From: Steroidobacteraceae bacterium
Lineage (GTDB): Bacteria; Pseudomonadota; Gammaproteobacteria; Steroidobacterales; Steroidobacteraceae
Length of the DNA stretch: 64,000 nt
Assembly: GCA_035277965.1 (NCBI GenBank)
Contig: DATEJM010000004.1
Span: forward strand, 22,868-86,867
Reading direction: 5' to 3'
Position numbers and translations under genes: made by a program. The notes beneath the pieces are model-generated. The model was not told the DNA's origin, made no database searches, and worked only from the letters and a program-made list of their open reading frames with translations. Positions 1-64,000 of the stretch are shown in pieces. How positions within the stretch are numbered: the first letter of the stretch is position 1; each line of letters opens with the position of its first letter.

Positions 1-819
1 AGCCGGTCGCGCACGCTGCGGCCGTTGACGAACCAGAATTGCCGGTCGGCCTGAGCCCGGGCGGCGGTCGGAAGGCCGATCCACCCGGTGATCTCGACCG
101 GTCCGGCGTGATGCGCGACGGGTACCGACCGCGCCAGAAATTCCCGATCCAGAATCGGGGTGAGACGAGCATCCGGGGATTGTCCGGGCAGGGTCGCGGG
201 CGCATCGAGCAGCACTCGCTCGCCGCTGCGCAAACGAAAGGCAACGTCGAAACGCGACAGCACGAGCCGCTCGACGAGCCGCACGATGTGACCCAACTCG
301 GTTGCATCGCTCCGCACGAATTTGCGCCGCGCGGGCACGTTGAAGAACAGATCGCGAACCTCGATGGTCGTGCCCGGAGGATGAGCCGCGGGCTTTGCGC
401 TGCCGGGCGCGCCCCCCACACCGGCCACGAAGGCGCCGCCTTCCATCGCGATCTGCGCCGCATGAGCGGCATCCCGCGGTCGGGAAACGATCCGCAATCT
501 CGAGACGGACGCGATCGAGGGCAACGCTTCACCGCGAAACCCCAGCGTGGCGACCGCCTCGAGATCTTCCAGCGAGGCGATCTTGCTCGTCGCGTGTCGT
601 GAGACAGCGATCGCGAGCTCCTCGGGCGCCATACCACAGCCGTCGTCGCGAACTCGCAGCAGACCGACCCCGCCGCGCTCGACATCGATCTCGATCCGGC
701 GGGCCCCGGAATCCAGACTGTTCTCGACGAGCTCCTTCACGACGGACGCGGGCCGCTCCACGACTTCGCCGGCCGCGATCTGATCGATGAGCTCGCTGGG
801 GAGAATCCGGATAGGCATG
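1..819 (-). CDS. mutL: DNA mismatch repair protein MutL, N-terminal part (gene continues past the window start)
   Basis: Reverse translation from the ATG at 819-817 reads MPIRILPSELIDQIAAGEVVERPASVVKELVENSLDSGARRIEIDVERGG..., the GHKL ATPase N-terminus of MutL. The frame is open to the window edge, so it is missing from the ORF track. Classical mutL-amiB-tsaE synteny. Confidence 0.9.
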
Positions 820-954
820 AGCGAGTGTCAGTCTACAGGCTCGGACGCTCTCGCAGAATGCACGTTGCCAGACCGCGAAAGGCACCCGTCCATGGCGCTG
901 CCATCGCGCCGTCCCTGGCGCGAACGCTCATTTCCGCGAGAGCGTCGTCAGCCT

Positions 955-2175
955 CTAGGGCGCGGCGGGCGCGGCCATCACGCTCGCTACCGTGGCGCGA
1001 CGGGCCATGGCAAACCGCGTACCGACCGGAGGATTCTCCTCGAAGTAGCCGTGGATCCCGGAAAAAATAGCCTCCGCAAGCCGCGCCTGCTGAGCCGAGC
1101 TGCGCAGCCGCAGCTCCTCGCCGGGATTGGAGATGTACGCGGTCTCGACGAGCATCGAGGGAATATCCGGAGACTTCAGCACGACGAAACCGGCCTGCTG
1201 GACCTGTGTCTTGCGTACCTGGCCGACCGAGTCGAGGGCGTTCAGCACACCCCGCGCCGCCGTCATGCTGGCGCTGATGTTCGCGGACTGGGACAGGTCG
1301 AGCAGCACGGAAGCGAGTGTGTTGTCCTTGTCGTCGAGCTTCACTCCACCCATGAGATCGGCCGCGTTCTCGCGCTCGGCGAGCCAGCGGGCCGCTTCGT
1401 TCGTCGCACCGCGCTCCGAGAGCACATAGACGGACGAACCGGAAACCTCCCGGTTCGCGATCGAGTCCGCGTGCACCGAAATGAACATGTCCGCCTTGGC
1501 CACCCGCGCGCGCCGAATCCGGTCCCGCAATGTCAGGAACTCATCGCGATTGCGCGTCAGCACCGCATGCATGCCGGGCTCGCCGTTGATCCGCGCAGCC
1601 AGGGCGCGCGCGATCGCGAGCACGACGTCCTTCTCATGAGTGCCCCCATGTCCCGTAGCACCCGGGTCCTGGCCACCGTGGCCGGCATCGACCGCGATGA
1701 TCACGTCGCGATCCGACTCGGAGGGAGCATGCAGCGCCCGGACCGCCTTGGGCGGATCGTCATCCTGAGCGACGGTCGTGTCGCCCAGACTGATAATGAG
1801 TTGGCCCCGCGCCTGGCGGGTGACCGGCCCCCAGGTGCTGCGAGCCGCGGCCGGTCCGCGAAGCTGCACCACGATGCGCAGAGTGCCGTCCGGCCGCTCA
1901 CCGAATCGAATGCCGGTCACGATGCCGACGGGTCGCGGCGGCCGCAGGCCCCGCGCCTGGCGGGTATTGCTGAGATCGATGACCGCGCGGTCGGGATGCT
2001 CGAGCGAGAATATCTTGTGCCGCACGGACCCGGGCACATCCAGCACCAACTCGGCCGCGCTCGTCGAGGCCGAGAGGCGCGCATCCGTGAGCTGTCCCGC
2101 GGCAGCCGTCGCCCCGCCCGTGAGGATCACCCACGTTGCCAGCGCGCTCAGTAGTTGAAAGCCCTTCCTTATCAT
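955..2175 (-). CDS. amiB: N-acetylmuramoyl-L-alanine amidase (signal peptide, AMIN-like N-domain, Amidase_3 C-domain)
   Basis: 406-aa ORF. Contains IIAVDAGHGGQDPGATG and MFISVHADS zinc-amidase motifs. Sits between tsaE and mutL. Confidence 0.85.
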   Translation of the reverse strand: MIRKGFQLLSALATWVILTGGATAAAGQLTDARLSASTSAAELVLDVPGSVRHKIFSLEHPDRAVIDLSNTRQARGLRPPRPVGIVTGIRFGERPDGTLRIVVQLRGPAAARSTWGPVTRQARGQLIISLGDTTVAQDDDPPKAVRALHAPSESDRDVIIAVDAGHGGQDPGATGHGGTHEKDVVLAIARALAARINGEPGMHAVLTRNRDEFLTLRDRIRRARVAKADMFISVHADSIANREVSGSSVYVLSERGATNEAARWLAERENAADLMGGVKLDDKDNTLASVLLDLSQSANISASMTAARGVLNALDSVGQVRKTQVQQAGFVVLKSPDIPSMLVETAYISNPGEELRLRSSAQQARLAEAIFSGIHGYFEENPPVGTRFAMARRATVASVMAAPAAP

Positions 2176-2204
2176 GGAGTTCTACGCGTAATTTGTGCCG
2201 TAAT

Positions 2205-2687
2205 CTACGGCGACGGCAGAACCTTTTCAACTGCTGAAGCCAGCCAGGCGCTGCCCAGATCCGTATGCGAGCTGAGCTCCACGTCGTGCACGGCGGACTG
2301 AACGGTCAGCGTCGCGGACAAATCGGCCCCCATCAGCCGCCCCTTGCCTCGCTCCGGCCATTCGATCAACCAGACATGGCCCGCTCGCACCCAATCGCGC
2401 AGGCCCAGCGATTCCAGCTCCTCGGGATCGTGAACGCGGTACAAATCGAGATGCAGGACGGTCACCGCCGGCGTCTCGTAGATCTCCATCAAGGTATAGG
2501 TCGGGCTGCGAATCGCTCCGGTGACACCGCAAGCTCGCAGAAATCCGCGTGCGAGCGTGGTTTTGCCCGCTCCAAGATCCCCGCGCAGATACAGAACAGC
2601 GCTCGCCGGCCGGTCCGGCGGCAGGCTCCGCGCGAGCGCTGCTCCCAGCTCCATCATGCTCGCAGCGGTCGCGACCGGCCGGCGCAT
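2205..2687 (-). CDS. tsaE: tRNA threonylcarbamoyladenosine (t6A) biosynthesis ATPase TsaE
   Basis: 160 aa with the P-loop GDLGAGKTTLARG followed by SPTYTL. Start overlaps the nnr stop by 1 nt. Confidence 0.85.
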   Translation of the reverse strand: MRRPVATAASMMELGAALARSLPPDRPASAVLYLRGDLGAGKTTLARGFLRACGVTGAIRSPTYTLMEIYETPAVTVLHLDLYRVHDPEELESLGLRDWVRAGHVWLIEWPERGKGRLMGADLSATLTVQSAVHDVELSSHTDLGSAWLASAVEKVLPSP

Positions 2688-4162
2688 CAGAGATTGACGC
2701 AGTTGCGCAGCTCTCTAGCGACATCGCCGGCGAGCAAGCCACGCTCACCGGCACGCGCGGCCGCATCACCCGCCATCGCGTGAACGAGCACCCCGACACG
2801 GGTCGCGAGCCAAGGATCGCGACATTGAGCGAGAATGGCCGCAATCGCTCCCGTCAGGACATCTCCCATTCCGGCACTGGCCATGCCCGGATTGCCCCGC
2901 TCGCACAAGCCGGGCGTGTGACTTCGGCTGCCGACCAATGTGCCGGCGCCCTTCAAAACGACAATGCCGTGATAGCGCTCGCACAAGCGGTCGAGCGCAC
3001 CCAGGCGATCGCGCTGAATCTCATCCGACCGCGTCCCGAGGAGCCTGGCCGCCTCACCCGGATGTGGAGTCAGTATCCAGTTCTCGCGAGTGCGCTCACC
3101 TCCATCGGCCAGCAGATTCAAGGCATCCGCGTCCACGACGAGGGGCTTGTCCGTCGCGAGGACCCTTTCCAGGGCGCGTTGGGCCCACGAGCTGCGCCCG
3201 AGCCCCGGACCCACGGCCACGATCTCCGCGCGCTCCAGTGCATCGGTGAGCCCATCGTCACCACTCAACGGCAGGCAAATCAGTTCCGGCCGCCCCGAGG
3301 CGATCGCCGCGACATTCTCCGGAGCCACGGCGACGGTCACGAGCCCGGCCCCCGCGCGCAAACAAGCCTCGCCCGCAAGGCGCGTCGCACCCGGCATTCC
3401 GGGCCCGCTGCCGACGATCAACACGCGACCAAAGTCGCCCTTGTGCGAGGAGCGCCGGCGTCTGGGCAACGCCCTGCGGATCTCCGCATCGCTGATCCGC
3501 TCGAGGCGGGGCTCGAATCCGTTTGCAGCCGGCACCGGCACCTCGAGGTCATCGAAGTACACGCTGCCTGCAAACTCGGGGCCGTCGCCGATGAACAAGC
3601 CCGTCTTCAATCCAACAAAGGTCACGGTGCAATCGGCACGGACGGTCTCACCCAGAGGGACCCCGGTATCGCTGTCGAGACCCGAAGGCACATCGAGAGC
3701 GAACACGGGGCGCCCCGACGCATTCAACTGCCCGATGATCCGTTGCATCTCGGGGCGGACACTGCCACGCAACCCGGTGCCGAGCAGCCCATCGACAACG
3801 ACATCGCCTTCTCGCAACGCATCCGCGGAGAACGGCCTGATCCGGCCATCGCTGGCAGAGAAGTCCTCGTACGCCTGCCGCGCATCGCCCTGCAGAGACT
3901 CAGTCGCGACAGCGGTCAGCACCGTCACGGTGAGCCCAGCGGCCTGCGCGAACCGCGCCAGCACATAGCCGTCTCCGCCGTTGTTCCCGCCACCGCAAAC
4001 GATGACGACACGATGCGCCATCGGCCATCGCGTGCGCAGATAGCGCAACGCCGCCTCGCCCGCGCGCTTCATCAAGGTATAGCCAGGCGTCCCTGCCTCG
4101 ATCGCATGAGCGTCGAGCGCACGTACCTGCGCGGCTGAATACAGGGCAATCGGCAGAGCCAT
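2687..4162 (-). CDS. nnr: Bifunctional NAD(P)H-hydrate epimerase / ADP-dependent dehydratase (YjeF)
   Basis: YjeF_N motif VVIVCGGGNNGGDGYV and a C-terminal carbohydrate-kinase part (GPGLG, MASAGMGDVLTG). Start moved to MALPIALYSAAQVRALD (ATG 4162); the upstream extension to 4261 looks non-coding. Confidence 0.85.
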   Translation of the reverse strand: MALPIALYSAAQVRALDAHAIEAGTPGYTLMKRAGEAALRYLRTRWPMAHRVVIVCGGGNNGGDGYVLARFAQAAGLTVTVLTAVATESLQGDARQAYEDFSASDGRIRPFSADALREGDVVVDGLLGTGLRGSVRPEMQRIIGQLNASGRPVFALDVPSGLDSDTGVPLGETVRADCTVTFVGLKTGLFIGDGPEFAGSVYFDDLEVPVPAANGFEPRLERISDAEIRRALPRRRRSSHKGDFGRVLIVGSGPGMPGATRLAGEACLRAGAGLVTVAVAPENVAAIASGRPELICLPLSGDDGLTDALERAEIVAVGPGLGRSSWAQRALERVLATDKPLVVDADALNLLADGGERTRENWILTPHPGEAARLLGTRSDEIQRDRLGALDRLCERYHGIVVLKGAGTLVGSRSHTPGLCERGNPGMASAGMGDVLTGAIAAILAQCRDPWLATRVGVLVHAMAGDAAARAGERGLLAGDVARELRNCVNL

Positions 4163-4185
4163 CGCCTGATTATACTGACACTGGT

Positions 4186-5298
4186 GTGCGAACCATGACG
4201 GAACCGAACGCCTTTGACCTGCAGGCCGCCAAGCAAGAGCTGAGCACCCGCGCGGCGGCACTCGGCTTCGCGCGGCTGGGCATTGCGAATGTCAACATAC
4301 CTGAAGACGAACAGCACCTCCTGAGGTGGCTGGCCGACGGCTTTCACGGCGAGATGCAGTACATGTCCCGCCATGGCAGCCGACGCAGCCGGCCGGCTGA
4401 GCTGGTACCCGGTACCGTGAGAGTGATCAGTGTCCGGATGGATTACTGGCCCGCGGAAGCCGCCGACGCGGCGCGCGTCCTGGGCGAGCCCCTGCAGGCG
4501 TACGTCTCGCGTTACGCACTGGGCCGCGACTATCACAAGATCATGCGACCCGCGCTCGGACGGCTGGCTGCCGGGCTCAGTCAGTCGGTTGGACCGTTCG
4601 GGTACCGCGTCTGCGTGGACACTGCCCCGGTGCTCGAGAAAGCACTGGCGCGCAACTCGGGGCTCGGCTGGATCGGCAAGCACACCAACCTGATTGCGCG
4701 CGACGCAGGCTCATGGTTCTTTCTTGGCGAGATCCTGACCGACGTCCCCTTTCCCCTGGACGAGCCGGCCACCGCGCACTGCGGCACGTGCACGGCGTGC
4801 ATCCCGGCCTGCCCCACGGGTGCGATCCTCGAGCCCTACCGTCTCGACGCCCGACGCTGCATCTCTTATCTGACGATCGAGCACCGGAGCTCGATTCCGG
4901 TGGAGCTGCGCCCTGCCCTCGGGAATCGGATCTACGGCTGCGATGACTGTCAGCTCGTGTGTCCATGGAACAAGTTCGCAAAGGCCGCGGCGCACCCGGA
5001 TCTGAAGATCCGCCATGGCCTGGATGCGCCGCGGCTGACCGAGCTGTTTGCATGGAGTGAGGCTGACTGGGAGGAGCGTATGCGGGGGTCGGCGATCTAC
5101 CGCATCGGTTACGAGCGCTGGTCGCGCAACATTGCCGTTGCCCTGGGTAACGCCCCAGGCGATCCTGAAGTCATGGCTGCGCTCAGCCGGCGGCGCAACG
5201 ATCCGTCGGAGTTGGTACGGGAGCACGTTGCATGGGCGCTCGACCGCCACGAAAGTCTGCGAAGAGCGGCTAGCGCTCGAGCTGGATGTTGTCGATGA
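4186..5298 (+). CDS. queG: Epoxyqueuosine reductase
   Basis: 370 aa. Has the 4Fe-4S ferredoxin motifs CGTCTACIPACPTGAI and CDDCQLVCPWNKF plus a HEAT-like C-terminus. The real start may be the ATG at 4195. Confidence 0.85.
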   Translation: MRTMTEPNAFDLQAAKQELSTRAAALGFARLGIANVNIPEDEQHLLRWLADGFHGEMQYMSRHGSRRSRPAELVPGTVRVISVRMDYWPAEAADAARVLGEPLQAYVSRYALGRDYHKIMRPALGRLAAGLSQSVGPFGYRVCVDTAPVLEKALARNSGLGWIGKHTNLIARDAGSWFFLGEILTDVPFPLDEPATAHCGTCTACIPACPTGAILEPYRLDARRCISYLTIEHRSSIPVELRPALGNRIYGCDDCQLVCPWNKFAKAAAHPDLKIRHGLDAPRLTELFAWSEADWEERMRGSAIYRIGYERWSRNIAVALGNAPGDPEVMAALSRRRNDPSELVREHVAWALDRHESLRRAASARAGCCR

Positions 5299-6118
5299 GC
5301 CGCGCCTTCCCGAGGCGCGCCGCCGTGAGAATGACCAGCCGGCGGCAATCCGCCGCGGGAACCGCCAAGTTACTTGCCTGGCGCACCGCGAAGTATTCGG
5401 GACGAAAACCTGCGTCCGCCAGGGTTTGAGCGGCGGTGCGCTCGACAGCCGCGAGATCCGCCGCCCCCTGCGAGACCTGCCGGGCGGCTTGGGTGAGCGC
5501 TCGATAGAGCGCCGGCGCGACCTGCCGCTCCTGTGCCGTCAGATATTGATTGCGCGAGCTCATCGCGAGGCCGTCGGCGTCACGCACAGTGGGCGCGCCG
5601 ACAATCTGGATGGGCATGCATAGATCGGCGGCCATCCAGCGAATGATGGTCAGTTGCTGGAAGTCCTTCTCGCCAAAGACGGCGACGTCGGGCTCCACGA
5701 TATGGAACAGCTTCGAGACGATCGTGGTCACCCCTTCGAAATGTCCCGGCCGCCACTCGCCGCAGAGGATGCGCGACAGGCCGGGGACTTCCACGCGCGT
5801 CGAGGCCTGCGGCCCGTGCGGATACATTTCCTCGACGTTCGGCATGAACATGAGGCTGCAGCCGGCCTGGGCGAGCATCTGCTCGTCCTGCGTGGGAGTG
5901 CGCGGGTAATGAGCGAAGTCTTCGTTCGGCCCGAATTGCATCGGGTTCACGAAGATGCTCGCGACGAAGCGCTCCCCATGTCGGCGGGCAGCCTCGATCA
6001 GACTGACATGACCGGCGTGAAGGTTGCCCATCGTGGGGACGAACGCGACACGCAGATTGTCCCGGCGCCACGCCCGGACGCGCTCGCGCACCGCCGCTAT
6101 GGTCGTCACTGTCTCCAT
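5270..6118 (-). CDS. panC: Pantoate--beta-alanine ligase
   Basis: Starts METVTTIAAVRE...FVPTMGNLHAGHVSL (HIGH-like motif). The track ORF extends to 6502 through panB in another frame, so it was trimmed to ATG 6118. Confidence 0.9.
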   Translation of the reverse strand: METVTTIAAVRERVRAWRRDNLRVAFVPTMGNLHAGHVSLIEAARRHGERFVASIFVNPMQFGPNEDFAHYPRTPTQDEQMLAQAGCSLMFMPNVEEMYPHGPQASTRVEVPGLSRILCGEWRPGHFEGVTTIVSKLFHIVEPDVAVFGEKDFQQLTIIRWMAADLCMPIQIVGAPTVRDADGLAMSSRNQYLTAQERQVAPALYRALTQAARQVSQGAADLAAVERTAAQTLADAGFRPEYFAVRQASNLAVPAADCRRLVILTAARLGKARLIDNIQLER

Positions 6119-6152
6119 CGCACTACCGATCTCGAGGTTGCCGCATGCCGCG

Positions 6153-6980
6153 TCAGAAACAATGCTCAGGGGCCGGATAGTCGCCGCTGCGAACGGCGGC
6201 GACGTAGGCGGCCAGAGCCTGTTGGTTCGTGGTCGTCTCGGCCATGAAGTTGCGCACGAACCGGGGCTTGCGGCCGGTGGTGATATCCAGGATGTCATAC
6301 AGCACGAGAATCTGACCGTCTGTGTCCGGTCCCGCGCCGATGCCGATGACCGGCACAGCGAGCTCCGCCGTGATTCGCTTGCCGAGCTCGGATGGGATGC
6401 ACTCGAGGAGCACGATGTCAGCGCCGGCCGACTGCAGCCGCTTCGCGTTGACAACCATCTGCTCGGCCACCGCCTGCTCGCGTCCCTGCACGCGAAAGCC
6501 ACCGGTCTTGTGGACCGACTGCGGCTTCAGACCCAGATGAGCGCATACGGCAATGTCATGGGCCGCGAGAAATTCGACGATATCGATCTGACTGGGGCCG
6601 CTCTCGAGCTTGATCATCTTGGCGCCGCCCTCCTGCATCAGCCGCACGGAGTTCTCGAGCGCCTGGTCCTTCGACGGGTAGCTCATGAACGGCAAGTCGG
6701 CCATGAGGAACGGCCGGTGCAATCCTCGCGCTACCGCGCGACAGTGGTACACCATGTCGTCCATGGTCACCGGCACCGTCGTATCGTGTCCCTGGATGAC
6801 CATACCGAGGGAGTCGCCGACGAGCACTACGTCGACATCGGCCCCATCGAGCAGCACCGCGAAACTGGCGTCGTAGCAGGTGAGCGCAGCGATCTTCCGG
6901 CCCTGCTCCTTCATGCCGTCGAGGGTCGCCAGCGTGACGGGCGGGCGGTCGGAGCCGCGCATTTGCAGGTGGGTATACAT
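6153..6980 (-). CDS. panB: 3-methyl-2-oxobutanoate hydroxymethyltransferase
   Basis: 275 aa. Motifs LTCYDASFA, VLVGDSLGMV and GGAKMIKLE are typical of KPHMT. Confidence 0.9.
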   Translation of the reverse strand: MYTHLQMRGSDRPPVTLATLDGMKEQGRKIAALTCYDASFAVLLDGADVDVVLVGDSLGMVIQGHDTTVPVTMDDMVYHCRAVARGLHRPFLMADLPFMSYPSKDQALENSVRLMQEGGAKMIKLESGPSQIDIVEFLAAHDIAVCAHLGLKPQSVHKTGGFRVQGREQAVAEQMVVNAKRLQSAGADIVLLECIPSELGKRITAELAVPVIGIGAGPDTDGQILVLYDILDITTGRKPRFVRNFMAETTTNQQALAAYVAAVRSGDYPAPEHCF

Positions 6981-7050
6981 TCGCCAATTGTACTTGTTTT
7001 AGGGCTGCGGGGCGTTGGCGGGCGGCGGCAGCCCGCGCCGCGCCGGTTCC

Positions 7051-7707
7051 TCAGATACTGCGGCTGCGCAGCGGGTTGTAGTAGAGCCGCCCCTTCTTCA
7101 TCCTGTTGATGGCTGCCAGCAGCTCGTCATAATCCGCCTGGTTGTTGATCGGATCGATGGAGGCCGCGTTCACGATGAGCAGCGGCGCCGCCTCGAACTC
7201 ATGGAAGAAGCGCGCATAGGCCTCGTTCAACCGCTCGAGATACTCGCCGTCGATCTGCTGCTCGTAGTCGATACCTCGCTTGGCGATGCGCTCGAGCAGG
7301 ACCTCGACGGGAGCCTGCAGGTAGACGACCAGGTCGGGCTTGGGCGCCTGGATGTCGAGCTTCGCGTAGACCTGCTCGTACAGGTTGTACTCGGCATCGT
7401 CCAGGGTCACGCGCGCGAAGAGGCGATCCTTGTCCAACAGATAGTCCGCAACGCGCACCGGCGCGAACAGGTCCTGTTGCTTGAGGGCGGCGAGCTGCTG
7501 AGCACGCTGGAAGAGGAAGTAGAGCTGCGTAGGCAGCGCCCCCGCGCGCGGATTGCGGTAGAAGCGCTCGAGAAACGGGTTCTGCGCCGCCTGCTCGAGC
7601 ACCGCCTGCGCCGACAGGCTGCCGCACAGTCGCCGCGCGAGACTCGTCTTGCCGACTCCGATCGGTCCTTCGACGACGAGGAACTGGTGCGCGGGCTCTG
7701 TGGGCAT
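7051..7707 (-). CDS. Deoxynucleoside kinase family protein
   Basis: 218 aa. Has the P-loop VVEGPIGVGKTSLARRL and the dNK-type FLERFY and LVVYLQAP motifs. Lies between folK and panB. Confidence 0.7.
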   Translation of the reverse strand: MPTEPAHQFLVVEGPIGVGKTSLARRLCGSLSAQAVLEQAAQNPFLERFYRNPRAGALPTQLYFLFQRAQQLAALKQQDLFAPVRVADYLLDKDRLFARVTLDDAEYNLYEQVYAKLDIQAPKPDLVVYLQAPVEVLLERIAKRGIDYEQQIDGEYLERLNEAYARFFHEFEAAPLLIVNAASIDPINNQADYDELLAAINRMKKGRLYYNPLRSRSI

Positions 7708-7713
7708 CGGGTG

Positions 7714-8211
7714 TTACGTGAGCAAATGCAATCCCTCGGATCCGACCCGGCGCTTCAGGTCGGCCACACGGCCCAACCCGGGCACCTCGAGATCCGGAGC
7801 GATATCGGCAAGCGGGTACACGACGAAATTGCGTTCCAGTATACCGGGGTGAGGCAGCGTCAGCTGAGGTTCGCGCCGGTGCTCGCTTCCATGGACGAGC
7901 AGGTCGAGGTCGATCACGCGCGGACCCCATTTCTCGTGGCGCGCAGGGCGGCCGAGCGCGGCCTCTATGGCATGCAGTCCCGACAGCAGCGTCTGCGAAT
8001 CGAGCTCGGTCAGTACGCCGGCGACTGCATTGACGAAATCGGGCTGAGCGATAGGGCCGAGCGGTACGGACGAGTAGCACGGCGAAGTCACGATGAGGCG
8101 CGTCGCGGGAAGTCGCGCAAGCTGTGCCAAAGCGCGCTTCACTTGCGAGGCCGGGTCCTCGAGATTGCTGCCGAGCCCGATGTAGGCGGGCCGGTAGAGC
8201 GGGGCCGCCAT
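7714..8211 (-). CDS. folK: 2-amino-4-hydroxy-6-hydroxymethyldihydropteridine diphosphokinase (HPPK)
   Basis: 165 aa. Reads AYIGLGSNLEDP...GPRVIDLDLL...LTLPHPG. Confidence 0.85.
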   Translation of the reverse strand: MAAPLYRPAYIGLGSNLEDPASQVKRALAQLARLPATRLIVTSPCYSSVPLGPIAQPDFVNAVAGVLTELDSQTLLSGLHAIEAALGRPARHEKWGPRVIDLDLLVHGSEHRREPQLTLPHPGILERNFVVYPLADIAPDLEVPGLGRVADLKRRVGSEGLHLLT

Positions 8212-8230
8212 GGGCTCGAGCGACCGCCGG

Positions 8231-9682
8231 TCAGGCGGAGCCCGCTGGCCGGCGGCGGCGCCGGCGGCGGCGACCGCCCCGGCGCGGTCCTTCCGGTCTC
8301 TGCGGCTGACCGGTCAGCTCATCGGCCATCCGCGCCTGCTCTTCGGGCGAGACTTCCTGAATCCGGGTCCACCACTGCGCCACGTCGCCGGAGGCCAGAC
8401 CCAGCTGCGCCCTCAGCAGCAACAGGTCATAGGCGGCGCGGAAACGGGGATGCTCTATCACGCGCAAGGCACGGCGACCTCGCGGATGCTCCAACCGCGG
8501 TTGGAGCGCAAACATCTCGCGCACTCCGAGCGAGAAGCGCTTCGGAATGGAAATGTGTCGCTGCGCCTCGCGAATAGCCTGGTCGCACGCATCGAGGATC
8601 GTGGCCAGCTCGTGCCAACGCTCCGCCGGCGTCGCTTCGATGTTGGCAGCGATGGGGCCGTACAACAGCAACGCGAACAGGAACGTGGGCGTCACCGGCT
8701 TGTCGGCCGCCACACGCTCATCGGTGTTGGCGAGACCCTGCAGCAACAGCTTCTCGACCAGACTGCTCGGGTGCTTGCGGAAGTAGGCGTCAGCAGTCGG
8801 CAACAGTGCAGCGAGCAAGCCCCGGGCGCGCAGTATCGGCAGCGTCCGCGCGCCGTAGCCGGTGAGGAACAATTTCAACGTCTCATCGAACAAGCGTGCC
8901 GGCGGGACGCCGCCCAGCAGATCGCGCAAGCGGGATATCGGCTCGGCGGTCGCCGGATCGAGCTCGAAACCGAGCTTGGCCTCGAAGCGCGCGGCGCGCA
9001 GCATGCGCACGGGATCTTCGCGAAACCGCGTCTCGGGATCCCCGATGAGCTTCAGCTTGCGGGCGGCGATGTCCTCGGCCCCGCCCACGTAGTCCCACAA
9101 CGAGAAGTCGGCGATGTTGTAGTAGAGCGAGTTGGCGGTGAAGTCGCGGCGCCACACGTCCGCGTCGATCGTGCCGTAGATGTTGTCTCGCAGGATGCGT
9201 CCGGAGGCGTCGAAAACGCGCTCGGTGCTGCCCGAATCGGCTGCCGGCTCCAGCAGCTCGACGTCCGCGGGCTCATCGAGCTCAGGGGCTTCGCCGTCCT
9301 CGGGGTCTGCGTCAGCCAGCGGCTCCTCTGCCTGAGAGGGCGCGCTGGCCGCACGAAACGTGGCGACCTCGATGATCTCCCGGCCGAAAAATACGTGCGC
9401 CAGGCGGAAGCGCCGCCCGACGAGCCTGCAGTTGCGGAAGAGCTTTCTGACCTCCTCCGGCAAGGCATCCGTCGCGACGTCAAAATCCTTCGGCTCGATG
9501 CCGATCAGCAGGTCGCGGACGCAGCCACCCACCAGAAAAGCCATGAAGCCGGCGTCCCGCAAGCGATACAGCACCCGCAATGCGTTTGCGGAGATGTGGG
9601 AGCGGGAGACGGTATGCTCGGATCGCGGGATGATCCGGGGTGTTGCGTGTGGCGCCACGGCGGGCGCGTTTGAGGCGTTCAA
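8231..9682 (-). CDS. pcnB: Poly(A) polymerase I
   Basis: Strong identity to E. coli PcnB blocks (LVGGCVRDLL, KLFRNCRLVGRRFRLAHV, PETRFREDPVRMLRAARF). The only upstream ATG (9796) lies inside the opposite-strand tRNA-Glu, so the start is provisionally placed at the in-frame TTG 9682. The stop is certain. Confidence 0.8.
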   Translation of the reverse strand: MNASNAPAVAPHATPRIIPRSEHTVSRSHISANALRVLYRLRDAGFMAFLVGGCVRDLLIGIEPKDFDVATDALPEEVRKLFRNCRLVGRRFRLAHVFFGREIIEVATFRAASAPSQAEEPLADADPEDGEAPELDEPADVELLEPAADSGSTERVFDASGRILRDNIYGTIDADVWRRDFTANSLYYNIADFSLWDYVGGAEDIAARKLKLIGDPETRFREDPVRMLRAARFEAKLGFELDPATAEPISRLRDLLGGVPPARLFDETLKLFLTGYGARTLPILRARGLLAALLPTADAYFRKHPSSLVEKLLLQGLANTDERVAADKPVTPTFLFALLLYGPIAANIEATPAERWHELATILDACDQAIREAQRHISIPKRFSLGVREMFALQPRLEHPRGRRALRVIEHPRFRAAYDLLLLRAQLGLASGDVAQWWTRIQEVSPEEQARMADELTGQPQRPEGPRRGGRRRRRRRRPAGSA

Positions 9683-9699
9683 TGCGGGCCGGCTTTCGC

Positions 9700-9727
9700 T
9701 TGAGCAATCAAGGCAGTTCCCTATAAT
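9700..9727 (+). promoter_or_regulatory. Sigma-70-type promoter for tRNA-Glu (TTGAGC-16 nt-TATAAT, GC-rich discriminator)
   Basis: TTGAGC at 9700-9705 and TATAAT at 9722-9727, followed by the GC-rich run ccgcgcgcgcag. The tRNA 5' end is 30 nt downstream. Confidence 0.5.
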
Positions 9728-9757
9728 ACCGCGCGCGCAGCGATGAGCTCGCACGCC

Positions 9758-9833
9758 GCTCCCTTCGTCTAGAGGCCCAGGACATAGCCCTCTCAAGGCT
9801 AGTACACCGGTTCGAATCCGGTAGGGAGCGCCA
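9758..9833 (+). tRNA. tRNA-Glu (anticodon CUC), CCA encoded
   Basis: Manual cloverleaf. Acceptor GCTCCCT/AGGGAGC; D-arm GTCTAGAGGCCCAGGAC identical to the E. coli tRNA-Glu type. Anticodon stem TAGCC/GGCTA with loop CTCTCAA; T-arm ACCGG-TTCGAAT-CCGGT; discriminator G then CCA. Confidence 0.9.
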
Positions 9834-10054
9834 TGAATTCAATAGCTTACTGCAGCCGCGGCCTGGCCATCAACGTTCATGGCAGCCTTTGTAGACCTCA
9901 CCGCTCCCGCCCAGTGCGGGTTTGGCATGAATCGTGGCCGGCTCTGCGCCGGGTCGCTCGAAGATCCGCAACCGGTTCCCGATCCTCCGCCGCTGCCCGC
10001 ACCGCCGCCCCCCGCGCCGGCTGACCCGGCTTTGCCCGCGTAGTGGGATTCCAA

Positions 10055-11227
10055 CTATGAGCGGGTGCCCGGGAACACCGAGCGCGCGATGAGCTCACGC
10101 ATGATTTCGGACGTGCCCGCGTAGATGCGTGAGATGCGGGCATCCGTATACCGCCAACAGATCTCGTACTCCTGCATGAAGCCCGCTCCGCCGTGGAGCT
10201 GGACGCCCTCATCGACCACCCGTCCCTCGACCTCGCTCGTGTACAGCTTCGCGATGGCAGCCGCCTCGGCTGTCAGCTTGCCCCGGTTGTGCAGCTCGAC
10301 ACAGCGATCGACGTAGCTCTGCGCGACCTCCAGCTCCATCCGCATCGTCGCCATCTTGAACCGCGTGTTCTGCAACAGCGCAAGCGGCTTGCCGAATGCC
10401 TTGCGCTGCGCAACGAAGTCCCGCGTGATCTCAAAGGCACGCCACGCGTTCCCGAGATAGCCGACGGAGCCGATCAGACGCTCCTCGGCAAGCCCGCGCA
10501 TGAGATAGTGAAAGCCTTTGAGCGGGTCGCCCAACACATTCTGCTTCGGCACGCGGACCCCCCGGAAAAACAGCTCCGCGGTGTCCTGAGCCTTCAAGCC
10601 CATCTTGGCGAGGTTGCGGCCACGCTCGAATCCCTCCATGCCTCGCTCGACGAGGAACAGACCGATCTGTCGCGGGTTGTCGGGATTCGTCTTGGCGGCG
10701 ACGACGATCAGATCGGCGTTGATACCGTTCGAGATGTACGTCTTCGCTCCGTCGAGCACCCAGTGGTCGCCCCCGTCAGTGGCACGCGTACGCATGCCAC
10801 TGAGGTCAGAGCCCGCATCGGGCTCCGTCATCGCCACCGCGAGAACGCACTCGCCCGTGATGCACTTGGGGAGGAACCTCTCCTGCTGGTCAGCGCTGCC
10901 GAAATGCAACAGATACGGAGCGACCAGCCGACTGTGCAACGTGTGGTAGAAGCCGGGCTCCCCGTACGTCGCATCTTCCTCCTGCAGGATCTGCTGATAG
11001 CGGAAGTCCTGGATACCGAGGCCACCGAATCGCTCGTCGGCCCACATCAGCAGGTAGCCCGCCGCGCCCATGACGCGAAACATCTCGCGCGGCACGATAC
11101 CGGCCTTGCGCCATTGCTCGCGGTGAGGCAACACTTCCTTCTGGAGGAACTTCCGGTAGCCGTCCCGGAAGAGATCGTGCTCCTCCGTGAAGCAGGTCCG
11201 AGGAAATGCGAGCGTGGAGTCTGTCAA
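10055..11227 (-). CDS. Acyl-CoA dehydrogenase
   Basis: ACAD family blocks (AVAMTEPDAGSDLSG, YISNG, QLHGGAGFMQEY, RIYAGTSEIM). Start placed at TTG 11227 behind GAGAGG, overlapping the thiolase stop (TTGA). Confidence 0.85.
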   Translation of the reverse strand: MTDSTLAFPRTCFTEEHDLFRDGYRKFLQKEVLPHREQWRKAGIVPREMFRVMGAAGYLLMWADERFGGLGIQDFRYQQILQEEDATYGEPGFYHTLHSRLVAPYLLHFGSADQQERFLPKCITGECVLAVAMTEPDAGSDLSGMRTRATDGGDHWVLDGAKTYISNGINADLIVVAAKTNPDNPRQIGLFLVERGMEGFERGRNLAKMGLKAQDTAELFFRGVRVPKQNVLGDPLKGFHYLMRGLAEERLIGSVGYLGNAWRAFEITRDFVAQRKAFGKPLALLQNTRFKMATMRMELEVAQSYVDRCVELHNRGKLTAEAAAIAKLYTSEVEGRVVDEGVQLHGGAGFMQEYEICWRYTDARISRIYAGTSEIMRELIARSVFPGTRS

Positions 11228-12408
11228 GCAAGCCTCTCGATGATCGTCACATTCGCGAGTCCGCCGCCTTCGCACATCGTCTGCAGGCCGTAGCGCCCGC
11301 CGCGATCCTTCAGCGCGTAGATCAACGTAGCCATGAGCTTCGTGCCCGTTCCGCCGAGCGGATGACCCAGTGCAATGGCACCTCCATTCACGTTCAGGCG
11401 CTCGGGGTCCGCCTTCGTGGCCTGCAGCCACGCAAGGGGGACCGAGGCGAACGCCTCATTGACCTCGAACAGGTCGATGTCCTGCACCTTCATGCCGGCC
11501 TTTTTCAGCGCCAGTGCGGTCGCGGGCACGGGCGCTTCCAACATGACGACCGGGTCGTGGCCGAGGACCGTCATGTGGTGGATGCGAGCCAGCGGCTCGA
11601 TGCCGAGTGTCTTCAGGCCTCGATCGTTCACGACCAGTACGCCGCTGGCGCCATCCGTGATCTGACTCGAGGTCGCCGCCGTCAACCGGCCGTTCTCGCT
11701 GATCAACTTCACGCCCTTGACGCCCTCGAGCGTGACCTCGAAGCGAATTCCCTCATCGACCGTATGCTGAGTGCCCGCGCCTTTGCCGTCGGCGCTGCGA
11801 GCTTCCACGGGCACGAGCTCGTCGTTGAATTTGCCCGCCCGGGTGGCGGCGATGGCCTTCAACTGGCTGCGGTAGCCGTACTCATCGAGCACGTCCTTGC
11901 TCAGCTCGTACTTCCTCGCGAGCGCCTCGGCCCCGTAGAACTGACTGAACAGCGGCGTGCCGGCGTAGCGCGCCAGGATAGCGGGGCTCATGTACGTCCC
12001 GAATCCATTCTTCTCCGGGAGGCTATGCGGCAGACCCATCGGCACGCGGCTCATGCTCTCCACGCCGCCGGCTATCACGACATCCATCGCGCCGGACATG
12101 ACGGCCTGCGCCGCAAAGTGCAGCGCTTGCTGCGAAGAGCCGCATTGCCGGTCCACGGAGGTCCCCGGAACGCTCTCGGGAAGCCCGGCAGCCAGCACGA
12201 TGTTGCGTCCGACGTTCGTGGACTGCTCGGCGACCTGGCTGACGCAGCCGACGATCACGTCATCGATCAGAGCAGGGTCGACCTGCGCACGATCGATGAG
12301 CGCACGCACGACCCGCGCTCCGAGGTCCACGGGGTGCCATCCCGACAGACGGCCGCCCCGGCGGCCTCCGGCGGTCCGGCCCGCGGCAACAATATAAGCT
12401 TCAGCCAT
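11224..12408 (-). CDS. Acetyl-CoA C-acyltransferase (thiolase)
   Basis: Starts MAEAYIVAAGRTAGGRRGG. Active-site regions VDRQCGSSQQAL, NVNGGAIALGHPLG and CEGGGLA are present. Start trimmed to ATG 12408. Confidence 0.85.
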   Translation of the reverse strand: MAEAYIVAAGRTAGGRRGGRLSGWHPVDLGARVVRALIDRAQVDPALIDDVIVGCVSQVAEQSTNVGRNIVLAAGLPESVPGTSVDRQCGSSQQALHFAAQAVMSGAMDVVIAGGVESMSRVPMGLPHSLPEKNGFGTYMSPAILARYAGTPLFSQFYGAEALARKYELSKDVLDEYGYRSQLKAIAATRAGKFNDELVPVEARSADGKGAGTQHTVDEGIRFEVTLEGVKGVKLISENGRLTAATSSQITDGASGVLVVNDRGLKTLGIEPLARIHHMTVLGHDPVVMLEAPVPATALALKKAGMKVQDIDLFEVNEAFASVPLAWLQATKADPERLNVNGGAIALGHPLGGTGTKLMATLIYALKDRGGRYGLQTMCEGGGLANVTIIERLA

Positions 12409-12622
12409 GGAGATGCTCCCAGATGCTCGCCGAGCCGCCTGAGCGACGGCCGGCAAATTAATCAATCGACTAAATAACCCCGCCTCGCAAGGCCATCAGC
12501 ATAGCCTACTCGGTCCGGGTCGCGGCAGGTCTATCCCAAAGGAGGGGCGGCCCTTGCAAGCGTGGGCAGCACCCGGCCCTGCCGGGCGCACGGCAGGGAT
12601 ACCGGACCCGCCGCCGAGGCGG

Positions 12623-13315
12623 CTATCGGGGAGCGAACTCGACCCGGGTGGTCCAGTGAGGCACGGCCGGATGATCCGTGTCGATCACCAGGTTACCGCT
12701 GGCATGCTGGGCCTTCGAGAGGACGCGCACCGGCGTGGGCTCTCCGCAGGGGGCAGCAATCGGAAAGTCTCCCGCGACGGAGAGCGCTTTCGCGGCGGTG
12801 ACATCGGCCGCACTCTGGCTCAAGGGCTCGATGTGCGCGCCGGTGATCTGCGTCATCGGCATCGTGACGAAGCGGTAAGGGACGGCTGCCTCCCACCCCT
12901 TCGGGTTCTTGACGGCCGTATCGGCCGAGAAGTCGCGAGTCAGGGGCGGCTCGATCAGGCGGATCGCGCGAGGCTGGGACGGCACCCGCTTCTGCTTGGT
13001 CGCCAGACCCTGAAGCTTCCAGACCGCGATGTATTGGAGCGGAAAGCTGCTCTGACAGCGTACCGAGTACAGGCCCGTCCACTCGCTTCCCGAGCGATCG
13101 CCCAACATCTCGATCCGCTGCCGGTTACCCACGGCGAACAGGAATACCGAGCCGGGGGATACGAGAGCATCCCGGTCCACGTGGGCCTTGATCTGGTACA
13201 TCCCGATGTCGTGGCTGGCCGGATATTCGGCAGGCGTCTCATCGCGCACCTGCACATCGCACCCACCCAGCGCCAACATAACGGTCAGCCACGCGATCCA
13301 TGTGAACTTCGACAT
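12623..13315 (-). CDS. Hypothetical lipoprotein
   Basis: MSKFTWIAWLTVMLALGGC has a lipobox (LGGC), and AAGGGG precedes ATG 13315. I recognise no family. Confidence 0.55.
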   Translation of the reverse strand: MSKFTWIAWLTVMLALGGCDVQVRDETPAEYPASHDIGMYQIKAHVDRDALVSPGSVFLFAVGNRQRIEMLGDRSGSEWTGLYSVRCQSSFPLQYIAVWKLQGLATKQKRVPSQPRAIRLIEPPLTRDFSADTAVKNPKGWEAAVPYRFVTMPMTQITGAHIEPLSQSAADVTAAKALSVAGDFPIAAPCGEPTPVRVLSKAQHASGNLVIDTDHPAVPHWTTRVEFAPR

Positions 13316-13519
13316 GCCGCCCCCTTGTGGTTTCTTGCAGCTGCACAGCTCTGTCGATTGCACCGCGAGTTTGACAAGAGCCCGGGTGTCTGACAAGTGC
13401 GTGCGCGGACACCCGCCCTGCCGGCACCGCCGGGGACGGACTCGAAGCCCCGCAAGAGGGAGCGGCCCGCCGGAAGCGGGCACTATGGCGTCGCCGGCTC
13501 CCTGCCGCTCGCGGCGAAC

Positions 13520-13723
13520 CTATTTCTTCTTGCGGGCGCTGACGCGCTTGCCGGCGCGGAACGAGATACCCGACCGCATCGCCTTCTGCTGGATGGCCGC
13601 CGCGGTACGGCCAAACTTGCGGGCAACCTCGGCTGTCGAGGTTCCCGAGCGCGCCATCTGTTTGAGGTCGCGCAGCTCGCGTGCGCTCCAGGAAGAACCG
13701 TCGTTCGCAGGACGTCTGGCCAT
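13520..13723 (-). CDS. Small basic Myb/SANT- or GcrA-N-terminal-like HTH protein (67 aa; alternative GTG start at 13798 gives 92 aa)
   Basis: SWSARELRDLKQMARSGTSTAEVARKFGRTAAAIQQKAMRSG mirrors the W-x-E..L......G.S..EIA...GRT..AV..K pattern. GGAGA lies 7 nt before ATG 13723, and the tail is KRVSARKKK. Confidence 0.5.
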   Translation of the reverse strand: MARRPANDGSSWSARELRDLKQMARSGTSTAEVARKFGRTAAAIQQKAMRSGISFRAGKRVSARKKK

Positions 13724-13810
13724 CGTCGTGTCTCCAACCGGCCCGCGCGGGGCCCCACGATGGGCGATCATACGCGCCGCCGCCGCGGCCCGCTCCACCC
13801 AACATGACCT

Positions 13811-13837
13811 ATTGACATGTTAGGAGCGGAAGGGTTC
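13811..13837 (-). promoter_or_regulatory. Candidate ECF-type promoter (GAACC-N16-GTCAAT) upstream of the small HTH gene
   Basis: The reverse strand reads tgcGAACCcttccgctcctaacatGTCAATagg, directly after the anti-sigma stop. It resembles GGAAC...GTC/TCAAA ECF promoters. Confidence 0.35.
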
Positions 13838-13858
13838 GCACATTTCGTTACAGGTTGG

Positions 13859-14755
13859 CTAGAGGCCGGCGCGCGCGCTGAACGCAGCGCGCAACTGCTG
13901 CAGATCCGCCGTCTCCACGTCGCCAACCGCCCAGAACTGCAGGCCATCCTGGCGCCATCCGAGCAAACTGTAGCCTCGGCGCCGCAAGTCGCCGCCGGCG
14001 GATTCACCCGTCGAGGCCGGCCAGACGAACAGATTGATGATGTGTTGGCGACGTCGATACACAACGGCGGCTACCGTGCGGCCCTGGAGGTAGTCGAGAC
14101 GGCCGCCGACCAGGGGGAAGCCCTGGTCGGCGAGCTCTATCACGGGCGGCGCGAACCCCACCTTCCCGTTGAACCATGGCTTGACCACATGACGGTCCGA
14201 CGTCGCAACATCGGTCAAGTGCTCCGCGAGCAGGGACCTGACGTGACTGGCCACCAGCTCGTCGCCGAGCACTCCCGATGGGGCCCGCAGCAACGGCGCG
14301 ACGAGCAAGGCCAGCACCGCGCCCATCACGGCTCCGAGGCTCCAGGGAAACAGCGTTGCCAGCGACCAGCGCAACCGCGTGCCCCCGTCAGGCCTTGGAT
14401 GCCGCCCCGCCGCGAACCGCCGTGCATCCGTTGCCCTCAGCGCAGGCGTGGCCTCGCCAATAGCAGTCTCTTCGACGGGATGCCGGACCTCGTCCTGGCC
14501 GGCGAGGCCGGCCTCACCCGGATTGCGCGCCTCCTGGTCCAGGGCCGCCGCGATCCGGGCGCGCAGCTCGGGCGAAGCGGCGAATTTCACCTGCGGCGTC
14601 CGCAAACGCTCACGCAGCGCCACCAGTCGCTCGTAGTGCGCCCCACAGCCCGGACAAGCACGGATATGAGCCTCGCAAGCGAGCGTGTTTGCCGCGTCGA
14701 GCTCGCCATCCAACAACCCCTGCATCAGCAGATCCTTGTCGCTGCACGCAGTCAT
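13859..14755 (-). CDS. Anti-sigma factor: zf-HC2 (ZAS) domain, one TM helix, periplasmic C-domain
   Basis: [11 protein letters not shown] matches the H-x3-C-x2-C motif and the TM helix is [19 protein letters not shown]. Its ATG overlaps the sigma stop by 4 nt. Confidence 0.8.
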
Positions 14756-15249
14756 GGCACACGCTCCAACTCTCGAGTGAGCAGCCGGCGGCCGCGCGCC
14801 AGGCGTGACATCACGGTGCCGATCGCCACTCCGGTCACGGCCGCAATCTCCTTGTAGGACAGGTCTTCGAGCTCACGCAGCACCACAGTCTCGCGAAACG
14901 GCTCCGGCAACCGCTCGATCAGGCGGCGGATCGCATGGATCTCGTCCGTGCGCGCTGCCAGGCTCTCCGGCGTGGACTCCTCGCAGTCCGGCAGCTCGGC
15001 CAGCTCGGCGGTCGACTCCGCCGCATAGCCGCGATGTGCCCCGGACCAGCTGAAACAGCAGTTGCGCACGATGGCGAGCAGCCATGCCTTGGCATCGCCT
15101 CCCCTGTAGCCGGCAAACGAACGGAATGCGCGCAGGAATGCCTCCTGCACCACATCGTCCGCAGCCGTGCGATCACGCAACAGGAAGCGTGCAAGGTTGT
15201 ACGCCGCATCGAGATGCGGCAGCAGCAACTCCTCGAAACCTCGTCCCAA
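14752..15249 (-). CDS. ECF (sigma-70 family) RNA polymerase sigma factor
   Basis: Region 2 is [20 protein letters not shown]...AWLLAIVRN. Region 4 is [45 protein letters not shown] start. Confidence 0.85.
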
Positions 15250-15305
15250 CTTACAACCATCCGCCCCGGACAGGAGCTAACGAGTACGGCCCATACCGCG
15301 CGCCC

Positions 15306-16562
15306 TCAGCCGACGACCACGGTCCCGGTCATGTGAGGATGCAGGGAGCAAAAGTATCCATATTTACCCGCCGCGGTGAAAGTGAACGTGAAGCTCTGAC
15401 CGCTGTCGAGCACCTTCGATTTGAAAGAGCGATCGTCCGCCACGACGGTGTGCGGGATGTCGTCCTCGTTCACCCATGTCAGGGACGCGCCGACCGGCAC
15501 GTCCATGGAAACAGGCTCGAAAGTGAAATTGCTGATCTTGATGGTGCGGCCGGCATCCGCTGCCGCGGCAGCCGGCTTCTCGGCCGTGCCGGCGACGGCG
15601 GCGGCCGTCGCAGCTGCAGCGGCCACGCCGGCCGATTCGAGTGTCGAGTCCACTATCGCCAACGGCGCGTTGCGATGAAGCAGCGTCGCAGTTCGTACAC
15701 CCAGCACCTTGTGCAACTCCTCCGCGGGAACTTTCATGGGCCCCGGCGAGGGTGCGGTTCCCGGAGCGGGCTGCGGGAACGCTGTGGAACGCGCCGTGTG
15801 GAACGCGATGTGGCCTTCGACTTTCTGCATCACCTGATGAATGTGTCCATTCAACACCGTGACCGACCCGAAGCGCCGCAACAGCGCCAAGGCGCGTACC
15901 CCATCGTCCGTACCCCAGCCCCATTCGGCATACAGGACCCACAAGGGAATATGAGTGAACACGACGACCGGAGTGCTCGCCGACCGGCCGCGCAGATCCT
16001 TCTCGAGCCAGGCGATCTGCTCCTCGCCGAGGCTCCCCATCCCGCCCGCCTTGAGATTCGTCACGTTGACCAGGCCCACGAAGTGAATCCCATGCTGGTC
16101 GAAGCTGTGCCAGCCCGCGCCGAGCGTTCCCTGGCCATAACGGTCGAGGTACGCCTTGCCGTTCCCCTCATCGAGCATGTCGTGCTCGCCGGGAACGTGG
16201 AACACGGGCAGGCCGGCCTCGCGGATGATCTGATCGGCGTCGTCGAACTCCTGATCCCTGGAGAGGTGGCTGATGTCCCCCGTGTGCAGAATGAAGGCGG
16301 GTCGGTTGGGCAGGGCCTTGATCTTCGCGACCGCCTCGCGATAGGTCGCCCGGGCGTCGGGATTCGGGGCTTTGTCGAATCCCACGTGACTGTCGCTGAT
16401 CTGCACGAATGTGAAGCCGCCTGCGGCACTCGTGGCCATGGCGTCCAGGCCGAGCGACACCGGCACGCCCGCCCGCACGCCCCAGACGATCCCGGTTCCC
16501 GCCCACGCCATGCATTGCAGCAACCCGCGGCGACTGAGGGGGGTGCCATCCTGCTTGCTCAT
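15306..16562 (-). CDS. Tat-exported calcineurin-like metallophosphoesterase fused to a C-terminal amicyanin-type cupredoxin domain
   Basis: GGGAGG precedes ATG 16562. The Tat motif is SRRGLLQ. MPE motifs are ISDSHVG, HTGDISH, GEHD, VVFTHIP and LNGHIH, followed by an Ala-rich linker. The C-terminus has IPHTVV...YFCSLHPHMTGTVVV (ligands H, C-x2-H-x2-M). Confidence 0.8.
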   Translation of the reverse strand: MSKQDGTPLSRRGLLQCMAWAGTGIVWGVRAGVPVSLGLDAMATSAAGGFTFVQISDSHVGFDKAPNPDARATYREAVAKIKALPNRPAFILHTGDISHLSRDQEFDDADQIIREAGLPVFHVPGEHDMLDEGNGKAYLDRYGQGTLGAGWHSFDQHGIHFVGLVNVTNLKAGGMGSLGEEQIAWLEKDLRGRSASTPVVVFTHIPLWVLYAEWGWGTDDGVRALALLRRFGSVTVLNGHIHQVMQKVEGHIAFHTARSTAFPQPAPGTAPSPGPMKVPAEELHKVLGVRTATLLHRNAPLAIVDSTLESAGVAAAAATAAAVAGTAEKPAAAAADAGRTIKISNFTFEPVSMDVPVGASLTWVNEDDIPHTVVADDRSFKSKVLDSGQSFTFTFTAAGKYGYFCSLHPHMTGTVVVG

Positions 16563-16615
16563 GCTCGACCTCCCGAATGTGAGTGACGAGAGGCAAGACC
16601 CCAGGGACCGGAGGT

Positions 16616-17538
16616 TTATTCCCTCGGGGTGCTCCCCGCCCGCAGCGGCGCTGCCCCGGCTCGTCGGTAGGCGGCCTCGACCGCGTTCGACAAGAGCATG
16701 ACGATCGTCATGGGCCCGATGCCCCCGGGAACGGGCGTGATCCAGCCGGCTCGCTCGGCAGCGCGAGCATATGCGACATCCCCCACGAGCTTGCCGGTCG
16801 CGGTGCGATTGATGCCTACATCGAACACGGCCGAGCCTGGACGGATCCACTCTCCCGGGACGAAGCCGATCTTCCCCACGGCACACACCAGAATCTCGGC
16901 TCTTTCCACCTCCGCCCTCAGATCGCGAGTGGCGGTGTGACACACCGTGACCGTCGCACCGGCGAGCAGCAGCTCGAGGGCCATGGGACGTCCCACGATG
17001 TTGGAACGTCCCAGGACGGTTGCCCTGGCGCCCCGCAGCGTGATGCCGTATTCGGTCGCCAGCCGGATGACGCCGTGCGGCGTGCACGGCCGCAGAGCCG
17101 GCCGCTGCTGGGCGAGCAAGCCCATATTCACGGGGTGGAAGCCATCGACATCCTTCGCGGGATCGATCGCGTCCATCACACTGTTGGAATCGATGGCCTT
17201 CGGCAGGGGAAACTGCACCAGGATGCCGTCCACCGCGGGATCGCCGTTCAGTGTGGAGATCAGATCCAGGAGTTGCGTCTGCGGCGTCGTCGCCGGCAGA
17301 TCGTGGGCGAACGACTCGATCCCCGCTTCGGTCGAGGCCTTTCTCTTGTTGCGAACGTAGACACTCGAAGCGGGGTCCTCGCCGACCTGCACCACGGCAA
17401 GTCCCGGACGCCGTCCGTGCTGCGCGGCAAACTCAGCCGCCCGGGTTGCAACACCCGCACGAACCCTGGCCGCGACCGCCGTGCCATCCAGCACGACGGC
17501 GCCGCGGCCTGAAGTGCTCGCCTCGCCGGCGGTCGACA

Positions 17539-17539
<1 letters not shown>
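16616..17539 (-). CDS. folD: Bifunctional methylenetetrahydrofolate dehydrogenase / methenyl-THF cyclohydrolase
   Basis: Family blocks SSVYVRNKRKA, DGILVQFPLP, VDGFHPVN, VLGRSNIVGRPMA and PVPGGIGPMT. ATG 17539 overlaps the ahcY stop (TGATG). Confidence 0.9.
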
Positions 17540-18960
<1,421 letters not shown>

Positions 18961-18979
18961 GTGTCACGTTCTCCAATGA

Positions 18980-19072
18980 GATGAGCGCCGTGTGGATGAA
19001 CGCGCATCCTCCGAGCCTGGCAGGCACGGGGCCTGGGGGGCCCTCATGCCTGTCGCAGCGCTCCTCGGCAGG
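18980..19072 (-). promoter_or_regulatory. SAH riboswitch in the ahcY leader
   Basis: The reverse strand reads CCGAGGAGCGCUGCGAC-(P2 hairpin AGGCA...UGCCU)-CAGGCUCGGA-GGAUGCGCGUUCAUCC-ACACGGCGCUCAUC. This matches the conserved SAH-element cores as I recall them (GAGGAGCGCUGCGAC, AGGCUCGG, AACGGCGCUC). The GGAGAA SD follows, 8 nt before the ahcY ATG. Confidence 0.8.
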
Positions 19073-19107
19073 ACGCAGCGTGCCGCGGCAACGCGCGGCC
19101 GATTCGT

Positions 19108-20283
19108 TCAGGCCGCGCGCGCGGCTCCCTTGGCGTCATCCGCCAGCTCGTCGGCCTTGTCGGTACGCTCCCAGGAGAACTCCGGCTCTGTGCGGCCGAA
19201 GTGTCCGTAGGCAGCGGTCTTCTGGTAGATGGGCCGGACGAGATCGAGCATCTCGCGCAGCCCGTAAGGAGTCAGATCGAAGTTCTTGCGGACGAGTTGC
19301 GTCAGGCGCTCGCGCGACAAGCGGCTGGTTCCGAAAGTCTCGATCATGATCGAGGTCGGCTCAGCCACCCCGATCGCGTAGGACACCTGGACTTCGCAGC
19401 GCTCGGCGAGTCCCGCGGCGACGATGTTCTTTGCCACGTAACGAGCGGCGTAAGCGGCGGAGCGATCCACCTTCGACGGATCTTTGCCCGAGAACGCGCC
19501 ACCACCGTGGCGCGCGTAGCCGCCATAGGTGTCCACGATGATCTTGCGACCGGTGAGGCCGCAGTCTCCGACCGGGCCGCCGATGACGAAGCGACCCGTC
19601 GGGTTGATATGGTACTTCGTCCGCTTGTCGAGCCACTTGGCGGGCAGAACGGGCTTGAGGATCTCCTCCATCACGGCTTCCCGCAGCACCTTCGTCGAAA
19701 CGTCCGGGCTGTGCTGCGTCGACAGCACCACCGCCTCGAGGCCCACCGGCCGCTCGTCTTCGTAACGAAGCGTCACCTGGCTCTTGGCATCGGGCCGCAA
19801 CCAGGGCAGCTTGCCCTTCTTGCGGACATCCGCCTGCTTTTTCACGAGCCGATGCGCCAGTGTGATCGGCGCCGGCATCAGCACATCCGTCTCATTCGTC
19901 GCATAGCCGAACATCAGACCCTGATCGCCCGCTCCCTGCTTGCGCTCGTCCTTGCGATCGACGCCCTGTGCAATGTCGGGCGACTGCTTGCCGATGATGT
20001 TCACGACCCCGCAGCTCGCACCATCGAAGCCCATTTCCGAAGAGTTGTATCCAATGTCGAGCACCGTCTTGCGCACCAGCGCCTCGACGTCCACCCAGGC
20101 CTTCGTCGTGACCTCGCCTGCAACGACCACGACACCCGTCTTGATGAGCGTTTCGCACGCCACCCGGCCACGCTCGTCGTCCTTGAGAATGGCATCGAGG
20201 ACGGCGTCGGAGATCTGGTCGGCCACCTTGTCCGGGTGACCCTCCGAGACCGACTCGGATGTAAACAGATAATTGTTGGCCAT
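19108..20283 (-). CDS. metK: S-adenosylmethionine synthase
   Basis: Starts [27 protein letters not shown]; contains [12 protein letters not shown] and [16 protein letters not shown]. Start trimmed to ATG 20283 (TAATG overlap with the upstream kinase). Confidence 0.95.
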
Positions 20284-21263
20284 TAGCGTGATCCTGCGCG
20301 AAACGTGGGAGTCGATGGGAAGCTGCGCGCCAGCTTTTCCTGGAACTGCGCCGCTGTGAAGCGATGATTCTGGGTACCGCGGGATTCTATCTTGATCGCG
20401 CCCAGGAGGGAGGCAATCCGACCGGTGGTGGGCCAATCGAGCCCGTGCAGCAAGCCATGCAGCAAGCCCGCCCGGTAGGCATCTCCGCAGCCGGTCGGGT
20501 CGACCACGGCCTCGGGCCGGGCACTGGGGATCCCGATCTCGCCCTCGCGCGTGTGGATGATCGATCCTTCCGCGCCGCGCGTCACGATCAGCGCCTGAAC
20601 GTGCTCCAGGACGTTCGCGGCCGTCCAGCCAGTCTTCTGCTGGACGAGCTGCCATTCGTAGTCGTTCACCGCGACCCAGTCGGCGAGCTCCACGAAGCGC
20701 TTGAGCTCCTCGCCACTGAACATCGGCAAGCCCTGTCCGGGGTCGAAGATGAAAGGAACCCGCGCGGCCGCGAACTGCCGCGCGTGCTGGAGCATCCCAT
20801 CGCGCCCGTCCGGGGCGACGATACCGATCGAGACGTCCCGAGCGTCGCTCACCTCATTGACATGCGCGTGCTGCATGGCGCCGGGGTGAAATGCCCAGAT
20901 CTGGTTGTCATCCAGGTCGGTGGTCACGAAGCCCTGAGCGGTGTGCTCGGACTCGATCACCCGCACGTAGTCCGTGGGGATGTCGTTGTCGCTCATCCAA
21001 TCCCGGTACGGACCGAAATCCCGGCCGACGGTCGCCATCGGATAGGCGGCATCCCCCATGAGGCGCAGGTTGTAGGCAATGTTACCGGCGCAACCGCCAA
21101 ACTCGCGGCGCATCTGCGGCACCAGGAACGACACATTCAGCATGTGGATCCTGTCGGGCAGGATGTGATTGCTGAAGCGATCCTGGAACACCATGATGGT
21201 GTCAAAGGCAAGCGAGCCGCAGATCAGGGCACGGCCGCCGCCGTGATTATGCAAAGGCTTCAT
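20283..21263 (-). CDS. PfkB-family carbohydrate/nucleoside kinase, probable adenosine kinase
   Basis: 326 aa. Reads [18 protein letters not shown]...NVSFLVP...[13 protein letters not shown], with the PfkB signature [12 protein letters not shown]. Co-oriented with, and coupled to, metK. Confidence 0.7.
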
Positions 21264-21306
21264 CGCAGGGTCTTTTGAAGAGTGGCGCCAGGCCGCGAGC
21301 GCGTAA

Positions 21307-21570
21307 CTATCGCATCCGAGGGCACGGAGAGTCGAGATGCCCCGTATCGATCTGGGATGCTGCCAGCATTCCGACGCCCCGTCGCGCAGGATCGGTCAGC
21401 CCCGCCCCCTGACGCTCGCGATAGTGACGCATCAGTTCGGCGCGCATACGTGGCTCCCAATAGCGCTGCAGATGCCCCATGACGTCGCGCGCTGCCTGCT
21501 CCGGATCGGGCTCGGCCGCGAAGAACGCGCCGATCTCATTCGCCATCTTGACGAGGAGCTCGATGTTCAT
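21307..21570 (-). CDS. fdsD: Formate dehydrogenase delta subunit (FdsD family)
   Basis: 87 aa, MNIELLVKMANEIGAFF...HLQRYWEPRMR. The ATG overlaps the fdhD stop (ATGA). The track ORF is over-extended to 22095. Confidence 0.75.
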   Translation of the reverse strand: MNIELLVKMANEIGAFFAAEPDPEQAARDVMGHLQRYWEPRMRAELMRHYRERQGAGLTDPARRGVGMLAASQIDTGHLDSPCPRMR

Positions 21571-22427
21571 GTCAGCCTGTACGGATGCGCATAGACCACG
21601 TGCTGCTCGCGTCGGGCGAAAGCGACGAGCGTGAGGCCCGTCCGCGCCGCCAGTTGAATCGCAAGCGCCGTGGGTGCGGACAGCGCCGCCAGAAACGCGA
21701 TACCAACGGTCGCACACTTCTGGACCATCTCGAAACTCGCGCGGCTCGTGATCAGCATGTAGCCGGAGCTCAGATCCCGGCGGGCCCGAACGAGCGCGCC
21801 GATGGCCTTGTCCAGGGCGTTGTGTCGACCGACGTCCTCGCGGACGAGTTGGATGCCGCGACCCGGAATCACCCAGGCCGCAGCATGGACACTTCCCGTT
21901 TGAGCGTTGAGCGGCTGTCGGGAGCTCAACTCCTCGATCGCAGCGTGCAGATCGGCAACGGGGACCCTGGCTCCGGGACCGACGGGCACGCAATCGCGCG
22001 CGGCCATCTCTGCGCTCTCTACGCCACACAGACCGCAGCCCGTGCGTCCAGTGAGATTGCGCCGTCGCTTGAGCAGCTCGGAGAAGCGCTCCCACGCGAT
22101 CGTGACACGAACGTTCGCCCCCGCCTGGGTATACGCGGCTTCCACGGAGCGGATCTCGTCCGCGTGTGCGACCAGGCCTTCACTCAAGGTGAAGCCCACC
22201 GCATAGTCCTCGAGATCGGCGGGCGTCGCCAGCATGACCACGTGCGGCACCCCATGGTACACAAAGGCAACCAGCGCTTCCTCGGCCACCTGATCCGTCA
22301 TGGATATCGATTGCCCGCAGCTCCAGCGCTCGACCGGAACTTCAACGCTGCTCCGCTTCTGCGTTGCGGCCGCCTGCTCCTTTTCGGTCGCGGGCATTGA
22401 ACCTTCCGGAAGCACGTCGCGCGTCAC
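21567..22427 (-). CDS. fdhD: Formate dehydrogenase accessory sulfurtransferase FdhD
   Basis: 286 aa. Reads RTGCGLCGVES...VGRHNALDK. Confidence 0.85.
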   Translation of the reverse strand: MTRDVLPEGSMPATEKEQAAATQKRSSVEVPVERWSCGQSISMTDQVAEEALVAFVYHGVPHVVMLATPADLEDYAVGFTLSEGLVAHADEIRSVEAAYTQAGANVRVTIAWERFSELLKRRRNLTGRTGCGLCGVESAEMAARDCVPVGPGARVPVADLHAAIEELSSRQPLNAQTGSVHAAAWVIPGRGIQLVREDVGRHNALDKAIGALVRARRDLSSGYMLITSRASFEMVQKCATVGIAFLAALSAPTALAIQLAARTGLTLVAFARREQHVVYAHPYRLT

Positions 22428-25288
22428 GCTGGCGTCGCATCCCGCGGGCGCTTACGCATCGGCCGCAGCGCACGCTCCTCCGCCGCTCGCCTTTGCCACG
22501 CATCACGCTGGTTCACGAGGACAACTTCGACCGCGGTGACCTTGTACTCCGGGCAGTTCGTCGCCCAATCGGAATTCTCGGTCGTCACGACGTTCGCGTT
22601 CGTCTCCGGGAAATGGAAGGTCGTGTACACGACCCCGGGGGCGATCTTTTCGGTCACCTGCGCACGCAGCACTGTTTCACCCGCGCGGCTCGTCAGGCCA
22701 ACCCAGTCGCCGTCTTCGATACCTCTGACATCGGCGTCGTGAGGATGTATCTCCAGCACGTCCTCGGCATGCCACACGACATTTTGAGTGCGGCGCGTCT
22801 GCGCGCCGACGTTGTACTGAGTCAGCACGCGTCCCGTCGTGAGGATCAGGGGGAAGCGGCTGGTGGTGCGCTCGCTGGTTGGCACATACTCCGTCGGGTA
22901 GAACTTGCCCTTCCCGCGAACAAACTGATGCACGTGCATCGTCGTCGTCCCTTCCGGAGCGGTATCGTTGCAGGGCCACTGAATGCTTCCGAGGCGATCC
23001 AGCTTCTCGTAGGTCACGCCGGCGAACGTCGGCGTCAGCCGCGCGATCTCGTCCATGATCTGTGCGGGATGGCCATAGCTCATCGGATATCCCAGGGCAT
23101 TCGACAGCAGCTGCGTCACCTCCCAGTCCGCGTAGCCCGCCCGGGGCTCCATGATCTTGCGGACCCGCGAGATTCGCCGCTCGGCGTTGGTGAAGGTGCC
23201 ATCCTTCTCGAGGAAGGACGAGCCCGGCAGGAACACGTGTGCGAATCTCGCCGTCTCATTGAGAAACAGATCCTGGACGATCACGCACTCGAGCGCCTCC
23301 ATCGCGCGACTCACGTGATGGGTGTTCGGGTCGGACTGCACGAAGTCCTCTCCTTGCACGTACATGCCGCGGAAGCTGCCATCGAGAGCGGCCTCGAACA
23401 TGTTGGGAATGCGCAGGCCCGGCTCGTCGAGCAGGCTCACCCCCCAGGCCGACTCGAAGAGCCCGCGCGCGGCCGGATCGGACACGTGCCGGTAGCCGCT
23501 CAGCTCGTGCGGGAATGATCCCATGTCGCAGGACCCCTGCACGTTGTTCTGTCCCCGCAGGGGATTCACGCCGACGCCTTCGCGCCCGAGATGACCGGTG
23601 GCCATCGCGAGATTCGCGATGGCCATGACTGCGGTCGTGCCCTGGCTGTGCTCGGTCACCCCCAGACCGTAGTAGATCGCGCTGTTTCCGCCGGTTGCGT
23701 ACAGCCGCGCGGCGCGCCGTACGAGATCCGCCGGGACGCCCGTGATCGCCTCCGTTGCTTGCGGAGAATTGCGCGGCTGCGCCACGAACCGCTTCCAGGT
23801 TTCATAGGCTGCCTGCTCACAGCGTTCAGCTACGTAAGCCTCCTGAGTCAACCCTTCGGTGACCACGACGTGAGCCAGAGCGTTCAATACGGCGACGTTG
23901 GTCCCTGGGGTGAGCTGCAGATGCGCATCTGCCTGCACGTGCGGTGTGCGCACCAGTGCCGTGACACGCGGATCGATGACGATCAATTTCGCTCCCTGCC
24001 GCAGGCGCTGCTTGAGCTTCGAAGCAAAGACGGGATGCCCGTCGGTCGGATTCGCGCCGATGATCATGATGACGTCCGCCTTCATCACGGACGTGAAAGC
24101 CTGAGTGCCGGCCGACTCTCCCAGGGTGTGCTTGAGTCCGTAGCCGGTTGGCGAGTGGCAGACCCGGGCGCACGTGTCGACGTTGTTGTTCCCGAAGGCC
24201 GCCCGGACGAGCTTCTGAACGAGAAAAGTCTCCTCGTTCGTGCATCGTGAGGAAGTGATTCCGCCGACCGAATCGCGGCCATAGCGCGCCTGAATCCGCC
24301 GGATCTCGCGGGCCGCGTGTCCGATCGCCTCCTCCCAGGAAACTGCACGCCAGTCGTCGGTGATTCGCGCGCGGATCAGTGGCGTGAGCACGCGATCCGC
24401 GTGCGTCGCATACCCGAATGCAAACCGTCCCTTGACGCACGCGTGCCCTTGGTTCGCATGACCGCTGCGGGCAGGCACCATCCTGACGACCTCGGTTTCG
24501 GGGCCCGCGCCGGTTACCTCAGCCGTGAAACTACACCCCACTCCGCAGTACGCGCAGGTTGTCGTGACGGCCCTCTCGGGCTGTCCCAGACCGATCACCG
24601 ACTTCTCCGCCAGGGCCGCTGTCGGACACGCCTCCACGCACGCTCCGCAGGAGACACATTCGGAATCGAGAAACGGCTGGCCCTCGCTGGCCACGATCCG
24701 GGATGCGAAGCCGCGTCCTTCCACGGTAAGAGCGAACGTCCCCTGAACCTCATCGCAGGCTCGCACGCACCGCGAACACGCGATGCAGAGCTCCGGGTCA
24801 AAGGTGAAATACGGATTGCTCTCATCCTTCGCGAGCGGCCGGTGCCCCGCGCCCTGCAAGCCGTATGGGCTGGAAGTGACCTGCAGCGCCGCGGCGACGT
24901 CCTGCAGCTCGCAATGGCCGTTTGCCGGGCACGCCGCACAATCGAGCGGGTGATCGGAGACGTACAGATCCAACACTCCGCGCCGCAGTTGCGTCAGCTT
25001 CTCGGATTGCGTGCGAATCCTCATTCCGGCCGCGACGGCGGTCGTGCACGATGCCGGATAGCCGCGGCGACCCTCGATCTCGACGAGACACAGCCGGCAC
25101 GAGCCAAACGCCTTCAGCGTATCCGTCGCGCACAGTTTGGGGACCTTTACGCCGGCGAGCGCCGCGGCACGCATCACGGACGTACCTTCGGGCACGCTGA
25201 TCGTCACTCCGTCCACCTCGACGGCGATGAGATCGGAGGCCGATACCGCCGCCGGTGTGCCGAGGTCCTCGTGGTCAATCGCAAACAT
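22424..25288 (-). CDS. fdsA: NAD-dependent formate dehydrogenase alpha subunit (2Fe-2S and 4Fe-4S N-terminus, molybdopterin domain, Cys-type active site)
   Basis: 954 aa. N-terminus CRLCLVEIEG, ferredoxin CIACSRCVRAC/CVSCGACVEACP, and the MopB part with TCARVCHSPT (Cys, no in-frame TGA). Confidence 0.9.
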   Translation of the reverse strand: MFAIDHEDLGTPAAVSASDLIAVEVDGVTISVPEGTSVMRAAALAGVKVPKLCATDTLKAFGSCRLCLVEIEGRRGYPASCTTAVAAGMRIRTQSEKLTQLRRGVLDLYVSDHPLDCAACPANGHCELQDVAAALQVTSSPYGLQGAGHRPLAKDESNPYFTFDPELCIACSRCVRACDEVQGTFALTVEGRGFASRIVASEGQPFLDSECVSCGACVEACPTAALAEKSVIGLGQPERAVTTTCAYCGVGCSFTAEVTGAGPETEVVRMVPARSGHANQGHACVKGRFAFGYATHADRVLTPLIRARITDDWRAVSWEEAIGHAAREIRRIQARYGRDSVGGITSSRCTNEETFLVQKLVRAAFGNNNVDTCARVCHSPTGYGLKHTLGESAGTQAFTSVMKADVIMIIGANPTDGHPVFASKLKQRLRQGAKLIVIDPRVTALVRTPHVQADAHLQLTPGTNVAVLNALAHVVVTEGLTQEAYVAERCEQAAYETWKRFVAQPRNSPQATEAITGVPADLVRRAARLYATGGNSAIYYGLGVTEHSQGTTAVMAIANLAMATGHLGREGVGVNPLRGQNNVQGSCDMGSFPHELSGYRHVSDPAARGLFESAWGVSLLDEPGLRIPNMFEAALDGSFRGMYVQGEDFVQSDPNTHHVSRAMEALECVIVQDLFLNETARFAHVFLPGSSFLEKDGTFTNAERRISRVRKIMEPRAGYADWEVTQLLSNALGYPMSYGHPAQIMDEIARLTPTFAGVTYEKLDRLGSIQWPCNDTAPEGTTTMHVHQFVRGKGKFYPTEYVPTSERTTSRFPLILTTGRVLTQYNVGAQTRRTQNVVWHAEDVLEIHPHDADVRGIEDGDWVGLTSRAGETVLRAQVTEKIAPGVVYTTFHFPETNANVVTTENSDWATNCPEYKVTAVEVVLVNQRDAWQRRAAEERALRPMRKRPRDATPA

Positions 25289-25333
25289 GGTCTGTCTCCT
25301 GAAGGTGAGCGCGCGGCAGCTGCCGCGACCGCC

Positions 25334-26878
25334 TCATTGCCGTGCTCCGATGCGGAAATCTTCGCGAAAATGCTTGAGCACGCTCTGCACGGGGAAAGGA
25401 GTCATCCCTCCGAGCCCGCACAGTGAGCCATATAGCATGGTTTCGCAAAGCTCCTCGAGCAGCCGCAGGTTACGCTCGCTCTCCACACCGCTCAGGATGC
25501 GATCGATGACCTCCACGCCGCGGGTCGAGCCTATGCGGCAGGGCGTGCATTTCCCGCAGGACTCGAGCGCGCAGAATTCCATCGCATAGCGTGCCATCCG
25601 CGCCATGTCGACCGTGTCATCGAATACAACCAGGCCGCCGTGGCCGAGCAACGCACCGATTCCCGACAGCGCCTCGTAGTCGATCCGGGTGTCGAACTGG
25701 GCCGGCGGCACGTAAGCCCCGAGCGGGCCGCCGATCTGCACCGCCCGGATCGGCCTTCCGGAGGCCGTACCGCCCCCGTAATCGTGCAGCAGCTCGCGCA
25801 GACTGACGCCGAAGGCGCATTCGATGAGTCCGCCCCGCTTCACATTCCCCGCCAGCTGCAGAGGCAGCGTGCCGCGCGACTGACCGACTCCGAATTCCCG
25901 GTAGAAAGTGGCACCGTGCCGCAGGATGGCCGGAACGGTTGCGAGAGTGATCACATTGTTGACGATCGTCGGCCGCCCGAACAGCCCCTTGATCGCCGGC
26001 AGCGGCGGCCGCACCCGGACCTCGCCGCGCTTGCCCTCGAGACTCTCCAACATCGAGGTTTCTTCGCCGCAGATGTACGCTCCGGCTCCGAGTCGAACCT
26101 CCAGATCGAACCGGCGGCCGCTGCCGAGGATGTCGGCACCCAGATAACGGGCGCGGTAGCAAGCCTCGATCGCCGCCTTCAGGGCGCGGTGCGCGTGCGG
26201 ATACTCGACTCGCAGATAGATGTAGCCCTGCGAGGCGCCCGCGGCGATCCCGGCGATCGTCATGCCTTCGATGAGCGACAGCGGATCGCCTTCCATCAAC
26301 ATCCGATCGGAAAATGTGCCCGAATCGCCTTCGTCCGCGTTGCATGCGACATACTTCAGCCCGTCCGCCTGCTCGAGCACGGTCTTCCACTTGACGCCCG
26401 TGGGGAATGCCGCGCCGCCACGCCCGCGCAACCCTGAATCCACCACCGTTTGGACAATCGATTCCGGGCTCATCGAGAGGGCACGGCGCAGGCCCTCGAA
26501 GCCTCCATGCTCCCGATAGTCCTCGATGCTCAAAGGATCGATCACCCCGACGCGCGCGAACGTCAGACGCTGCTGACTGGCCAGCCACTCGATGGACTCC
26601 GTCCGCCCATGCCCGAGGGGATGAGCGCCGCCGTGCAGGAAGTCCCCGGTAAAGAGACTCGGTACGTCGGCGGCGCCGACGGGACCGTACGCAACGCGCC
26701 CTTGCGCCGTCGCCACCTCCACCATGGGCTCGAGCCAGTACATCCCTCGCGAGCCGTTGCGCACCAACTTCACATCCAACCGTCGGGAACGCGCTTCGCG
26801 CGCAATCGCATCAGCGACCTCTGCAGCGCCAAGCGACAGAGCTCCCGCATCGCCCGGCACATACACCGTGACGGTCAT
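25334..26878 (-). CDS. fdsB: Formate dehydrogenase beta subunit (NuoF-like NAD/FMN/4Fe-4S)
   Basis: 514 aa. Contains GRGGAAFPTG, ADEGDSGTF and ESCGKCTPCR. Confidence 0.9.
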   Translation of the reverse strand: MTVTVYVPGDAGALSLGAAEVADAIAREARSRRLDVKLVRNGSRGMYWLEPMVEVATAQGRVAYGPVGAADVPSLFTGDFLHGGAHPLGHGRTESIEWLASQQRLTFARVGVIDPLSIEDYREHGGFEGLRRALSMSPESIVQTVVDSGLRGRGGAAFPTGVKWKTVLEQADGLKYVACNADEGDSGTFSDRMLMEGDPLSLIEGMTIAGIAAGASQGYIYLRVEYPHAHRALKAAIEACYRARYLGADILGSGRRFDLEVRLGAGAYICGEETSMLESLEGKRGEVRVRPPLPAIKGLFGRPTIVNNVITLATVPAILRHGATFYREFGVGQSRGTLPLQLAGNVKRGGLIECAFGVSLRELLHDYGGGTASGRPIRAVQIGGPLGAYVPPAQFDTRIDYEALSGIGALLGHGGLVVFDDTVDMARMARYAMEFCALESCGKCTPCRIGSTRGVEVIDRILSGVESERNLRLLEELCETMLYGSLCGLGGMTPFPVQSVLKHFREDFRIGARQ

Positions 26879-27384
26879 CGGGGCACTCCGCTGTCACCGG
26901 CGGCCTCAGGGGCGAGTCCACGTTCAACCAGCAGCGTATCCAACTTTTCAGGGGTGACTCGTCCGTACAGGAGGCCATCGATCATCGCCGCCGGGGAGCA
27001 CGCGCAGTTGCCCAGACAGTAGACCGGCTCGAGGGAGAATCCCCTGTCGGGCGTCGTCTCGTGAAAACCGACTCCCAGCCGCCGTTGAGCGTGTGCAGCG
27101 AGCGCTTCGGCGCCCATCGCCTGACAGGCCTCTGCCCGGCACAGGCCCACGGTGTGCCTGCCCGGCGGCTGCGAGCGGAAGTGGTGATAGAAGGTCACGA
27201 CGCCGTGAACTTCGGCCCGCGACAGATTCAAGCCCTCGGCGATCAGGGCCACCGCTCCCGCCGGGATACAACCCAGAGAATTCTGAACTGCGTGCAGCAC
27301 CTCGAGGAGGGGCCCCGGCTGCCCTATGAATTGCGCCACGATATGACGCACTGTCTCGCGGTGCTCTGGAGAAATAGTTCCCAT
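26875..27384 (-). CDS. fdsG: Formate dehydrogenase gamma subunit (NuoE-like 2Fe-2S)
   Basis: 169 aa. Reads CRAEACQAMG...CLGNCACSPA. 4-nt overlap with fdsB. Confidence 0.85.
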   Translation of the reverse strand: MGTISPEHRETVRHIVAQFIGQPGPLLEVLHAVQNSLGCIPAGAVALIAEGLNLSRAEVHGVVTFYHHFRSQPPGRHTVGLCRAEACQAMGAEALAAHAQRRLGVGFHETTPDRGFSLEPVYCLGNCACSPAAMIDGLLYGRVTPEKLDTLLVERGLAPEAAGDSGVPR

Positions 27385-27568
27385 GGCTCGCTCACTCTCT
27401 AATTACCACGGATCAGGACCTCGCAAGGGACAAAAAGACGGCCAACCGCATGGGGCTTGCCGTGCTCGCGGCCATCGCGTCATGAACCGCGTGCTGGCAT
27501 GATGCCGCGAATTCTACACGGGGAGCCGTCCTGGCTCGGCATCTCCGCTCAGGCCTCGAGAGGCGAAG

Positions 27569-28309
27569 TTGGTTCAAGCAAGATGTGGCCATCGCTCCCG
27601 CGTCGCCGGGAGCCTGATCTGGATCGTGCTCGCCGCTGCCGTCTGCGGCAAGAGCGCGCGCGCCGCTTCGGTCGGCGGCGACGTGACCCTGGCCAGCACC
27701 TATATCTTCCGAGGATTGTCGCTCAGCGACGACTGGCCCGCAGGCCAGCTCGATCTGCATGTCTCGACCGGCACGGGCACGTTCGTGGGTGCTTTTGCCT
27801 CGACGCTGCACAATCGGCACGGCGGCACGCCCCTGGAGCTCCAGGCCTACCTCGGTCAGCGTTTCAATCTGTCCCCCACCTGGAGCGTCACGTTCACGGG
27901 CGTCCACTACGCCTACTTGAATGATGGCCAGGCGCATTCCGATGACTATCAGGAGCTGTCCGCGGCGGTCTCGTACCTGGATCGTTTCACTCTGTCGGTC
28001 GGAGGCACCCCGAACATCGTGCGCTACTGGATGGGGTACCGGCTGGGCCGCTATGCCGCTTATGTCACGGACGCGACCGCGCAAGTTCCCCTCTGGGGCC
28101 CCGTGCTGGTCACTGCCGGCATCGGCTATTACTCCCTGAGCGGCCCGGCGGGCATGGGGTACCTCTATGGAAACAGCGGCTTAGCGTACGAGCGCGGCCG
28201 CTTTCGCGTGGATGCCGGGTATTTTTTCACGGACAGCCACGCAGAGCGGCTGTATCCCTACGGCCTCGCCCGCAACCGCTTCGCGGCCAGCCTGAGCTGG
28301 CATTTTTAG
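27569..28309 (+). CDS. TorF-family (Gcw_chp) outer-membrane beta-barrel protein
   Basis: Signal peptide ...AVCGKSARAA, then GGDVTLASTYIFRGLSLSDDWPAGQLDL, the hallmark of the TorF putative porin family. Terminal aromatic ...SLSWHF. TTG start. Confidence 0.65.
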   Translation: MVQARCGHRSRVAGSLIWIVLAAAVCGKSARAASVGGDVTLASTYIFRGLSLSDDWPAGQLDLHVSTGTGTFVGAFASTLHNRHGGTPLELQAYLGQRFNLSPTWSVTFTGVHYAYLNDGQAHSDDYQELSAAVSYLDRFTLSVGGTPNIVRYWMGYRLGRYAAYVTDATAQVPLWGPVLVTAGIGYYSLSGPAGMGYLYGNSGLAYERGRFRVDAGYFFTDSHAERLYPYGLARNRFAASLSWHF

Positions 28310-28329
28310 CGCAGAATTTTTAGCGCAGA
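28302..28329 (+). repeat. Perfect 14-bp tandem duplication (ATTTTTAGCGCAGA x2) spanning the porin stop codon
   Basis: Read directly: gc ATTTTTAGCGCAGA ATTTTTAGCGCAGA ct. Confidence 0.9.
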
Positions 28330-28381
28330 CTAGTGAACCCGGGTCGCTTCCGCGGGCACCTACCGCAGGAGGAAGCGTGGC

Positions 28382-29044
28382 TTGAGAGGTTCCCATCACA
28401 ACGAGACGCGTGGCACGCCCGTGAGCGGCGATCCCGGCTATCGGACGGGCTCGTCGGCGGCGCGCGAGACGGAGCTCATCGCCAAGATCGCTGCCGGAGA
28501 CCGGCGGGCGTTCGAGGAGCTTTACAACCTCTACCACCGGCGCCTCGCTCGATTCCTCACACGTTTGACGAGGCGCTACGATATAGCCGAAGAGGTCATC
28601 AACGACACCTTCTGGATCGTCTGGCGCAAGGCCGGCGATTTTCGCGGGGACTCCCAACCCTCCACCTGGATATTGGGAATCGCCTACCGAAAAGCGAGAA
28701 ACGCGTTCCGAACGGCTGCGCGGACCGTCCCCGGCGAGAACCTGGACGCTTCGCTCGCGCCACTTACGAGCGACGACACGGCGCACGCCGCAGAGTTGCG
28801 CGACTGGCTGGTGCAGGCCCTGGGCCATTTGCCGGTGGAGCAACGCCTGGCCGTCGAGTTGTGCTACGAGCTTGGTCATTCATGCGAGGAGATTGCGACC
28901 ATCATGGGCTGCCCCGTCAACACGGTGAAGACGCGCCTGTTTCACGCGCGCGCGAAGCTGCAGAAGCTGCTGCCCGCCTTGGGCGGAGGCGACGGACCAG
29001 CGCCGCTCGCCCACTCCACCGACCGCTCCCGAGGCCCGAAATGA
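28382..29044 (+). CDS. ECF (sigma-70 family) RNA polymerase sigma factor
   Basis: Region 2 is IAEEVINDTFWIVWRKAGDFRGDSQPSTWILGIAYRKA. Region 4 is LPVEQRLAVELCYELGHSCEEIATIMGCPVNTVKTRLFHARAKL. AGGAGG lies 10 nt before TTG 28382; the exact start is uncertain. Confidence 0.85.
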   Translation: MRGSHHNETRGTPVSGDPGYRTGSSAARETELIAKIAAGDRRAFEELYNLYHRRLARFLTRLTRRYDIAEEVINDTFWIVWRKAGDFRGDSQPSTWILGIAYRKARNAFRTAARTVPGENLDASLAPLTSDDTAHAAELRDWLVQALGHLPVEQRLAVELCYELGHSCEEIATIMGCPVNTVKTRLFHARAKLQKLLPALGGGDGPAPLAHSTDRSRGPK

Positions 29045-29808
29045 GCATCGCCGAGCGAGACACGACCCACGAGGAGACCTGGCAGATGCTGCCCTGGGTC
29101 GCCAATGGTCGCATTTCGAGCGCCGAGCGCGAACGGTTGGAAGCTCATGTGCGTGAATGCCCCGTGTGCACGATGGAGCTCGCTTTGCAGCGGCGCCTGT
29201 GCGAGGCGCTCGCGGAACCGGATCGTGTGACCTACGCGCCTGGGCCCTCTTTCCGTAAGTTGCTAGAGAAAATCGACGCCGACGGGGACTCGCACACCGA
29301 TACGGCAGTTGCTCAGGATGAGTCGCAGATGCCTGCCAACAGCGCGCTGGCCGGGAGCCGCCTCGCCGGAAGCCGCCTCGCCGGGAGCCGTCCGGGTCTG
29401 TGGCGCCCGCCGGGGCTGGCTTGGGCTGCGAGCTTCCTGTTGGTGCTGACTGTCGGAGTGCTGTCGACCGCGTATCGCTGGTCGGAGCCGCTATACCGCA
29501 CTCATACGGACGCCAGCGCCGCGACACCGGCCGTGTTGCACGTTGCGTTCGACAGATCGATCACGCTTGGCGCGATTGAAGAGATGTTAGGAGCGAACGG
29601 CGCGCGCGTCGTCGAGGGCCCGGGTAACACGGGGATCTTCGGCGTGACATCCGCGGGCATCGTGGCTGGCCAGACTTCGGCCGCGGATGCGAAGCGCCAG
29701 ATCCGGCTGCTCTCGACCCGTCTGCGCGGCGATTCCCGCGTGCGCTGGGTAGAGCCGGTCGCAGACGATGCCGCACCGGAGCCAGCGCACGCCGACAAGG
29801 GGCCGTGA
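29041..29808 (+). CDS. Anti-sigma factor: zf-HC2 domain, one TM helix, periplasmic I9-propeptide-like domain
   Basis: ATGA overlap with the sigma gene. HVRECPVCTMEL matches H-x3-C-x2-C and the TM helix is GLAWAASFLLVLTVGVLSTAY. The C-domain ends ...LSTRLRGDSRVRWVEPV. Confidence 0.8.
   Translation: MSIAERDTTHEETWQMLPWVANGRISSAERERLEAHVRECPVCTMELALQRRLCEALAEPDRVTYAPGPSFRKLLEKIDADGDSHTDTAVAQDESQMPANSALAGSRLAGSRLAGSRPGLWRPPGLAWAASFLLVLTVGVLSTAYRWSEPLYRTHTDASAATPAVLHVAFDRSITLGAIEEMLGANGARVVEGPGNTGIFGVTSAGIVAGQTSAADAKRQIRLLSTRLRGDSRVRWVEPVADDAAPEPAHADKGP
29347..29391 (+). repeat. 15-bp x3 in-frame tandem repeat encoding LAGSR-LAGSR-LAGSR
   Basis: Units are ctggccgggagccgc / ctcgccggaagccgc / ctcgccgggagccgt. 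They lie in the cytoplasmic linker just before the anti-sigma TM helix. Confidence 0.9.
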
Positions 29809-31196
29809 TGCATGCGCGGCTTGATCGGGCCCTCGCTCTGGTGCTGCTCGTGGTGCTCCACGGCGCCGCATGGGCACAGGCCCCTTCACCGCCATTGCCG
29901 GCGCAGGACCCGCTCGTCGTCGTCACGTTCGCCAACCAGCCTCATCTCTCCACGCCGCCCGCGGGCACCACGGGCCGCCGCTATGCCGGTGACCTCTACG
30001 GCGTGAGCCAGACGGCCCACTCCGAATCGCATCGCGTCGCGGCAGACTACGGGCTCACCGAAGTCGCGAGCTGGCCGATCAAGGCGCTCGCCGCTCACTG
30101 TGTCGTCTATCGCGTGCGGGGCGAACGCTCGCTCACGGATGTATTGGCAGCTCTGCGGAAGGATCCGAGGGTCACGCTCGCACAGCCGCTACAGCACTTT
30201 CACACGCTCGGTGCCTCCTCCGCTCTGCGTCCCAACATCGACCAGACGGCGGGCACCCCGGCGCAACGGGACAGCCCGCGTGAGCAGCCTGTCGCAACGG
30301 CCCAGACGCCGGACGGCAAAGCGCAAGCCCATGTGCCAGCGTACAACGATCCGCTCTACGACCTGCAGACGAATCTGCAGGCACTCGACATCGAGGCCGC
30401 GCACTCGCGCTCCCAGGGGGCAGGGGTGCGTGTCGGTCTGATCGACACCGGCGTTGACGCCCGACACCCCGATCTTCGCGGCCGCGTCATCGCGACGCAC
30501 TCCTTCATTCCGAGCGGCACACGCACCATCCAGGCCTATCGCCACGGCACGGCCATGGCCGGACTGATCGCGGCGGTCGCAAACAATGGGATCGGCATCG
30601 TCGGCATTGCGCCGCTGGCCCGGATCGAGGTGTTCGAGGCGTGTTGGCAATTGTCATTGGATAGCGACGCGGCCGAATGCAACACGTTCACGCTCGCCAG
30701 GGCACTCGCGGCGGCTCTCGATTCCGGGGTTCCCATCGTCAACATCAGTATCGGCGGACCCTCCGATCCGCTGCTGTCAGCCCTGATCGCCGCGGGATTG
30801 AAGCGTGGGATCATCTTCGTCGGCTCCACCGGCGACAGCGGCGACAGGTTTCCGACCGCGACCGCGGGAGTGATCGCAGTGAGTGGGGCCGAGCATGTTG
30901 CCCCGGGGGCAGTGTTCGCCGTTCCGGCGAGCCACGTGTTGACTCTGCATCCGGACGGTCAGTATGAGTTCGAATCGGGAACGTCGGTGGCCGCGGCTCA
31001 GGCGACGGGAATCATCGCTCTGCTGCTCGGCGTGGACTCCCATCTCTCAGCCGATCGTGTCGTGTCACTGCTGCGCTCCGGCAGCTCTGAGCGGGCAGCG
31101 GCCGATGCAACGAGGGTGGCGGTGATCAGCGCGGGCTCGATCGCGACGGCGCTCGATTTCGGTCCCCAACGGATGGCGGCGAGAGCATCCCGATAG
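29805..31196 (+). CDS. Secreted S8 (subtilisin-family) serine peptidase with N-terminal propeptide-like region
   Basis: Signal peptide ...VLHGAAWA/QA. Catalytic triad contexts are GLIDTGVDARHPDL (D), HGTAMAGLIAA (H) and GTSVAAAQATGIIALLL (S). The GTG/ATG start overlaps the anti-sigma stop. Confidence 0.85.
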   Translation: MMHARLDRALALVLLVVLHGAAWAQAPSPPLPAQDPLVVVTFANQPHLSTPPAGTTGRRYAGDLYGVSQTAHSESHRVAADYGLTEVASWPIKALAAHCVVYRVRGERSLTDVLAALRKDPRVTLAQPLQHFHTLGASSALRPNIDQTAGTPAQRDSPREQPVATAQTPDGKAQAHVPAYNDPLYDLQTNLQALDIEAAHSRSQGAGVRVGLIDTGVDARHPDLRGRVIATHSFIPSGTRTIQAYRHGTAMAGLIAAVANNGIGIVGIAPLARIEVFEACWQLSLDSDAAECNTFTLARALAAALDSGVPIVNISIGGPSDPLLSALIAAGLKRGIIFVGSTGDSGDRFPTATAGVIAVSGAEHVAPGAVFAVPASHVLTLHPDGQYEFESGTSVAAAQATGIIALLLGVDSHLSADRVVSLLRSGSSERAAADATRVAVISAGSIATALDFGPQRMAARASR

Positions 31197-31392
31197 CGCT
31201 CCGAGGTCCCCAAGCGCGCTGGAGGTGAATGTTTGCCCCGGGACGAAGTCCGTTGCCGATTAACAAATGGTGCCGGGCCGAGCACGAAGCTCGACCCGAC
31301 ACCCCCTCGATCCAGGAACGGCAGGAGCCGGACTTTATAGGAGCTGCGGCGTTTGTGGTAGCAGAATTCGCGCCGCAGCATGAGCGAGGCCA

Positions 31393-31418
31393 CAGTCGTT
31401 GCGCGGTCGCAACGACTG
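31393..31418. terminator. Perfect 11-bp-stem hairpin (CAGTCGTTGCG-CGGT-CGCAACGACTG) between convergent S8 and ddl genes
   Basis: Read directly. It lies 46 nt past the ddl stop and has no U-tract on either strand. Confidence 0.4.
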
Positions 31419-31463
31419 CACCGCCCGGAGGGGGCGGGCGTACCCAATGTCGGCCTGTGTTCG

Positions 31464-33362
<1,899 letters not shown>

Positions 33363-33423
33363 CGCACGAGTCGCCTGCGACTTTTGCCGCCCGGGCCGCG
33401 GCGAGTAGTGCCATCATAGGTAC

Positions 33424-33984
33424 ATGTTCGAGCGGTCTCGCACATCCACCGTCCCACCGCCGGCTCGGATCGACATCCGCGACGCCGTCGAGAGCGATCT
33501 GCCGGGACTGCTGGAGATCTACAACGAGGTCATCGCCACTTCGACCGCGATCTACAGCGACGAGCCCGTCACGCTCGCCGATCGTCGCGACTGGTGGCGT
33601 CACCGGGTCACAGCCGCTTACCCGGTGCTCGTCGCGACCGATGCCAGCGGCGTGGTTGGATTCTCGACCTTTGGAGACTTCCGGGCGTGGGCGGGCTACC
33701 GCTTCACGGTCGAGCACAGCGTGCACGTGCGTGCCGACCGTCGCGGCCGAAGCATCGGCCATCGTCTCGTGGAGGAGCTCTTTCCACGCGCGCAAGCCCT
33801 CGGCAAGCACGTGATGATCGCCGGCGTCGATGCCGCCAACACGGGGTCGATTCGCTTTCATGAGCGGCTGGGCTTCGAGCAAGCCGGCCGCCTGAGCGAA
33901 GTCGGCTTCAAGTTCGGCCGCTGGCTGGATCTGGTGTTCCTGCAGCGGCGGATCGGCCGGCAAGCGTTCCCGGAAGACCGCTAA
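33424..33984 (+). CDS. GNAT N-acetyltransferase, phosphinothricin / methionine-sulfoximine acetyltransferase-like
   Basis: 186 aa. Reads IRDAVESDLPGLLEIYNEVIATSTAIY...RRGRSIGHRL...NTGSIRFHERLGFEQAG. Confidence 0.75.
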   Translation: MFERSRTSTVPPPARIDIRDAVESDLPGLLEIYNEVIATSTAIYSDEPVTLADRRDWWRHRVTAAYPVLVATDASGVVGFSTFGDFRAWAGYRFTVEHSVHVRADRRGRSIGHRLVEELFPRAQALGKHVMIAGVDAANTGSIRFHERLGFEQAGRLSEVGFKFGRWLDLVFLQRRIGRQAFPEDR

Positions 33985-33994
33985 AATCCCGGAC

Positions 33995-34582
33995 ATGTTC
34001 GCCAGCATGCCACCCGCCACGCGGGTCCTCATCTTCGTGAACGCCATGGTGTATCTGCTGCAGCAGATGGCGCCCCGCGCGATCGATACCTTGTTTGCCC
34101 TGTGGCCGCTGGGACCCTTGTTCCAGCCGTGGCAGCTCATCACTTATGCGTTCCTGCACGCCAGCTTCGCCCACATCTTCTTCAACATGTTCGCCCTCTT
34201 CATGTTCGGAGGCGCGCTCGAGCGTTTCTGGGGTAGCGGCCGCTTTCTGGTGTTCTATCTGGTCAGCGTGCTCGGCGCTGCCGCGACTCAACTCGCGGTG
34301 CAGGTGCTGGCACGGACCGGCGAGCCGGTGATCGGGGCCTCGGGGGGCGTGTTCGGCTTGCTGCTGGCTTTCGCGTGGTATTTCCCGCGGCAGCGGATCA
34401 TCCTGCTCTTCCCGCCAATCCCGATGCCCGCGTGGCTGTTCGTGACCCTCTACGGCGGCATCGAGCTGATCCTGGGGGTAACGGGGTCGCAGACGGGCGT
34501 GGCCCACTTTGCGCATCTCGGCGGAATGCTGGGCGGCGCCATCATGATCCTGCTGTGGCGGCGCGGGGGCAGGGCACATTGA
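33995..34582 (+). CDS. Rhomboid-family intramembrane serine protease
   Basis: 195 aa, polytopic. Catalytic Ser context GASGGVFGLL and His context HFAHLGGMLGG. Confidence 0.8.
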   Translation: MFASMPPATRVLIFVNAMVYLLQQMAPRAIDTLFALWPLGPLFQPWQLITYAFLHASFAHIFFNMFALFMFGGALERFWGSGRFLVFYLVSVLGAAATQLAVQVLARTGEPVIGASGGVFGLLLAFAWYFPRQRIILLFPPIPMPAWLFVTLYGGIELILGVTGSQTGVAHFAHLGGMLGGAIMILLWRRGGRAH

Positions 34583-34612
34583 GCATGGGCAAAAGCCGCG
34601 ACTTTTGCCGCC

Positions 34613-34897
34613 CTACGCCGCAGTGTTGACCATCCGTACGGGGCCCCGCCGCGTGCCGCACGCATCGCACAGCAGCCGGGTACCGAACCGGCTCCTGCCG
34701 AAGACACGGCCGTCGGGCAGTGACGCCCAGTTGCCGCCGCTCTCCCCCTTCAGATCCGCGAGCCGGACGTGCAGCGCGCAACGCGGGTTGGCGCAGAATG
34801 GCGCGCCGCGCTCGAGCTCGTTGTCAACGACCAGAGTGTCCTCGGGGATTCGAGGCGGATGCGGCAGATCAGCGGTATCGAAGTTGGGTGATTGCAT
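34613..34897 (-). CDS. Hypothetical Cys-rich small protein (94 aa; alternative 149-aa form starting at 35062)
   Basis: AAGGG lies 6 nt before ATG 34897 and third-position GC is high. Four Cys are arranged FCANPRC...CDAC (zinc-ribbon-like). I recognise no family. Confidence 0.4.
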   Translation of the reverse strand: MQSPNFDTADLPHPPRIPEDTLVVDNELERGAPFCANPRCALHVRLADLKGESGGNWASLPDGRVFGRSRFGTRLLCDACGTRRGPVRMVNTAA

Positions 34898-35116
34898 GTC
34901 GCGCCCTTCGAGCCACCGGCAAGTGACGCGAGCAGACTGCCGCTTGGCCTTGACGAAGCCATGACGACGCGGTTGCGTTTCAATGAACGTCGAGCGCGGC
35001 CGAGCCTCGGTAGAGATCCGCGGCGGATGCGGGGCATCGCCGTGCCGCACGCCGCGGATCATCTCCGATTCGTCTTAGAAGTACACTTTAGAGCATTGTG
35101 ATTACAGGAGAATTTC

Positions 35117-35302
35117 ATGAGGCAATCGCAGTCCGGGGCAGCCGCGGGCGAAATCGCTGCCTCTCGCGTCATTAATCGCCTTGAATTGCGGCGAGGCCAG
35201 CGGCCAAAATCCCGCGCTTTCACGGGTCAGCCACCGTTCGCGGGCCAGGCGCGCCGCCGGTTGCGGGCGAAGGCCGACTCGTTGCGGGCGAAGGCCGACT
35301 AA
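35117..35302 (+). CDS. Possible 61-codon leader/mini-ORF upstream of the ABC-2 operon
   Basis: A strong SD (AGGAG) sits 6 nt before ATG 35117, within an AT-rich patch. The product is very basic and its 3' end is built from the 20-bp tandem repeat. Coding status is unproven. Confidence 0.25.
   Translation: MRQSQSGAAAGEIAASRVINRLELRRGQRPKSRAFTGQPPFAGQARRRLRAKADSLRAKAD
35260..35300 (+). repeat. Perfect 20-bp direct tandem repeat (GTTGCGGGCGAAGGCCGACT, 1-nt spacer)
   Basis: Read directly: GTTGCGGGCGAAGGCCGACT c GTTGCGGGCGAAGGCCGACT. It lies 50 nt upstream of the ABC ATPase start. Confidence 0.9.
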
Positions 35303-35349
35303 CAGTCAGGGGAACTTTGCGGGGCATTGTGTCATCTAGACCGCCAGCC

Positions 35350-36273
35350 ATGATCAAGACGGAACACCTGAGCAAGCGCTACGACACTCTCACGGCCGTG
35401 GACGACGTCACCTTTGAGGTGGGCCCTGGCGAAGTCCTTGGCTTCCTGGGACCCAACGGCGCCGGAAAGACCACCACCATGCGCATGCTGGCGGGCTTCG
35501 TGACGCCGACGGGGGGCACCGCGAGCATCTGCGGCCACGATGTCGTGACCGATTCCCTCGGTGCGAAGTCGAGCCTCGGCTACCTCCCGGAAGGCGCGCC
35601 CAGCTACGGCGAAATGACCGTTCTGCGGTTTCTCGAGTTCATCGCGGAGATCCGGCGGCTCGAAGGCGAGAGGCGGCGCGCCCGCCTCGACTATGTCATC
35701 CAGCGTCTGCAGTTGACGTCGGTGCTCGGCCAGACGATCGAAACGCTCTCGAAAGGATTCCGTCGTCGCGTCGGACTCGCGCAGGCCATCCTGCACGACC
35801 CGCCCGTGCTGATTCTCGACGAGCCCACCGACGGGCTCGATCCGAACCAGAAGCACGAGGTCCGCAGCCTGATCAACGAGATGGCGCGCGAGAAGATCAT
35901 CGTGATCTCGACGCACATCCTCGAGGAGGTCGACGCAGTGTGCACGCGGGCGATCATCATCGCGCGAGGGCGGATCGTCGCCGATGACACGCCTACGGCC
36001 CTTTCCAGCAAGTCCCGGTACTACAACGCCGTCTCGCTCCAGTTCGGCAAGCCCGATCAGCTCGCGATGGCGCGTCAGGCAATCGAGGCGCTACCCCACG
36101 TCGCCGCAGTAGAAGTGAGTGAGCGCGATGGGCGGCTCACGGCCCTGCCGCGTGCGGGAGCGACGATCTTGCCCGCCGTGTCGGAGCTCGCAGCCCGTCG
36201 AGGCCTCGAGTTGAAGGAGTTGCATCTGGAGTCCGGCAGGCTGGACGAAGTCTTCAGGACCCTGACCGCCTGA
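35350..36273 (+). CDS. ABC transporter ATP-binding protein (ABC-2 / GldA-like)
   Basis: Starts MIKTEHLSKRYD...; Walker A GPNGAGKTTT, signature LSKGFRRRV, Walker B LILDEPT. Confidence 0.85.
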   Translation: MIKTEHLSKRYDTLTAVDDVTFEVGPGEVLGFLGPNGAGKTTTMRMLAGFVTPTGGTASICGHDVVTDSLGAKSSLGYLPEGAPSYGEMTVLRFLEFIAEIRRLEGERRRARLDYVIQRLQLTSVLGQTIETLSKGFRRRVGLAQAILHDPPVLILDEPTDGLDPNQKHEVRSLINEMAREKIIVISTHILEEVDAVCTRAIIIARGRIVADDTPTALSSKSRYYNAVSLQFGKPDQLAMARQAIEALPHVAAVEVSERDGRLTALPRAGATILPAVSELAARRGLELKELHLESGRLDEVFRTLTA

Positions 36274-36312
36274 CGATTTGCAAAGAATTCGCAAGAACAA
36301 GGGGCACACTTC

Positions 36313-37047
36313 ATGCGCAACGTCGGCGTCATCCTGCGCCGCGAGCTGGGAAGCTACTTCGCCACACCGCTCGCCTATGTCTTCATCGTGATCTTCCTGA
36401 TGCTGACGAACGCCTTCACGTTCTACCTCGGCTCGTTCTTCGAGCGGGGCCAGGCCGACCTGCAGCCGTTCTTCAACTTCCACCCCTGGCTGTACCTGTT
36501 CCTCATTCCCGCCTTGTCCATGCGGCTGTGGGCCGAAGAGCGCAAGTCCGGCAGCATCGAGCTGCTCATGACGCAGCCGGTCACGCTGTGGGAAGCCGTG
36601 CTCGGCAAGTTCTTCGCTGCCTGGATTTTCACGGCTCTGGCGGTTGCCCTGACTTTCCCGCTGTGGCTCACGGTGAACTACCTCGGTAGCCCGGACAACG
36701 GCACGATCCTCGCCGCCTATATCGGCAGCCTGTTACTGGCGGGCGGCTTTCTCGCGATCGGCTCGTGCATGTCCGCGCTGACCCGCAATCAGGTGATCGC
36801 GTTCATTCTGGGTGTGGTCGTGTGCTTCGCATTCACTCTGGCGGGCTCACCGCTGGTGTTGGACGTCTTCAGGAGCTGGGCGCCGCAGGCGATCGTGGAT
36901 GCGATCGCCTCCCTGTCCTTCCTGACGCACTTCTCGTCGATCGCCAAGGGAGTGATCGACGTGCGCGACCTCCTGTACTTCGCGATGCTCATCGCATTCT
37001 TCCTGCTCGCGACCTCGATCGCGCTCGAGCTGCACAAGGCCGACTGA
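36313..37047 (+). CDS. ABC-2 type transporter permease (GldF-like)
   Basis: 244 aa with six predicted TM segments. Reads FHPWLYLFLIPALSMRLWAEERKSGSIELLMTQP, typical of this permease family. Confidence 0.75.
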   Translation: MRNVGVILRRELGSYFATPLAYVFIVIFLMLTNAFTFYLGSFFERGQADLQPFFNFHPWLYLFLIPALSMRLWAEERKSGSIELLMTQPVTLWEAVLGKFFAAWIFTALAVALTFPLWLTVNYLGSPDNGTILAAYIGSLLLAGGFLAIGSCMSALTRNQVIAFILGVVVCFAFTLAGSPLVLDVFRSWAPQAIVDAIASLSFLTHFSSIAKGVIDVRDLLYFAMLIAFFLLATSIALELHKAD

Positions 37048-37059
37048 GGGACACCCCGT

Positions 37060-38988
37060 ATGATCAAACGCTCCACACTCGGCGGAGGGACCCTGCTGGC
37101 GCTCGCGCTGTTGTTCATCGGGCTGACGATCCTGTTCGATCGCGCGTTGCATGGCTGGCGCCTCGATCTGACGCAGAATCATCTGTACACCACCGCGCCG
37201 GGCACCGACCGGATCCTCCGGAGCATCAAGGAGCCGATCAATCTCTATTTCTTTTTCTCCGACAAGGCAGCCGGGCAGATCCCGCAGCTGAAGACTTACG
37301 GCGCCCGCGTCCGCGAGCTTCTCCAGGAATTGACGACACGCTCGGGCGGCAAGCTGCGCTTGCACATCATCGATCCGCAGCCGTTTTCCGAAGAGGAAGA
37401 TCGCGCCTCGGAGCTCGGCGTGCGCGGCTCGCCGATCGGGCCTTCCGGCTCGCAGATGTATCTCGGCCTCGCCGGCACCAACTCCACGGACGGCCACGCC
37501 GCCATCGAATTCTTCGACCCCCAGAAGGAGCAGTTTCTCGAATATGACGTCGTGAAGCTGATCTATCAGCTCGCCAACCCGAAGAAGCCCGTGGTCGCGT
37601 GGCTGTCCGGGCTCCCGATGGGCGCGGGATTCGATCCGCAGACCGGGCAGACGCGAGCGCCGTGGGCGATCTACGAAGAGGCCGAGCAACTCTTCGATGT
37701 GAGGCCGCTCGAGGCGAGTGCTACGCAGATCGATCCGGATGTGAGCGTACTGGTCGTGGCTCATCCGAAAGGACTCTCGCCGGCGATGCAATTCGCTATC
37801 GATCAATTCGCGCTGCGGGGTGGCCATATCGCGATGTTCGTGGACCCGCTCGCGGAGTCGGATCAGTCGGGCGCCGATCCACGCAACCCGATGTCTGCCC
37901 TGACAGCCGATCGATCCTCGCAGCCGGGCGGTCTGCTCACGGCTTGGGGCATTGCATTCAATCCCCGGCTGGTGGTGGCCGATAGAGTCCATGGGCTGTC
38001 AGTGTCGGTGCATCAGGGAGACCCGCCCGTCCAGCATCTGGGGATCCTGGGCCTGGACCGCTCGTCATTCGCTGCCGATGATGTCATCAGCAACGGCCTC
38101 TCCAGCGTCAATGTCGCGACGGCGGGTTACCTCGAGCCCCTGAAAGGCGCCCGGACGCACTTCGAGCCGCTGCTGCAATCCAGCGCCGACTCGCAGCCCA
38201 TGCCGGTCGACCGCTTCGCCATGCTCTACGACCCGGGCACCCTGCGCGAGGGGTTCAAGCCGACCGGCAAACGCTATGCGATCGCCGCGCGCGTCACGGG
38301 AACCGCGGCGACGGCATTTCCGGCAGGTCCACCGCCGGGAGTCTCGCTGGCTCCGGGGCAGGCGGCGCTGAAGCAGTCGGTGAAGCCTCTGCAGGTCGTC
38401 GTGTTCGCCGACACCGATATGCTCGCGGACTACCTGTGGGTCCATGAGCAGGACTTCTTCGGGAAGCGTCTCGCCCAGGCCTGGGCGAGCAATGGCGATA
38501 TGGTCCTCAATACGCTGGACAATCTCGCCGGCAGCTCCGATCTCATCAGCGTACGCGGCCGGGCCACTTTCACCCGACCCTTCGAGCGGGTGGACGCCCT
38601 GCGTCGCAACGCGGACGATCGGTTCCGCGCCAAGGAGCAGGAGCTCGAACAGCAGCTCAACGAGACCGAGCAGAAGCTGACCGCGTTGCAGTCCCGGCGC
38701 AATGACAAATCCGCCCTCATCCTGACACCGGAACAGGAGCAGGAGCTGAATCGATTCCAGGACGAAAAGGTCCGCATCCGCAAGGAGCTGCGCGCAGTGC
38801 GAGCCGGCCTCAACGAGGACATCAAGCGCCTCGGCACCGAGCTCAAGATCCTGAACATCGTGGTCGCTCCCGCGATCTTCGCGCTGCTCGCGCTCTTCAT
38901 CGCCTGGCAAAGGCGTCAACGGCGCTCCAGCCACGCCGCGGCTCGACAAACAGCGTCCATGACTGCAGCGGGGGAGACGAGGCCATGA
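37060..38988 (+). CDS. GldG-family ABC-transporter auxiliary protein
   Basis: 642 aa with N- and C-terminal TM anchors and a large extracytoplasmic part containing a coiled coil (EQELEQQLNETEQKLTALQ). Sits directly after the ABC-2 permease. Confidence 0.65.
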   Translation: MIKRSTLGGGTLLALALLFIGLTILFDRALHGWRLDLTQNHLYTTAPGTDRILRSIKEPINLYFFFSDKAAGQIPQLKTYGARVRELLQELTTRSGGKLRLHIIDPQPFSEEEDRASELGVRGSPIGPSGSQMYLGLAGTNSTDGHAAIEFFDPQKEQFLEYDVVKLIYQLANPKKPVVAWLSGLPMGAGFDPQTGQTRAPWAIYEEAEQLFDVRPLEASATQIDPDVSVLVVAHPKGLSPAMQFAIDQFALRGGHIAMFVDPLAESDQSGADPRNPMSALTADRSSQPGGLLTAWGIAFNPRLVVADRVHGLSVSVHQGDPPVQHLGILGLDRSSFAADDVISNGLSSVNVATAGYLEPLKGARTHFEPLLQSSADSQPMPVDRFAMLYDPGTLREGFKPTGKRYAIAARVTGTAATAFPAGPPPGVSLAPGQAALKQSVKPLQVVVFADTDMLADYLWVHEQDFFGKRLAQAWASNGDMVLNTLDNLAGSSDLISVRGRATFTRPFERVDALRRNADDRFRAKEQELEQQLNETEQKLTALQSRRNDKSALILTPEQEQELNRFQDEKVRIRKELRAVRAGLNEDIKRLGTELKILNIVVAPAIFALLALFIAWQRRQRRSSHAAARQTASMTAAGETRP

Positions 38989-40076
38989 CTCCCCGTCGGG
39001 TCACGACGCTGCTGATCGTTGGTCTGTTGGTCATCGGCCTGGCCATGTGGGTGTCCTCCACGAGACACCTGGAGCGCGCCACGGCCGCCGGGGACCTCGT
39101 CATGCCCGGGCTGACGGCCGGTCTCAACTCGATCACGGAGGTGCGCGTGCGCAAGGGCGACGGCACGGCCACAACCTTGAAGAAAGGCAGCTCGAGCTGG
39201 AGGGTCGGCGAGCGCGACTATCCGGCCGACTCGGGCAAAGTACGCAAGCTGCTGCTGGATCTCGCGGCCCTGAAGGTAGTCGAAGAGAAGACCCGCACAC
39301 CCGAAAACTACCCGCAGCTCGGCGTCGAGGAGGTCAACTCGCCGCAGGCCACCGGAACGCTCGTGGAAGCCGTGGCACCGGGAAAGACCTACGGCCTGAT
39401 CGTCGGCAAGTCCTCGGACGCGAAATCCGGTTATGTGCGCATGACCACCTCCCCGCAGAGTGTGCTGGCAGCCCCTTTGTTGTCCCTCGATGCCGACGCG
39501 CGTCACTGGATCGATCGCACGCTGATCGATCTGCCCCTGGAGCGGATCAAAGAGGTCAACGTGAAGATCGGCGCACAGCCGGCCTACACGCTCTCCCGCG
39601 CCAACAAAGAGCAGAGCGACTTCGCCGTCGCCGACGTCCCCAAGGGACGTGAGCTCCTCACGCCTGACGCTGCAAACTCGATCGCCTCCGCGCTCACTGC
39701 GCTCACGTCGGACGATGTGCACCACGCACCGGCTAGCAACAGCGCTCAAACTGATCTCGTGCACGCCACTTACCGCACTTTTGACGGGTTGGTGGTCGAT
39801 GTAACGGGCCGTAAGGATGGCACGGCCGACTGGATCGCAATCGCTGCGAGCGCGACCCAGGGCGCCGTGGAGACCGAAGCTCGCGATCTGACGACTCGGG
39901 TCCAGGGTTGGGAATACGAGATTCCCGGTTACAAGTACGACGCCCTCTTTCGCCCGCTCGCAGATCTGCTGAAAAAGCCCCCTGAGAAAGCCCCGGCGAA
40001 GATCGCCGGCAAGGCCGGGAAGGAGACGGGCTCAGCGGGCCCTGGCAAGCAACAACAGGGAGACGGCGGCAAGTAA
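38985..40076 (+). CDS. DUF4340-like protein (N-terminal anchor, repeated beta-rich modules)
   Basis: ATGA-coupled to the GldG-like gene and N-terminally anchored (LLIVGLLVIGLAMW). Assignment rests on the usual partner position after GldG, plus weak sequence recollection. Confidence 0.5.
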   Translation: MTPRRVTTLLIVGLLVIGLAMWVSSTRHLERATAAGDLVMPGLTAGLNSITEVRVRKGDGTATTLKKGSSSWRVGERDYPADSGKVRKLLLDLAALKVVEEKTRTPENYPQLGVEEVNSPQATGTLVEAVAPGKTYGLIVGKSSDAKSGYVRMTTSPQSVLAAPLLSLDADARHWIDRTLIDLPLERIKEVNVKIGAQPAYTLSRANKEQSDFAVADVPKGRELLTPDAANSIASALTALTSDDVHHAPASNSAQTDLVHATYRTFDGLVVDVTGRKDGTADWIAIAASATQGAVETEARDLTTRVQGWEYEIPGYKYDALFRPLADLLKKPPEKAPAKIAGKAGKETGSAGPGKQQQGDGGK

Positions 40077-41099
40077 CGTCGTCGGCAGCCATGCGAGCAC
40101 GACCGGGTCGAGGTTGAACACGACGGTTCCCGACTCGATCAGCCGCTGCAGCAGGAAGAACCCGATTCCAAATACCAGCCCGACCAGGGTGCGCGTGCCG
40201 GCCCCCGCCGAGCGCATCGACCCGAGCACGAACGGAATCGCGAGCAGCGCGGCGAACGCGATCGCCACGGTCCGCGCGATCCGCGACCAGAAAGCGAACA
40301 CGTAGTCGCGCGCATCGAGCTCGTTGGCGTGCAGATACCGGATGAGTCTCCACAGCGACAGGCTCGTGAGCTCACTTGGGTCCTCGACCGCGAGACCGAG
40401 GAACCCGGCGGTCACGTTTGACTCGAGCACGCGCTGACCGCGCGGGTGCGCGAGCACCCGATCGTCGGTGAAGCGCGATTCGGCGTAGTCGTCCAGCAAC
40501 CACTTCCGATTTGGCCCCGCGGTGGCGTGACCGGCATGACCGATCGCACGCAGGCGATGATCGGGTGACAGCTCGAAAACCTGCATCCCGCCGAACTGGC
40601 GCTCGCCGGATTGCCGCGCGACGTTGATCAGCAGATTGCCGTCGCGCACCCAGGCACCCGTCCCGCTTCCGAAGCTGATGTCGGCGAACTTGCTGAACGC
40701 CTTCTGCTCCTTCGCCGTCTCCTGCAACGGGGGCGCCAACACCTCGCCCAGCAGGAGCTCCACGCCGATGAGCAGCAATGCGGCAATCATCGCCGCCCCC
40801 GCGAAGCGGGCCACGGATACGCCGGTCGCACGGATGACCGTGAGCTCGCTGCCCCGCGCGAGCGCACCAAGACCGAGCAACGAGCCGATGATGACGGTAA
40901 TCGGGAGCAGCTCGTAGGCCTGTTGAGGCAGATTGAGGAGAGTGAACCACAACGCGCTGAGGGCAGTGTAGTGCCCTACCCCGATATCCCGTTGCTGATC
41001 GATGAACAAGAACAGAGCACCGAGGACGAGCAGCACGCTCATCACGAGCACTACGGACCCCAGAATCGTGCGCACCACATACCGATCCAGGAGGCTCAC
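40032..41099 (-). CDS. lptG: LPS export ABC transporter permease LptG
   Basis: YjgP/YjgQ-family polytopic protein starting (V)SLLDRYVVRTILGSV. GTG 41099 overlaps the lptF stop (GTGA). Confidence 0.85.
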   Translation of the reverse strand: MSLLDRYVVRTILGSVVLVMSVLLVLGALFLFIDQQRDIGVGHYTALSALWFTLLNLPQQAYELLPITVIIGSLLGLGALARGSELTVIRATGVSVARFAGAAMIAALLLIGVELLLGEVLAPPLQETAKEQKAFSKFADISFGSGTGAWVRDGNLLINVARQSGERQFGGMQVFELSPDHRLRAIGHAGHATAGPNRKWLLDDYAESRFTDDRVLAHPRGQRVLESNVTAGFLGLAVEDPSELTSLSLWRLIRYLHANELDARDYVFAFWSRIARTVAIAFAALLAIPFVLGSMRSAGAGTRTLVGLVFGIGFFLLQRLIESGTVVFNLDPVVLAWLPTTLLAAVSLLLLARAR

Positions 41100-42181
41100 G
41101 ATCGAATCCCCCACCGCAGGCGTGTGGCGAGGCGTGGCGTGAGGATGACGGCGAGGGCAAACGCAGCGACTGCCGCGTGAGTCCACCACAGTCCCATCGG
41201 CTCAGGCGTCGTGCCCTGAGCGATCCAGATTTTGCCCGCCGAGATCAGATTCGAGTAGAGGAAGTAGATCACGATAGCGATCCACACCCGTGCATAGCGG
41301 CCCTGGCGCGGCCGCAGCCGTGCCAGGGGAACCGCCAACAAGGTGAGCACCAGGCACATGATCGGCAAGGCCATCCGCCAATGCAGCTCCGCGCGCTCCT
41401 TGAGATCGCGCGAGACCAGCAGCTCGCTCGTCGGCTTCGAATCGAATCGGATCACGTCCGAGGGAACAGGAACCTGCACCGGTACGACATGCTCCGCGAA
41501 CCGGACCATCCGGAACTGAGCGCTGCCCGGCACGCCCTCGAAGCGCTCCCCGTCGTACAGCGTGATCGTGTGCGTCATACCGTCGGGCGTAACCGTGTGC
41601 CGGGCCTTTTCCGCCAGCGCCACCTCCACCCGCGGACCGCGATTGCGCTCCACGAACACATTTCCAAGCGTCCCGTCCGGATTGACGTCTTCCGCGTAAA
41701 CAACCGCGCTACCCCCGCCGAAAGTGCGGAACTTTCCGGGCGCGATTGGAGCGAATTGACCTGCACGCACAGCGGCGCCGCGGAGGCTCATCGTGCGACC
41801 GGTGGCCTGCGGAGCGAGCACCAGCGTGAGCCACGCGAGTGCGACAGTCACCAGCACCGCGAGGAAGGCCACCGGCCGGTAGAGCACCGAGGGGCCCGCG
41901 CCGCACGACAGAGCAGCCGCCATCTCACTGTCGTGATAGAGCCTGCCAAACGCCAGCACCACGCCCAGCAGCAGGCCCACCGGCACGATGATGCTGAGGT
42001 TCTCCACGGTCCCCAGACCGATCAGCTCGAGCACGATGTCGCGCGGGAACTGATTCACCGCGGCGCGCGCGAGCACCGCCGCCACCTGGTTCGCGAGCAG
42101 GATCACCAGAAGCACGCTCGTGACCGCCACTGAGGCAATCACGACTTCGCGCAGGATGTAACGGCCGAGGATCTTTCCCAA
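41096..42181 (-). CDS. lptF: LPS export ABC transporter permease LptF
   Basis: Starts (L)GKILGRYILREVVIASVAV. Divergent from pepA, as in E. coli. The TTG 42181 start is inferred; the track ORF is over-extended to 42652. Confidence 0.8.
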   Translation of the reverse strand: MGKILGRYILREVVIASVAVTSVLLVILLANQVAAVLARAAVNQFPRDIVLELIGLGTVENLSIIVPVGLLLGVVLAFGRLYHDSEMAAALSCGAGPSVLYRPVAFLAVLVTVALAWLTLVLAPQATGRTMSLRGAAVRAGQFAPIAPGKFRTFGGGSAVVYAEDVNPDGTLGNVFVERNRGPRVEVALAEKARHTVTPDGMTHTITLYDGERFEGVPGSAQFRMVRFAEHVVPVQVPVPSDVIRFDSKPTSELLVSRDLKERAELHWRMALPIMCLVLTLLAVPLARLRPRQGRYARVWIAIVIYFLYSNLISAGKIWIAQGTTPEPMGLWWTHAAVAAFALAVILTPRLATRLRWGIRS

Positions 42182-42335
42182 CGATTCACGCCTGCCCGCC
42201 TCGGCAGGCTCTTGAGTTACACTAATACACCACAGCGTGCGCGGTCGGAACACTCGGTGGGCGCACAATAAGCTAACAGAAAGTCCCGTCAGGGTGCTTT
42301 CTGTCCACTCCAAAAATCCCTCACCGGGAGGTCGG

Positions 42336-43829
42336 ATGCAATTCGAGGTCTGGTCCAAGGGACTGGCGCATCTCAGTGTGGACTGTCTGGTGCTCGGTGT
42401 CTTCGAGGATGGGCAGCTCGACGAGAACGCGCTCGCGGTCGACGATGCGCTGGATGGGCGCTTGAGGGCGCTGGCGAAGAGAGGTGACTTCTCCGGGCGG
42501 ATCGCGGAAACGCTGCTCCTGACCGATCTGACGGGAGTCGGCGCGACACGCGTGCTGCTCGTCGGGCTGGGAGGCCACAAATCCTTCGAGCGCCGTCCGT
42601 GGCGCCGCGCGATCAATGCGGCGGTGACCGCGCTGGCGCGTACGAAGATCAAGAGCGCTGCGATCGCCCTCGCTCGACCTCCGAGTCGCAGCCTCGACGA
42701 CTACTACTTCGGGCGCGGCATCGCCGAGATCACGGGTTCCGTGCTGTACCGCGTCAACGATCTCAAAACCGGCAAGAAGCCTGCGGCCCCGGTGCTGGAA
42801 ACCGTGCATGCGGGCCCCGTCCGCAAGGCCGCCATCGAGGCCGTATCGCGAGGCCTCCGGGATGGTGCCGCTGTGGCAGCGGCAGCGAGTCTGCAACGCA
42901 ATCTCGCCAACCTCCCCGGCAATGTGTGCACCCCTTCCTATCTTGCCGAGCAGGCCCGCGCCCTGGCGAAGAAGTATTCGTCCCTCCGGGTGCAGGTGCT
43001 CGAGGAAGCCGCCATCCGCCGCGAGAAGATGGGTTGTCTCCTCGCCGTCAGCCAGGGCAGCGAGCAGCCGCCCCGCTTCATCATCATTGAATACAAAGGC
43101 GCGAAGGCGCAGTCCGCTCCCATCGTGCTGGTCGGCAAAGGCGTCACTTTCGACACGGGAGGCATCTCGCTGAAGGAACCGCCGGCGATGGACGAGATGA
43201 AGTTCGACATGAGCGGCGCCGCCGCGGTGCTGGCGGCCCTGTCACTCGTCGCCGAGCTGCGTCTGCCGCTGCGCGTCGTCGGCCTGGTGGCGGCAGTCGA
43301 GAACATGCCGGGCGGCCAGGCAATCAAGCCCGGAGATATCGTCACCAGCGCTGCCGGCCTCACCGTGGAGATACTCAACACGGATGCGGAGGGGCGGCTG
43401 ATCCTGTGTGACGCCCTGCATTATGCCCGCCGCTTCGAGCCCGCCGCCGTCGTGGACATCGCCACTCTGACGGGAGCTTGTGTCATTGCGCTCGGCCCGC
43501 ACCACGCGGGCGTGATGGGAAATGACGAGGACCTGGTGCAGGAGCTGGTCGCGGCCGGACGCCGCGCCGACGATCGGGCCTGGCACATGCCGCTCACGGA
43601 GGAGTATGGCGAGCAGTTGAAGAGCAACTTTGCCGACTTTGCCAATGTTGGGGGACGCGAGGGCGGCGCGATCACGGCCGCCGCGTTCCTCGGCAAGTTC
43701 ACGCAGGGCCTGAAGTGGGCCCACCTGGACATCGCGGGCACGGCGTACCTCGGGGGCGCTCAAAAGGGCAGCACCGGCCGGCCGACGCCCCTGCTGGCGG
43801 ACTTCCTGATCCGTCGGGCCGGTCGTTGA
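42336..43829 (+). CDS. pepA: Leucyl aminopeptidase (M17)
   Basis: GGGAGG precedes ATG 42336. Contains VGKGVTFDTGGISLK and the M17 signature NTDAEGRLILCDAL. Confidence 0.9.
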   Translation: MQFEVWSKGLAHLSVDCLVLGVFEDGQLDENALAVDDALDGRLRALAKRGDFSGRIAETLLLTDLTGVGATRVLLVGLGGHKSFERRPWRRAINAAVTALARTKIKSAAIALARPPSRSLDDYYFGRGIAEITGSVLYRVNDLKTGKKPAAPVLETVHAGPVRKAAIEAVSRGLRDGAAVAAAASLQRNLANLPGNVCTPSYLAEQARALAKKYSSLRVQVLEEAAIRREKMGCLLAVSQGSEQPPRFIIIEYKGAKAQSAPIVLVGKGVTFDTGGISLKEPPAMDEMKFDMSGAAAVLAALSLVAELRLPLRVVGLVAAVENMPGGQAIKPGDIVTSAAGLTVEILNTDAEGRLILCDALHYARRFEPAAVVDIATLTGACVIALGPHHAGVMGNDEDLVQELVAAGRRADDRAWHMPLTEEYGEQLKSNFADFANVGGREGGAITAAAFLGKFTQGLKWAHLDIAGTAYLGGAQKGSTGRPTPLLADFLIRRAGR

Positions 43830-44293
43830 GTGAGCCTGGCGAGACAGGCGATTCCAACGCTCTGCGCGTTGACTTCTACGTGCTCGAGGATTCCTCGCCG
43901 AGCGCGCGGCTGAAGCTCGCGTGCCGGCTCGCCGAGAAGGCGTATCTGGCCGCGCAGCACGTGCTCCTGTGGCATGACGACTCTCAGGAGCTCAAAGTGC
44001 TGGATGAGCTGCTGTGGACGTTCGCGGACGGGAGTTTCGTGCCACACGATCTCGCGGCCACCGCCGTGACCGAGGCCCCGGTCGTCCTCGCCACGGGCGC
44101 CTTCCCTGCGGGCCAGTTCGATATGATCATCAATCTCAGCACCGAGCTGCCGCCGGACCTCGAGCGGACACGGCGGGTCGCCGAGATCATCGACGGCGAC
44201 GAGGCGCGCCGGCGGGCCGGCCGCATGCGCTTCAAGGCCTATCGCGAGCGAGGTCTGCAGCCCGCGTCTCACAACATCCGCGCCGCCTTTTGA
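43826..44293 (+). CDS. holC: DNA polymerase III chi subunit
   Basis: RVDFYVLED...LWTFADGSFVPH...RFKAYRERG parallels E. coli HolC, with pepA-holC-valS synteny. The TTG start (TTGA overlap with pepA) is inferred. Confidence 0.75.
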   Translation: MSEPGETGDSNALRVDFYVLEDSSPSARLKLACRLAEKAYLAAQHVLLWHDDSQELKVLDELLWTFADGSFVPHDLAATAVTEAPVVLATGAFPAGQFDMIINLSTELPPDLERTRRVAEIIDGDEARRRAGRMRFKAYRERGLQPASHNIRAAF

Positions 44294-44368
44294 GACGAGG
44301 ACAAAATCGCCCGGCGCGACTTTGAGCAGCGCCGCGGCGCGCTCGCTGGCCCGTAGGGCGCGCCCCGC

Positions 44369-44374
44369 TATAAT
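44369..44374 (+). promoter_or_regulatory. Candidate -10 box (TATAAT) for valS
   Basis: A perfect TATAAT lies 33 nt before the valS ATG. The -35 region is poor (CTGGCC at 17-nt spacing). Confidence 0.3.
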
Positions 44375-44406
44375 CCAACGTCTTTTCCTGCGATCAAGCC
44401 CTGCCG

Positions 44407-47226
44407 ATGGACAAAGTCTACGCCCCGCACGAGATCGAGCGGCGCATCTATGAGCGTTGGGAGCGCAACGACTGGTTCAAGCCGACCGGAGAGGGGCCGC
44501 CTTATTGCATCATGATCCCGCCGCCGAACGTGACGGGCACGCTGCACATGGGGCATGCCTTTCAGCACACCCTGATGGACGCTCTCACCCGTTACCACCG
44601 CATGCGCGGATATGACACCCTCTGGCAGCCGGGAACGGACCACGCAGGCATCGCGACCCAGATGGTCGTCGAGCGCCGGCTCAACGCGAAAGGCATGAAG
44701 CGCACCGACCTCGGCCGCGAAGCCTTCCTCGAGCGCGTCTGGGAATGGAAGGAGCACTCCGGCGGGACCATCAGCTCCCAGATGCGCCGTCTCGGCGATT
44801 CGGTGGACTGGTCCCGCGACCGTTTCACCATGGATCCGGGCCTGTCCGCGGCGGTCATCGAAGTATTCGTGCGTCTGTACGAAGAAGGGCTGATCTATCG
44901 CGGCAAGCGGCTGGTCAACTGGGATCCGGTGCTGTTGACCGCGCTGTCCGATCTCGAGGTGCAGAGCGAGGAAGAGGACGGACACCTGTGGCATCTGCGC
45001 TATCCGCTCGAGGACGGCTCGGGGTACGTGGTGGTTGCAACGACCCGTCCGGAAACGATGCTGGGAGATACGGCGGTCGCCGTAAACCCGGACGACCCGC
45101 GCTACGAGAGCCTCGTCGGCAAGAAGCTGCGGCTGCCACTCGCCGAGCGGTCGATCCCCATCGTGGCCGACAGCTACGTCGATGCCGCGTTCGGCTCGGG
45201 ATGCGTGAAGATCACGCCCGCCCACGATTTCAACGACTATGAGCTCGGCCTGCGTCATGATCTGCCGCAGATCAACATCCTGACGCCGCGCGCGGCGCTC
45301 AACGACCAGGTGCCCGAGCGTTTCCGCGGACTCGATCGCTACGAGGCGCGCAAGCGCATCCTCGCCGAGCTCGAGGCCGCCGGGCTCATCGAGCGCATCG
45401 AGAAACATAAGCTCTTCGTGCCGCGCGGCGATCGCAGCGGCGCGGTGCTCGAGCCCTATCTGACGGACCAGTGGTACGTGAAGATCGCTCCGCTCGCGCA
45501 GCCGGCCGTCGCCGCGGTCGAGCAGGGCAGGACGCGATTCGTTCCGGAGAACTGGGCGAAGACCTATTTCGAGTGGATGCGCAACATCAAGGACTGGTGC
45601 ATCAGCCGCCAGCTCTGGTGGGGGCATCGCATCCCCGCCTGGTATGACCGGCAAGGCCAGGTCTACGTTGGACGTGATGAGGCACAGGTCCGCAAGCAAC
45701 ACTCACTCGCCCCGGATGTCGTGTTGCGTCAGGACGACGACGTGCTCGATACGTGGTTCTCCAGCGCCCTGTGGCCGTTCTCGACGCTCGGGTGGCCCCA
45801 CGAGACGTCCGAGCTCGGCAAGCTCTATCCAACGAGCGTGCTCGTGACGGGCTTCGACATCATCTTCTTCTGGGTCGCCCGCATGATGATGATGGGCCTC
45901 AAGTTCATGGGTGACGTGCCGTTCCGCGATGTCTACATCACGGGGCTCATCCGCGACGAGCACGGCGACAAGATGTCGAAGACGAAGGGCAACGTGCTCG
46001 ACCCGCTCGACATCGTGGACGGGATCGAGCTCGAGCCTCTCGTGGCAAAGCGAACCAGCGGTCTCATGCAGCCGCAGCTCGCGCCGGGCATCGAGAAAGG
46101 CACGCGCAAGCAATTTCCCCAGGGCATTGCGCCCCATGGCACGGATGCCTTGCGCTTCACCTTTGCCGCGCTGGCATCGCCGAGTCGGGACATCCGTTTC
46201 GACCTTGGCCGCGTCGCCGGCTACCGCAACTTCTGCAACAAGCTGTGGAATGCCGCCCGCTTCGTGATGCTGTCCGTCGGCCAGCCCGAGCCGGCGGATG
46301 GCGAGGAACGCGAGCCGGCGGATGGCGGGAAACGCGAGCCAGCGGATCACGGGGAGCGCGAGCTGTCGGTGGCCGATCGGTGGATCACATCACGGTTTGG
46401 ACGCATGCTCGAAGACGTCGCCGCCGCTTTCCGCGATTATCGCTTCGATTTCGCCGCGGCGGCGTTGTATGAGTTCACCTGGTATGCCTTCTGCGATTGG
46501 TATCTCGAGCTCACGAAAGCCGTGCTGCAGTCCGAGTCGGCTTCCGCGGCTGCCAAGCGCGGCACGCGCCGGACGCTCGTGGAGATCCTCGAAGCGTTGC
46601 AGCGGGCGTTGCATCCGTTGATGCCTTTCATCACGGAAGAGATCTGGCAACGGGCCGCGCCGCTCGCACAGCGTGGCGGTGAGACCGTGATGTTGCAAGC
46701 CTATCCGCAGCCGGCCGAGTTCCCGCGCGATGCAGCGGCAGAGAGCGAAGTCGCATGGCTCCAGGCGTTCATCCTGGCAGTGAGGCAGATCCGCGGCGAG
46801 ATGAACATCAATCCCGGGAAGCGCATTCCGGTGCTGTTGCAGGACGCGTCCGCCAAGGACCGGCAGTATGTTGAGTTGCATCGCGCATGGCTCGAGCGCC
46901 TGGCCGGTCTCGACAGCCTGAACATCCTGCCTGCCGATGCGGCAGCGCCCGAGTCCGCCACCGCGCTGGTTGGCGAGCTGTCCATCCTGGTGCCGATGGC
47001 AGGGCTGATCGACGCCGCCGCGGAAGTCGAGCGTCTAGGTAAAGTGCTCGCGAAGGCGCGCCAGGATCTCGACAAGACGCAAGCGAAGCTCTCGAACGAG
47101 AACTTCGTGCGCAACGCACCGCCCGCGGTCGTCGCCACCGATCGGGAGCGTGCGGCCGATCTGGAGCGGACGGTCAGCAGTGTCTCCGCGCAACTCGAAC
47201 GCGTGCGCCAGCTGTTGAAGGCATGA
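44407..47226 (+). CDS. valS: Valine--tRNA ligase
   Basis: 939 aa. HIGH ([13 protein letters not shown]), KMSKS (DKMSKTKGN) and a C-terminal coiled coil. Confidence 0.95.
46288..46359 (+). repeat. 24-bp x3 in-frame tandem repeat inside valS ([24 protein letters not shown])
   Basis: Units are gagccggcggatggcgaggaacgc / gagccggcggatggcgggaaacgc / gagccagcggatcacggggagcgc. Confidence 0.9.
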
Positions 47227-48191
47227 GCGCAGAGCCCGCGACGGGGAGCTCGAACGATCAGCCGTCGGCCGATGCGGCCGCCCTGCAACACGCAGTCGCC
47301 GCACTCGATGCCGTGATCCTCGGCAAACCGGATCAGCTGCGGCTGTGTCTCGCATGCCTGCTCGCGCGCGGCCATCTCCTGATCGAGGATGTCCCCGGTG
47401 TAGGCAAAACGACCCTCGCCCACGCGCTGGCACACGTCCTCGGCCTCGCGTGGCAGCGGGTCCAGTTCACGAGCGACTTGCTGCCGGCGGACATCATCGG
47501 CGTCTCGGTGTTCGATCGCTCGGGTCAGCAATTCCAGTTTCGTCGGGGCCCGATCTTCACCCAGCTGTTGCTGGCCGATGAAGTCAACCGCGCGAGCCCC
47601 CGCACGCAAAGCGCCCTGCTCGAAGCCATGGAGGAGCGCCAGGTCAGCGCGGATCTGACCACCTATCGACTGCCGGAGCCGTTTTTCGTCGTGGCGACCC
47701 AGAATCCGCACGAGCAACTCGGCACTTTCTGCCTGCCCGAGTCGCAGCTCGATCGCTTTCTCATGCGCGTCAGCCTCGGCTATCCGGATGCCACCCACGA
47801 GCGCGAGCTGTTGCGCAGTGGCGAGCGCCGGGAAATGCTCTCCCGGATTCGCCCCGCTCTCAACCCCGAGGCAATCGTGCGTCTGCAACAGGCCATTCGG
47901 GCGGTGCATCTGTCGGACGCCATACTCGACTACGCCCAGAGCCTGATTGCTCACACGCGCAAGCAAATCGACCTGAAGCTCGGACTGTCGCCACGCGCGG
48001 GGCAGGGGCTCGTGCGCGCGGCTCAGGCGTGGAGCTATCTCGCTCGCCGGAGCACGGTCCTGCCGGAGGACCTGCAGGCTGTGCTCCCGGCGGTCGTGGC
48101 CCACCGTCTCGAGCGCGCCGAGTCCGCCCACGGGGTTGGCGGCGAGAGCGTGGCTGCCGAGCTCATCAGAGCGGTGCCGGTACCGCTCTGA
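47223..48191 (+). CDS. MoxR-family AAA+ ATPase
   Basis: 322 aa. Walker [13 protein letters not shown], Walker [10 protein letters not shown], then VVATQNP. ATGA overlap with the valS stop. Confidence 0.85.
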
Positions 48192-48219
48192 ACATCGGCA
48201 AAGCGACGCGGCTGCTGCG

Positions 48220-49224
48220 ATGAAGGCTTATCTGCGCGCACGGATCGCACAGTGGGTCCTGAGGCGGCAGGGCCGCGACACTCTGCCGCTCACATTGCGG
48301 CGGCAGCGGCTGTACATTCTTCCGAGCCGCGCAGGAGTGGGTTTCGGTGTCCTGCTGCTCTTCATGCTGCTCGCGGGACTGAACTACGCAAACAGCACTG
48401 CCCTGTTCATCACGTTTCTGTTAGGCGGCTTCATGTTGGTCGCCATGCACCTCTGCCACCGCAATCTGCTCGGTGTCAGGCTGATTTCCGCGATCGCACC
48501 GCCGACGTTTGCGCCGCGCGATGGATATCTGCAGCTCGCGCTGGAGAGCGGCGCTGCCGCGAACCGCTACCGGATCGCGGCTGGAGTCGATCACGGACAG
48601 ACGATCGCGGCGGACTTGCCGGGTGGGGGCTCCGGGCAGGTCGTGCTTCCAATCGAAGCCCCGCGCCGAGGTCGCATCAGAATCGATCGGCTGTGCCTCA
48701 CGACGACACATCCTTTCGGCTTGTTCCGCGCCTGGACGTGGGTCCACGTACCCGTGGAAATGTTGGTTTACCCGCGTGCCAGCGGGGCGCTGCCATTGCC
48801 CGCGGAAAGCGGGCGCCGGCCGGGCGTTCGATCGAGCCGCGAAGTGGGGGCGGATGAGTGGATCGGGCTGCGACCGTATCGGGACGGCGATTCTCCGCGG
48901 CAGGTCGATTGGAAAGCGTACGCGCGCGCGGCTCCGCTGCTGGTGAAGGAATACGCCGCCACGGGCTCGGAGCTGCGTTTGTTGCGCTTCGACTCGCTTA
49001 CCGGACTGCAGACTGAAGCCCGTCTCGAGCAACTCGCACGATGGGTGTTGGACGCGGAAGCCGCCGGCGAGCGCTATGGTCTCGAGTTGCCGGGAACGAG
49101 CATCCCGCCCGGCCAGGGGGCGGAGCATCGACACCGCTGTCTCACGGCTCTGGCCGTGTTCGGTGTCGATCCCGCTCCGCGCTTCGGTGTCGATCCCGCT
49201 CCGCGCTCTGATGTCATCCCCTGA
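48220..49224 (+). CDS. DUF58 domain-containing protein
   Basis: Two N-terminal TM helices, then GLRPYRDGDSPRQVDWKAYAR, the DUF58 hallmark. Follows MoxR. Confidence 0.75.
   Translation: MKAYLRARIAQWVLRRQGRDTLPLTLRRQRLYILPSRAGVGFGVLLLFMLLAGLNYANSTALFITFLLGGFMLVAMHLCHRNLLGVRLISAIAPPTFAPRDGYLQLALESGAAANRYRIAAGVDHGQTIAADLPGGGSGQVVLPIEAPRRGRIRIDRLCLTTTHPFGLFRAWTWVHVPVEMLVYPRASGALPLPAESGRRPGVRSSREVGADEWIGLRPYRDGDSPRQVDWKAYARAAPLLVKEYAATGSELRLLRFDSLTGLQTEARLEQLARWVLDAEAAGERYGLELPGTSIPPGQGAEHRHRCLTALAVFGVDPAPRFGVDPAPRSDVIP
49159..49206 (+). repeat. Perfect 24-bp x2 tandem duplication (FGVDPAPR x2) at the DUF58 C-terminus
   Basis: ttcggtgtcgatcccgctccgcgc occurs twice without mismatch and ends 5 nt before the tgpA-like ATG. 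Confidence 0.9.
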
Positions 49225-51268
49225 TCGTCAGGCACCCGGGGCGTTGGGCTGGGCCGCCGCAGCGCTCGGCGGCGGCCTGCTGCTGCATCTGGACCGCGTG
49301 GCTCCGTGGGTGTCGCTGGTCGCCCTCGCATGTATCGCCTGGCGAATGACTGCCTCCATGACGCGGCGCGCGCCGCTGCCGGGGGCCGTGCTGAGAACGC
49401 TCCTCGCTCTGTTGCTGGTCGCCGCGGTACTGGCTCGATTTCAGACGCTCAATGGGCTGACAGCCGGCAGCGCGCTGCTGATCCTCATGGGTGCGGTCAA
49501 GCTCCTCGAGACGAAGACCCGTCGGGACGAATTCGTCGTCGTGGGAACGAGCTTGTTCCTCCTGTTGGCCGCCTGTCTCGATCGCCAGACGATGCTGAGG
49601 ACCCCCCTGTACCTCGCGCACGGCTGGGTCTGCTGCAGCACGCTCGCGATGATCGCCTATGCCAGCTCCTCACCCGCGCCCGGAGCTGCCGCCGGTCCGA
49701 TCCTGTTCCGGGGCCGCGATGCCTTGTCGTTGGCCGCGCGCAGCCTGTTGTTGGCGGTGCCCCTCGCTGTCGTGTTGTTCGTGTTTCTCCCGCGGATGAC
49801 GGGCTCGCTCTGGGCCCTCCCGCGCTCGGAGGAAGCCGTCACGGGCCTCGGTGACACCATGAGCCCGGGCAGTATCACGCGATTGACGTCATCGTACGAA
49901 GTAGCCTTCCGAGCACACTTCACGACTCATCCGCCTGCGCCGCAGGAGCGATATTGGCGGGGGCCGGTGCTGGATGATTTCGATGGCTTCACCTGGCGGC
50001 ACCGTGCCAACATCTTTGCACGACGCCAACCCCTGCTGTACCTCGGGCCGGCCTACCGCTATCAGATCTGGCTCGAGCCGAGCTCTCATCGGTGGTGGTT
50101 CGCTCTCGACACACCGGTCGAGGCTCCCGAGGCTCGCGTATTTTTCAGCGCCGAATACGAGCTGCAGACGGCCGAGCCCGTCGACGAGCTCACGAGCTAC
50201 GTCGCGGTCTCGCATACGGCGACGCGTGCGGCGGAGCCATTGCCATTGCTCGCCCGACGCTACGACACGGCGCTGCCGTCCGACCGCAACACGCGATCAG
50301 TAGAGCTCGCCCGCTCCATGCGCGCTCGAGTCAACACCGACCGCGAGTTCGTTCACTCGGTGCTGGAGATGTTTCGCACGGGAGGATTCGCCTATTCGGT
50401 CACTCCTCCCGGCCTCGGCGAGAATTCGGTGGATGATTTTCTGTTCGATACCCGAGTCGGGTTCTGCGGTCACTATGCATCGGCGTTCGTCGCGCTCATG
50501 CGAGCTGCGGCCATTCCCGCGCGTGTCGTCACGGGGTATCTCGGCGGCGAATGGAACCCTATCGGCGGTTATTTCATCGTCCGGCAATCCGATGCCCACT
50601 CCTGGGCCGAGGTGTGGCTGGAAGGCTCCGGGTGGACGCGCGTAGACCCGACCGCGGTCGTGGAACCCGAGCGCTTGCGCCGTGGAATTCTGGATCTCCT
50701 GCCGGATGCCGGCACAGCTCCGACGCGACTGTTGCACACGACGCCCTGGCTCGCGGCTCTGTGGCAGCGGTGGGACGCTGCCAACGCGTGGTGGAACGCT
50801 CGCATCGTGCGATTCAACTACGAGTCACAGCTCGGGATCCTCGAGCGCTTCGGCTTCGACTCTCCGGGGGCACGCGAGTTGTGTACCGCTTTCGCCGCCG
50901 GCCTCCTGGCGTGGCTGGCCTGGGTCGCCCTGCAACTCGGGCGAACACCCGCCGGACCGCGACCCGATCGACTCGGCCGGGCCTACCTGCGCCTATGTCG
51001 CAAGCTCGCCCGGGCCGGCCTTCCTCGCCTGCCGCATCAAGGACCGCTCGCGTACGCTCAGGTCGTTGCCAGCGGCCGTCCCGATCTGACCGACCCGATC
51101 GGAGGGCTGCTGCATCGGTACGCCAACTTGCGCTATGGACGCGACGAGCCGATGGCGCCTCTACGGATCGCTCGCTTCGAGCGCGAAGTTGCACGGTTGC
51201 GCATCAGGCCCGCGTCTCGAGCGGCACCTTCAACAGGAAAGCCGCGCCCAGGACGAAGAGGACCGTGA
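49211..51268 (+). CDS. Membrane transglutaminase-like protein (TgpA-type: polytopic N-domain plus transglutaminase core)
   Basis: Multi-TM N-terminus. Cys-His-Asp core contexts are GFCGHYASAFVALMR, SDAHSWAEVWL and WTRVDPT. Start trimmed to ATG 49211, overlapping DUF58 by 14 nt. Confidence 0.8.
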   Translation: MSSPDRQAPGALGWAAAALGGGLLLHLDRVAPWVSLVALACIAWRMTASMTRRAPLPGAVLRTLLALLLVAAVLARFQTLNGLTAGSALLILMGAVKLLETKTRRDEFVVVGTSLFLLLAACLDRQTMLRTPLYLAHGWVCCSTLAMIAYASSSPAPGAAAGPILFRGRDALSLAARSLLLAVPLAVVLFVFLPRMTGSLWALPRSEEAVTGLGDTMSPGSITRLTSSYEVAFRAHFTTHPPAPQERYWRGPVLDDFDGFTWRHRANIFARRQPLLYLGPAYRYQIWLEPSSHRWWFALDTPVEAPEARVFFSAEYELQTAEPVDELTSYVAVSHTATRAAEPLPLLARRYDTALPSDRNTRSVELARSMRARVNTDREFVHSVLEMFRTGGFAYSVTPPGLGENSVDDFLFDTRVGFCGHYASAFVALMRAAAIPARVVTGYLGGEWNPIGGYFIVRQSDAHSWAEVWLEGSGWTRVDPTAVVEPERLRRGILDLLPDAGTAPTRLLHTTPWLAALWQRWDAANAWWNARIVRFNYESQLGILERFGFDSPGARELCTAFAAGLLAWLAWVALQLGRTPAGPRPDRLGRAYLRLCRKLARAGLPRLPHQGPLAYAQVVASGRPDLTDPIGGLLHRYANLRYGRDEPMAPLRIARFEREVARLRIRPASRAAPSTGKPRPGRRGP

Positions 51269-52556
51269 TGGAGAGAATGGCGAGCCGCGAGTCATGGCTC
51301 AAGAGGGCGACGACACCCGTCAGCGTCGGCCCGAGAATGGCAGCAGCTTTGCCCATGAGGTTGTAGAAGCCGAAGAACTCTCCGGCCTTGCCGGGCGGCA
51401 CCAGCCGTCCGAACAGCGAGCGCGAAAGCGATTGCACACCGCCCTGCACCAGGCCGATGACGATCGCCATGGTCATGAATTGCGCTTCGGTGTGGAGGAA
51501 ATACGCGTAGCCCGCGATACCTGCATATACGGCGATGCCGAGCAGGATCCCCGTCCGCGGTCCGAGTTTCTGTCCGAGCCAACCGAAGGCAAGCGCCGCC
51601 GGGAAGCCCACGAATTGCACGACGAGCAGCGCCGTGATCAGGCTGTTCTGCTTCAGGCCCAGGGACAGGCCATAATCGACGGACATCTTGATGATGGTGT
51701 TGACGCCGTCGATGTAGAACCAGTACGCGAGCAGAAACCACAGGAGCACGCGGTCATGCCGCAGGTGCCGCAGCGTGCCTCCGAGCTCGCGTAGACCCGC
51801 TCCGATCGCAGCGAGCGCAGGCAGCGGCTGATTCGTCCTGCGCTCGCGCACCAATGTCAGGGTGAAGAGGGTGAACAGCATCCACCAGGCGCCGACCGAT
51901 ACGAAGGACCAGCGGACGCCCTCGCCCGCGTTTGCGAGCCCGAACGAGCCCGGCTTCGTCACCATCAGCACGTTCAGGGCGAACAGCAGGCCGCCGCCGA
52001 GGTAACCCAGAGCGAATCCGTATCCTGACACGAGATCGTATTCGGGCACGTCGGAAACGTCCGTGAGCAACGAGTCATAGAACTGGTTGCCTCCCCAGAA
52101 ACCGAGCGAGGCAGTCACGTACAGGACGGCCGCGGTCACCCAATCGCCCTTGCCCACGAGATACAGCGCCGTAGTCGCCGTCGTCCCCAATACTGTGAAC
52201 AACCCGAGCAGCTTCACCCGGGCGCCACCCTTGTCCGCGATGGCTCCAATGAGCGGCGCCAGCAGCGCCACGATGAAGCTGGCGACCCCGTTTGCCAGAC
52301 CCAGACGGAAAGTGCTCTCCGTAGCGACCGAGCCCGCGCTCCAGTACTGTTTGAAGAACAGCGGGAAGAATCCCGCCATGACCGTCGTGCTGAACGAAGA
52401 GTTGGCCCAGTCGTACATGGCCCAACCGAACACGGAGCTGCGCGTCAAAACCCGGCGCCGGGCGGGAACGCCTGCCCCCTGCCCGGGGTCGTGGCTGAGC
52501 GGCTGCCGTGCCGCGGCCGCGGCGCTCGACGAGCGGCCACTCTCCGCCTCGCTCAC
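51204..52556 (-). CDS. MFS transporter, UMF1 / Atg22-like family
   Basis: 450 aa, polytopic. [26 protein letters not shown] is the family hallmark. The GTG start overlaps the prfC stop (GTGA). Confidence 0.7.
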
Positions 52557-54160
52557 GCGGCCTGCTCGCGGGTCTCGTGGAAGAGGATGTCAGGCCAACG
52601 CTCCCGGGTCAGCTCGAGGTTCACACGCGAGGGCGCGAGGTAAACGAGCGCTCCGCTGTGATCGATGGCCAGGTTGTCGTGTGCCCGCGTGCGGAACTCC
52701 TCGAGCTTGCGAGGATCGGCGGCTTCTATCCAGCGCGCCGTGTGAACAGTGATGGCGTCGAACACGCATTGCACGCCGTATTCGTCCTGCAACCGAAACG
52801 CGACCACCTCGAACTGCAGTTGCCCGACGGCACCCAGGATCAGGTCGTTGTTGCGCAGCGGCTTGAAGAGCTGCGTGGCGCCTTCCTCGCAGAGCTGCGA
52901 GAGCCCCTTGCTCAGGGCCTTTGCCCTCAGGGGATCCTTGAGCACCGCGCGGCGGAAGATCTCCGGCGCGAAATTCGGGACACCCGTGAAGACCAGCTTC
53001 TCGCCTTCCGTAAAGGTATCGCCGATGTTGATCGTGCCGTGATTGTGCAGCCCGATGATGTCGCCGGCATACGCCTCCTCGGCCTGCTCGCGCTCGGCGG
53101 CCATGAAAGTGAGCGCATCCGCGACCCTGACCTCCTTGGCGAGACGCGAGTGATACATGCGCATGCCGCGCGTGTATTTCCCCGAGCACAGACGCAGGAA
53201 CGCGATGCGGTCGCGGTGCGCTGGATCCATGTTTGCCTGGATCTTGAACACGAAGCCCGCCAGCTTGCCCTCCAGCGGCTCGACCGGCCGCTCGCGCGCC
53301 ACGCGCGGCAGCGGCGCCGGAGCGTGCAAGGCAAACGACGCCAGCAGCTCCTCCACCCCGAAATTGTTGATCGCCGATCCGAAGAACACCGGCGTCTGGC
53401 GTCCGGCCCTGTAGGCCTGCGCGTCGAAGGTTTCCGTGGCGCCCTGCACCAGCTCGATCTCTTCGTCGAAGCTGCGCGCCAGATCGCCGAGGAACTCGCG
53501 CGCGGCGGGACTGGCCAGTCCGTCGATCGTACGGTTTTCGCCGATCCGGCCGCGCTCGCCTGGCGCATACACGTAGATGCGGTCTTCGAGCAGGTGGTAG
53601 ATCCCGCGCAGCTCCCGCCCCATACCGATGGGCCAGGTCACGGGAGCGGTGCGAATGCCGAGCACCGTCTCGATCTCGTCCAGCAGCTCGATGGGCGCGC
53701 GGCCTTCGCGATCGAGCTTGTTGATGAAAGTCATGATCGGCGTGTCACGCAGGCGGCAGACCTCCATGAGCTTGATCGTCCGCTCCTCGACGCCCTTGGC
53801 GCAGTCGATGACCATCAGGGCGGAGTCGACCGCGGTGAGCGTTCGGTAAGTGTCTTCGGAAAAATCCTCGTGGCCGGGGGTGTCGAGCAGGTTGATGATC
53901 CGGCCCCGATACGGGAACTGCATGACCGAGGAGGTCACGGAGATGCCGCGCTGCTGCTCGAGCCGCATCCAGTCCGAGGTGGCATGGCGAGCCGCCTTGC
54001 GCCCCTTGACCGTACCCGCCATTTGAATGGCGCCCCCGAACAGGAGCAGCTTCTCGGTCAGCGTCGTCTTGCCGGCGTCGGGGTGCGAGATGATGGCAAA
54101 CGTTCTGCGACGATTGATTTCATTGGAGATTTCTGCTTCCGTCACCGACCGATTCCTCAA
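52553..54160 (-). CDS. prfC: Peptide chain release factor 3
   Basis: [37 protein letters not shown] and NKLDR. The start may be TTG 54160 or GTG 15 nt downstream. Confidence 0.9.
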
Positions 54161-54284
54161 TGTGTACCACGTTCATGTACACGGATTCCGAAGTACGCGT
54201 GCTTGATCTTGGCTTTTGCCAGGCAGCTTTCACTGGCCCATAGGGCAGCGTAAGTGCCTGAACCCATTATACCGTAGTGCTTGT

Positions 54285-54313
54285 TTGACACGATAACCTA
54301 GAGAATGTAGAAC
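54285..54313 (+). promoter_or_regulatory. Candidate sigma-70 promoter of the Fic gene (TTGACA-17 nt-TAGAAC)
   Basis: A consensus TTGACA sits at 54285-54290 and TAGAAC at 54308-54313. The first ACCTAGA box lies inside the spacer. Confidence 0.5.
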
Positions 54314-54375
54314 TTCATTACCTAGAAGTGGACAATCTCAATAACCTAGAAAACGTCAGACCGGTTGACCTAGAA
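54296..54375 (+). promoter_or_regulatory. Four direct ACCTAGAR boxes phased exactly 24 bp apart (putative operator array)
   Basis: ACCTAGA starts at 54296, 54320, 54344 and 54368 (taACCTAGAg, ttACCTAGAa, taACCTAGAa, tgACCTAGAa). The last box ends 9 nt before the Fic ATG. Confidence 0.6.
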
Positions 54376-54383
54376 AGACGCCC

Positions 54384-55925
54384 ATGGCTGCTCCCGCTGA
54401 AAAGCTCGCCGACTCCCTCTCCGCGCTCAAAGAGCTCCATGACAAAGGGGTGGTCGCGATCCGCACCGGGCAGCTTTCGCGTACACACCGTGAGCGTCTA
54501 CTGAAGGCTGGTTTTATCCGTGAGGTGATGAAGGGCTGGTACACCCCGACGCGCCCTGATGAGCCGGCCGGCGAAAGCACAGGGTGGTATGCATCCTTCT
54601 GGTCGTTCTGCGCCGAATACCTCACCGATCGCTTCGGCGAAGACTGGTGCCTGAGCCCCGAACAGTCCCTAACCCTTCATATAGGCGATTGGACGGTTCC
54701 CAAGCAGCTGCTGGTCCGATCGACCAAGGGGGGAAATAAGCCCACCCAGCTCCTCTTTGGGACATCCGTATTCGATGTCCGCCTGGAGCTTCCGCCCGCA
54801 GGTGATCGCGAGCTCAAGAACGGCTTGCGCATCTTCAATTTACCGGCAGCCCTGATCGGCTGTGCTCCGGGTCAGTTCACGGATCATCCCGATGACCTGC
54901 GGGCAGCCTTGGCAATGGTTGCGGAGCCATCCGATGTCCTCCGCCGGTTACTTGGCGGCGGCCGAACGGTGGTGGCCGGCCGGCTGGCCGGCGGATTCCG
55001 GAACATTGGTCGAAACGAAATCGCGGATCAGATTCTTCGAGCCATGAGGGCCGCCGGCCACGCCGTCCATGAGGTCGACCCCTTCAACAGCAAACCCCCA
55101 ATCATTTTTGCTGCACGCGAAACATCCCCGTATGTCAACCGCTTGAAACTGCTCTGGGCGTCCATGCGCGCCCCAATTCTTCAAGCCTTCCCAGCCCCAC
55201 CTGGAACAAGAGAGGAGGCGGCCGCCTATCTCAAGCACGTAGATGAACTCTACGCCGCCGACGCCTACCACTCGCTGTCCATCGAGGGCTATCGGGTTAG
55301 CGAAGCTTTGATCGAGCGCGTCCGCTCGGGCAATTGGAATCCCGATGACGACGAGAATGACCGCCAGAATCGAAATGCCTTGGCCGCACGAGGCTACTGG
55401 CAAGCATTCCAGCGTGTAAAAACAAGCCTTGAACGGATTCTCGCTGGCGAAAATCCTGGCGCCGTGGTGCGACGTGACTACGACGCATGGTACGCAGAAC
55501 TGTTTGGCCCGAGTGTCACGGCCGGCATTCTCAACGCCGCCGACCTTGCAGGCTTCCGGAATGGCGCGGTTTACATTCGCCGCTCCATGCACGTTCCGCC
55601 AGACTACGAGGCAGTGCGGGAACTGATGCCCCAGTTCTTCGAGCTTCTGCAAACGGAAACCGAGCCCGCGGTGCGGGTCGTGCTGGGGCACTTCGTGTTC
55701 ACCTACATCCACCCGTACATGGATGGAAACGGCCGCATGGGGCGCTTTCTCATGAACACGATGATGGCGGCCGGCGGCTATCCCTGGATGATCATCCCCG
55801 TTGAAAGACGTCATGAGTACATGGCGGCCCTCGAGGCTGCCAGTGTCGGTCAGAACATCTCACCGTTTGCGGAATTCCTGGCAAGCCTCGTCAAGCCACC
55901 GAGACCGGGCGCGAGCGGATCGTAA
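54384..55925 (+). CDS. Fic-family protein (class II, internal inhibitory helix) with an AbiEi-like wHTH N-terminal extension
   Basis: The Fic motif HPYMDGNGRMGR fits HxFx(D/E)GNGRxxR. The upstream SLSIEG fits the (S/T)xxxE(G/N) inhibitory motif. The N-terminus LKELHDKGVVAIRTGQLSRTHRERLLKAGFIREVMKGWY resembles AbiEi-type antitoxin heads. Confidence 0.85.
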   Translation: MAAPAEKLADSLSALKELHDKGVVAIRTGQLSRTHRERLLKAGFIREVMKGWYTPTRPDEPAGESTGWYASFWSFCAEYLTDRFGEDWCLSPEQSLTLHIGDWTVPKQLLVRSTKGGNKPTQLLFGTSVFDVRLELPPAGDRELKNGLRIFNLPAALIGCAPGQFTDHPDDLRAALAMVAEPSDVLRRLLGGGRTVVAGRLAGGFRNIGRNEIADQILRAMRAAGHAVHEVDPFNSKPPIIFAARETSPYVNRLKLLWASMRAPILQAFPAPPGTREEAAAYLKHVDELYAADAYHSLSIEGYRVSEALIERVRSGNWNPDDDENDRQNRNALAARGYWQAFQRVKTSLERILAGENPGAVVRRDYDAWYAELFGPSVTAGILNAADLAGFRNGAVYIRRSMHVPPDYEAVRELMPQFFELLQTETEPAVRVVLGHFVFTYIHPYMDGNGRMGRFLMNTMMAAGGYPWMIIPVERRHEYMAALEAASVGQNISPFAEFLASLVKPPRPGASGS

Positions 55926-56026
55926 CGCCCCTGGCTCCGCGTACCCAATTGACCGGCACGGCCGGGAGGTTGACGCCTCACGTGACCGTATTGGGTGTGG
56001 AGCACGTGTGGACCTTCGATCTCACG

Positions 56027-57142
<1,116 letters not shown>

Positions 57143-57155
57143 GTCTCCCCTTGGA

Positions 57156-57731
57156 TTACTGCTTCAGAACGCCAGCGGCCTTCGCTACGTGTGTCGCGAT
57201 GAAATCCATCAAGGGTGGCGATAGGCAGTCATAGGGCTCGAGCCCCAATTGTTTCAGCCGGCTGCGCACCGCGCCCATGTTCGCCGGATCGGCTCCAGAC
57301 TCGATGATCGAGGACACGAAGGCGGCGAACTGCGGCTCCGACCAGCCGCTCTGGGGCGACAGCTCCGTATGGATGAAGTCCAGCCCGTAGAACGGGTGCT
57401 TCTCGTTCTCGATACGGCCGTACATATGCACGCCGCAGGCTTTGCAGGCGTAACGTTGAATGGTGGCCTTGGGATCGACGATCGCGAGCTTCGCGGCGCT
57501 TTTTGTGACGCTGACTTTATCGCGCGGCGCGACCGCCACGACCGCAAACAAGGCGCCTTTGGGCTTCCAGCACTTGGTGCAGCCGCAGGCATGGTTGTGT
57601 GCCGATTGCGCGTTGACGGTGACCTCGACGGAATCCGTCTTGCACTGGCACCGCAGCACCCCGCCCGCGAAATCCTTCGCAGCCGGTTTGATCCCCGAAT
57701 CGACCGATGGATGAATGGAAATGCTGGCCAT
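57156..57731 (-). CDS. gfa: S-(hydroxymethyl)glutathione synthase (glutathione-dependent formaldehyde-activating enzyme)
   Basis: [17 protein letters not shown]...[13 protein letters not shown]...[23 protein letters not shown]...FVSSIIESG is near-collinear with Paracoccus Gfa. Start trimmed to ATG 57731. Confidence 0.9.
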
Positions 57732-57823
57732 GGCCTCTGCTCCCCCAAGAATGATTGTCACCGCTCGTCGCGGTCTTGCAGCCGAAGGCTACCTCGGTCG
57801 TGCGGATACTAGAGAGGACGGCA

Positions 57824-57856
57824 GGGCATGCCCAAAAGTGAGTCAGTTCTGACTCA
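57824..57856. promoter_or_regulatory. Two adjacent perfect palindromes (GGGCATGCCC; TGAGTCAG-TT-CTGACTCA) between the regulator and gfa
   Basis: Read directly at 57824-57833 and 57839-57856. The 2-nt centre is too short for an RNA hairpin loop, which favours a dimeric protein operator. Confidence 0.45.
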
Positions 57857-57910
57857 GTGAGGGGTATCCACCGTAGGGGGCCGGGCCCGTGCTGGGCGGG
57901 AACCTACGGC

Positions 57911-59050
57911 TCAATCCGACTCGCCGCTCTCCCAAGCGCAATAGCGCTGCAGGCCATGCCACTTGAGCTTGCGATGCAGGGTCCGGCGGCTGATGCGTAA
58001 CTGGGCTGCCGCGCGGCTGACATTCCAGCCATGGCGTTGCAGCACTTCGCGCAGGGCTTCGTGCTCCGCCTCCATCAAGCGATTGTCACAGCAGCGCGGT
58101 GCCGTGCGGCTGCCGGCGGATGCGTGGTCTGTTGCGCGCTGGATGATCCCGTAACACAGCGAGCCGCGCTCTCGCGAAGGCAGGGGTCTTGCGAATGCCG
58201 GGTCGTGGCCGAGGGCTTCGAGTCGCCCCAGGTCCAGGCCGAACAAGCGCTCGACCGTTTGCCCACAGAGGCTCGCGTGATCTGAAACGCCGAGCCATTC
58301 GAGCGCGCTGAGATTGGCGCCCGTTACTGTCCCCGCATCGTCGATGGCCAGGATGCCCTCGCCCGCCGTCGAGATAAACTCGCGATGAGGATGGAATCGC
58401 AACAGGTGATGGTGCGGCTGATGCTCCGCCAGCAACACCCGGTTCTCGACGTTCTGAACGGCCAATCGCACCAGGGCCAAGGTCGGCGCCGCAGACAGGC
58501 GCAGCCGGCCCGAGATATTGAGCGCGCCGATGAGGTCCCCGCGGCCATCCCGGATAGGCGCCCCGCAGCACGTCAAGGCTACATTCTGGGACAGAAAGTG
58601 CTCATCTTCCTCGATCAGCACCGGCTCGCGTATCGCGAGGCAAGTGCCCATCCCGTTGGTGCCTTGCTCGGCTTCGCTCCACACCGCGCCCTCGCACAAG
58701 CCGCTGTTGCGGGCAACCTCAGTAAACTCCCGTGCCCCGGTGTAAGCGAGGATCACGCCCTCGTGGTCTGTGAGCATGACGCCGACCGGGGCATTGAGCA
58801 GGCGAGCGAGCGTCATCATCTCGATCTGCGCAATCGAGTAGAGGAGCTCCGATTCTCCGCGGCGGTGTTTGAGCTCGGCGCCGGACACGATCGTCGGGTG
58901 GCCCGCGCGATCGGGATTGAGCTGATAGCTCGATACGCAGCGGCGCCAGGAGTCGCGGATTCGGTGATCGGGAGCCGACGTCGGCGGACGGCCGGAGATC
59001 ACCGAGTCGATGAACTGAGCGTGGGCTCGCCGTGTATCAACCTGTTTCAT
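57911..59050 (-). CDS. GAF/PAS-like sensor plus Fis-type HTH regulator (AcoR-like but lacking the sigma-54 AAA+ module)
   Basis: The N-terminal AcoR-type region has GTNGMGT. The C-terminus ALREVLQRHGWNVSRAAAQLRISRRTLHRKLK is an HTH_8. There is no Walker A / GAFTGA anywhere in the 379 aa. Confidence 0.7.
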   Translation of the reverse strand: MKQVDTRRAHAQFIDSVISGRPPTSAPDHRIRDSWRRCVSSYQLNPDRAGHPTIVSGAELKHRRGESELLYSIAQIEMMTLARLLNAPVGVMLTDHEGVILAYTGAREFTEVARNSGLCEGAVWSEAEQGTNGMGTCLAIREPVLIEEDEHFLSQNVALTCCGAPIRDGRGDLIGALNISGRLRLSAAPTLALVRLAVQNVENRVLLAEHQPHHHLLRFHPHREFISTAGEGILAIDDAGTVTGANLSALEWLGVSDHASLCGQTVERLFGLDLGRLEALGHDPAFARPLPSRERGSLCYGIIQRATDHASAGSRTAPRCCDNRLMEAEHEALREVLQRHGWNVSRAAAQLRISRRTLHRKLKWHGLQRYCAWESGESD

Positions 59051-59288
59051 CCGTACCCTTGCCCCCACGGGTCGCCGAATGTCGTCGGAGCGCGGTGAGT
59101 GTGGAGTGATCTACCTTCACGCGCAGATTGTACCGCAGTGCGCCCCGCCCCGCGCTTGAGGTCAGGCGTGCGCAGCAACGCCTCCGCGAGCCCCATGAGC
59201 GCCTTGCCTGGACGCTCATGCCGATCGCCAGACGCGGTTGCAGACTAACCATCGTAAGGGTTGCGGCGTCGAGCTTTGCGCGCCTCAA

Positions 59289-60035
59289 TCAAGGCGTGCC
59301 GCGGCAGGTGATGCCGAGGAGCCATTGACTGGGATCCGCCGCGGTGTTGAGGCGCGCCCGATACCCGAGATCGAGGTCGAGACCCGGGCGCACGGTGTAG
59401 ATCACCCCAACGAGCGCTACTGCGAGGTAGTCCGACTGGGTGGCATCCGAGTTGGAGTCCACGGACGTGTCGAGCACGAGCTGCAATCGCTCATTGGCCG
59501 CGTAGAGGCCGGCGAATGAAGCATGCAGAATGTCGCCTCTGTGCCCCAGATCGCCTGGCGAGCGCGCGTAGCCAATGTTGGCGTCGAAAGAGAACGGCGT
59601 GAAGTCCGCCGCGATCACCAGAATGGCGTGCGGGGAAACGTGGTGCACGGAGCCCAGGTCGTCCTGGCCGGTCGGCGCGGCGAGCCCAGCCCGTAGACCC
59701 AGCGTCCACGGCGCTGACCCGAAGAATCGCCATTTGGCATCGACGTTCGTGTCGCCGAAACCCTGCTCGCGAGTGCCGTCGCCGCTATGGGTCAGCCAGG
59801 AGGGCTGCACGAGGAGGTCGATGGTCGGCGAAACTCCGTATGAGAGCTGCGGTTGGAACAGGAAAGAATGATGCCCCGCGGACCGGGTCCAGGCATTTCC
59901 GAGCTCGAGCTCGATGTTGCCGGCACCCTGAGTGCCCGTATCCTCGGTGATCATGGGGTGCGCGGCCTGCGCCGTGGAAGAGACCACGGTAATGACGACT
60001 GCGGTCGCTGCCGCAAGCAGATCGTGGCGAGCCAA
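59289..60035 (-). CDS. Outer-membrane beta-barrel protein, MetA-pathway/transporter-like family
   Basis: Signal peptide ...SSTAQAA, then HPMITEDTGTQGAGNIELELG with alternating beta-strand patterning. Family assignment is from memory only. Confidence 0.5.
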   Translation of the reverse strand: MARHDLLAAATAVVITVVSSTAQAAHPMITEDTGTQGAGNIELELGNAWTRSAGHHSFLFQPQLSYGVSPTIDLLVQPSWLTHSGDGTREQGFGDTNVDAKWRFFGSAPWTLGLRAGLAAPTGQDDLGSVHHVSPHAILVIAADFTPFSFDANIGYARSPGDLGHRGDILHASFAGLYAANERLQLVLDTSVDSNSDATQSDYLAVALVGVIYTVRPGLDLDLGYRARLNTAADPSQWLLGITCRGTP

Positions 60036-60169
60036 GGAGTGGGCACCCGCAGTTTGGGGGTAACCTCACATCGTAGCGAGCGCCTGAGACAGAAAGATGA
60101 CCGCACCGGATGCTCCGCGGTCGTGATCTACTTGCGCGGAACCGGGTAGGCCCAACTTGTAGGACGCTC

Positions 60170-61249
60170 ATGCCGCAGCGCGCCCTGAGCCGTGCGATTC
60201 GAATCGGTTTGGCGTGGATCCTCGGCTGGTTGCTGGGCGGCCTGGTCACGCCTGCGGGACGGGCAGCTGAAGCGGCTACCGGACACGCAGCTGCGCCAGC
60301 GACCGTCATTCGAGGCGCCGGCGCAACCTTTCCGGCTCCCCTGTATGTGGCCTGGGCCGCGGCATATCACGATACGGGTGGGGCTCGAGTCGAATATGAC
60401 GCCGTCGGCTCCGGCAGAGGCATCGACGAAATCAAGCAGCGCGCGGTCGATTTCGGCGCTTCGGACGCGCCCCTCACGCCCGAGGACGCAGCCGCGGCTG
60501 GCCTCCTGCAATTTCCCGCGGTCATCGGCGGAGTCGCGCCGGTCATCAACATCACCGGCATCAAGCCGGGAGAGCTCGTCCTCGACGGTGGTGTGCTGGC
60601 CGATATCTACCTGGGCCGCATACGCAAGTGGAACGACCCATCGATCGCGCGACTCAATCCGACTGTCGCGCTGCCGAATACCCACATCACCGTCGTGCAC
60701 CGCGGCGACGCCTCGGGCAGCTCGCTCCTTTGGACCGACTATCTGTCACGATCGAGCCCCGAGTGGCGGCAGACCGTGGGTACCAGCCTCGAGCCTCACT
60801 GGCCGGTTGGAGTCGCCGGAACAGGCAACGAGGGCGTCGCCTCGTACGTGCAACGGACGAGGTTCGCGATCGGATACGTCGAGTATGCGTTCGCGCGTGC
60901 ACACCATTTGAGCGACATCGCGCTGCGCAATCATGAAGGCCGTATCGTGCGGGCCGGACACGAGAGTTTTGCAGCGGCGGCGGACATGGCCAGTTGGGAT
61001 GACCTGGCGCACATCCGGCAGATGCCGACGGACCTGTCGGGCGCTCGGAGCTGGCCGATCACCGGAGCGAGTTTCATTCTCGTGCCGGAGCACGATCCGC
61101 GCAGTGCGGCCGTCGTGGCGTTCTTCGGCTGGGCGTTGCATTCCGGCGGAGCGATCCTGCGTCGCCTCGCCTACACGCCGCTGCCTCGCAGCGCCGTCGA
61201 GCAGTTGCCAGGGCTGTGGGCCAAGCTACCGCGCGCGGCGCCCCGATAG
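60170..61249 (+). CDS. pstS: Phosphate ABC transporter substrate-binding protein PstS (orphan)
   Basis: GAGATFPAPLYVAWAAAY...YDAVGSGRGI...DFGASDAPL...HRGDASGSS. Start set at MPQRALS (60170). No pstCAB genes are adjacent. Confidence 0.8.
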   Translation: MPQRALSRAIRIGLAWILGWLLGGLVTPAGRAAEAATGHAAAPATVIRGAGATFPAPLYVAWAAAYHDTGGARVEYDAVGSGRGIDEIKQRAVDFGASDAPLTPEDAAAAGLLQFPAVIGGVAPVINITGIKPGELVLDGGVLADIYLGRIRKWNDPSIARLNPTVALPNTHITVVHRGDASGSSLLWTDYLSRSSPEWRQTVGTSLEPHWPVGVAGTGNEGVASYVQRTRFAIGYVEYAFARAHHLSDIALRNHEGRIVRAGHESFAAAADMASWDDLAHIRQMPTDLSGARSWPITGASFILVPEHDPRSAAVVAFFGWALHSGGAILRRLAYTPLPRSAVEQLPGLWAKLPRAAPR

Positions 61250-61720
61250 CCCGAGCTTCAGCACCGCGGCGTCCTCCCGACCTCCGACGGACTGATAGTA
61301 GCCACGCCGCATTCCCACCTGCTCGAAGCCCATGGACAGATACAGGCGGATGGCGGTTGTATTCGACGGGCGTACTTCGAGAAACGCCTCGCTCATGCCT
61401 GCGGCAGTTCCGCGCTCGAGGAGATAGCGCAGCAAGCGGCGACCGATTCCCTGACAGCGGCTCGCCTCGCGTACGCACAGATTCAGGATATGGGCCTCGC
61501 CCGCGCCGATGCTCATGACGCCGTACGCCGCCACTTGCTTGTCAACGGTAACAACCCGGCAGACATAGCCTACACGGAGGCAGTCGCGAAAGATTCCCTC
61601 GCTCCAGGGAAACTGGTAGGACACGTGCTCGACAGCGACCACGTCCGCCACATCAGCCTCGGTCATCGGGCGGATGAGCACGTCCGGGATAGCGTCCAGC
61701 GGCTCAGGGGCCGTTGCCAT
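61226..61720 (-). CDS. rimI: Ribosomal-protein-alanine N-acetyltransferase
   Basis: 164 aa GNAT. Reads IRPMTEADV..V..VE...FPWSEGIF.DCL...RCQGIGRRLL. Confidence 0.75.
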   Translation of the reverse strand: MATAPEPLDAIPDVLIRPMTEADVADVVAVEHVSYQFPWSEGIFRDCLRVGYVCRVVTVDKQVAAYGVMSIGAGEAHILNLCVREASRCQGIGRRLLRYLLERGTAAGMSEAFLEVRPSNTTAIRLYLSMGFEQVGMRRGYYQSVGGREDAAVLKLGLSGRRAR

Positions 61721-61743
61721 CTTGTGCGTCTACGTGCGTGGAG

Positions 61744-62520
61744 TCAGTGAGTGGAGCTCAGTTGCCGGAACAGATTGCGAGCGAACTTCAGGTCCTCCCA
61801 CGCCTTGCGCTTGTCCGCGGGAGTGCGCAGGAGGTACGCCGGATGATACGTCACTATCAGCGGCGTATTCAGCTCACCGAAGTGGTGCACCTTGCCGCGC
61901 AGCCGGGCAAGCGACAGATCCGTGGCCAGGAGGTTTTGGGCCGCGATGCGTCCCACCGCCAGCATCAGCTTCGGGCGCAACAATCGGATCTGCCGCATCA
62001 GGAACGGCAGGCAGGCGGCGACCTCCTCCGGCTTCGGGTCGCGGTTGCCTGGCGGCCGGCTCTTCAACACGTTCGCGATGTACACATTGCTCGACCGACT
62101 GAGGCCGATGGCCCGCAGCATGGCGTCGAGAAGCTGACCCGCGCGACCTACAAACGGCTCGCCCCTCCGGTCCTCCTCGGCGCCAGGCGCCTCACCGATG
62201 ATCAGCCAGTCGGCCTGGCGGTTGCCCACCCCGAAGACCCCCTGGGTGCGGCTCGTATGCAGGCTGCATCGCTTGCAGCTCATGACCTCGGCTCGGAGGG
62301 TTTCCCAGAGCGCTTCCGCCTCCTGAAGCATCGGCGACTGTGGGTCTGAAGACTGCGCCGTAACCAGATCGACGGCGCCGGGCGCTGAGACGACCGTCGC
62401 CTCCTGGGCGGGCGCAATGACCTCGATCTGCGTAGCGACGGTCGGGGTCGGCGCGGTTCGCCGCACCCACGCCTCGATGCCGAGAGCCTCGAGATACAAG
62501 TGGCGTCGGCGAGTGTCCAT
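61744..62520 (-). CDS. Uracil-DNA glycosylase, family 4
   Basis: [19 protein letters not shown]...[26 protein letters not shown]...HPAYLLR. Start trimmed to MDTRRRH (62520), overlapping the pssA stop by 1 nt. Confidence 0.8.
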
Positions 62521-63320
62521 CAGCTTGGACTCGTCCCCGGACTGCCGCGGAACAACCGCCGCAACCGGCGACCGCACCACAGGATCGGAGCCGACAAAGC
62601 GTAGGTCCCGAAGATGGACAACAGCATCGTCGGCGGCTCGCTGGCGATCAGCGCGAAGAACAAGGGGACGAGCAGGATGTAGGCGAACTTGATGCGCCGA
62701 TCCAGGTTGAACTGCTTGAAGCTCGGATAGCTGAAACGGCTGACCATCGCGCCCCCGGCGCTCGCTGTGAGCACGAACGCGAGAATCAACCCGACGAGCC
62801 CCGGCTCGCGCCACTCGCTCGAGAACCAGATGAAGGCCGCGACGATCGCCGCGGCGGACGGGCTGGGCAAACCCTCGAAGTAGCGCTTGTCCGCCGCGCC
62901 GCGCGTGTTGAAGCGCGCAAGGCGCATCGCGGCGGCCGCCGTGTAAAAGAAGCACGCCAGCCAACCGAAGCGGCCCCAGTAGTGGCCGAACTCGGCGATG
63001 CGCACGACGCCCCATTGGTACGCGACAATTCCCGGCGCGAGGCCGAATGCGACCATGTCTGCCAGGCTGTCGTACTCCTTGCCGAAGGCGCTCTCCGTCC
63101 GGGTGAGACGCGCGATGCGACCGTCGAGCGTGTCGAAAATCATCGCCACGAAGACCGCTTTGCCCGCCGGCTCGAAGTTCTTGTCGATGGCGGCGACGAT
63201 CGCGTAGAAGCCCGAGAAGAGGCAGCCTGTCGTCAGCAGGTTAGGCAGCAGATAGATGCCCTTGCGGCGCGGCTTCACTTCATCGTCGACATCGGCGTCC
63301 GTATCCATCAGCAGCTTCAC
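62520..63320 (-). CDS. pssA: CDP-diacylglycerol--serine O-phosphatidyltransferase
   Basis: 266 aa. The CDP-alcohol phosphatidyltransferase motif is DTLDGRIARL...GKEYDSLADMV. Confidence 0.85.
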   Translation of the reverse strand: MKLLMDTDADVDDEVKPRRKGIYLLPNLLTTGCLFSGFYAIVAAIDKNFEPAGKAVFVAMIFDTLDGRIARLTRTESAFGKEYDSLADMVAFGLAPGIVAYQWGVVRIAEFGHYWGRFGWLACFFYTAAAAMRLARFNTRGAADKRYFEGLPSPSAAAIVAAFIWFSSEWREPGLVGLILAFVLTASAGGAMVSRFSYPSFKQFNLDRRIKFAYILLVPLFFALIASEPPTMLLSIFGTYALSAPILWCGRRLRRLFRGSPGTSPS

Positions 63321-63408
63321 AGCCCCAAAAGCGGCGCGGTAAGGGCTGCCATCTTATCAGCCTGCTAAGATCGCCACCTCCGATGAGCTCGAGGCTGGCA
63401 CACCCGCG

Positions 63409-64000
63409 ATGAGGCTTTCACGCTACCCGATCAATACCCTGAAGGAGACTCCCGCCGAGGCCGAGATCGTGAGTCATCAGCTCATGCTCAGGGCCGGCCT
63501 CATCCGCCGCCTGGCCGCCGGTCTGTACAGCTGGCTGCCCCTGGGGCTGCGGACGCTGCGCAAGGTCGAGCGGATCGTCCGCGAGGAGATGGATCGCGCC
63601 GGGGCCCTCGAGCTGGTGATGCCGGTGATACAGCCGGCCGAGCTGTGGCAGGAATCGGGCAGATGGAAGGAGTACGGGCCGGAGTTGCTGCGGCTGAAGG
63701 ACCGGCATCAACGCGACTTCTGCGCGGGGCCGACACACGAGGAGGTGATCACGGATATCGCCCGGCGGGAGCTCAAGAGCTATCGCCAGCTCCCCGTCAA
63801 CTTCTATCAGATCCAGACGAAGTTCCGCGATGAGATCCGGCCGCGCTTCGGTGTGATGCGCGCACGAGAGTTCATCATGAAGGACGCCTATTCGTTCCAC
63901 GCCGATGAGGGCTCTCTACAGGAGGGCTACAGGGCGATGTACGACACCTACACGCGCATCTTCACGCGCACTGGACTGCAGTTCCGGGCAGTCAGAGCCG
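63409..64000 (+). CDS. proS: Proline--tRNA ligase, N-terminal part (continues beyond the window end)
   Basis: ATG 63409 gives [46 protein letters not shown]...[25 protein letters not shown]. The frame is open to the window edge, so it is absent from the ORF track. Confidence 0.9.

Follow-up and report, generated by a model that had tools for sequence, protein, structure and literature searches.

A conserved sigma/anti-sigma/subtilase operon in which the anti-sigma periplasmic domain partly resembles the prodomain of the co-encoded protease: a possible protease-gated ECF switch

Gene organization and promoter

The window analysed here is the whole 64-kb stretch of DNA (64,000 nt) from a Steroidobacteraceae bacterium; the host is a soil bacterium. 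Features of the locus are listed in Table 1. The original prediction had named four co-oriented genes (porin, ECF sigma factor, anti-sigma factor and S8 subtilase), all of which were confirmed by Pfam/TIGR matches, and the peptide stretches that it quoted are correct. The porin matched TIGR02001 (TorF-family porin) at 60.4 bits (cutoff 47.15). The sigma factor, with orthologues at 69-83% identity, matched TIGR02937 at 88 bits (cutoff 42.9) in addition to Sigma70_r2 (E 3e-11), Sigma70_r4_2 (E 5e-17) and Sigma70_ECF (E 5e-10), and the S8 gene product matched Peptidase_S8 (E 1e-25). The proposed stop/start coupling was found at both junctions: ATGA at 29041-29044, where the anti-sigma ATG overlaps the sigma stop codon, and GTGATG at 29805-29810 between anti-sigma and S8. 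The second junction is conserved: in almost every one of 76 orthologous loci, the offset between the anti-sigma stop and the S8 start is -4 to +9 nt. Such coupling would be expected to yield sigma, anti-sigma and protease in fixed proportion.

Table 1. Positions of genes and sequence features at the locus (window coordinates; aa, residues of the encoded protein)
Feature	Position	Strand	Remarks
TorF/Gcw_chp-family outer-membrane porin gene	27569..28309	+	Pfam PF09694 (Gcw_chp), E 7e-10
Terminator-like hairpin (28286-28301) and T-run, end of porin gene	28286..28309	+	GCCAGCCTGAGCTGGC then ATTTTTAG; consensus match only
Candidate ECF-type promoter	28334..28362	+	-35 TGAACC 28334-28339; -10 CACCTA 28357-28362
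ECF (group 4) sigma gene	28382..29044	+	TTG start; ribosome-binding site GGAGGA 28368-28373
Class I zinc-binding (ZAS) anti-sigma gene	29041..29808	+	255 aa; ATG start; zf-HC2 E 4e-6
Cytoplasmic anti-sigma domain	~aa 1-80		Followed by variable linker
Anti-sigma TM helix	~aa 125-145, nt 29413-29475	+	
Juxtamembrane motif YRTHT	anti-sigma aa 152-156		Followed by periplasmic domain
Propeptide-like periplasmic domain (anti-sigma aa 166-238)	29536..29754	+	AF2 model m5d662f406466, beta-alpha-beta-beta-alpha-beta
Motif common to anti-sigma (aa 221-243) and protease prodomain	29701..29769	+	Anti-sigma copy IRLLSTRLRGDSRVRWVEPVADD
S8 subtilase gene	29805..31196	+	463 aa from GTG 29805, or 462 aa from ATG 29808
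S8 signal peptide	~aa 1-24		
S8 prodomain (aa 36-133)	29910..30203	+	Ends ...LTDVLAALRKDPRVTLAQPLQHFHTL
S8 variable linker	aa 134-178		
S8 catalytic domain	aa 179 to ~440		
Codon for Asp344, position of the subtilisin oxyanion-hole Asn (BPN' N155)	30834..30836	+	

The sigma gene is preceded by the promoter consensus TGAACC-N16/17-CACTTA. Most of 75 porin-sigma intergenic regions show the motif tTGAACC-N16/17-(g)ACACTTAC (57/75 by exact gapped k-mer), and a relaxed pattern matched 76 of 92 loci. In the 64-kb window the pattern has a single occurrence, where 0.00 would be expected. It is also found 5' of the sigma gene in the distant loci L081, L084, L086 and L088, and L091 carries the variant -35 AGAACC. 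We regard this conserved promoter as a candidate for autoregulation by the sigma factor.

The porin gene precedes the sigma gene in almost all of 80 main-clade loci and in the distant loci L081, L082, L084-L086 and L091; among the distant loci examined it is absent from L088-L090, which form one lineage. The terminal hairpin and T-run of the porin gene suggest a porin transcript apart from the sigma operon. Given this hairpin, the conserved promoter downstream of it and the lineage that lacks the gene, the porin is probably transcribed separately.

Conservation of the sigma/anti-sigma/subtilase triad

Loss of gene linkage in relatives had been named in advance as grounds for giving up the hypothesis. 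Of 80 loci from related species, 76 carry the triad with order and strand unchanged, and contig ends interrupt the other four. It was also kept in 8/8 distinct places examined from anti-sigma subfamilies that are ~30% identical, where the flanking genes differ or are unrelated. In the main clade the downstream flank is variable (ddl in only 8/80 loci) and the upstream fdh cluster is syntenic in 43/80 loci. An exhaustive profile search with the anti-sigma periplasmic domain (ectodomain) recovered only 81 clusters among 1.84 billion representatives; in all 81 the domain forms the C-terminus of anti-sigma-sized proteins (≤294 aa). The S8 gene adjoins the anti-sigma gene in every context examined. 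All loci come from Steroidobacteraceae-like metagenome-assembled genomes, and since the members are confined to a single uncultured lineage of soil Gammaproteobacteria and relatives of it, shared ancestry adds to the linkage.

The anti-sigma factor and its periplasmic domain

Residues H10, H36, C40, C43, WRPPGLAWAASF and T154 of the anti-sigma are invariant in 40 homologues. The ectodomain layout proposed from the sequence, beta-alpha-beta-beta-alpha-beta (ferredoxin-like), was recovered by AlphaFold2 with pLDDT 77-90 over the fold; strands were assigned to anti-sigma residues 166-170, 188-192, 199-204 and 234-238, and helices to residues 176-185 and 214-229. The tail after the last strand is 18-26 residues long in the main clade and 5-9 residues long, often Arg-terminated, in distant subfamilies.

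The claim that the ectodomain is like an I9 propeptide was partly supported, by the predicted fold, the structural matches and the similarity to a prodomain (see below), but membership of Inhibitor_I9 was not supported by sequence. In a Foldseek search of the PDB, subtilase propeptides or I9 inhibitors occupied ranks 1-4 and accounted for 15 of the best 31 matches, the leading ones including the propeptides of subtilisin, Tk-subtilisin and furin/PC1 (1spb_P, 2z57_B, 1scj_B, 3whi and 3cnq_P, with further matches to Tk propeptides, furin/PC1 prodomains and POIA1). These propeptide matches had E 0.02-0.3, probability up to 1.00 and target-normalised TM 0.65-0.73. The E-values are weak (0.02 at best, none ≤1e-3), and the propeptides are intermixed in the ranking with RRM and other ferredoxin-like folds. 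By sequence, the ectodomain matched no Pfam family at E≤10, I9 included (30 members searched), and no PDB chain.

The S8 subtilase

Thermitase and subtilisins are the closest relatives of the S8 protein with a solved structure (E 1e-22 to 1e-17), and the catalytic residues D214, H247 and S394 are invariant in 77/77 sequences. Where thermitase and BPN' have G-N-x-G in the HMMER alignment, the window protein has G343-D344-S345-G346. Across orthologues this oxyanion column holds G27, D20, A14 and E11, and Asn is absent from the whole oxyanion loop in 73 of 77 sequences. An enzyme lacking this Asn is predicted to be a poor general protease. PC1/3 variants mutated in the oxyanion hole still remove their prodomain but lose activity in trans (PMC4182778).

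The protease does carry a propeptide-like N-region of its own, as had been proposed: Pfam PF22148 (Fervidolysin_NPro-like) matched 19 of 26 orthologues (best E 3.6e-4; 0.16 for the window copy). The AF2 model of this prodomain is beta-alpha-beta-beta-alpha with pLDDT 68, and Foldseek with the model returned generic ACT/ferredoxin-like folds and no propeptides. This result can be read in two ways: propeptide matches are not automatic for a ferredoxin-like fold, which lends weight to those of the ectodomain, and fold searching is non-discriminating at such size, given that a protease's own prodomain retrieves no propeptides. The description of the enzyme as secreted is probably incorrect. It has a Sec signal peptide and no secretion domain, and a lipobox-like motif is present in 14/77 orthologues; with three invariant Cys, the signal peptide and the occasional lipoboxes, a periplasmic or membrane-anchored location is more likely.

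Similarity between the ectodomain and the protease prodomain

Alignment of the ectodomain with the S8 prodomain by hhalign gave 53%, rising to 81% (E 1.2e-5, score 35.7) when the profiles were deepened. Column-shuffled controls had a mean score of 11.1 (sd 2.2, maximum 19.4), with 0/150 reaching the observed 35.7, and other domains from the same loci scored 10-19. Significant profile similarity is limited to ~23-30 columns covering the last helix, the last strand and the tail. Against I9 propeptides, hhalign gave only 9% probability, although in the correct register, using a small, manually entered set of sequences. We concluded that, at the level of sequence profiles, the C-terminal helix and strand of the ectodomain are significantly similar to the prodomain of the co-encoded protease.

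Discussion

We propose, at roughly even odds (about 50%), that P(ECF)-sigma-anti-sigma-pro-subtilase is a self-contained, autoregulated envelope operon acting as a protease-gated ECF switch through propeptide mimicry. At rest, the sigma factor would be held at the inner membrane by the zinc-finger domain of the membrane anti-sigma, whose periplasmic domain would be a copy or mimic of the subtilase prodomain. The co-encoded periplasmic S8 would be exported as a zymogen bearing its own prodomain; once its propeptide-binding site is freed, it may dock the ectodomain as a subtilase docks its propeptide, placing the ectodomain's beta-sheet against the surface of the enzyme and its C-terminal tail within or close to the substrate cleft. 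Clipping or degradation of the ectodomain, as subtilases treat cognate propeptides, would be the site-1 event, and the rest of the anti-sigma would be removed by a site-2 protease and cytoplasmic proteases. The freed sigma would then transcribe the operon from its TGAACC-N16/17-CACTTA promoter, and coupled translation would supply sigma, anti-sigma and zymogen together and reset the system. A poor general protease, efficient only on a docked prodomain-like substrate, would suit a dedicated signalling enzyme. Here we infer the physical interaction of anti-sigma and S8, the cleavage, the direction of regulation, the site-2 protease role and the inducing signal. Points against the switch include the operon layout itself, since a simple output gene would likewise be co-transcribed with its sigma/anti-sigma pair, and the missing oxyanion Asn, which could mean that the enzyme barely cleaves anything.

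The first point leads to an explanation that we consider rather unlikely, in which the subtilase is the principal member of the regulon, an envelope protease produced while sigma is active (as DegP under sigma-E), while the ectodomain detects an unrelated periplasmic cue, perhaps via the neighbouring porin, and its propeptide resemblance reflects a generic ferredoxin-like fold. An S8 gene placed in the operon of its sigma factor, downstream of an ECF-type promoter, is a common layout for output genes, and the weak Foldseek E-values mixed with RRM folds, the lack of an I9 match by sequence and the conservation of the porin in most lineages all agree with this explanation. It leaves unexplained, however, the specific, shuffle-resistant similarity of the ectodomain C-terminal helix and strand to the cognate prodomain and the lack of the oxyanion-hole Asn in a degradative output protease; nor does it account for an ectodomain family never found apart from S8 in the contexts examined, and the porin is dispensable in one lineage.

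The missing Asn suggests binding over turnover (PMC4182778), as would be expected if the ectodomain served as a second propeptide, tethered to the membrane, for folding, inhibiting or localising S8, like the bound prodomain of PCSK9. Sigma release would then be under other control, e.g., the redox state of the zinc finger, for which the anti-sigma has a complete H/H/C/C site, or free protease would titrate the ectodomain without cleavage in a homeostat. The prodomain-like fold and motif fit this arrangement, as do the short, often Arg-ended tails of distant subfamilies, which resemble the product-like tail of a processed propeptide. The strictly conserved catalytic triad argues for real catalysis, however, a second foldase seems redundant in a protease with its own conserved prodomain, and the main-clade tail is longer than a product mimic needs; we find this explanation quite improbable. 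That the genes have no functional relationship, linked by vertical inheritance in one family and matched by composition or convergence, is very improbable: the single-family origin of the loci and the likewise syntenic fdh cluster favour it, yet the triad persists at ~30% identity amid entirely different neighbours, the stop/start codon overlap is maintained, and neither composition-preserving shuffles nor same-locus control domains came near the observed profile score.

The proposed protease-gated switch shares with regulated intramembrane proteolysis of ECF anti-sigma factors (E. coli RseA/DegS/RseP; B. subtilis RsiW/PrsW/RasP; RsiV or RsiP with signal peptidase; Pseudomonas cell-surface signalling with Prc/CtpA) a single-pass membrane anti-sigma that sequesters an autoregulated ECF sigma and, as proposed here, a first cut by an extracytoplasmic protease. 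The site-1 enzymes known from these systems are of the S1 (DegS), PrsW, signal peptidase or S41 type, generally without translational coupling to the anti-sigma gene, whereas the candidate in the window is a coupled subtilase. To our knowledge, no known site-1 protease of an ECF anti-sigma is a subtilase, and we know of no anti-sigma sensor domain that resembles its protease's propeptide. Within the literature library searched, no paper joined "anti-sigma" with "Inhibitor_I9", or with "Peptidase_S8" and "ECF". In Bacillus sporulation, SpoIVB and CtpB are dedicated secreted serine proteases that cleave a membrane regulator and thereby license intramembrane proteolysis and sigma activation; they trigger pro-sigma-K processing, and their target is an inhibitor of the site-2 protease, not an anti-sigma. 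They differ from the window enzyme in family (S55 and S41) and in having no known propeptide mimicry.

Subtilase propeptides and free-standing I9 inhibitors, the best Foldseek matches of the ectodomain (subtilisin BPN'/E prosegment, Tk-propeptide, furin/PC1 prodomains and POIA1), share with it the beta-alpha-beta-beta-alpha-beta fold, the terminal motif L..L..D..V.(Y/W/F)VE and a short tail after the last strand. They are located at the peptidase N-terminus or are soluble inhibitors, whereas the ectodomain is the C-terminus of a transmembrane regulator and has no Pfam I9 match. ECF54-type sigma factors have subtilase, carboxypeptidase or CHAT genes in their neighbourhood (PMC8999054); genetic linkage of an ECF sigma to a subtilase and proposed proteolytic control are common to both systems, and the window adds a ZAS anti-sigma as the presumed target. 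PC2, with Asp at the oxyanion position (PMC4182778), shares a non-Asn residue there with the window S8. In PC2 and PCSK9, whose oxyanion hole is atypical or whose prodomain stays permanently bound, prodomain binding outweighs bulk proteolysis; both enzymes belong to the eukaryotic secretory pathway and are unconnected with transcription, and the analogy is functional only. If true, the proposed switch would represent a novel form of regulated proteolysis and a previously undescribed way of switching genes on.

Organization of the sigma, anti-sigma and peptidase genes

We examined the four co-oriented genes that encode a TorF-like porin, an ECF sigma factor, a ZAS anti-sigma factor and an S8 peptidase. 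The original prediction had described this part of the sequence correctly: the families and both stop/start overlaps (ATGA between the sigma and anti-sigma genes, GTGATG between the anti-sigma and S8 genes) were all recovered (Table). An identical protein (P0001) is annotated in a Steroidobacteraceae metagenome-assembled genome. The sigma factor matched Sigma70_r2 (E 3e-11), Sigma70_r4_2 (E 5e-17) and Sigma70_ECF (E 5e-10) in Pfam and scored 88 bits against TIGR02937 (cutoff 42.9). It contains regions sigma-2 and sigma-4 only, the architecture of ECF (group 4) factors; its best NCBIfam match, PRK12515, reached 125 bits, far under the 236-bit cutoff.

A 491-aa open reading frame at 28333-29808 (+), in which the anti-sigma frame extends back over the sigma gene in another frame, was rejected as a high-GC artefact. 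Because of the homologues and the ATGA overlap, the anti-sigma start was placed at 29041 and not at 28333. An anti-phage defence identity was ruled out, as the PADLOC models matched only the S8 catalytic domain, as generic subtilase/IetS domains, and PADLOC system models gave nothing for the porin, sigma or anti-sigma proteins.

Table. Positions of the cassette genes, putative signals and neighbouring features in the window.
Feature	Position	Strand	Evidence or remark
Formate dehydrogenase-type cluster	22424-27384	-	Three genes: molybdopterin alpha subunit, NuoF-like, NuoE-like
TorF/Gcw_chp-family porin	27569-28309	+	TIGR02001 60.4 bits (cutoff 47.15); PF09694 39.7 bits (cutoff 24)
Terminator-like hairpin at porin gene end	28286-28301	+	Consensus match
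Candidate ECF promoter	28334-28362	+	Unique in 64 kb, zero expected
ECF sigma factor, 220 aa	28382 (TTG)-29044	+	Sigma-70 regions 2 and 4
ATGA overlap	29041-29044		Sigma stop, anti-sigma start
ZAS anti-sigma factor, 255 aa	29041-29808	+	zf-HC2 E 4e-6
[FY]-x-T-x-[TS], anti-sigma Y152-T156	29494-29508		YRTHT
Anti-sigma tail region	29755-29805		
GTGATG overlap	29805-29810		Anti-sigma stop, S8 start
S8 peptidase	29805 (GTG) or 29808 (ATG) to 31196	+	Peptidase_S8 E 1e-25
[FY]-x-T-x-[TS], S8 F128-G132	30186-30200		FHTLG
S8 oxyanion loop	30819-30848		
Asp344 codon	30834-30836		
15-bp GC-rich hairpin	31269-31303		Between S8 and convergent ddl; probable ddl terminator
Rhomboid-family intramembrane serine protease	33995-34582	+	GASGG and H..HLGG motifs; 2.8 kb downstream

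Conservation of the gene linkage

One genome per species was scanned, which yielded 80 loci, all in Steroidobacteraceae-like metagenome-assembled genomes. The order and strand of the porin, sigma, anti-sigma and S8 genes were constant wherever the contig permits. S8 was present in 76 of the 80 loci, the remaining four ending at contig edges, and the distance from the anti-sigma stop to the S8 start was -4 to +9 nt in nearly all S8-bearing loci. The formate dehydrogenase-type cluster directly upstream was syntenic in only 43/80 loci, and ddl lay downstream in only 8/80.

We then searched 1.84 billion cluster representatives exhaustively with an HMM of the anti-sigma C-terminal periplasmic domain (~aa 166-238, here the ectodomain). 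Only 81 matches were returned, all ≤294 aa and none of protease length. In every one of these clusters the ectodomain is the C-terminal domain of a transmembrane anti-sigma factor; it is neither N-terminal to a peptidase in one chain nor a free soluble inhibitor, unlike the usual placement of I9 and propeptide domains. The weaker matches represent subfamilies ~30% identical to the window protein. Nine look-ups of such distant proteins led to eight distinct places (L081-L086, L088/L089/L090 and L091/L092), and at all eight the sigma, anti-sigma and Peptidase_S8 genes stand in tandem among unrelated neighbours. Locus L087 (protein P0373) was set aside as a non-member, since it matched weakly, in the N-terminal part alone, and has a TPR-like neighbour. 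The Gcw_chp porin is absent in L088-L090 (the P0363 lineage; GCA_041609615.1 and GCA_041608635.1), where the triad is kept and two unknown opposite-strand genes take the porin's place, which rules out the porin as an obligatory component.

We concluded that the sigma/anti-sigma/S8 triad behaves as a single unit. Conservation of the linkage had been set beforehand as a test on which the original prediction could fail; since the triad is kept in the 76 loci and, among unrelated neighbours, in the eight distant places, the prediction stands on this point. The rhomboid-family gene downstream is probably unrelated to the cassette, because only 8/80 related loci have a homologue within 5 kb of the cassette.

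Candidate promoter and transcription signals

The porin-sigma intergenic region contains the conserved motif tTGAACC-N16/17-(g)ACACTTAC, which precedes the ribosome-binding site (GGAGGA) and TTG start codon by ~20 nt. Most loci have TGAACC-N16/17-CACTTA ahead of the sigma gene, and distant loci carry it there too; in L082 and L085 (both distant subfamilies) a variant is located upstream of the porin gene instead. The motif has the shape expected of an autoregulated ECF promoter and is the putative promoter of the sigma/anti-sigma/S8 operon. No second copy marking further regulon members was found in the 64-kb window. In some distant loci, extra copies of TGAACC-N16/17-CAC(T/C)(T/C)A lie beside neighbour genes (L082 ~9090; L085 ~7701 and ~7793; L084 ~1981; L081 ~2692 and ~2734). 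Among the genes so placed are one for a Big_7-domain protein, a 461-aa gene and two divergent genes, the last three unknown, and the copies hint at lineage-specific regulon members. The sigma operon showed no canonical terminator; the hairpin between S8 and ddl probably belongs to ddl because its T-run is on the minus strand only.

Anatomy of the anti-sigma factor

In an alignment of 40 homologues, H10, H36, C40 and C43 are invariant in the N-terminal zinc-binding domain; with the zf-HC2 match, the last three give the H-x3-C-x2-C signature of class I ZAS anti-sigma factors. From gene order and domain family, the protein is predicted to bind the sigma factor encoded with it and to inhibit it. 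Past the zinc-binding domain the chain runs through a variable linker and the invariant WRPPGLAWAASF into one transmembrane helix (~125-145), and continues with a conserved juxtamembrane Y-x-T-[HY]-T and the conserved C-terminal domain of ~75 residues. The tail beyond the last strand differs between groups. Distant-subfamily proteins end 5-9 residues past it, as far as the tail of a processed propeptide would reach, and at least 30 of 71 have a final Arg (..AR or ..PR); main-clade proteins have tails of 18 or 26 residues, with Glu-His at the end in 84/120.

The motif [FY]-x-T-x-[TS] occurs twice in the cassette. The anti-sigma copy lies just outside the membrane helix, with T154 invariant, and the S8 copy is at the prodomain end, where most orthologues read FHTL[TS]. 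It could be a cleavage site shared by the two proteins. No covariation was seen at the putative P1 (fourth motif position) between the anti-sigma juxtamembrane segment and the S8 prodomain junction.

Comparison of the ectodomain with subtilase propeptides

The original prediction likened the ectodomain to an I9 propeptide. Profile searches did not recover this family: 30 isolated ectodomains matched no Pfam family at E≤10, I9 (PF05922) included, the full-length anti-sigma factor had no Pfam match covering the ectodomain at E≤1 and likewise none in NCBIfam, and a PDB sequence-profile search gave no meaningful match for the ectodomain or the S8 N-domain (~aa 36-133). An hhalign comparison with approximate I9 propeptide sequences gave only 9% probability, though in the correct register, and serves as a lead only.

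The cognate protease gave a stronger signal. With shallow alignments, hhalign paired the ectodomain with the S8 N-domain at 53% probability; with deeper alignments (210 ectodomains and 77 protease N-domains) the probability rose to 81%, at E 1.2e-5 and a score of 35.7. Only the last helix, last strand and tail align with confidence ('..aRLRADpRVrfvEPl' vs. '..aaL.kDprV.lAQPLqeF'). Column shuffles of the protease alignment (n = 150) scored 11.1 ± 2.2 with a maximum of 19.4, so that 0/150 reached 35.7. The reversed alignment scored 12.7, and same-locus controls (sigma, porin, S8 catalytic and anti-sigma N-domain alignments) scored 10-19 with probabilities <1.5%. By these alignments, the ectodomain and the cognate prodomain have a specific motif in common, in the part that leads into the active-site cleft in the solved subtilisin-propeptide complexes 1SPB and 1SCJ. 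One metagenome protein (P0248, 294 aa) carries the ectodomain up to ...ALAARLHADQRV fused in frame to the end of the S8 prodomain, continuing with the prodomain's last helix and strand (RAVPEVLAALSKDARVVLAQPL...) and then the catalytic domain; the join is at the motif common to both, and the fusion may reflect a true deletion or a chimera made in assembly.

The ectodomain was modelled with AlphaFold2 on an alignment of 30 ectodomains. The model has a beta-alpha-beta-beta-alpha-beta topology (strands 166-170, 188-192, 199-204 and 234-238; helices 176-185 and 214-229), with block-mean pLDDT of 77-90 in the structured core. In a Foldseek search of the PDB, the proposed check of the I9 likeness, the subtilisin BPN' prosegment 1spb_P ranked first (E 0.021, probability 1.00, target-normalised TM 0.68), followed by 2z57_B, 1scj_B and 3whi_A. 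Lower matches include 3cnq_P, more Tk-subtilisin propeptides, furin-bound PC1/3 prodomains and the I9 inhibitor POIA1; altogether 15 of the 31 top matches are subtilase propeptides or I9 inhibitors. The top propeptide matches have probabilities of 0.9-1.0 and TM of 0.65-0.73 by target, with E values of 0.02 or worse and none at 1e-3. Propeptides thus rank first, but at E 0.021 at best and interleaved with RRM domains, another ferredoxin-like fold.

The S8 N-domain model, also beta-alpha-beta-beta-alpha, served as an internal control. Its matches in the same search were generic ACT/ferredoxin-like folds, with no propeptide among them. Propeptide matches are therefore not automatic for a ferredoxin-like topology; by the same result, a fold search cannot settle the identity of domains so small, and the model, useful as a control, does not structurally confirm the prodomain identity. 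We concluded that the fold of the ectodomain is probably of the prodomain type. Of the I9 likeness, the fold topology and the motif in common with the cognate prodomain held up, the I9 profile match did not, and the evidence stops short of strict-sense homology with I9.

The S8 peptidase

The window S8 matches thermitase and subtilisin at E 1e-22 to 1e-17, and D214, H247 and S394, diagnostic of the family, are invariant in 77/77 sequences, distant ones included. The oxyanion-hole Asn (BPN' N155) is missing: HMMER aligned G-N-x-G of thermitase and BPN' with G343-D344-S345-G346. The Asp344 column has G, D, A or E in orthologues, and 73/77 S8 sequences have no Asn at all in the loop. Nearly all subtilases have this Asn, the known exception being PC2, with Asp, and PC1/3 mutants at this position still remove their own prodomain and lose activity on other substrates (PMC4182778). 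Given the missing Asn and the behaviour of the PC1/3 mutants, we infer by analogy that the window S8 would make a poor general protease and may be effective only when the substrate is held in the manner of a prodomain.

The N-domain lies between a Sec signal peptide and a variable linker that leads to the catalytic domain. Fervidolysin_NPro-like (PF22148) was matched by 19/26 orthologues (best E 3.6e-4), the window copy remaining under the cutoff of 21 at 12.8 bits (E 0.16). The N-domain is a predicted prodomain, both by position and by the Pfam matches of its orthologues. S8 orthologues have three invariant cysteines, and 14/77 have a lipobox-like signal peptide (L001, L015, L026, L083 and L086 among them). 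In some lineages S8 may be a lipoprotein; elsewhere, the window copy included, it may be soluble. The protease had been predicted to be secreted; the invariant Cys and the lipoboxes fit a periplasmic or membrane-anchored location instead.

Discussion

We propose a protease-gated switch in which the ectodomain is a tethered pseudo-propeptide that is docked and clipped by S8, and we give this reading a probability of about 50%. When some signal frees the propeptide site of S8, the protease would dock on the ectodomain and clip it; the clipped anti-sigma factor would undergo the usual site-2 and cytoplasmic degradation, and the released sigma factor would re-express sigma, anti-sigma and S8. Control would run in this direction, from the protease to the sigma factor. 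Support for this is consistent but purely computational: it comes from the gene anatomy and its conservation, the fold prediction, the similarity of the motifs, the promoter motif and the features of the active site. A fuller version, in which the ectodomain is a duplicated prodomain, the Asn-less S8 acts only on prodomain-like docked substrates and sigma activity reports the free propeptide site, is held tentatively, at somewhat less than even confidence.

Three alternatives were weighed. S8 may be merely an output gene, expressed from the putative autoregulated promoter; set beside the motif that the ectodomain has in common with the cognate prodomain, we consider this unlikely. That same motif would also suit an ectodomain that inhibits or chaperones S8 and is not a signalling substrate, a reading that we hold improbable. 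The lack of any functional relationship between the genes is highly improbable next to a linkage kept in distant subfamilies.

The regulated-proteolysis logic of RseA, RsiW, RsiV and FecR-type anti-sigma factors resembles that proposed here; we know of none among these systems that uses a subtilase, couples its protease translationally or has a sensor that looks like a propeptide. To our knowledge, signal perception and the first-cut protease are unknown for most ECF sigma/anti-sigma pairs. Our literature search found no paper pairing 'anti-sigma' with 'Inhibitor_I9', or with 'Peptidase_S8' and 'ECF', and the main text of the ECF classification paper does not mention S8 (PMC7826278). The only ECF-subtilase association found was ECF54, which lacks an anti-sigma factor and has the sigma factor as the proposed target (PMC8999054); the cassette described here differs in having a ZAS anti-sigma factor, with translational coupling.

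In this cassette a sensor domain and a candidate site-1 protease are encoded together and the sensor resembles the protease's natural ligand, which makes the mechanism concrete and directly testable. If the switch is real, it would offer synthetic biology a compact orthogonal sigma/anti-sigma/protease module. S8 would be a natural bacterial subtilase without the oxyanion-hole Asn yet with a strictly conserved catalytic triad, subtilases would join the short list of site-1 proteases, and a protease prodomain would be re-usable as a signalling receptor. If the pseudo-propeptide reading is true, the cassette would be the first instance of propeptide mimicry in signalling across a membrane, and its S8 the first subtilase dedicated to site-1 cleavage of an ECF anti-sigma factor.

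Follow-up and report, generated by a model that had tools for sequence, protein, structure and literature searches.

The gene that lies alone between prfC and a zinc alcohol dehydrogenase gene in the DNA analysed here (a stretch of 64 kb, hereafter the window) raises the question of what a single protein with a Fic domain and a putative DNA-binding head does behind a strictly phased array of repeats. The first-pass annotation had read it as a one-polypeptide toxin-antitoxin or abortive-infection-like unit. Our analysis makes it quite likely that the gene is a self-contained, self-repressed one-gene AbiEi-like::Fic cassette carrying its own operator. The 513-aa open reading frame (P0001), with both its intact Fic motif and SLSIEG, and the two flanking genes were found where the annotation had placed them (Table 1). 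As it had also stated, no AbiEii/DUF1814 nucleotidyltransferase gene stands beside the fusion gene, the adjacent genes being prfC and the alcohol dehydrogenase. The lower GC content, which had been judged by eye, is confirmed by computation: the gene has a GC fraction of 0.605 against 0.653 for the 64-kb window, which places it in the lowest 1.6% among windows of the same length, and its GC3 of 0.687 is atypical compared with 0.78-0.85 for the neighbours. The intergenic DNA upstream of it has a GC fraction of 0.475.

Table 1. Features of the AbiEi-like::Fic locus (window coordinates).
Feature	Position	Strand	Basis
prfC, neighbour gene	52553-54160	-	
Unit 0, degenerate, upstream of and overlapping the -35	54265-54288	+	10/13 core consensus positions by eye; 63% copy at 54269-54303 (repeat finder)
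-35-like hexamer TTGACA, across the unit 0/1 border	54285-54290	+	T[TC]GAC[AG] in 141/161 homologous loci
Unit 1, box ACCTAGAG at 54296-54303, inside the -35/-10 spacer	54289-54312	+	Box search, repeat finder
-10-like hexamer TAGAAC, 17-nt spacer	54308-54313	+	Ends on the C that is conserved as position 1 of unit 2
Unit 2, box ACCTAGAA at 54320-54327, over the predicted transcription start	54313-54336	+	Box search, repeat finder
Unit 3, box ACCTAGAA at 54344-54351, 5' UTR	54337-54360	+	Box search, repeat finder
Unit 4, box ACCTAGAA at 54368-54375, reaching into the start codon	54361-54384	+	Box search, repeat finder
CDS, 513-aa AbiEi-like::Fic fusion protein (P0001)	54384-55925	+	ORF call and translation
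Predicted winged helix-turn-helix, residues 1-55	54384-54548	+	Model secondary structure, fold matches, invariant columns
Predicted recognition helix, residues 33-42, nearly invariant	54480-54509	+	Homolog alignment
Predicted AbiEi-like C-terminal domain, about residues 66-235	54579-55088	+	Helix, row of beta strands, six helices; layout as AbiEi CTD in PMC7319586
Candidate specificity loop K115-G-G-N-K-P120	54726-54743	+	Covariation of residues 117 and 119 with unit bases 9 and 11
Inhibitory-helix motif SLSIEG, residues 297-302, Glu301	55272-55289	+	All six residues invariant in 26 homologs
Fic active-site motif HPYMDGNGRMGR, residues 443-454	55710-55745	+	Motif search, Pfam, invariant in 26 homologs
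Zinc alcohol dehydrogenase, neighbour gene	56027-57142	-	

The sequence and the structural model support the assignment of the C-terminal half as a class II, FICD-like Fic domain, in line with the earlier reading. The Pfam Fic family (PF02661) matches with 47.4 bits, the cut-off being 24, and the active-site motif follows the pattern HxFx(D/E)GNGRxxR with Y in place of F. The SLSIEG motif, which precedes the active site by about 140 residues within one polypeptide, fits the class II pattern (S/T)xxxE(G/N), while the best sequence and fold matches of residues 281-502 are FICD/HYPE and class II Fic proteins, with a fold probability of 1.0 for FICD. The canonical motif and the intramolecular inhibitory helix N-terminal to the core are thus common to the fusion protein, FICD/HYPE and class II proteins such as C. 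difficile Fic (4X2C/4X2E). Unlike the fusion protein, FICD carries a TPR and a membrane anchor and the small class II Fics lack any extension; an AbiEi-like module and an operator array are absent from all of them. The Fic half would presumably act as an AMP-transferase restrained by its own Glu301 helix.

For the N-terminal half, a model of the whole protein (pLDDT 72.9) was poor in this region, and its fold search gave only Fic proteins. A second model, restricted to the N-terminal region and based on 76 sequences, took its place; in it, residues 1-~240 are predicted to form a complete two-domain AbiEi-like module (pLDDT 89.7). The best PDB match of this model in Foldseek is AbiEi 6y8q (E 1.8e-4), followed by Rv2827c 1zel (E 1.1e-3, TM 0.50 over 254 columns), both with a probability of 1.0; the matches after these two are nucleotidyltransferase folds, as also reported for AbiEi (PMC7319586). 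The predicted order of a winged helix-turn-helix (wHTH), a helix, a row of strands and a six-helix bundle is that of AbiEi (COG5340; S. agalactiae 6Y8Q, M. tuberculosis Rv2827c 1ZEL), the antitoxin and autorepressor of the type IV/VII AbiE systems.

The link to AbiEi is weak at the level of sequence. A comparison with the AbiEi_1 alignment in hhalign is collinear over 214 columns (E 0.0048) at a probability of only 7%. Unlike AbiEi, the fusion family has no Pfam AbiEi match: residues 1-280 match nothing in Pfam, AbiEi models included, even at E up to 10 and in any of the 76 homologs. NCBIfam gave no match to the N-terminal region, an HMM of the N-terminal alignment run against PDB sequences returned no AbiEi and only chance alpha-repeat matches, and a search of the whole genome with PF13338 found nothing. 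The AbiEi-type head of the first-pass annotation is thereby largely supported as a modelled fold, extended from the head to the whole wHTH-plus-CTD module, while the profile comparison that it had proposed yielded the weak collinear alignment.

Upstream of the gene, the annotated array was reproduced in full. ACCTAGAR occurs exactly four times in the window, always on the + strand and at the box positions of Table 1, against 0.63 occurrences expected by shuffling; none of 100 shuffles reached four. The repeat finder gives spacings of 24/24/24 and a weaker fifth copy 24 bp further upstream, a degenerate unit that adds to the four described. The repeats are direct, not inverted, with one box in the promoter spacer and three between the -10 and the ATG, as had been claimed. 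A whole-genome pattern search found such phased pairs of boxes only at the array of the fusion gene in the 4.38-Mb genome.

The array is also a property of the family. Upstream units are present in 79 of 81 homologous loci, the 296 units of these 79 loci having served to build the consensus, and nearly all sampled members carry 2-7 of them. The unit spacing is exactly 24 bp in 209 of 217 cases, and the 24-bp periodicity score upstream of the homologs is 0.456 against a background of ~0.28, with no such signal downstream. Phased boxes were also seen by eye upstream of plasmid homologs that are ~50-59% identical (Bacteroides, Agrobacterium and others). The sequence of the box is uniform inside one locus and differs from locus to locus.

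The TTGACA-17-TAGAAC motif is present as described, and its two hexamers lie at fixed positions in the units, straddling the unit borders, in 141 of 161 homologous loci. TACAAC is the commonest hexamer at the matching -10 offset (82 loci). A generic scan for sigma-70 promoters and terminators called no sites; it misses this pair because the second hexamer has no T at position 6. The promoter assignment consequently rests on conservation among the homologs. Since the -10-like hexamer ends in C rather than T and the scan was negative, we infer the position of the promoter, and with it the word repression.

It is very improbable that the repeats are read by something other than the fusion protein, that is, that they constitute a host-factor site, a curved-DNA promoter element, plasmid iterons, a partition site or a 5' UTR RNA. 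The A-rich character of the units, the typical occurrence of direct-repeat arrays in iterons and centromere-like sites, and the transcription of several of the units would agree with such readings. However, the array always overlaps the promoter of its own gene, even at chromosomal single-gene loci that have no replication or partition genes, on which ground the iteron and partition-site readings were rejected. The RNA-element reading was dropped after a search of 54100-54500 against Rfam, which matched no family and gave only a chance snoRNA match (E 0.42). Units also extend upstream of the -35 in the homologous loci, and therefore not all of them are transcribed. A reader encoded by the gene itself is further favoured by the covariation, over 166 loci and with independent switches, between the box and residues 116-119 of the protein.

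This covariation is sharpest between residue 117 and base 9 of the unit. In 163 of 166 loci, G, N or D at residue 117 goes with C, R with G, and K, Q, S or T with A, the C- and A-classes having been defined after the data were seen. Seven independent G/R switches fall on supported branches and none is contrary (sign test, p 0.016), while the C-class test gives p 0.06; four loci with an ambiguous box register (L205, L206, L210 and L214) were left out of the final switch test. The first independent-pairs tests, on 78 and 155 loci, were underpowered (p 0.06-0.25), and significance was reached only once 11 further loci had been added (166). The R-G rule was first noticed in 78 loci and then proved true for all 47 G-type rows among 88 later loci. 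When pairs of loci with 75-97% identity are compared, a difference at residue 117 is seen in 97% of the pairs whose base 9 differs and in 4% of the pairs whose base 9 is shared; for the next column, an unrelated one, the gap is only 0.42. The parallel change of a single loop residue and a single repeat base over 166 loci makes it very probable that the protein binds its own repeats. That it reads its own array is the most likely interpretation of these sequence data, and the array, conserved with the homologous genes and co-evolving with the protein, resembles the operator that the annotation had supposed.

Taken together with the AbiEi precedent, the covariation suggests the following mode of binding. 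The N-terminal wHTH and the CTD would place one monomer on each 24-bp unit, head to tail, over four to five direct units. The recognition helix would read the invariant 5' part of the unit (C1, A5, A7, A8 and C10), and the CTD loop 115-120 the variable bases 9-13. AbiEi likewise covers ~23 bp per monomer, needs both of its domains and represses its own promoter (PMC3985639; PMC7319586), and mutagenesis showed that its two domains both take part in DNA binding. The fusion protein resembles it in the monomer-sized unit of ~23-24 bp laid over its own promoter and, judging from the covariation of the CTD loop, probably also in the use of both domains. It is unlike AbiEi in that the 23-bp sites of the latter form inverted pairs, whereas those of the fusion genes are 4-6 direct repeats with a strict 24-bp period. 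It differs from the AbiE operon as well, its AbiEi-like module being joined to a Fic domain without a separate AbiEii/DUF1814 gene. At 2.3 helical turns, the 24-bp period would be unusual for proteins binding cooperatively along one face of the DNA, and this counts against the arrangement.

If the protein reads its own array, it would therefore constitute a self-repressed one-gene Fic cassette. The bound units would cover the spacer between its own -35 and -10, the transcription start and the 5' UTR. Occupancy of the array would block RNA polymerase and would therefore keep the product at a low, fixed level. This regulation is proposed from the geometry and from AbiEi and CccR. The literature search, in agreement with the earlier statement that no characterised example was known, found no published description or characterised member of the AbiEi-like::Fic family, but a functional analogue is characterised. 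CccR of Yersinia pseudotuberculosis, a SoFic-type Fic toxin joined to an HTH, represses the promoter of its own gene at sites close to the -35 and -10 (PMC9755527). Both proteins combine a Fic AMP-transferase and a DNA-binding domain in one polypeptide, the repression being a prediction for the protein of the window. CccR has the Fic domain first and the HTH last, whereas the fusion protein has the DNA binder first and Fic last, and the DNA-binding folds are different. CccR also differs in binding as a dimer to two palindromes with a 26-bp spacer and in being secreted by a T6SS.

We have also considered that the bound array might activate the promoter or form a bistable switch, with the spacer box working in the way of MerR-like or class II activator sites to offset a poor -10. 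The conserved TACAAC hexamer has no final T, so that a weak promoter might need help, and the units upstream of the -35 would suit an activator. However, two to three units always lie downstream of the -10 and cover the start site and the 5' UTR up to the ATG, which is the geometry of a roadblock, and AbiEi and CccR, the two characterised systems of a similar kind, each repress their own promoter. We consider activation improbable and retain autorepression.

The distribution of the family bears on what the cassette is for. It comprises > 8000 protein clusters, annotated so far only as 'Fic family protein', and is found in at least 581 species genomes, spread over at least six phyla, in at least 579 metagenome loci and on 80 plasmids, of which 41 are conjugative; one member, BT_RS24275, lies on plasmid p5482 of the laboratory strain Bacteroides thetaiotaomicron VPI-5482. 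Identity between members is high across phyla. Within the genus, the gene was found in 3 of 18 genomes searched, at 61-73% identity and at other loci, and was not found in the remaining 15. Three related MAGs carry it at the matching site next to prfC, and prfC adjoins it in 8 of 81 homologous loci. No neighbour gene is conserved in 80 homologous loci; the neighbours are variable and often of mobile or defence type. As for the insertion at the prfC-adhC junction that had been suggested, the prfC-adjacent copies in the three MAGs show that it is neither recent nor confined to this genome. A reconstruction of the empty site was abandoned: five gene-free genomes of the genus have unrelated DNA upstream of prfC, and no clean insertion boundary can be drawn for that reason. 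The cassette probably spreads horizontally as gene plus operator, on plasmids and chromosomes and across phyla.

Such a cassette would most likely act as a growth-arrest module of the addiction or anti-phage kind. The signs of a toxin-antitoxin or abortive-infection role are circumstantial, namely the patchy and mobile distribution, the carriage on plasmids and partial PADLOC matches. The SoFic anti-phage system (PADLOC PDLC03963) is likewise a single-gene Fic protein. The PADLOC model matches residues 289-503 (E 3e-21; model positions 56-260 of 361), i.e., the Fic core only, and the wHTH of SoFic is C-terminal. The PADLOC matches are confined to the Fic half and therefore lend no support to a defence role, and the NCBIfam model for SoFic reaches 32.6 bits where its cut-off is 550. 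With the class I pairs FicT/FicA and VbhT/VbhA the fusion protein shares a Fic domain restrained by an inhibitory Glu helix and the logic of growth arrest. In class I the helix is a separate small antitoxin, whereas here it belongs to the Fic chain itself, and what is fused as an antitoxin-like part is, unlike those antitoxins, a predicted DNA binder.

A less probable alternative is that the protein binds its own array and yet is a physiological regulator-enzyme, whose Fic domain reversibly AMPylates or de-AMPylates a host protein, in the manner of FICD and BiP, or itself, thereby tuning DNA binding, with no toxin, addiction or defence function. The nearest relatives in sequence and fold are FICD/HYPE, and the inhibitory Glu, which is invariant in the homologs, supports de-AMPylation in FICD. 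This invariance could fit a regulated, non-toxic enzyme equally well. A collection of 50,697 phage records contains no homolog, and a housekeeping gene, prfC, adjoins the cassette in some of the loci, as given above. On the other hand, the patchy presence within the genus together with high identity across phyla, the carriage on plasmids, the finding that the sole operator array in the genome is the gene's own, and the variable, often mobile or defence-type neighbours are hallmarks of selfish or defence cassettes rather than of core regulators.

A further variant of the growth-arrest reading, which we regard as rather unlikely, makes the array DNA itself the antidote. Residues 117/119 would set the specificity of the 24-bp reader, giving orthogonal repressor-operator pairs akin to immunity groups. 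The protein polymerised on the array would be inactive, and it would be freed when the DNA of the cassette is lost, degraded or titrated, as in plasmid loss or phage attack, whereupon Fic would arrest growth. If true, this would amount to a one-polypeptide addiction or abortive-infection module without a labile protein antitoxin.

For the self-repressed one-gene cassette, the present analysis gives a large and so far uncharacterised family a concrete, testable model, in which a complete AbiEi-type repressor, an auto-inhibited AMP-transferase and their own operator would form one unit. The recognition rule between residue 117 and base 9 is a rare case in which natural variation directly predicts specificity-switch mutants. 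If confirmed, the family would be a source of autorepressors that are orthogonal to one another, and would add a new architecture to the toxin or defence modules made of a single gene.

Fic is the only Pfam match on the whole protein (47.4 bits, residues 391-460), and the ORF translation bears out the 513-aa Fic reading frame with both motifs of the first-pass annotation, as listed in the table below. FICD/HYPE are the best solved relatives of residues 281-502 (E 2.7e-18), and the fold match of the whole-protein model is likewise FICD. Neither the catalytic motif nor the inhibitory one (S-x-x-x-E-G) varies among 26 homologs, which makes the C-terminal half a class II, self-inhibited Fic domain.

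Residues 1-280 have no match to any Pfam, NCBIfam or PADLOC model. In a confident model of residues 1-275 (pLDDT 89.7, built from 76 homologs), a winged helix-turn-helix (wHTH, residues 1-55) is followed by a long helix, then strands arranged in a row, and finally six helices. The top two PDB fold matches of this model are the S. agalactiae AbiEi antitoxin (6y8q, E 1.8e-4) and Rv2827c (1zel, E 1.1e-3, TM 0.50 across 254 columns), followed by nucleotidyltransferase folds. An HMM search of PDB sequences with this module finds no AbiEi, and aligning its profile with that of 17 AbiEi_1 homologs yields 214 collinear columns at E 0.0048, yet a probability of only 7%. The relation to AbiEi is therefore well supported by fold and weakly by sequence. 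The AbiEi-like head proposed earlier stands as a fold assignment, but the likeness covers the entire two-domain module and not the head alone.

Features of the cassette and its flanks (window coordinates, or residues of the window protein)
Feature	Position	Strand	Remark
prfC	52553-54160	-	one flank of the fusion gene
degenerate unit	54265-54288	+	starts with C; 24-bp reading of the array
TTGACA, putative -35	54285-54290	+	straddles unit border
unit	54289-54312	+	starts with C
TAGAAC, putative -10	54308-54313	+	17 nt from TTGACA; straddles unit border
unit	54313-54336	+	starts with C
unit	54337-54360	+	starts with C
last unit	54361-54384	+	starts with C; extends into ATG
fusion CDS	54384-55925	+	513 aa
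zinc alcohol dehydrogenase (adhC)	56027-57142	-	other flank of the fusion gene
putative specificity loop K115-G-G-N-K-P120	residues 115-120		covariation
inhibitory motif SLSIEG	residues 297-302		ORF translation
Fic active-site motif HPYMDGNGRMGR	residues 443-454		ORF translation

A pattern search of the whole window returns four copies of ACCTAGAR, all on the + strand (54296, 54320, 54344, and 54368), where shuffles predict 0.63 per window and none of 100 reached four. These are the same four boxes at 24/24/24 spacing that had been claimed, and a repeat finder detects a further, weaker one 24 bp upstream of them. The claimed TTGACA-17-TAGAAC motif is present; as it lies across unit borders, one of the four boxes falls between its hexamers and the other three follow it. 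A generic sigma-70 scan misses this putative promoter, which we attribute to the C at the end of the second hexamer. Phased boxes are absent elsewhere in the window's own genome (genome-wide search) and the fusion gene is single-copy there, so that its own promoter is the only target found in that genome.

The boxes are kept with homologous genes: of 81 loci searched with a position-weight matrix, 79 have units (296 in total), 209 of 217 spacings being exactly 24 bp. Across 80 loci and the window, the 24-bp periodicity in the 160 nt upstream is 0.456 against a background of about 0.28, and it is absent downstream. The unit consensus is C-A-y-A-A-W-A-A-(C/G/A)-C-(T/G)-A-A, then an A-rich tail. 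Of 161 loci, 141 have T[TC]GAC[AG], and TACAAC is the hexamer most often seen 17 nt further downstream (82 loci); the -35 and -10 are thus fixed relative to the units, the final base of the -10 being the conserved C1 of the following unit. Motif search detects 2-7 units per array (the homologous locus L014 has at least 10 phased copies), and 12-30 nt separate the end of the array from the ATG. Plasmid homologs of 50-59% identity (Bacteroides thetaiotaomicron VPI-5482, Agrobacterium, and others) are likewise preceded by boxes with 24-bp phasing, though of different sequence. An Acidobacteriota homolog (L057:3800-4000) is without 24-bp units and has two copies of a different repeat, GGTGATTG(A/G)CAGGTAT.CCGTC, ~29 bp apart.

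Boxes within one locus are alike, while between loci they vary (ACCTA, AGCTA, AGCGA, AACTA, AGATA). Box type tracks the protein tree, with 13 changes versus 31 in shuffles, an agreement that could be explained by shared descent alone. The decisive evidence comes from one loop, residues 115-120, whose column 117 has more mutual information with the box core than any other (1.22 bits; runner-up 0.82). Loop residues 116-119 are GGNK with core ACCT, ARNK with AGCT, ARNN with AGCG, and (A/G)(Q/K/S/T)NN with AACT. Loop and box also switch within otherwise uniform clades (L046, L062, L041, L074, L022), and the same pairing is found in 80 metagenome relatives of one switching clade and in three same-genus and eight plasmid homologs obtained later. 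The rule between base 9 of the unit and residue 117 (C with G/N/D, G with R, A with K/Q/S/T) holds in 163 of 166 loci. Counted on supported branches of a tree omitting the loop columns, there are seven independent pairs for the G-R rule (p 0.016) and, for classes set post hoc after inspection of the data, six for A (p 0.03) and five for C (p 0.06), with none contrary in any. The G-R rule, noticed in the first 78 loci, was subsequently true of 47/47 later G-type rows; arginine-guanine is a classic direct-readout pair. When proteins of 75-97% identity are compared two by two, those with unlike base 9 have different residues at 117 in 97% of cases, and those with like base in 4%; for residue 119, which pairs with base 11 of the unit, the figures are 86% versus 3%, all other columns being far behind.

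A second covariation links residues 133-134 (window 54780-54785) with base 13: non-Arg (H/K/N) at residue 133 is found in 11 of 17 rows with G versus 5 of 133 with A, and Tyr at residue 134 goes with ACCTAT-type boxes in five loci. The independent-pairs test for these residues is not significant.

The analysis shows the domain identities, the array conservation, and the covariation, for which one monomer per 24-bp unit would be the simplest reading. The recognition helix of the wHTH (residues 33-42) hardly varies, as is true of unit positions 1, 5, 7, 8, and 10; the wHTH would occupy the constant half of the unit, leaving the variable half to the CTD loop. Such an arrangement agrees with AbiEi, which is monomeric, has about 23-bp half-sites, requires full-length protein, and has a positive face that spans both domains (PMC3985639; PMC7319586). 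The 24-bp period corresponds in all arrays to ~2.3 helical turns; adjacent bound monomers would turn by ~100 degrees and not line up on a single DNA face. The protein most likely binds its own array, and three things point to repression: the box between -35 and -10, the units that cover the start site and the 5' UTR, and the analogy with AbiEi and CccR (the HTH-fused Fic toxin of Yersinia pseudotuberculosis). The cassette would thereby share autorepression by a monomeric two-domain binder with AbiEi, and a self-repressing Fic toxin with CccR. The Fic domain probably has AMP-transferase activity, held back by Glu301. The cassette is outside both families: it lacks Pfam AbiEi membership, an AbiEii partner, and an inverted-repeat operator, and its domain order is the reverse of that in SoFic/CccR. 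Searches of the full-text literature open without subscription, on AbiEi/COG5340 with Fic and on Fic autorepression with direct repeats, turned up no account of this architecture, and within that scope the first-pass statement that no characterised example is known holds.

The impression of an AT-richer gene is confirmed by computation, with GC 0.605 versus 0.653 for the window, within the lowest 1.6% of windows of equal length, and GC3 0.687 versus 0.78-0.85 for its neighbours. A private recent insertion is contradicted by L001, L002, and L003, Steroidobacteraceae-type MAGs that carry the gene divergently beside prfC. The window's 61.2-64 kb genes lie downstream of the Fic gene directly in L002 and after ~3 kb in L003, so the adhC, GFA, and Fis-type regulator block (window 55926-61230) is extra in the window, by either insertion in its lineage or deletion in L002. 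The empty site is not reconstructable from five same-genus genomes without the gene, because their DNA upstream of prfC is unrelated.

Eight of the 81 loci, representing at least four orders, have the cassette divergent beside prfC (RF3): window 52553-54383, L001, L002, L003, L009, L014, L026, and L035. The two start codons are ~110-220 bp apart, and the array must therefore abut or overlap the prfC promoter. Between L001 and the window, Fic is 95% identical and prfC just 79%. The adjacency might reflect a preference for this site, joint transfer of cassette and prfC, or a functional connection with a translational GTPase.

More than 8000 full-length relatives of about 505-530 aa were scored, the 120 listed being 67-96% identical. 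A query with the N-terminal module alone retrieves 1391 clusters (50% identity); among those listed, the full-length proteins are ~500 aa. One-genome-per-species collections contain at least 581 family loci, covering Gamma-, Beta-, and Alphaproteobacteria, Desulfobacterota, Acidobacteriota, Verrucomicrobiota, and Vampirovibrio. L222, from the genome of L017, is a second, partial paralog of the N-terminal module (42% identical), and in L213 (Aminobacter pSR7) another 'Fic family protein' gene lies immediately upstream of the cassette. The deposited CDS starts of L206 (Agrobacterium pAt1D1460), L215 (Ruegeria), and L216 (Phyllobacterium) deviate from the conserved family start MA.P..KLA, one being 72 nt early and two late by 72 and 159 nt, and look like start-codon mis-annotations.

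The family is present on 80 plasmids, 41 of them conjugative, and absent from the phage collection searched. Only 3 of 18 same-genus genomes have the gene, at other loci and with 61-73% identity, and none of 12 other genomes of the order does. Its neighbours are variable and include integrases, a transposase, a TOTE conflict-system gene, and an AAA_14/DUF4143 ATPase. While substantial weight is also given to the cassette being a regulated, non-toxic enzyme, its patchy occurrence, plasmid carriage, atypical composition, and variable neighbours suggest a toxin, addiction, or defence role.
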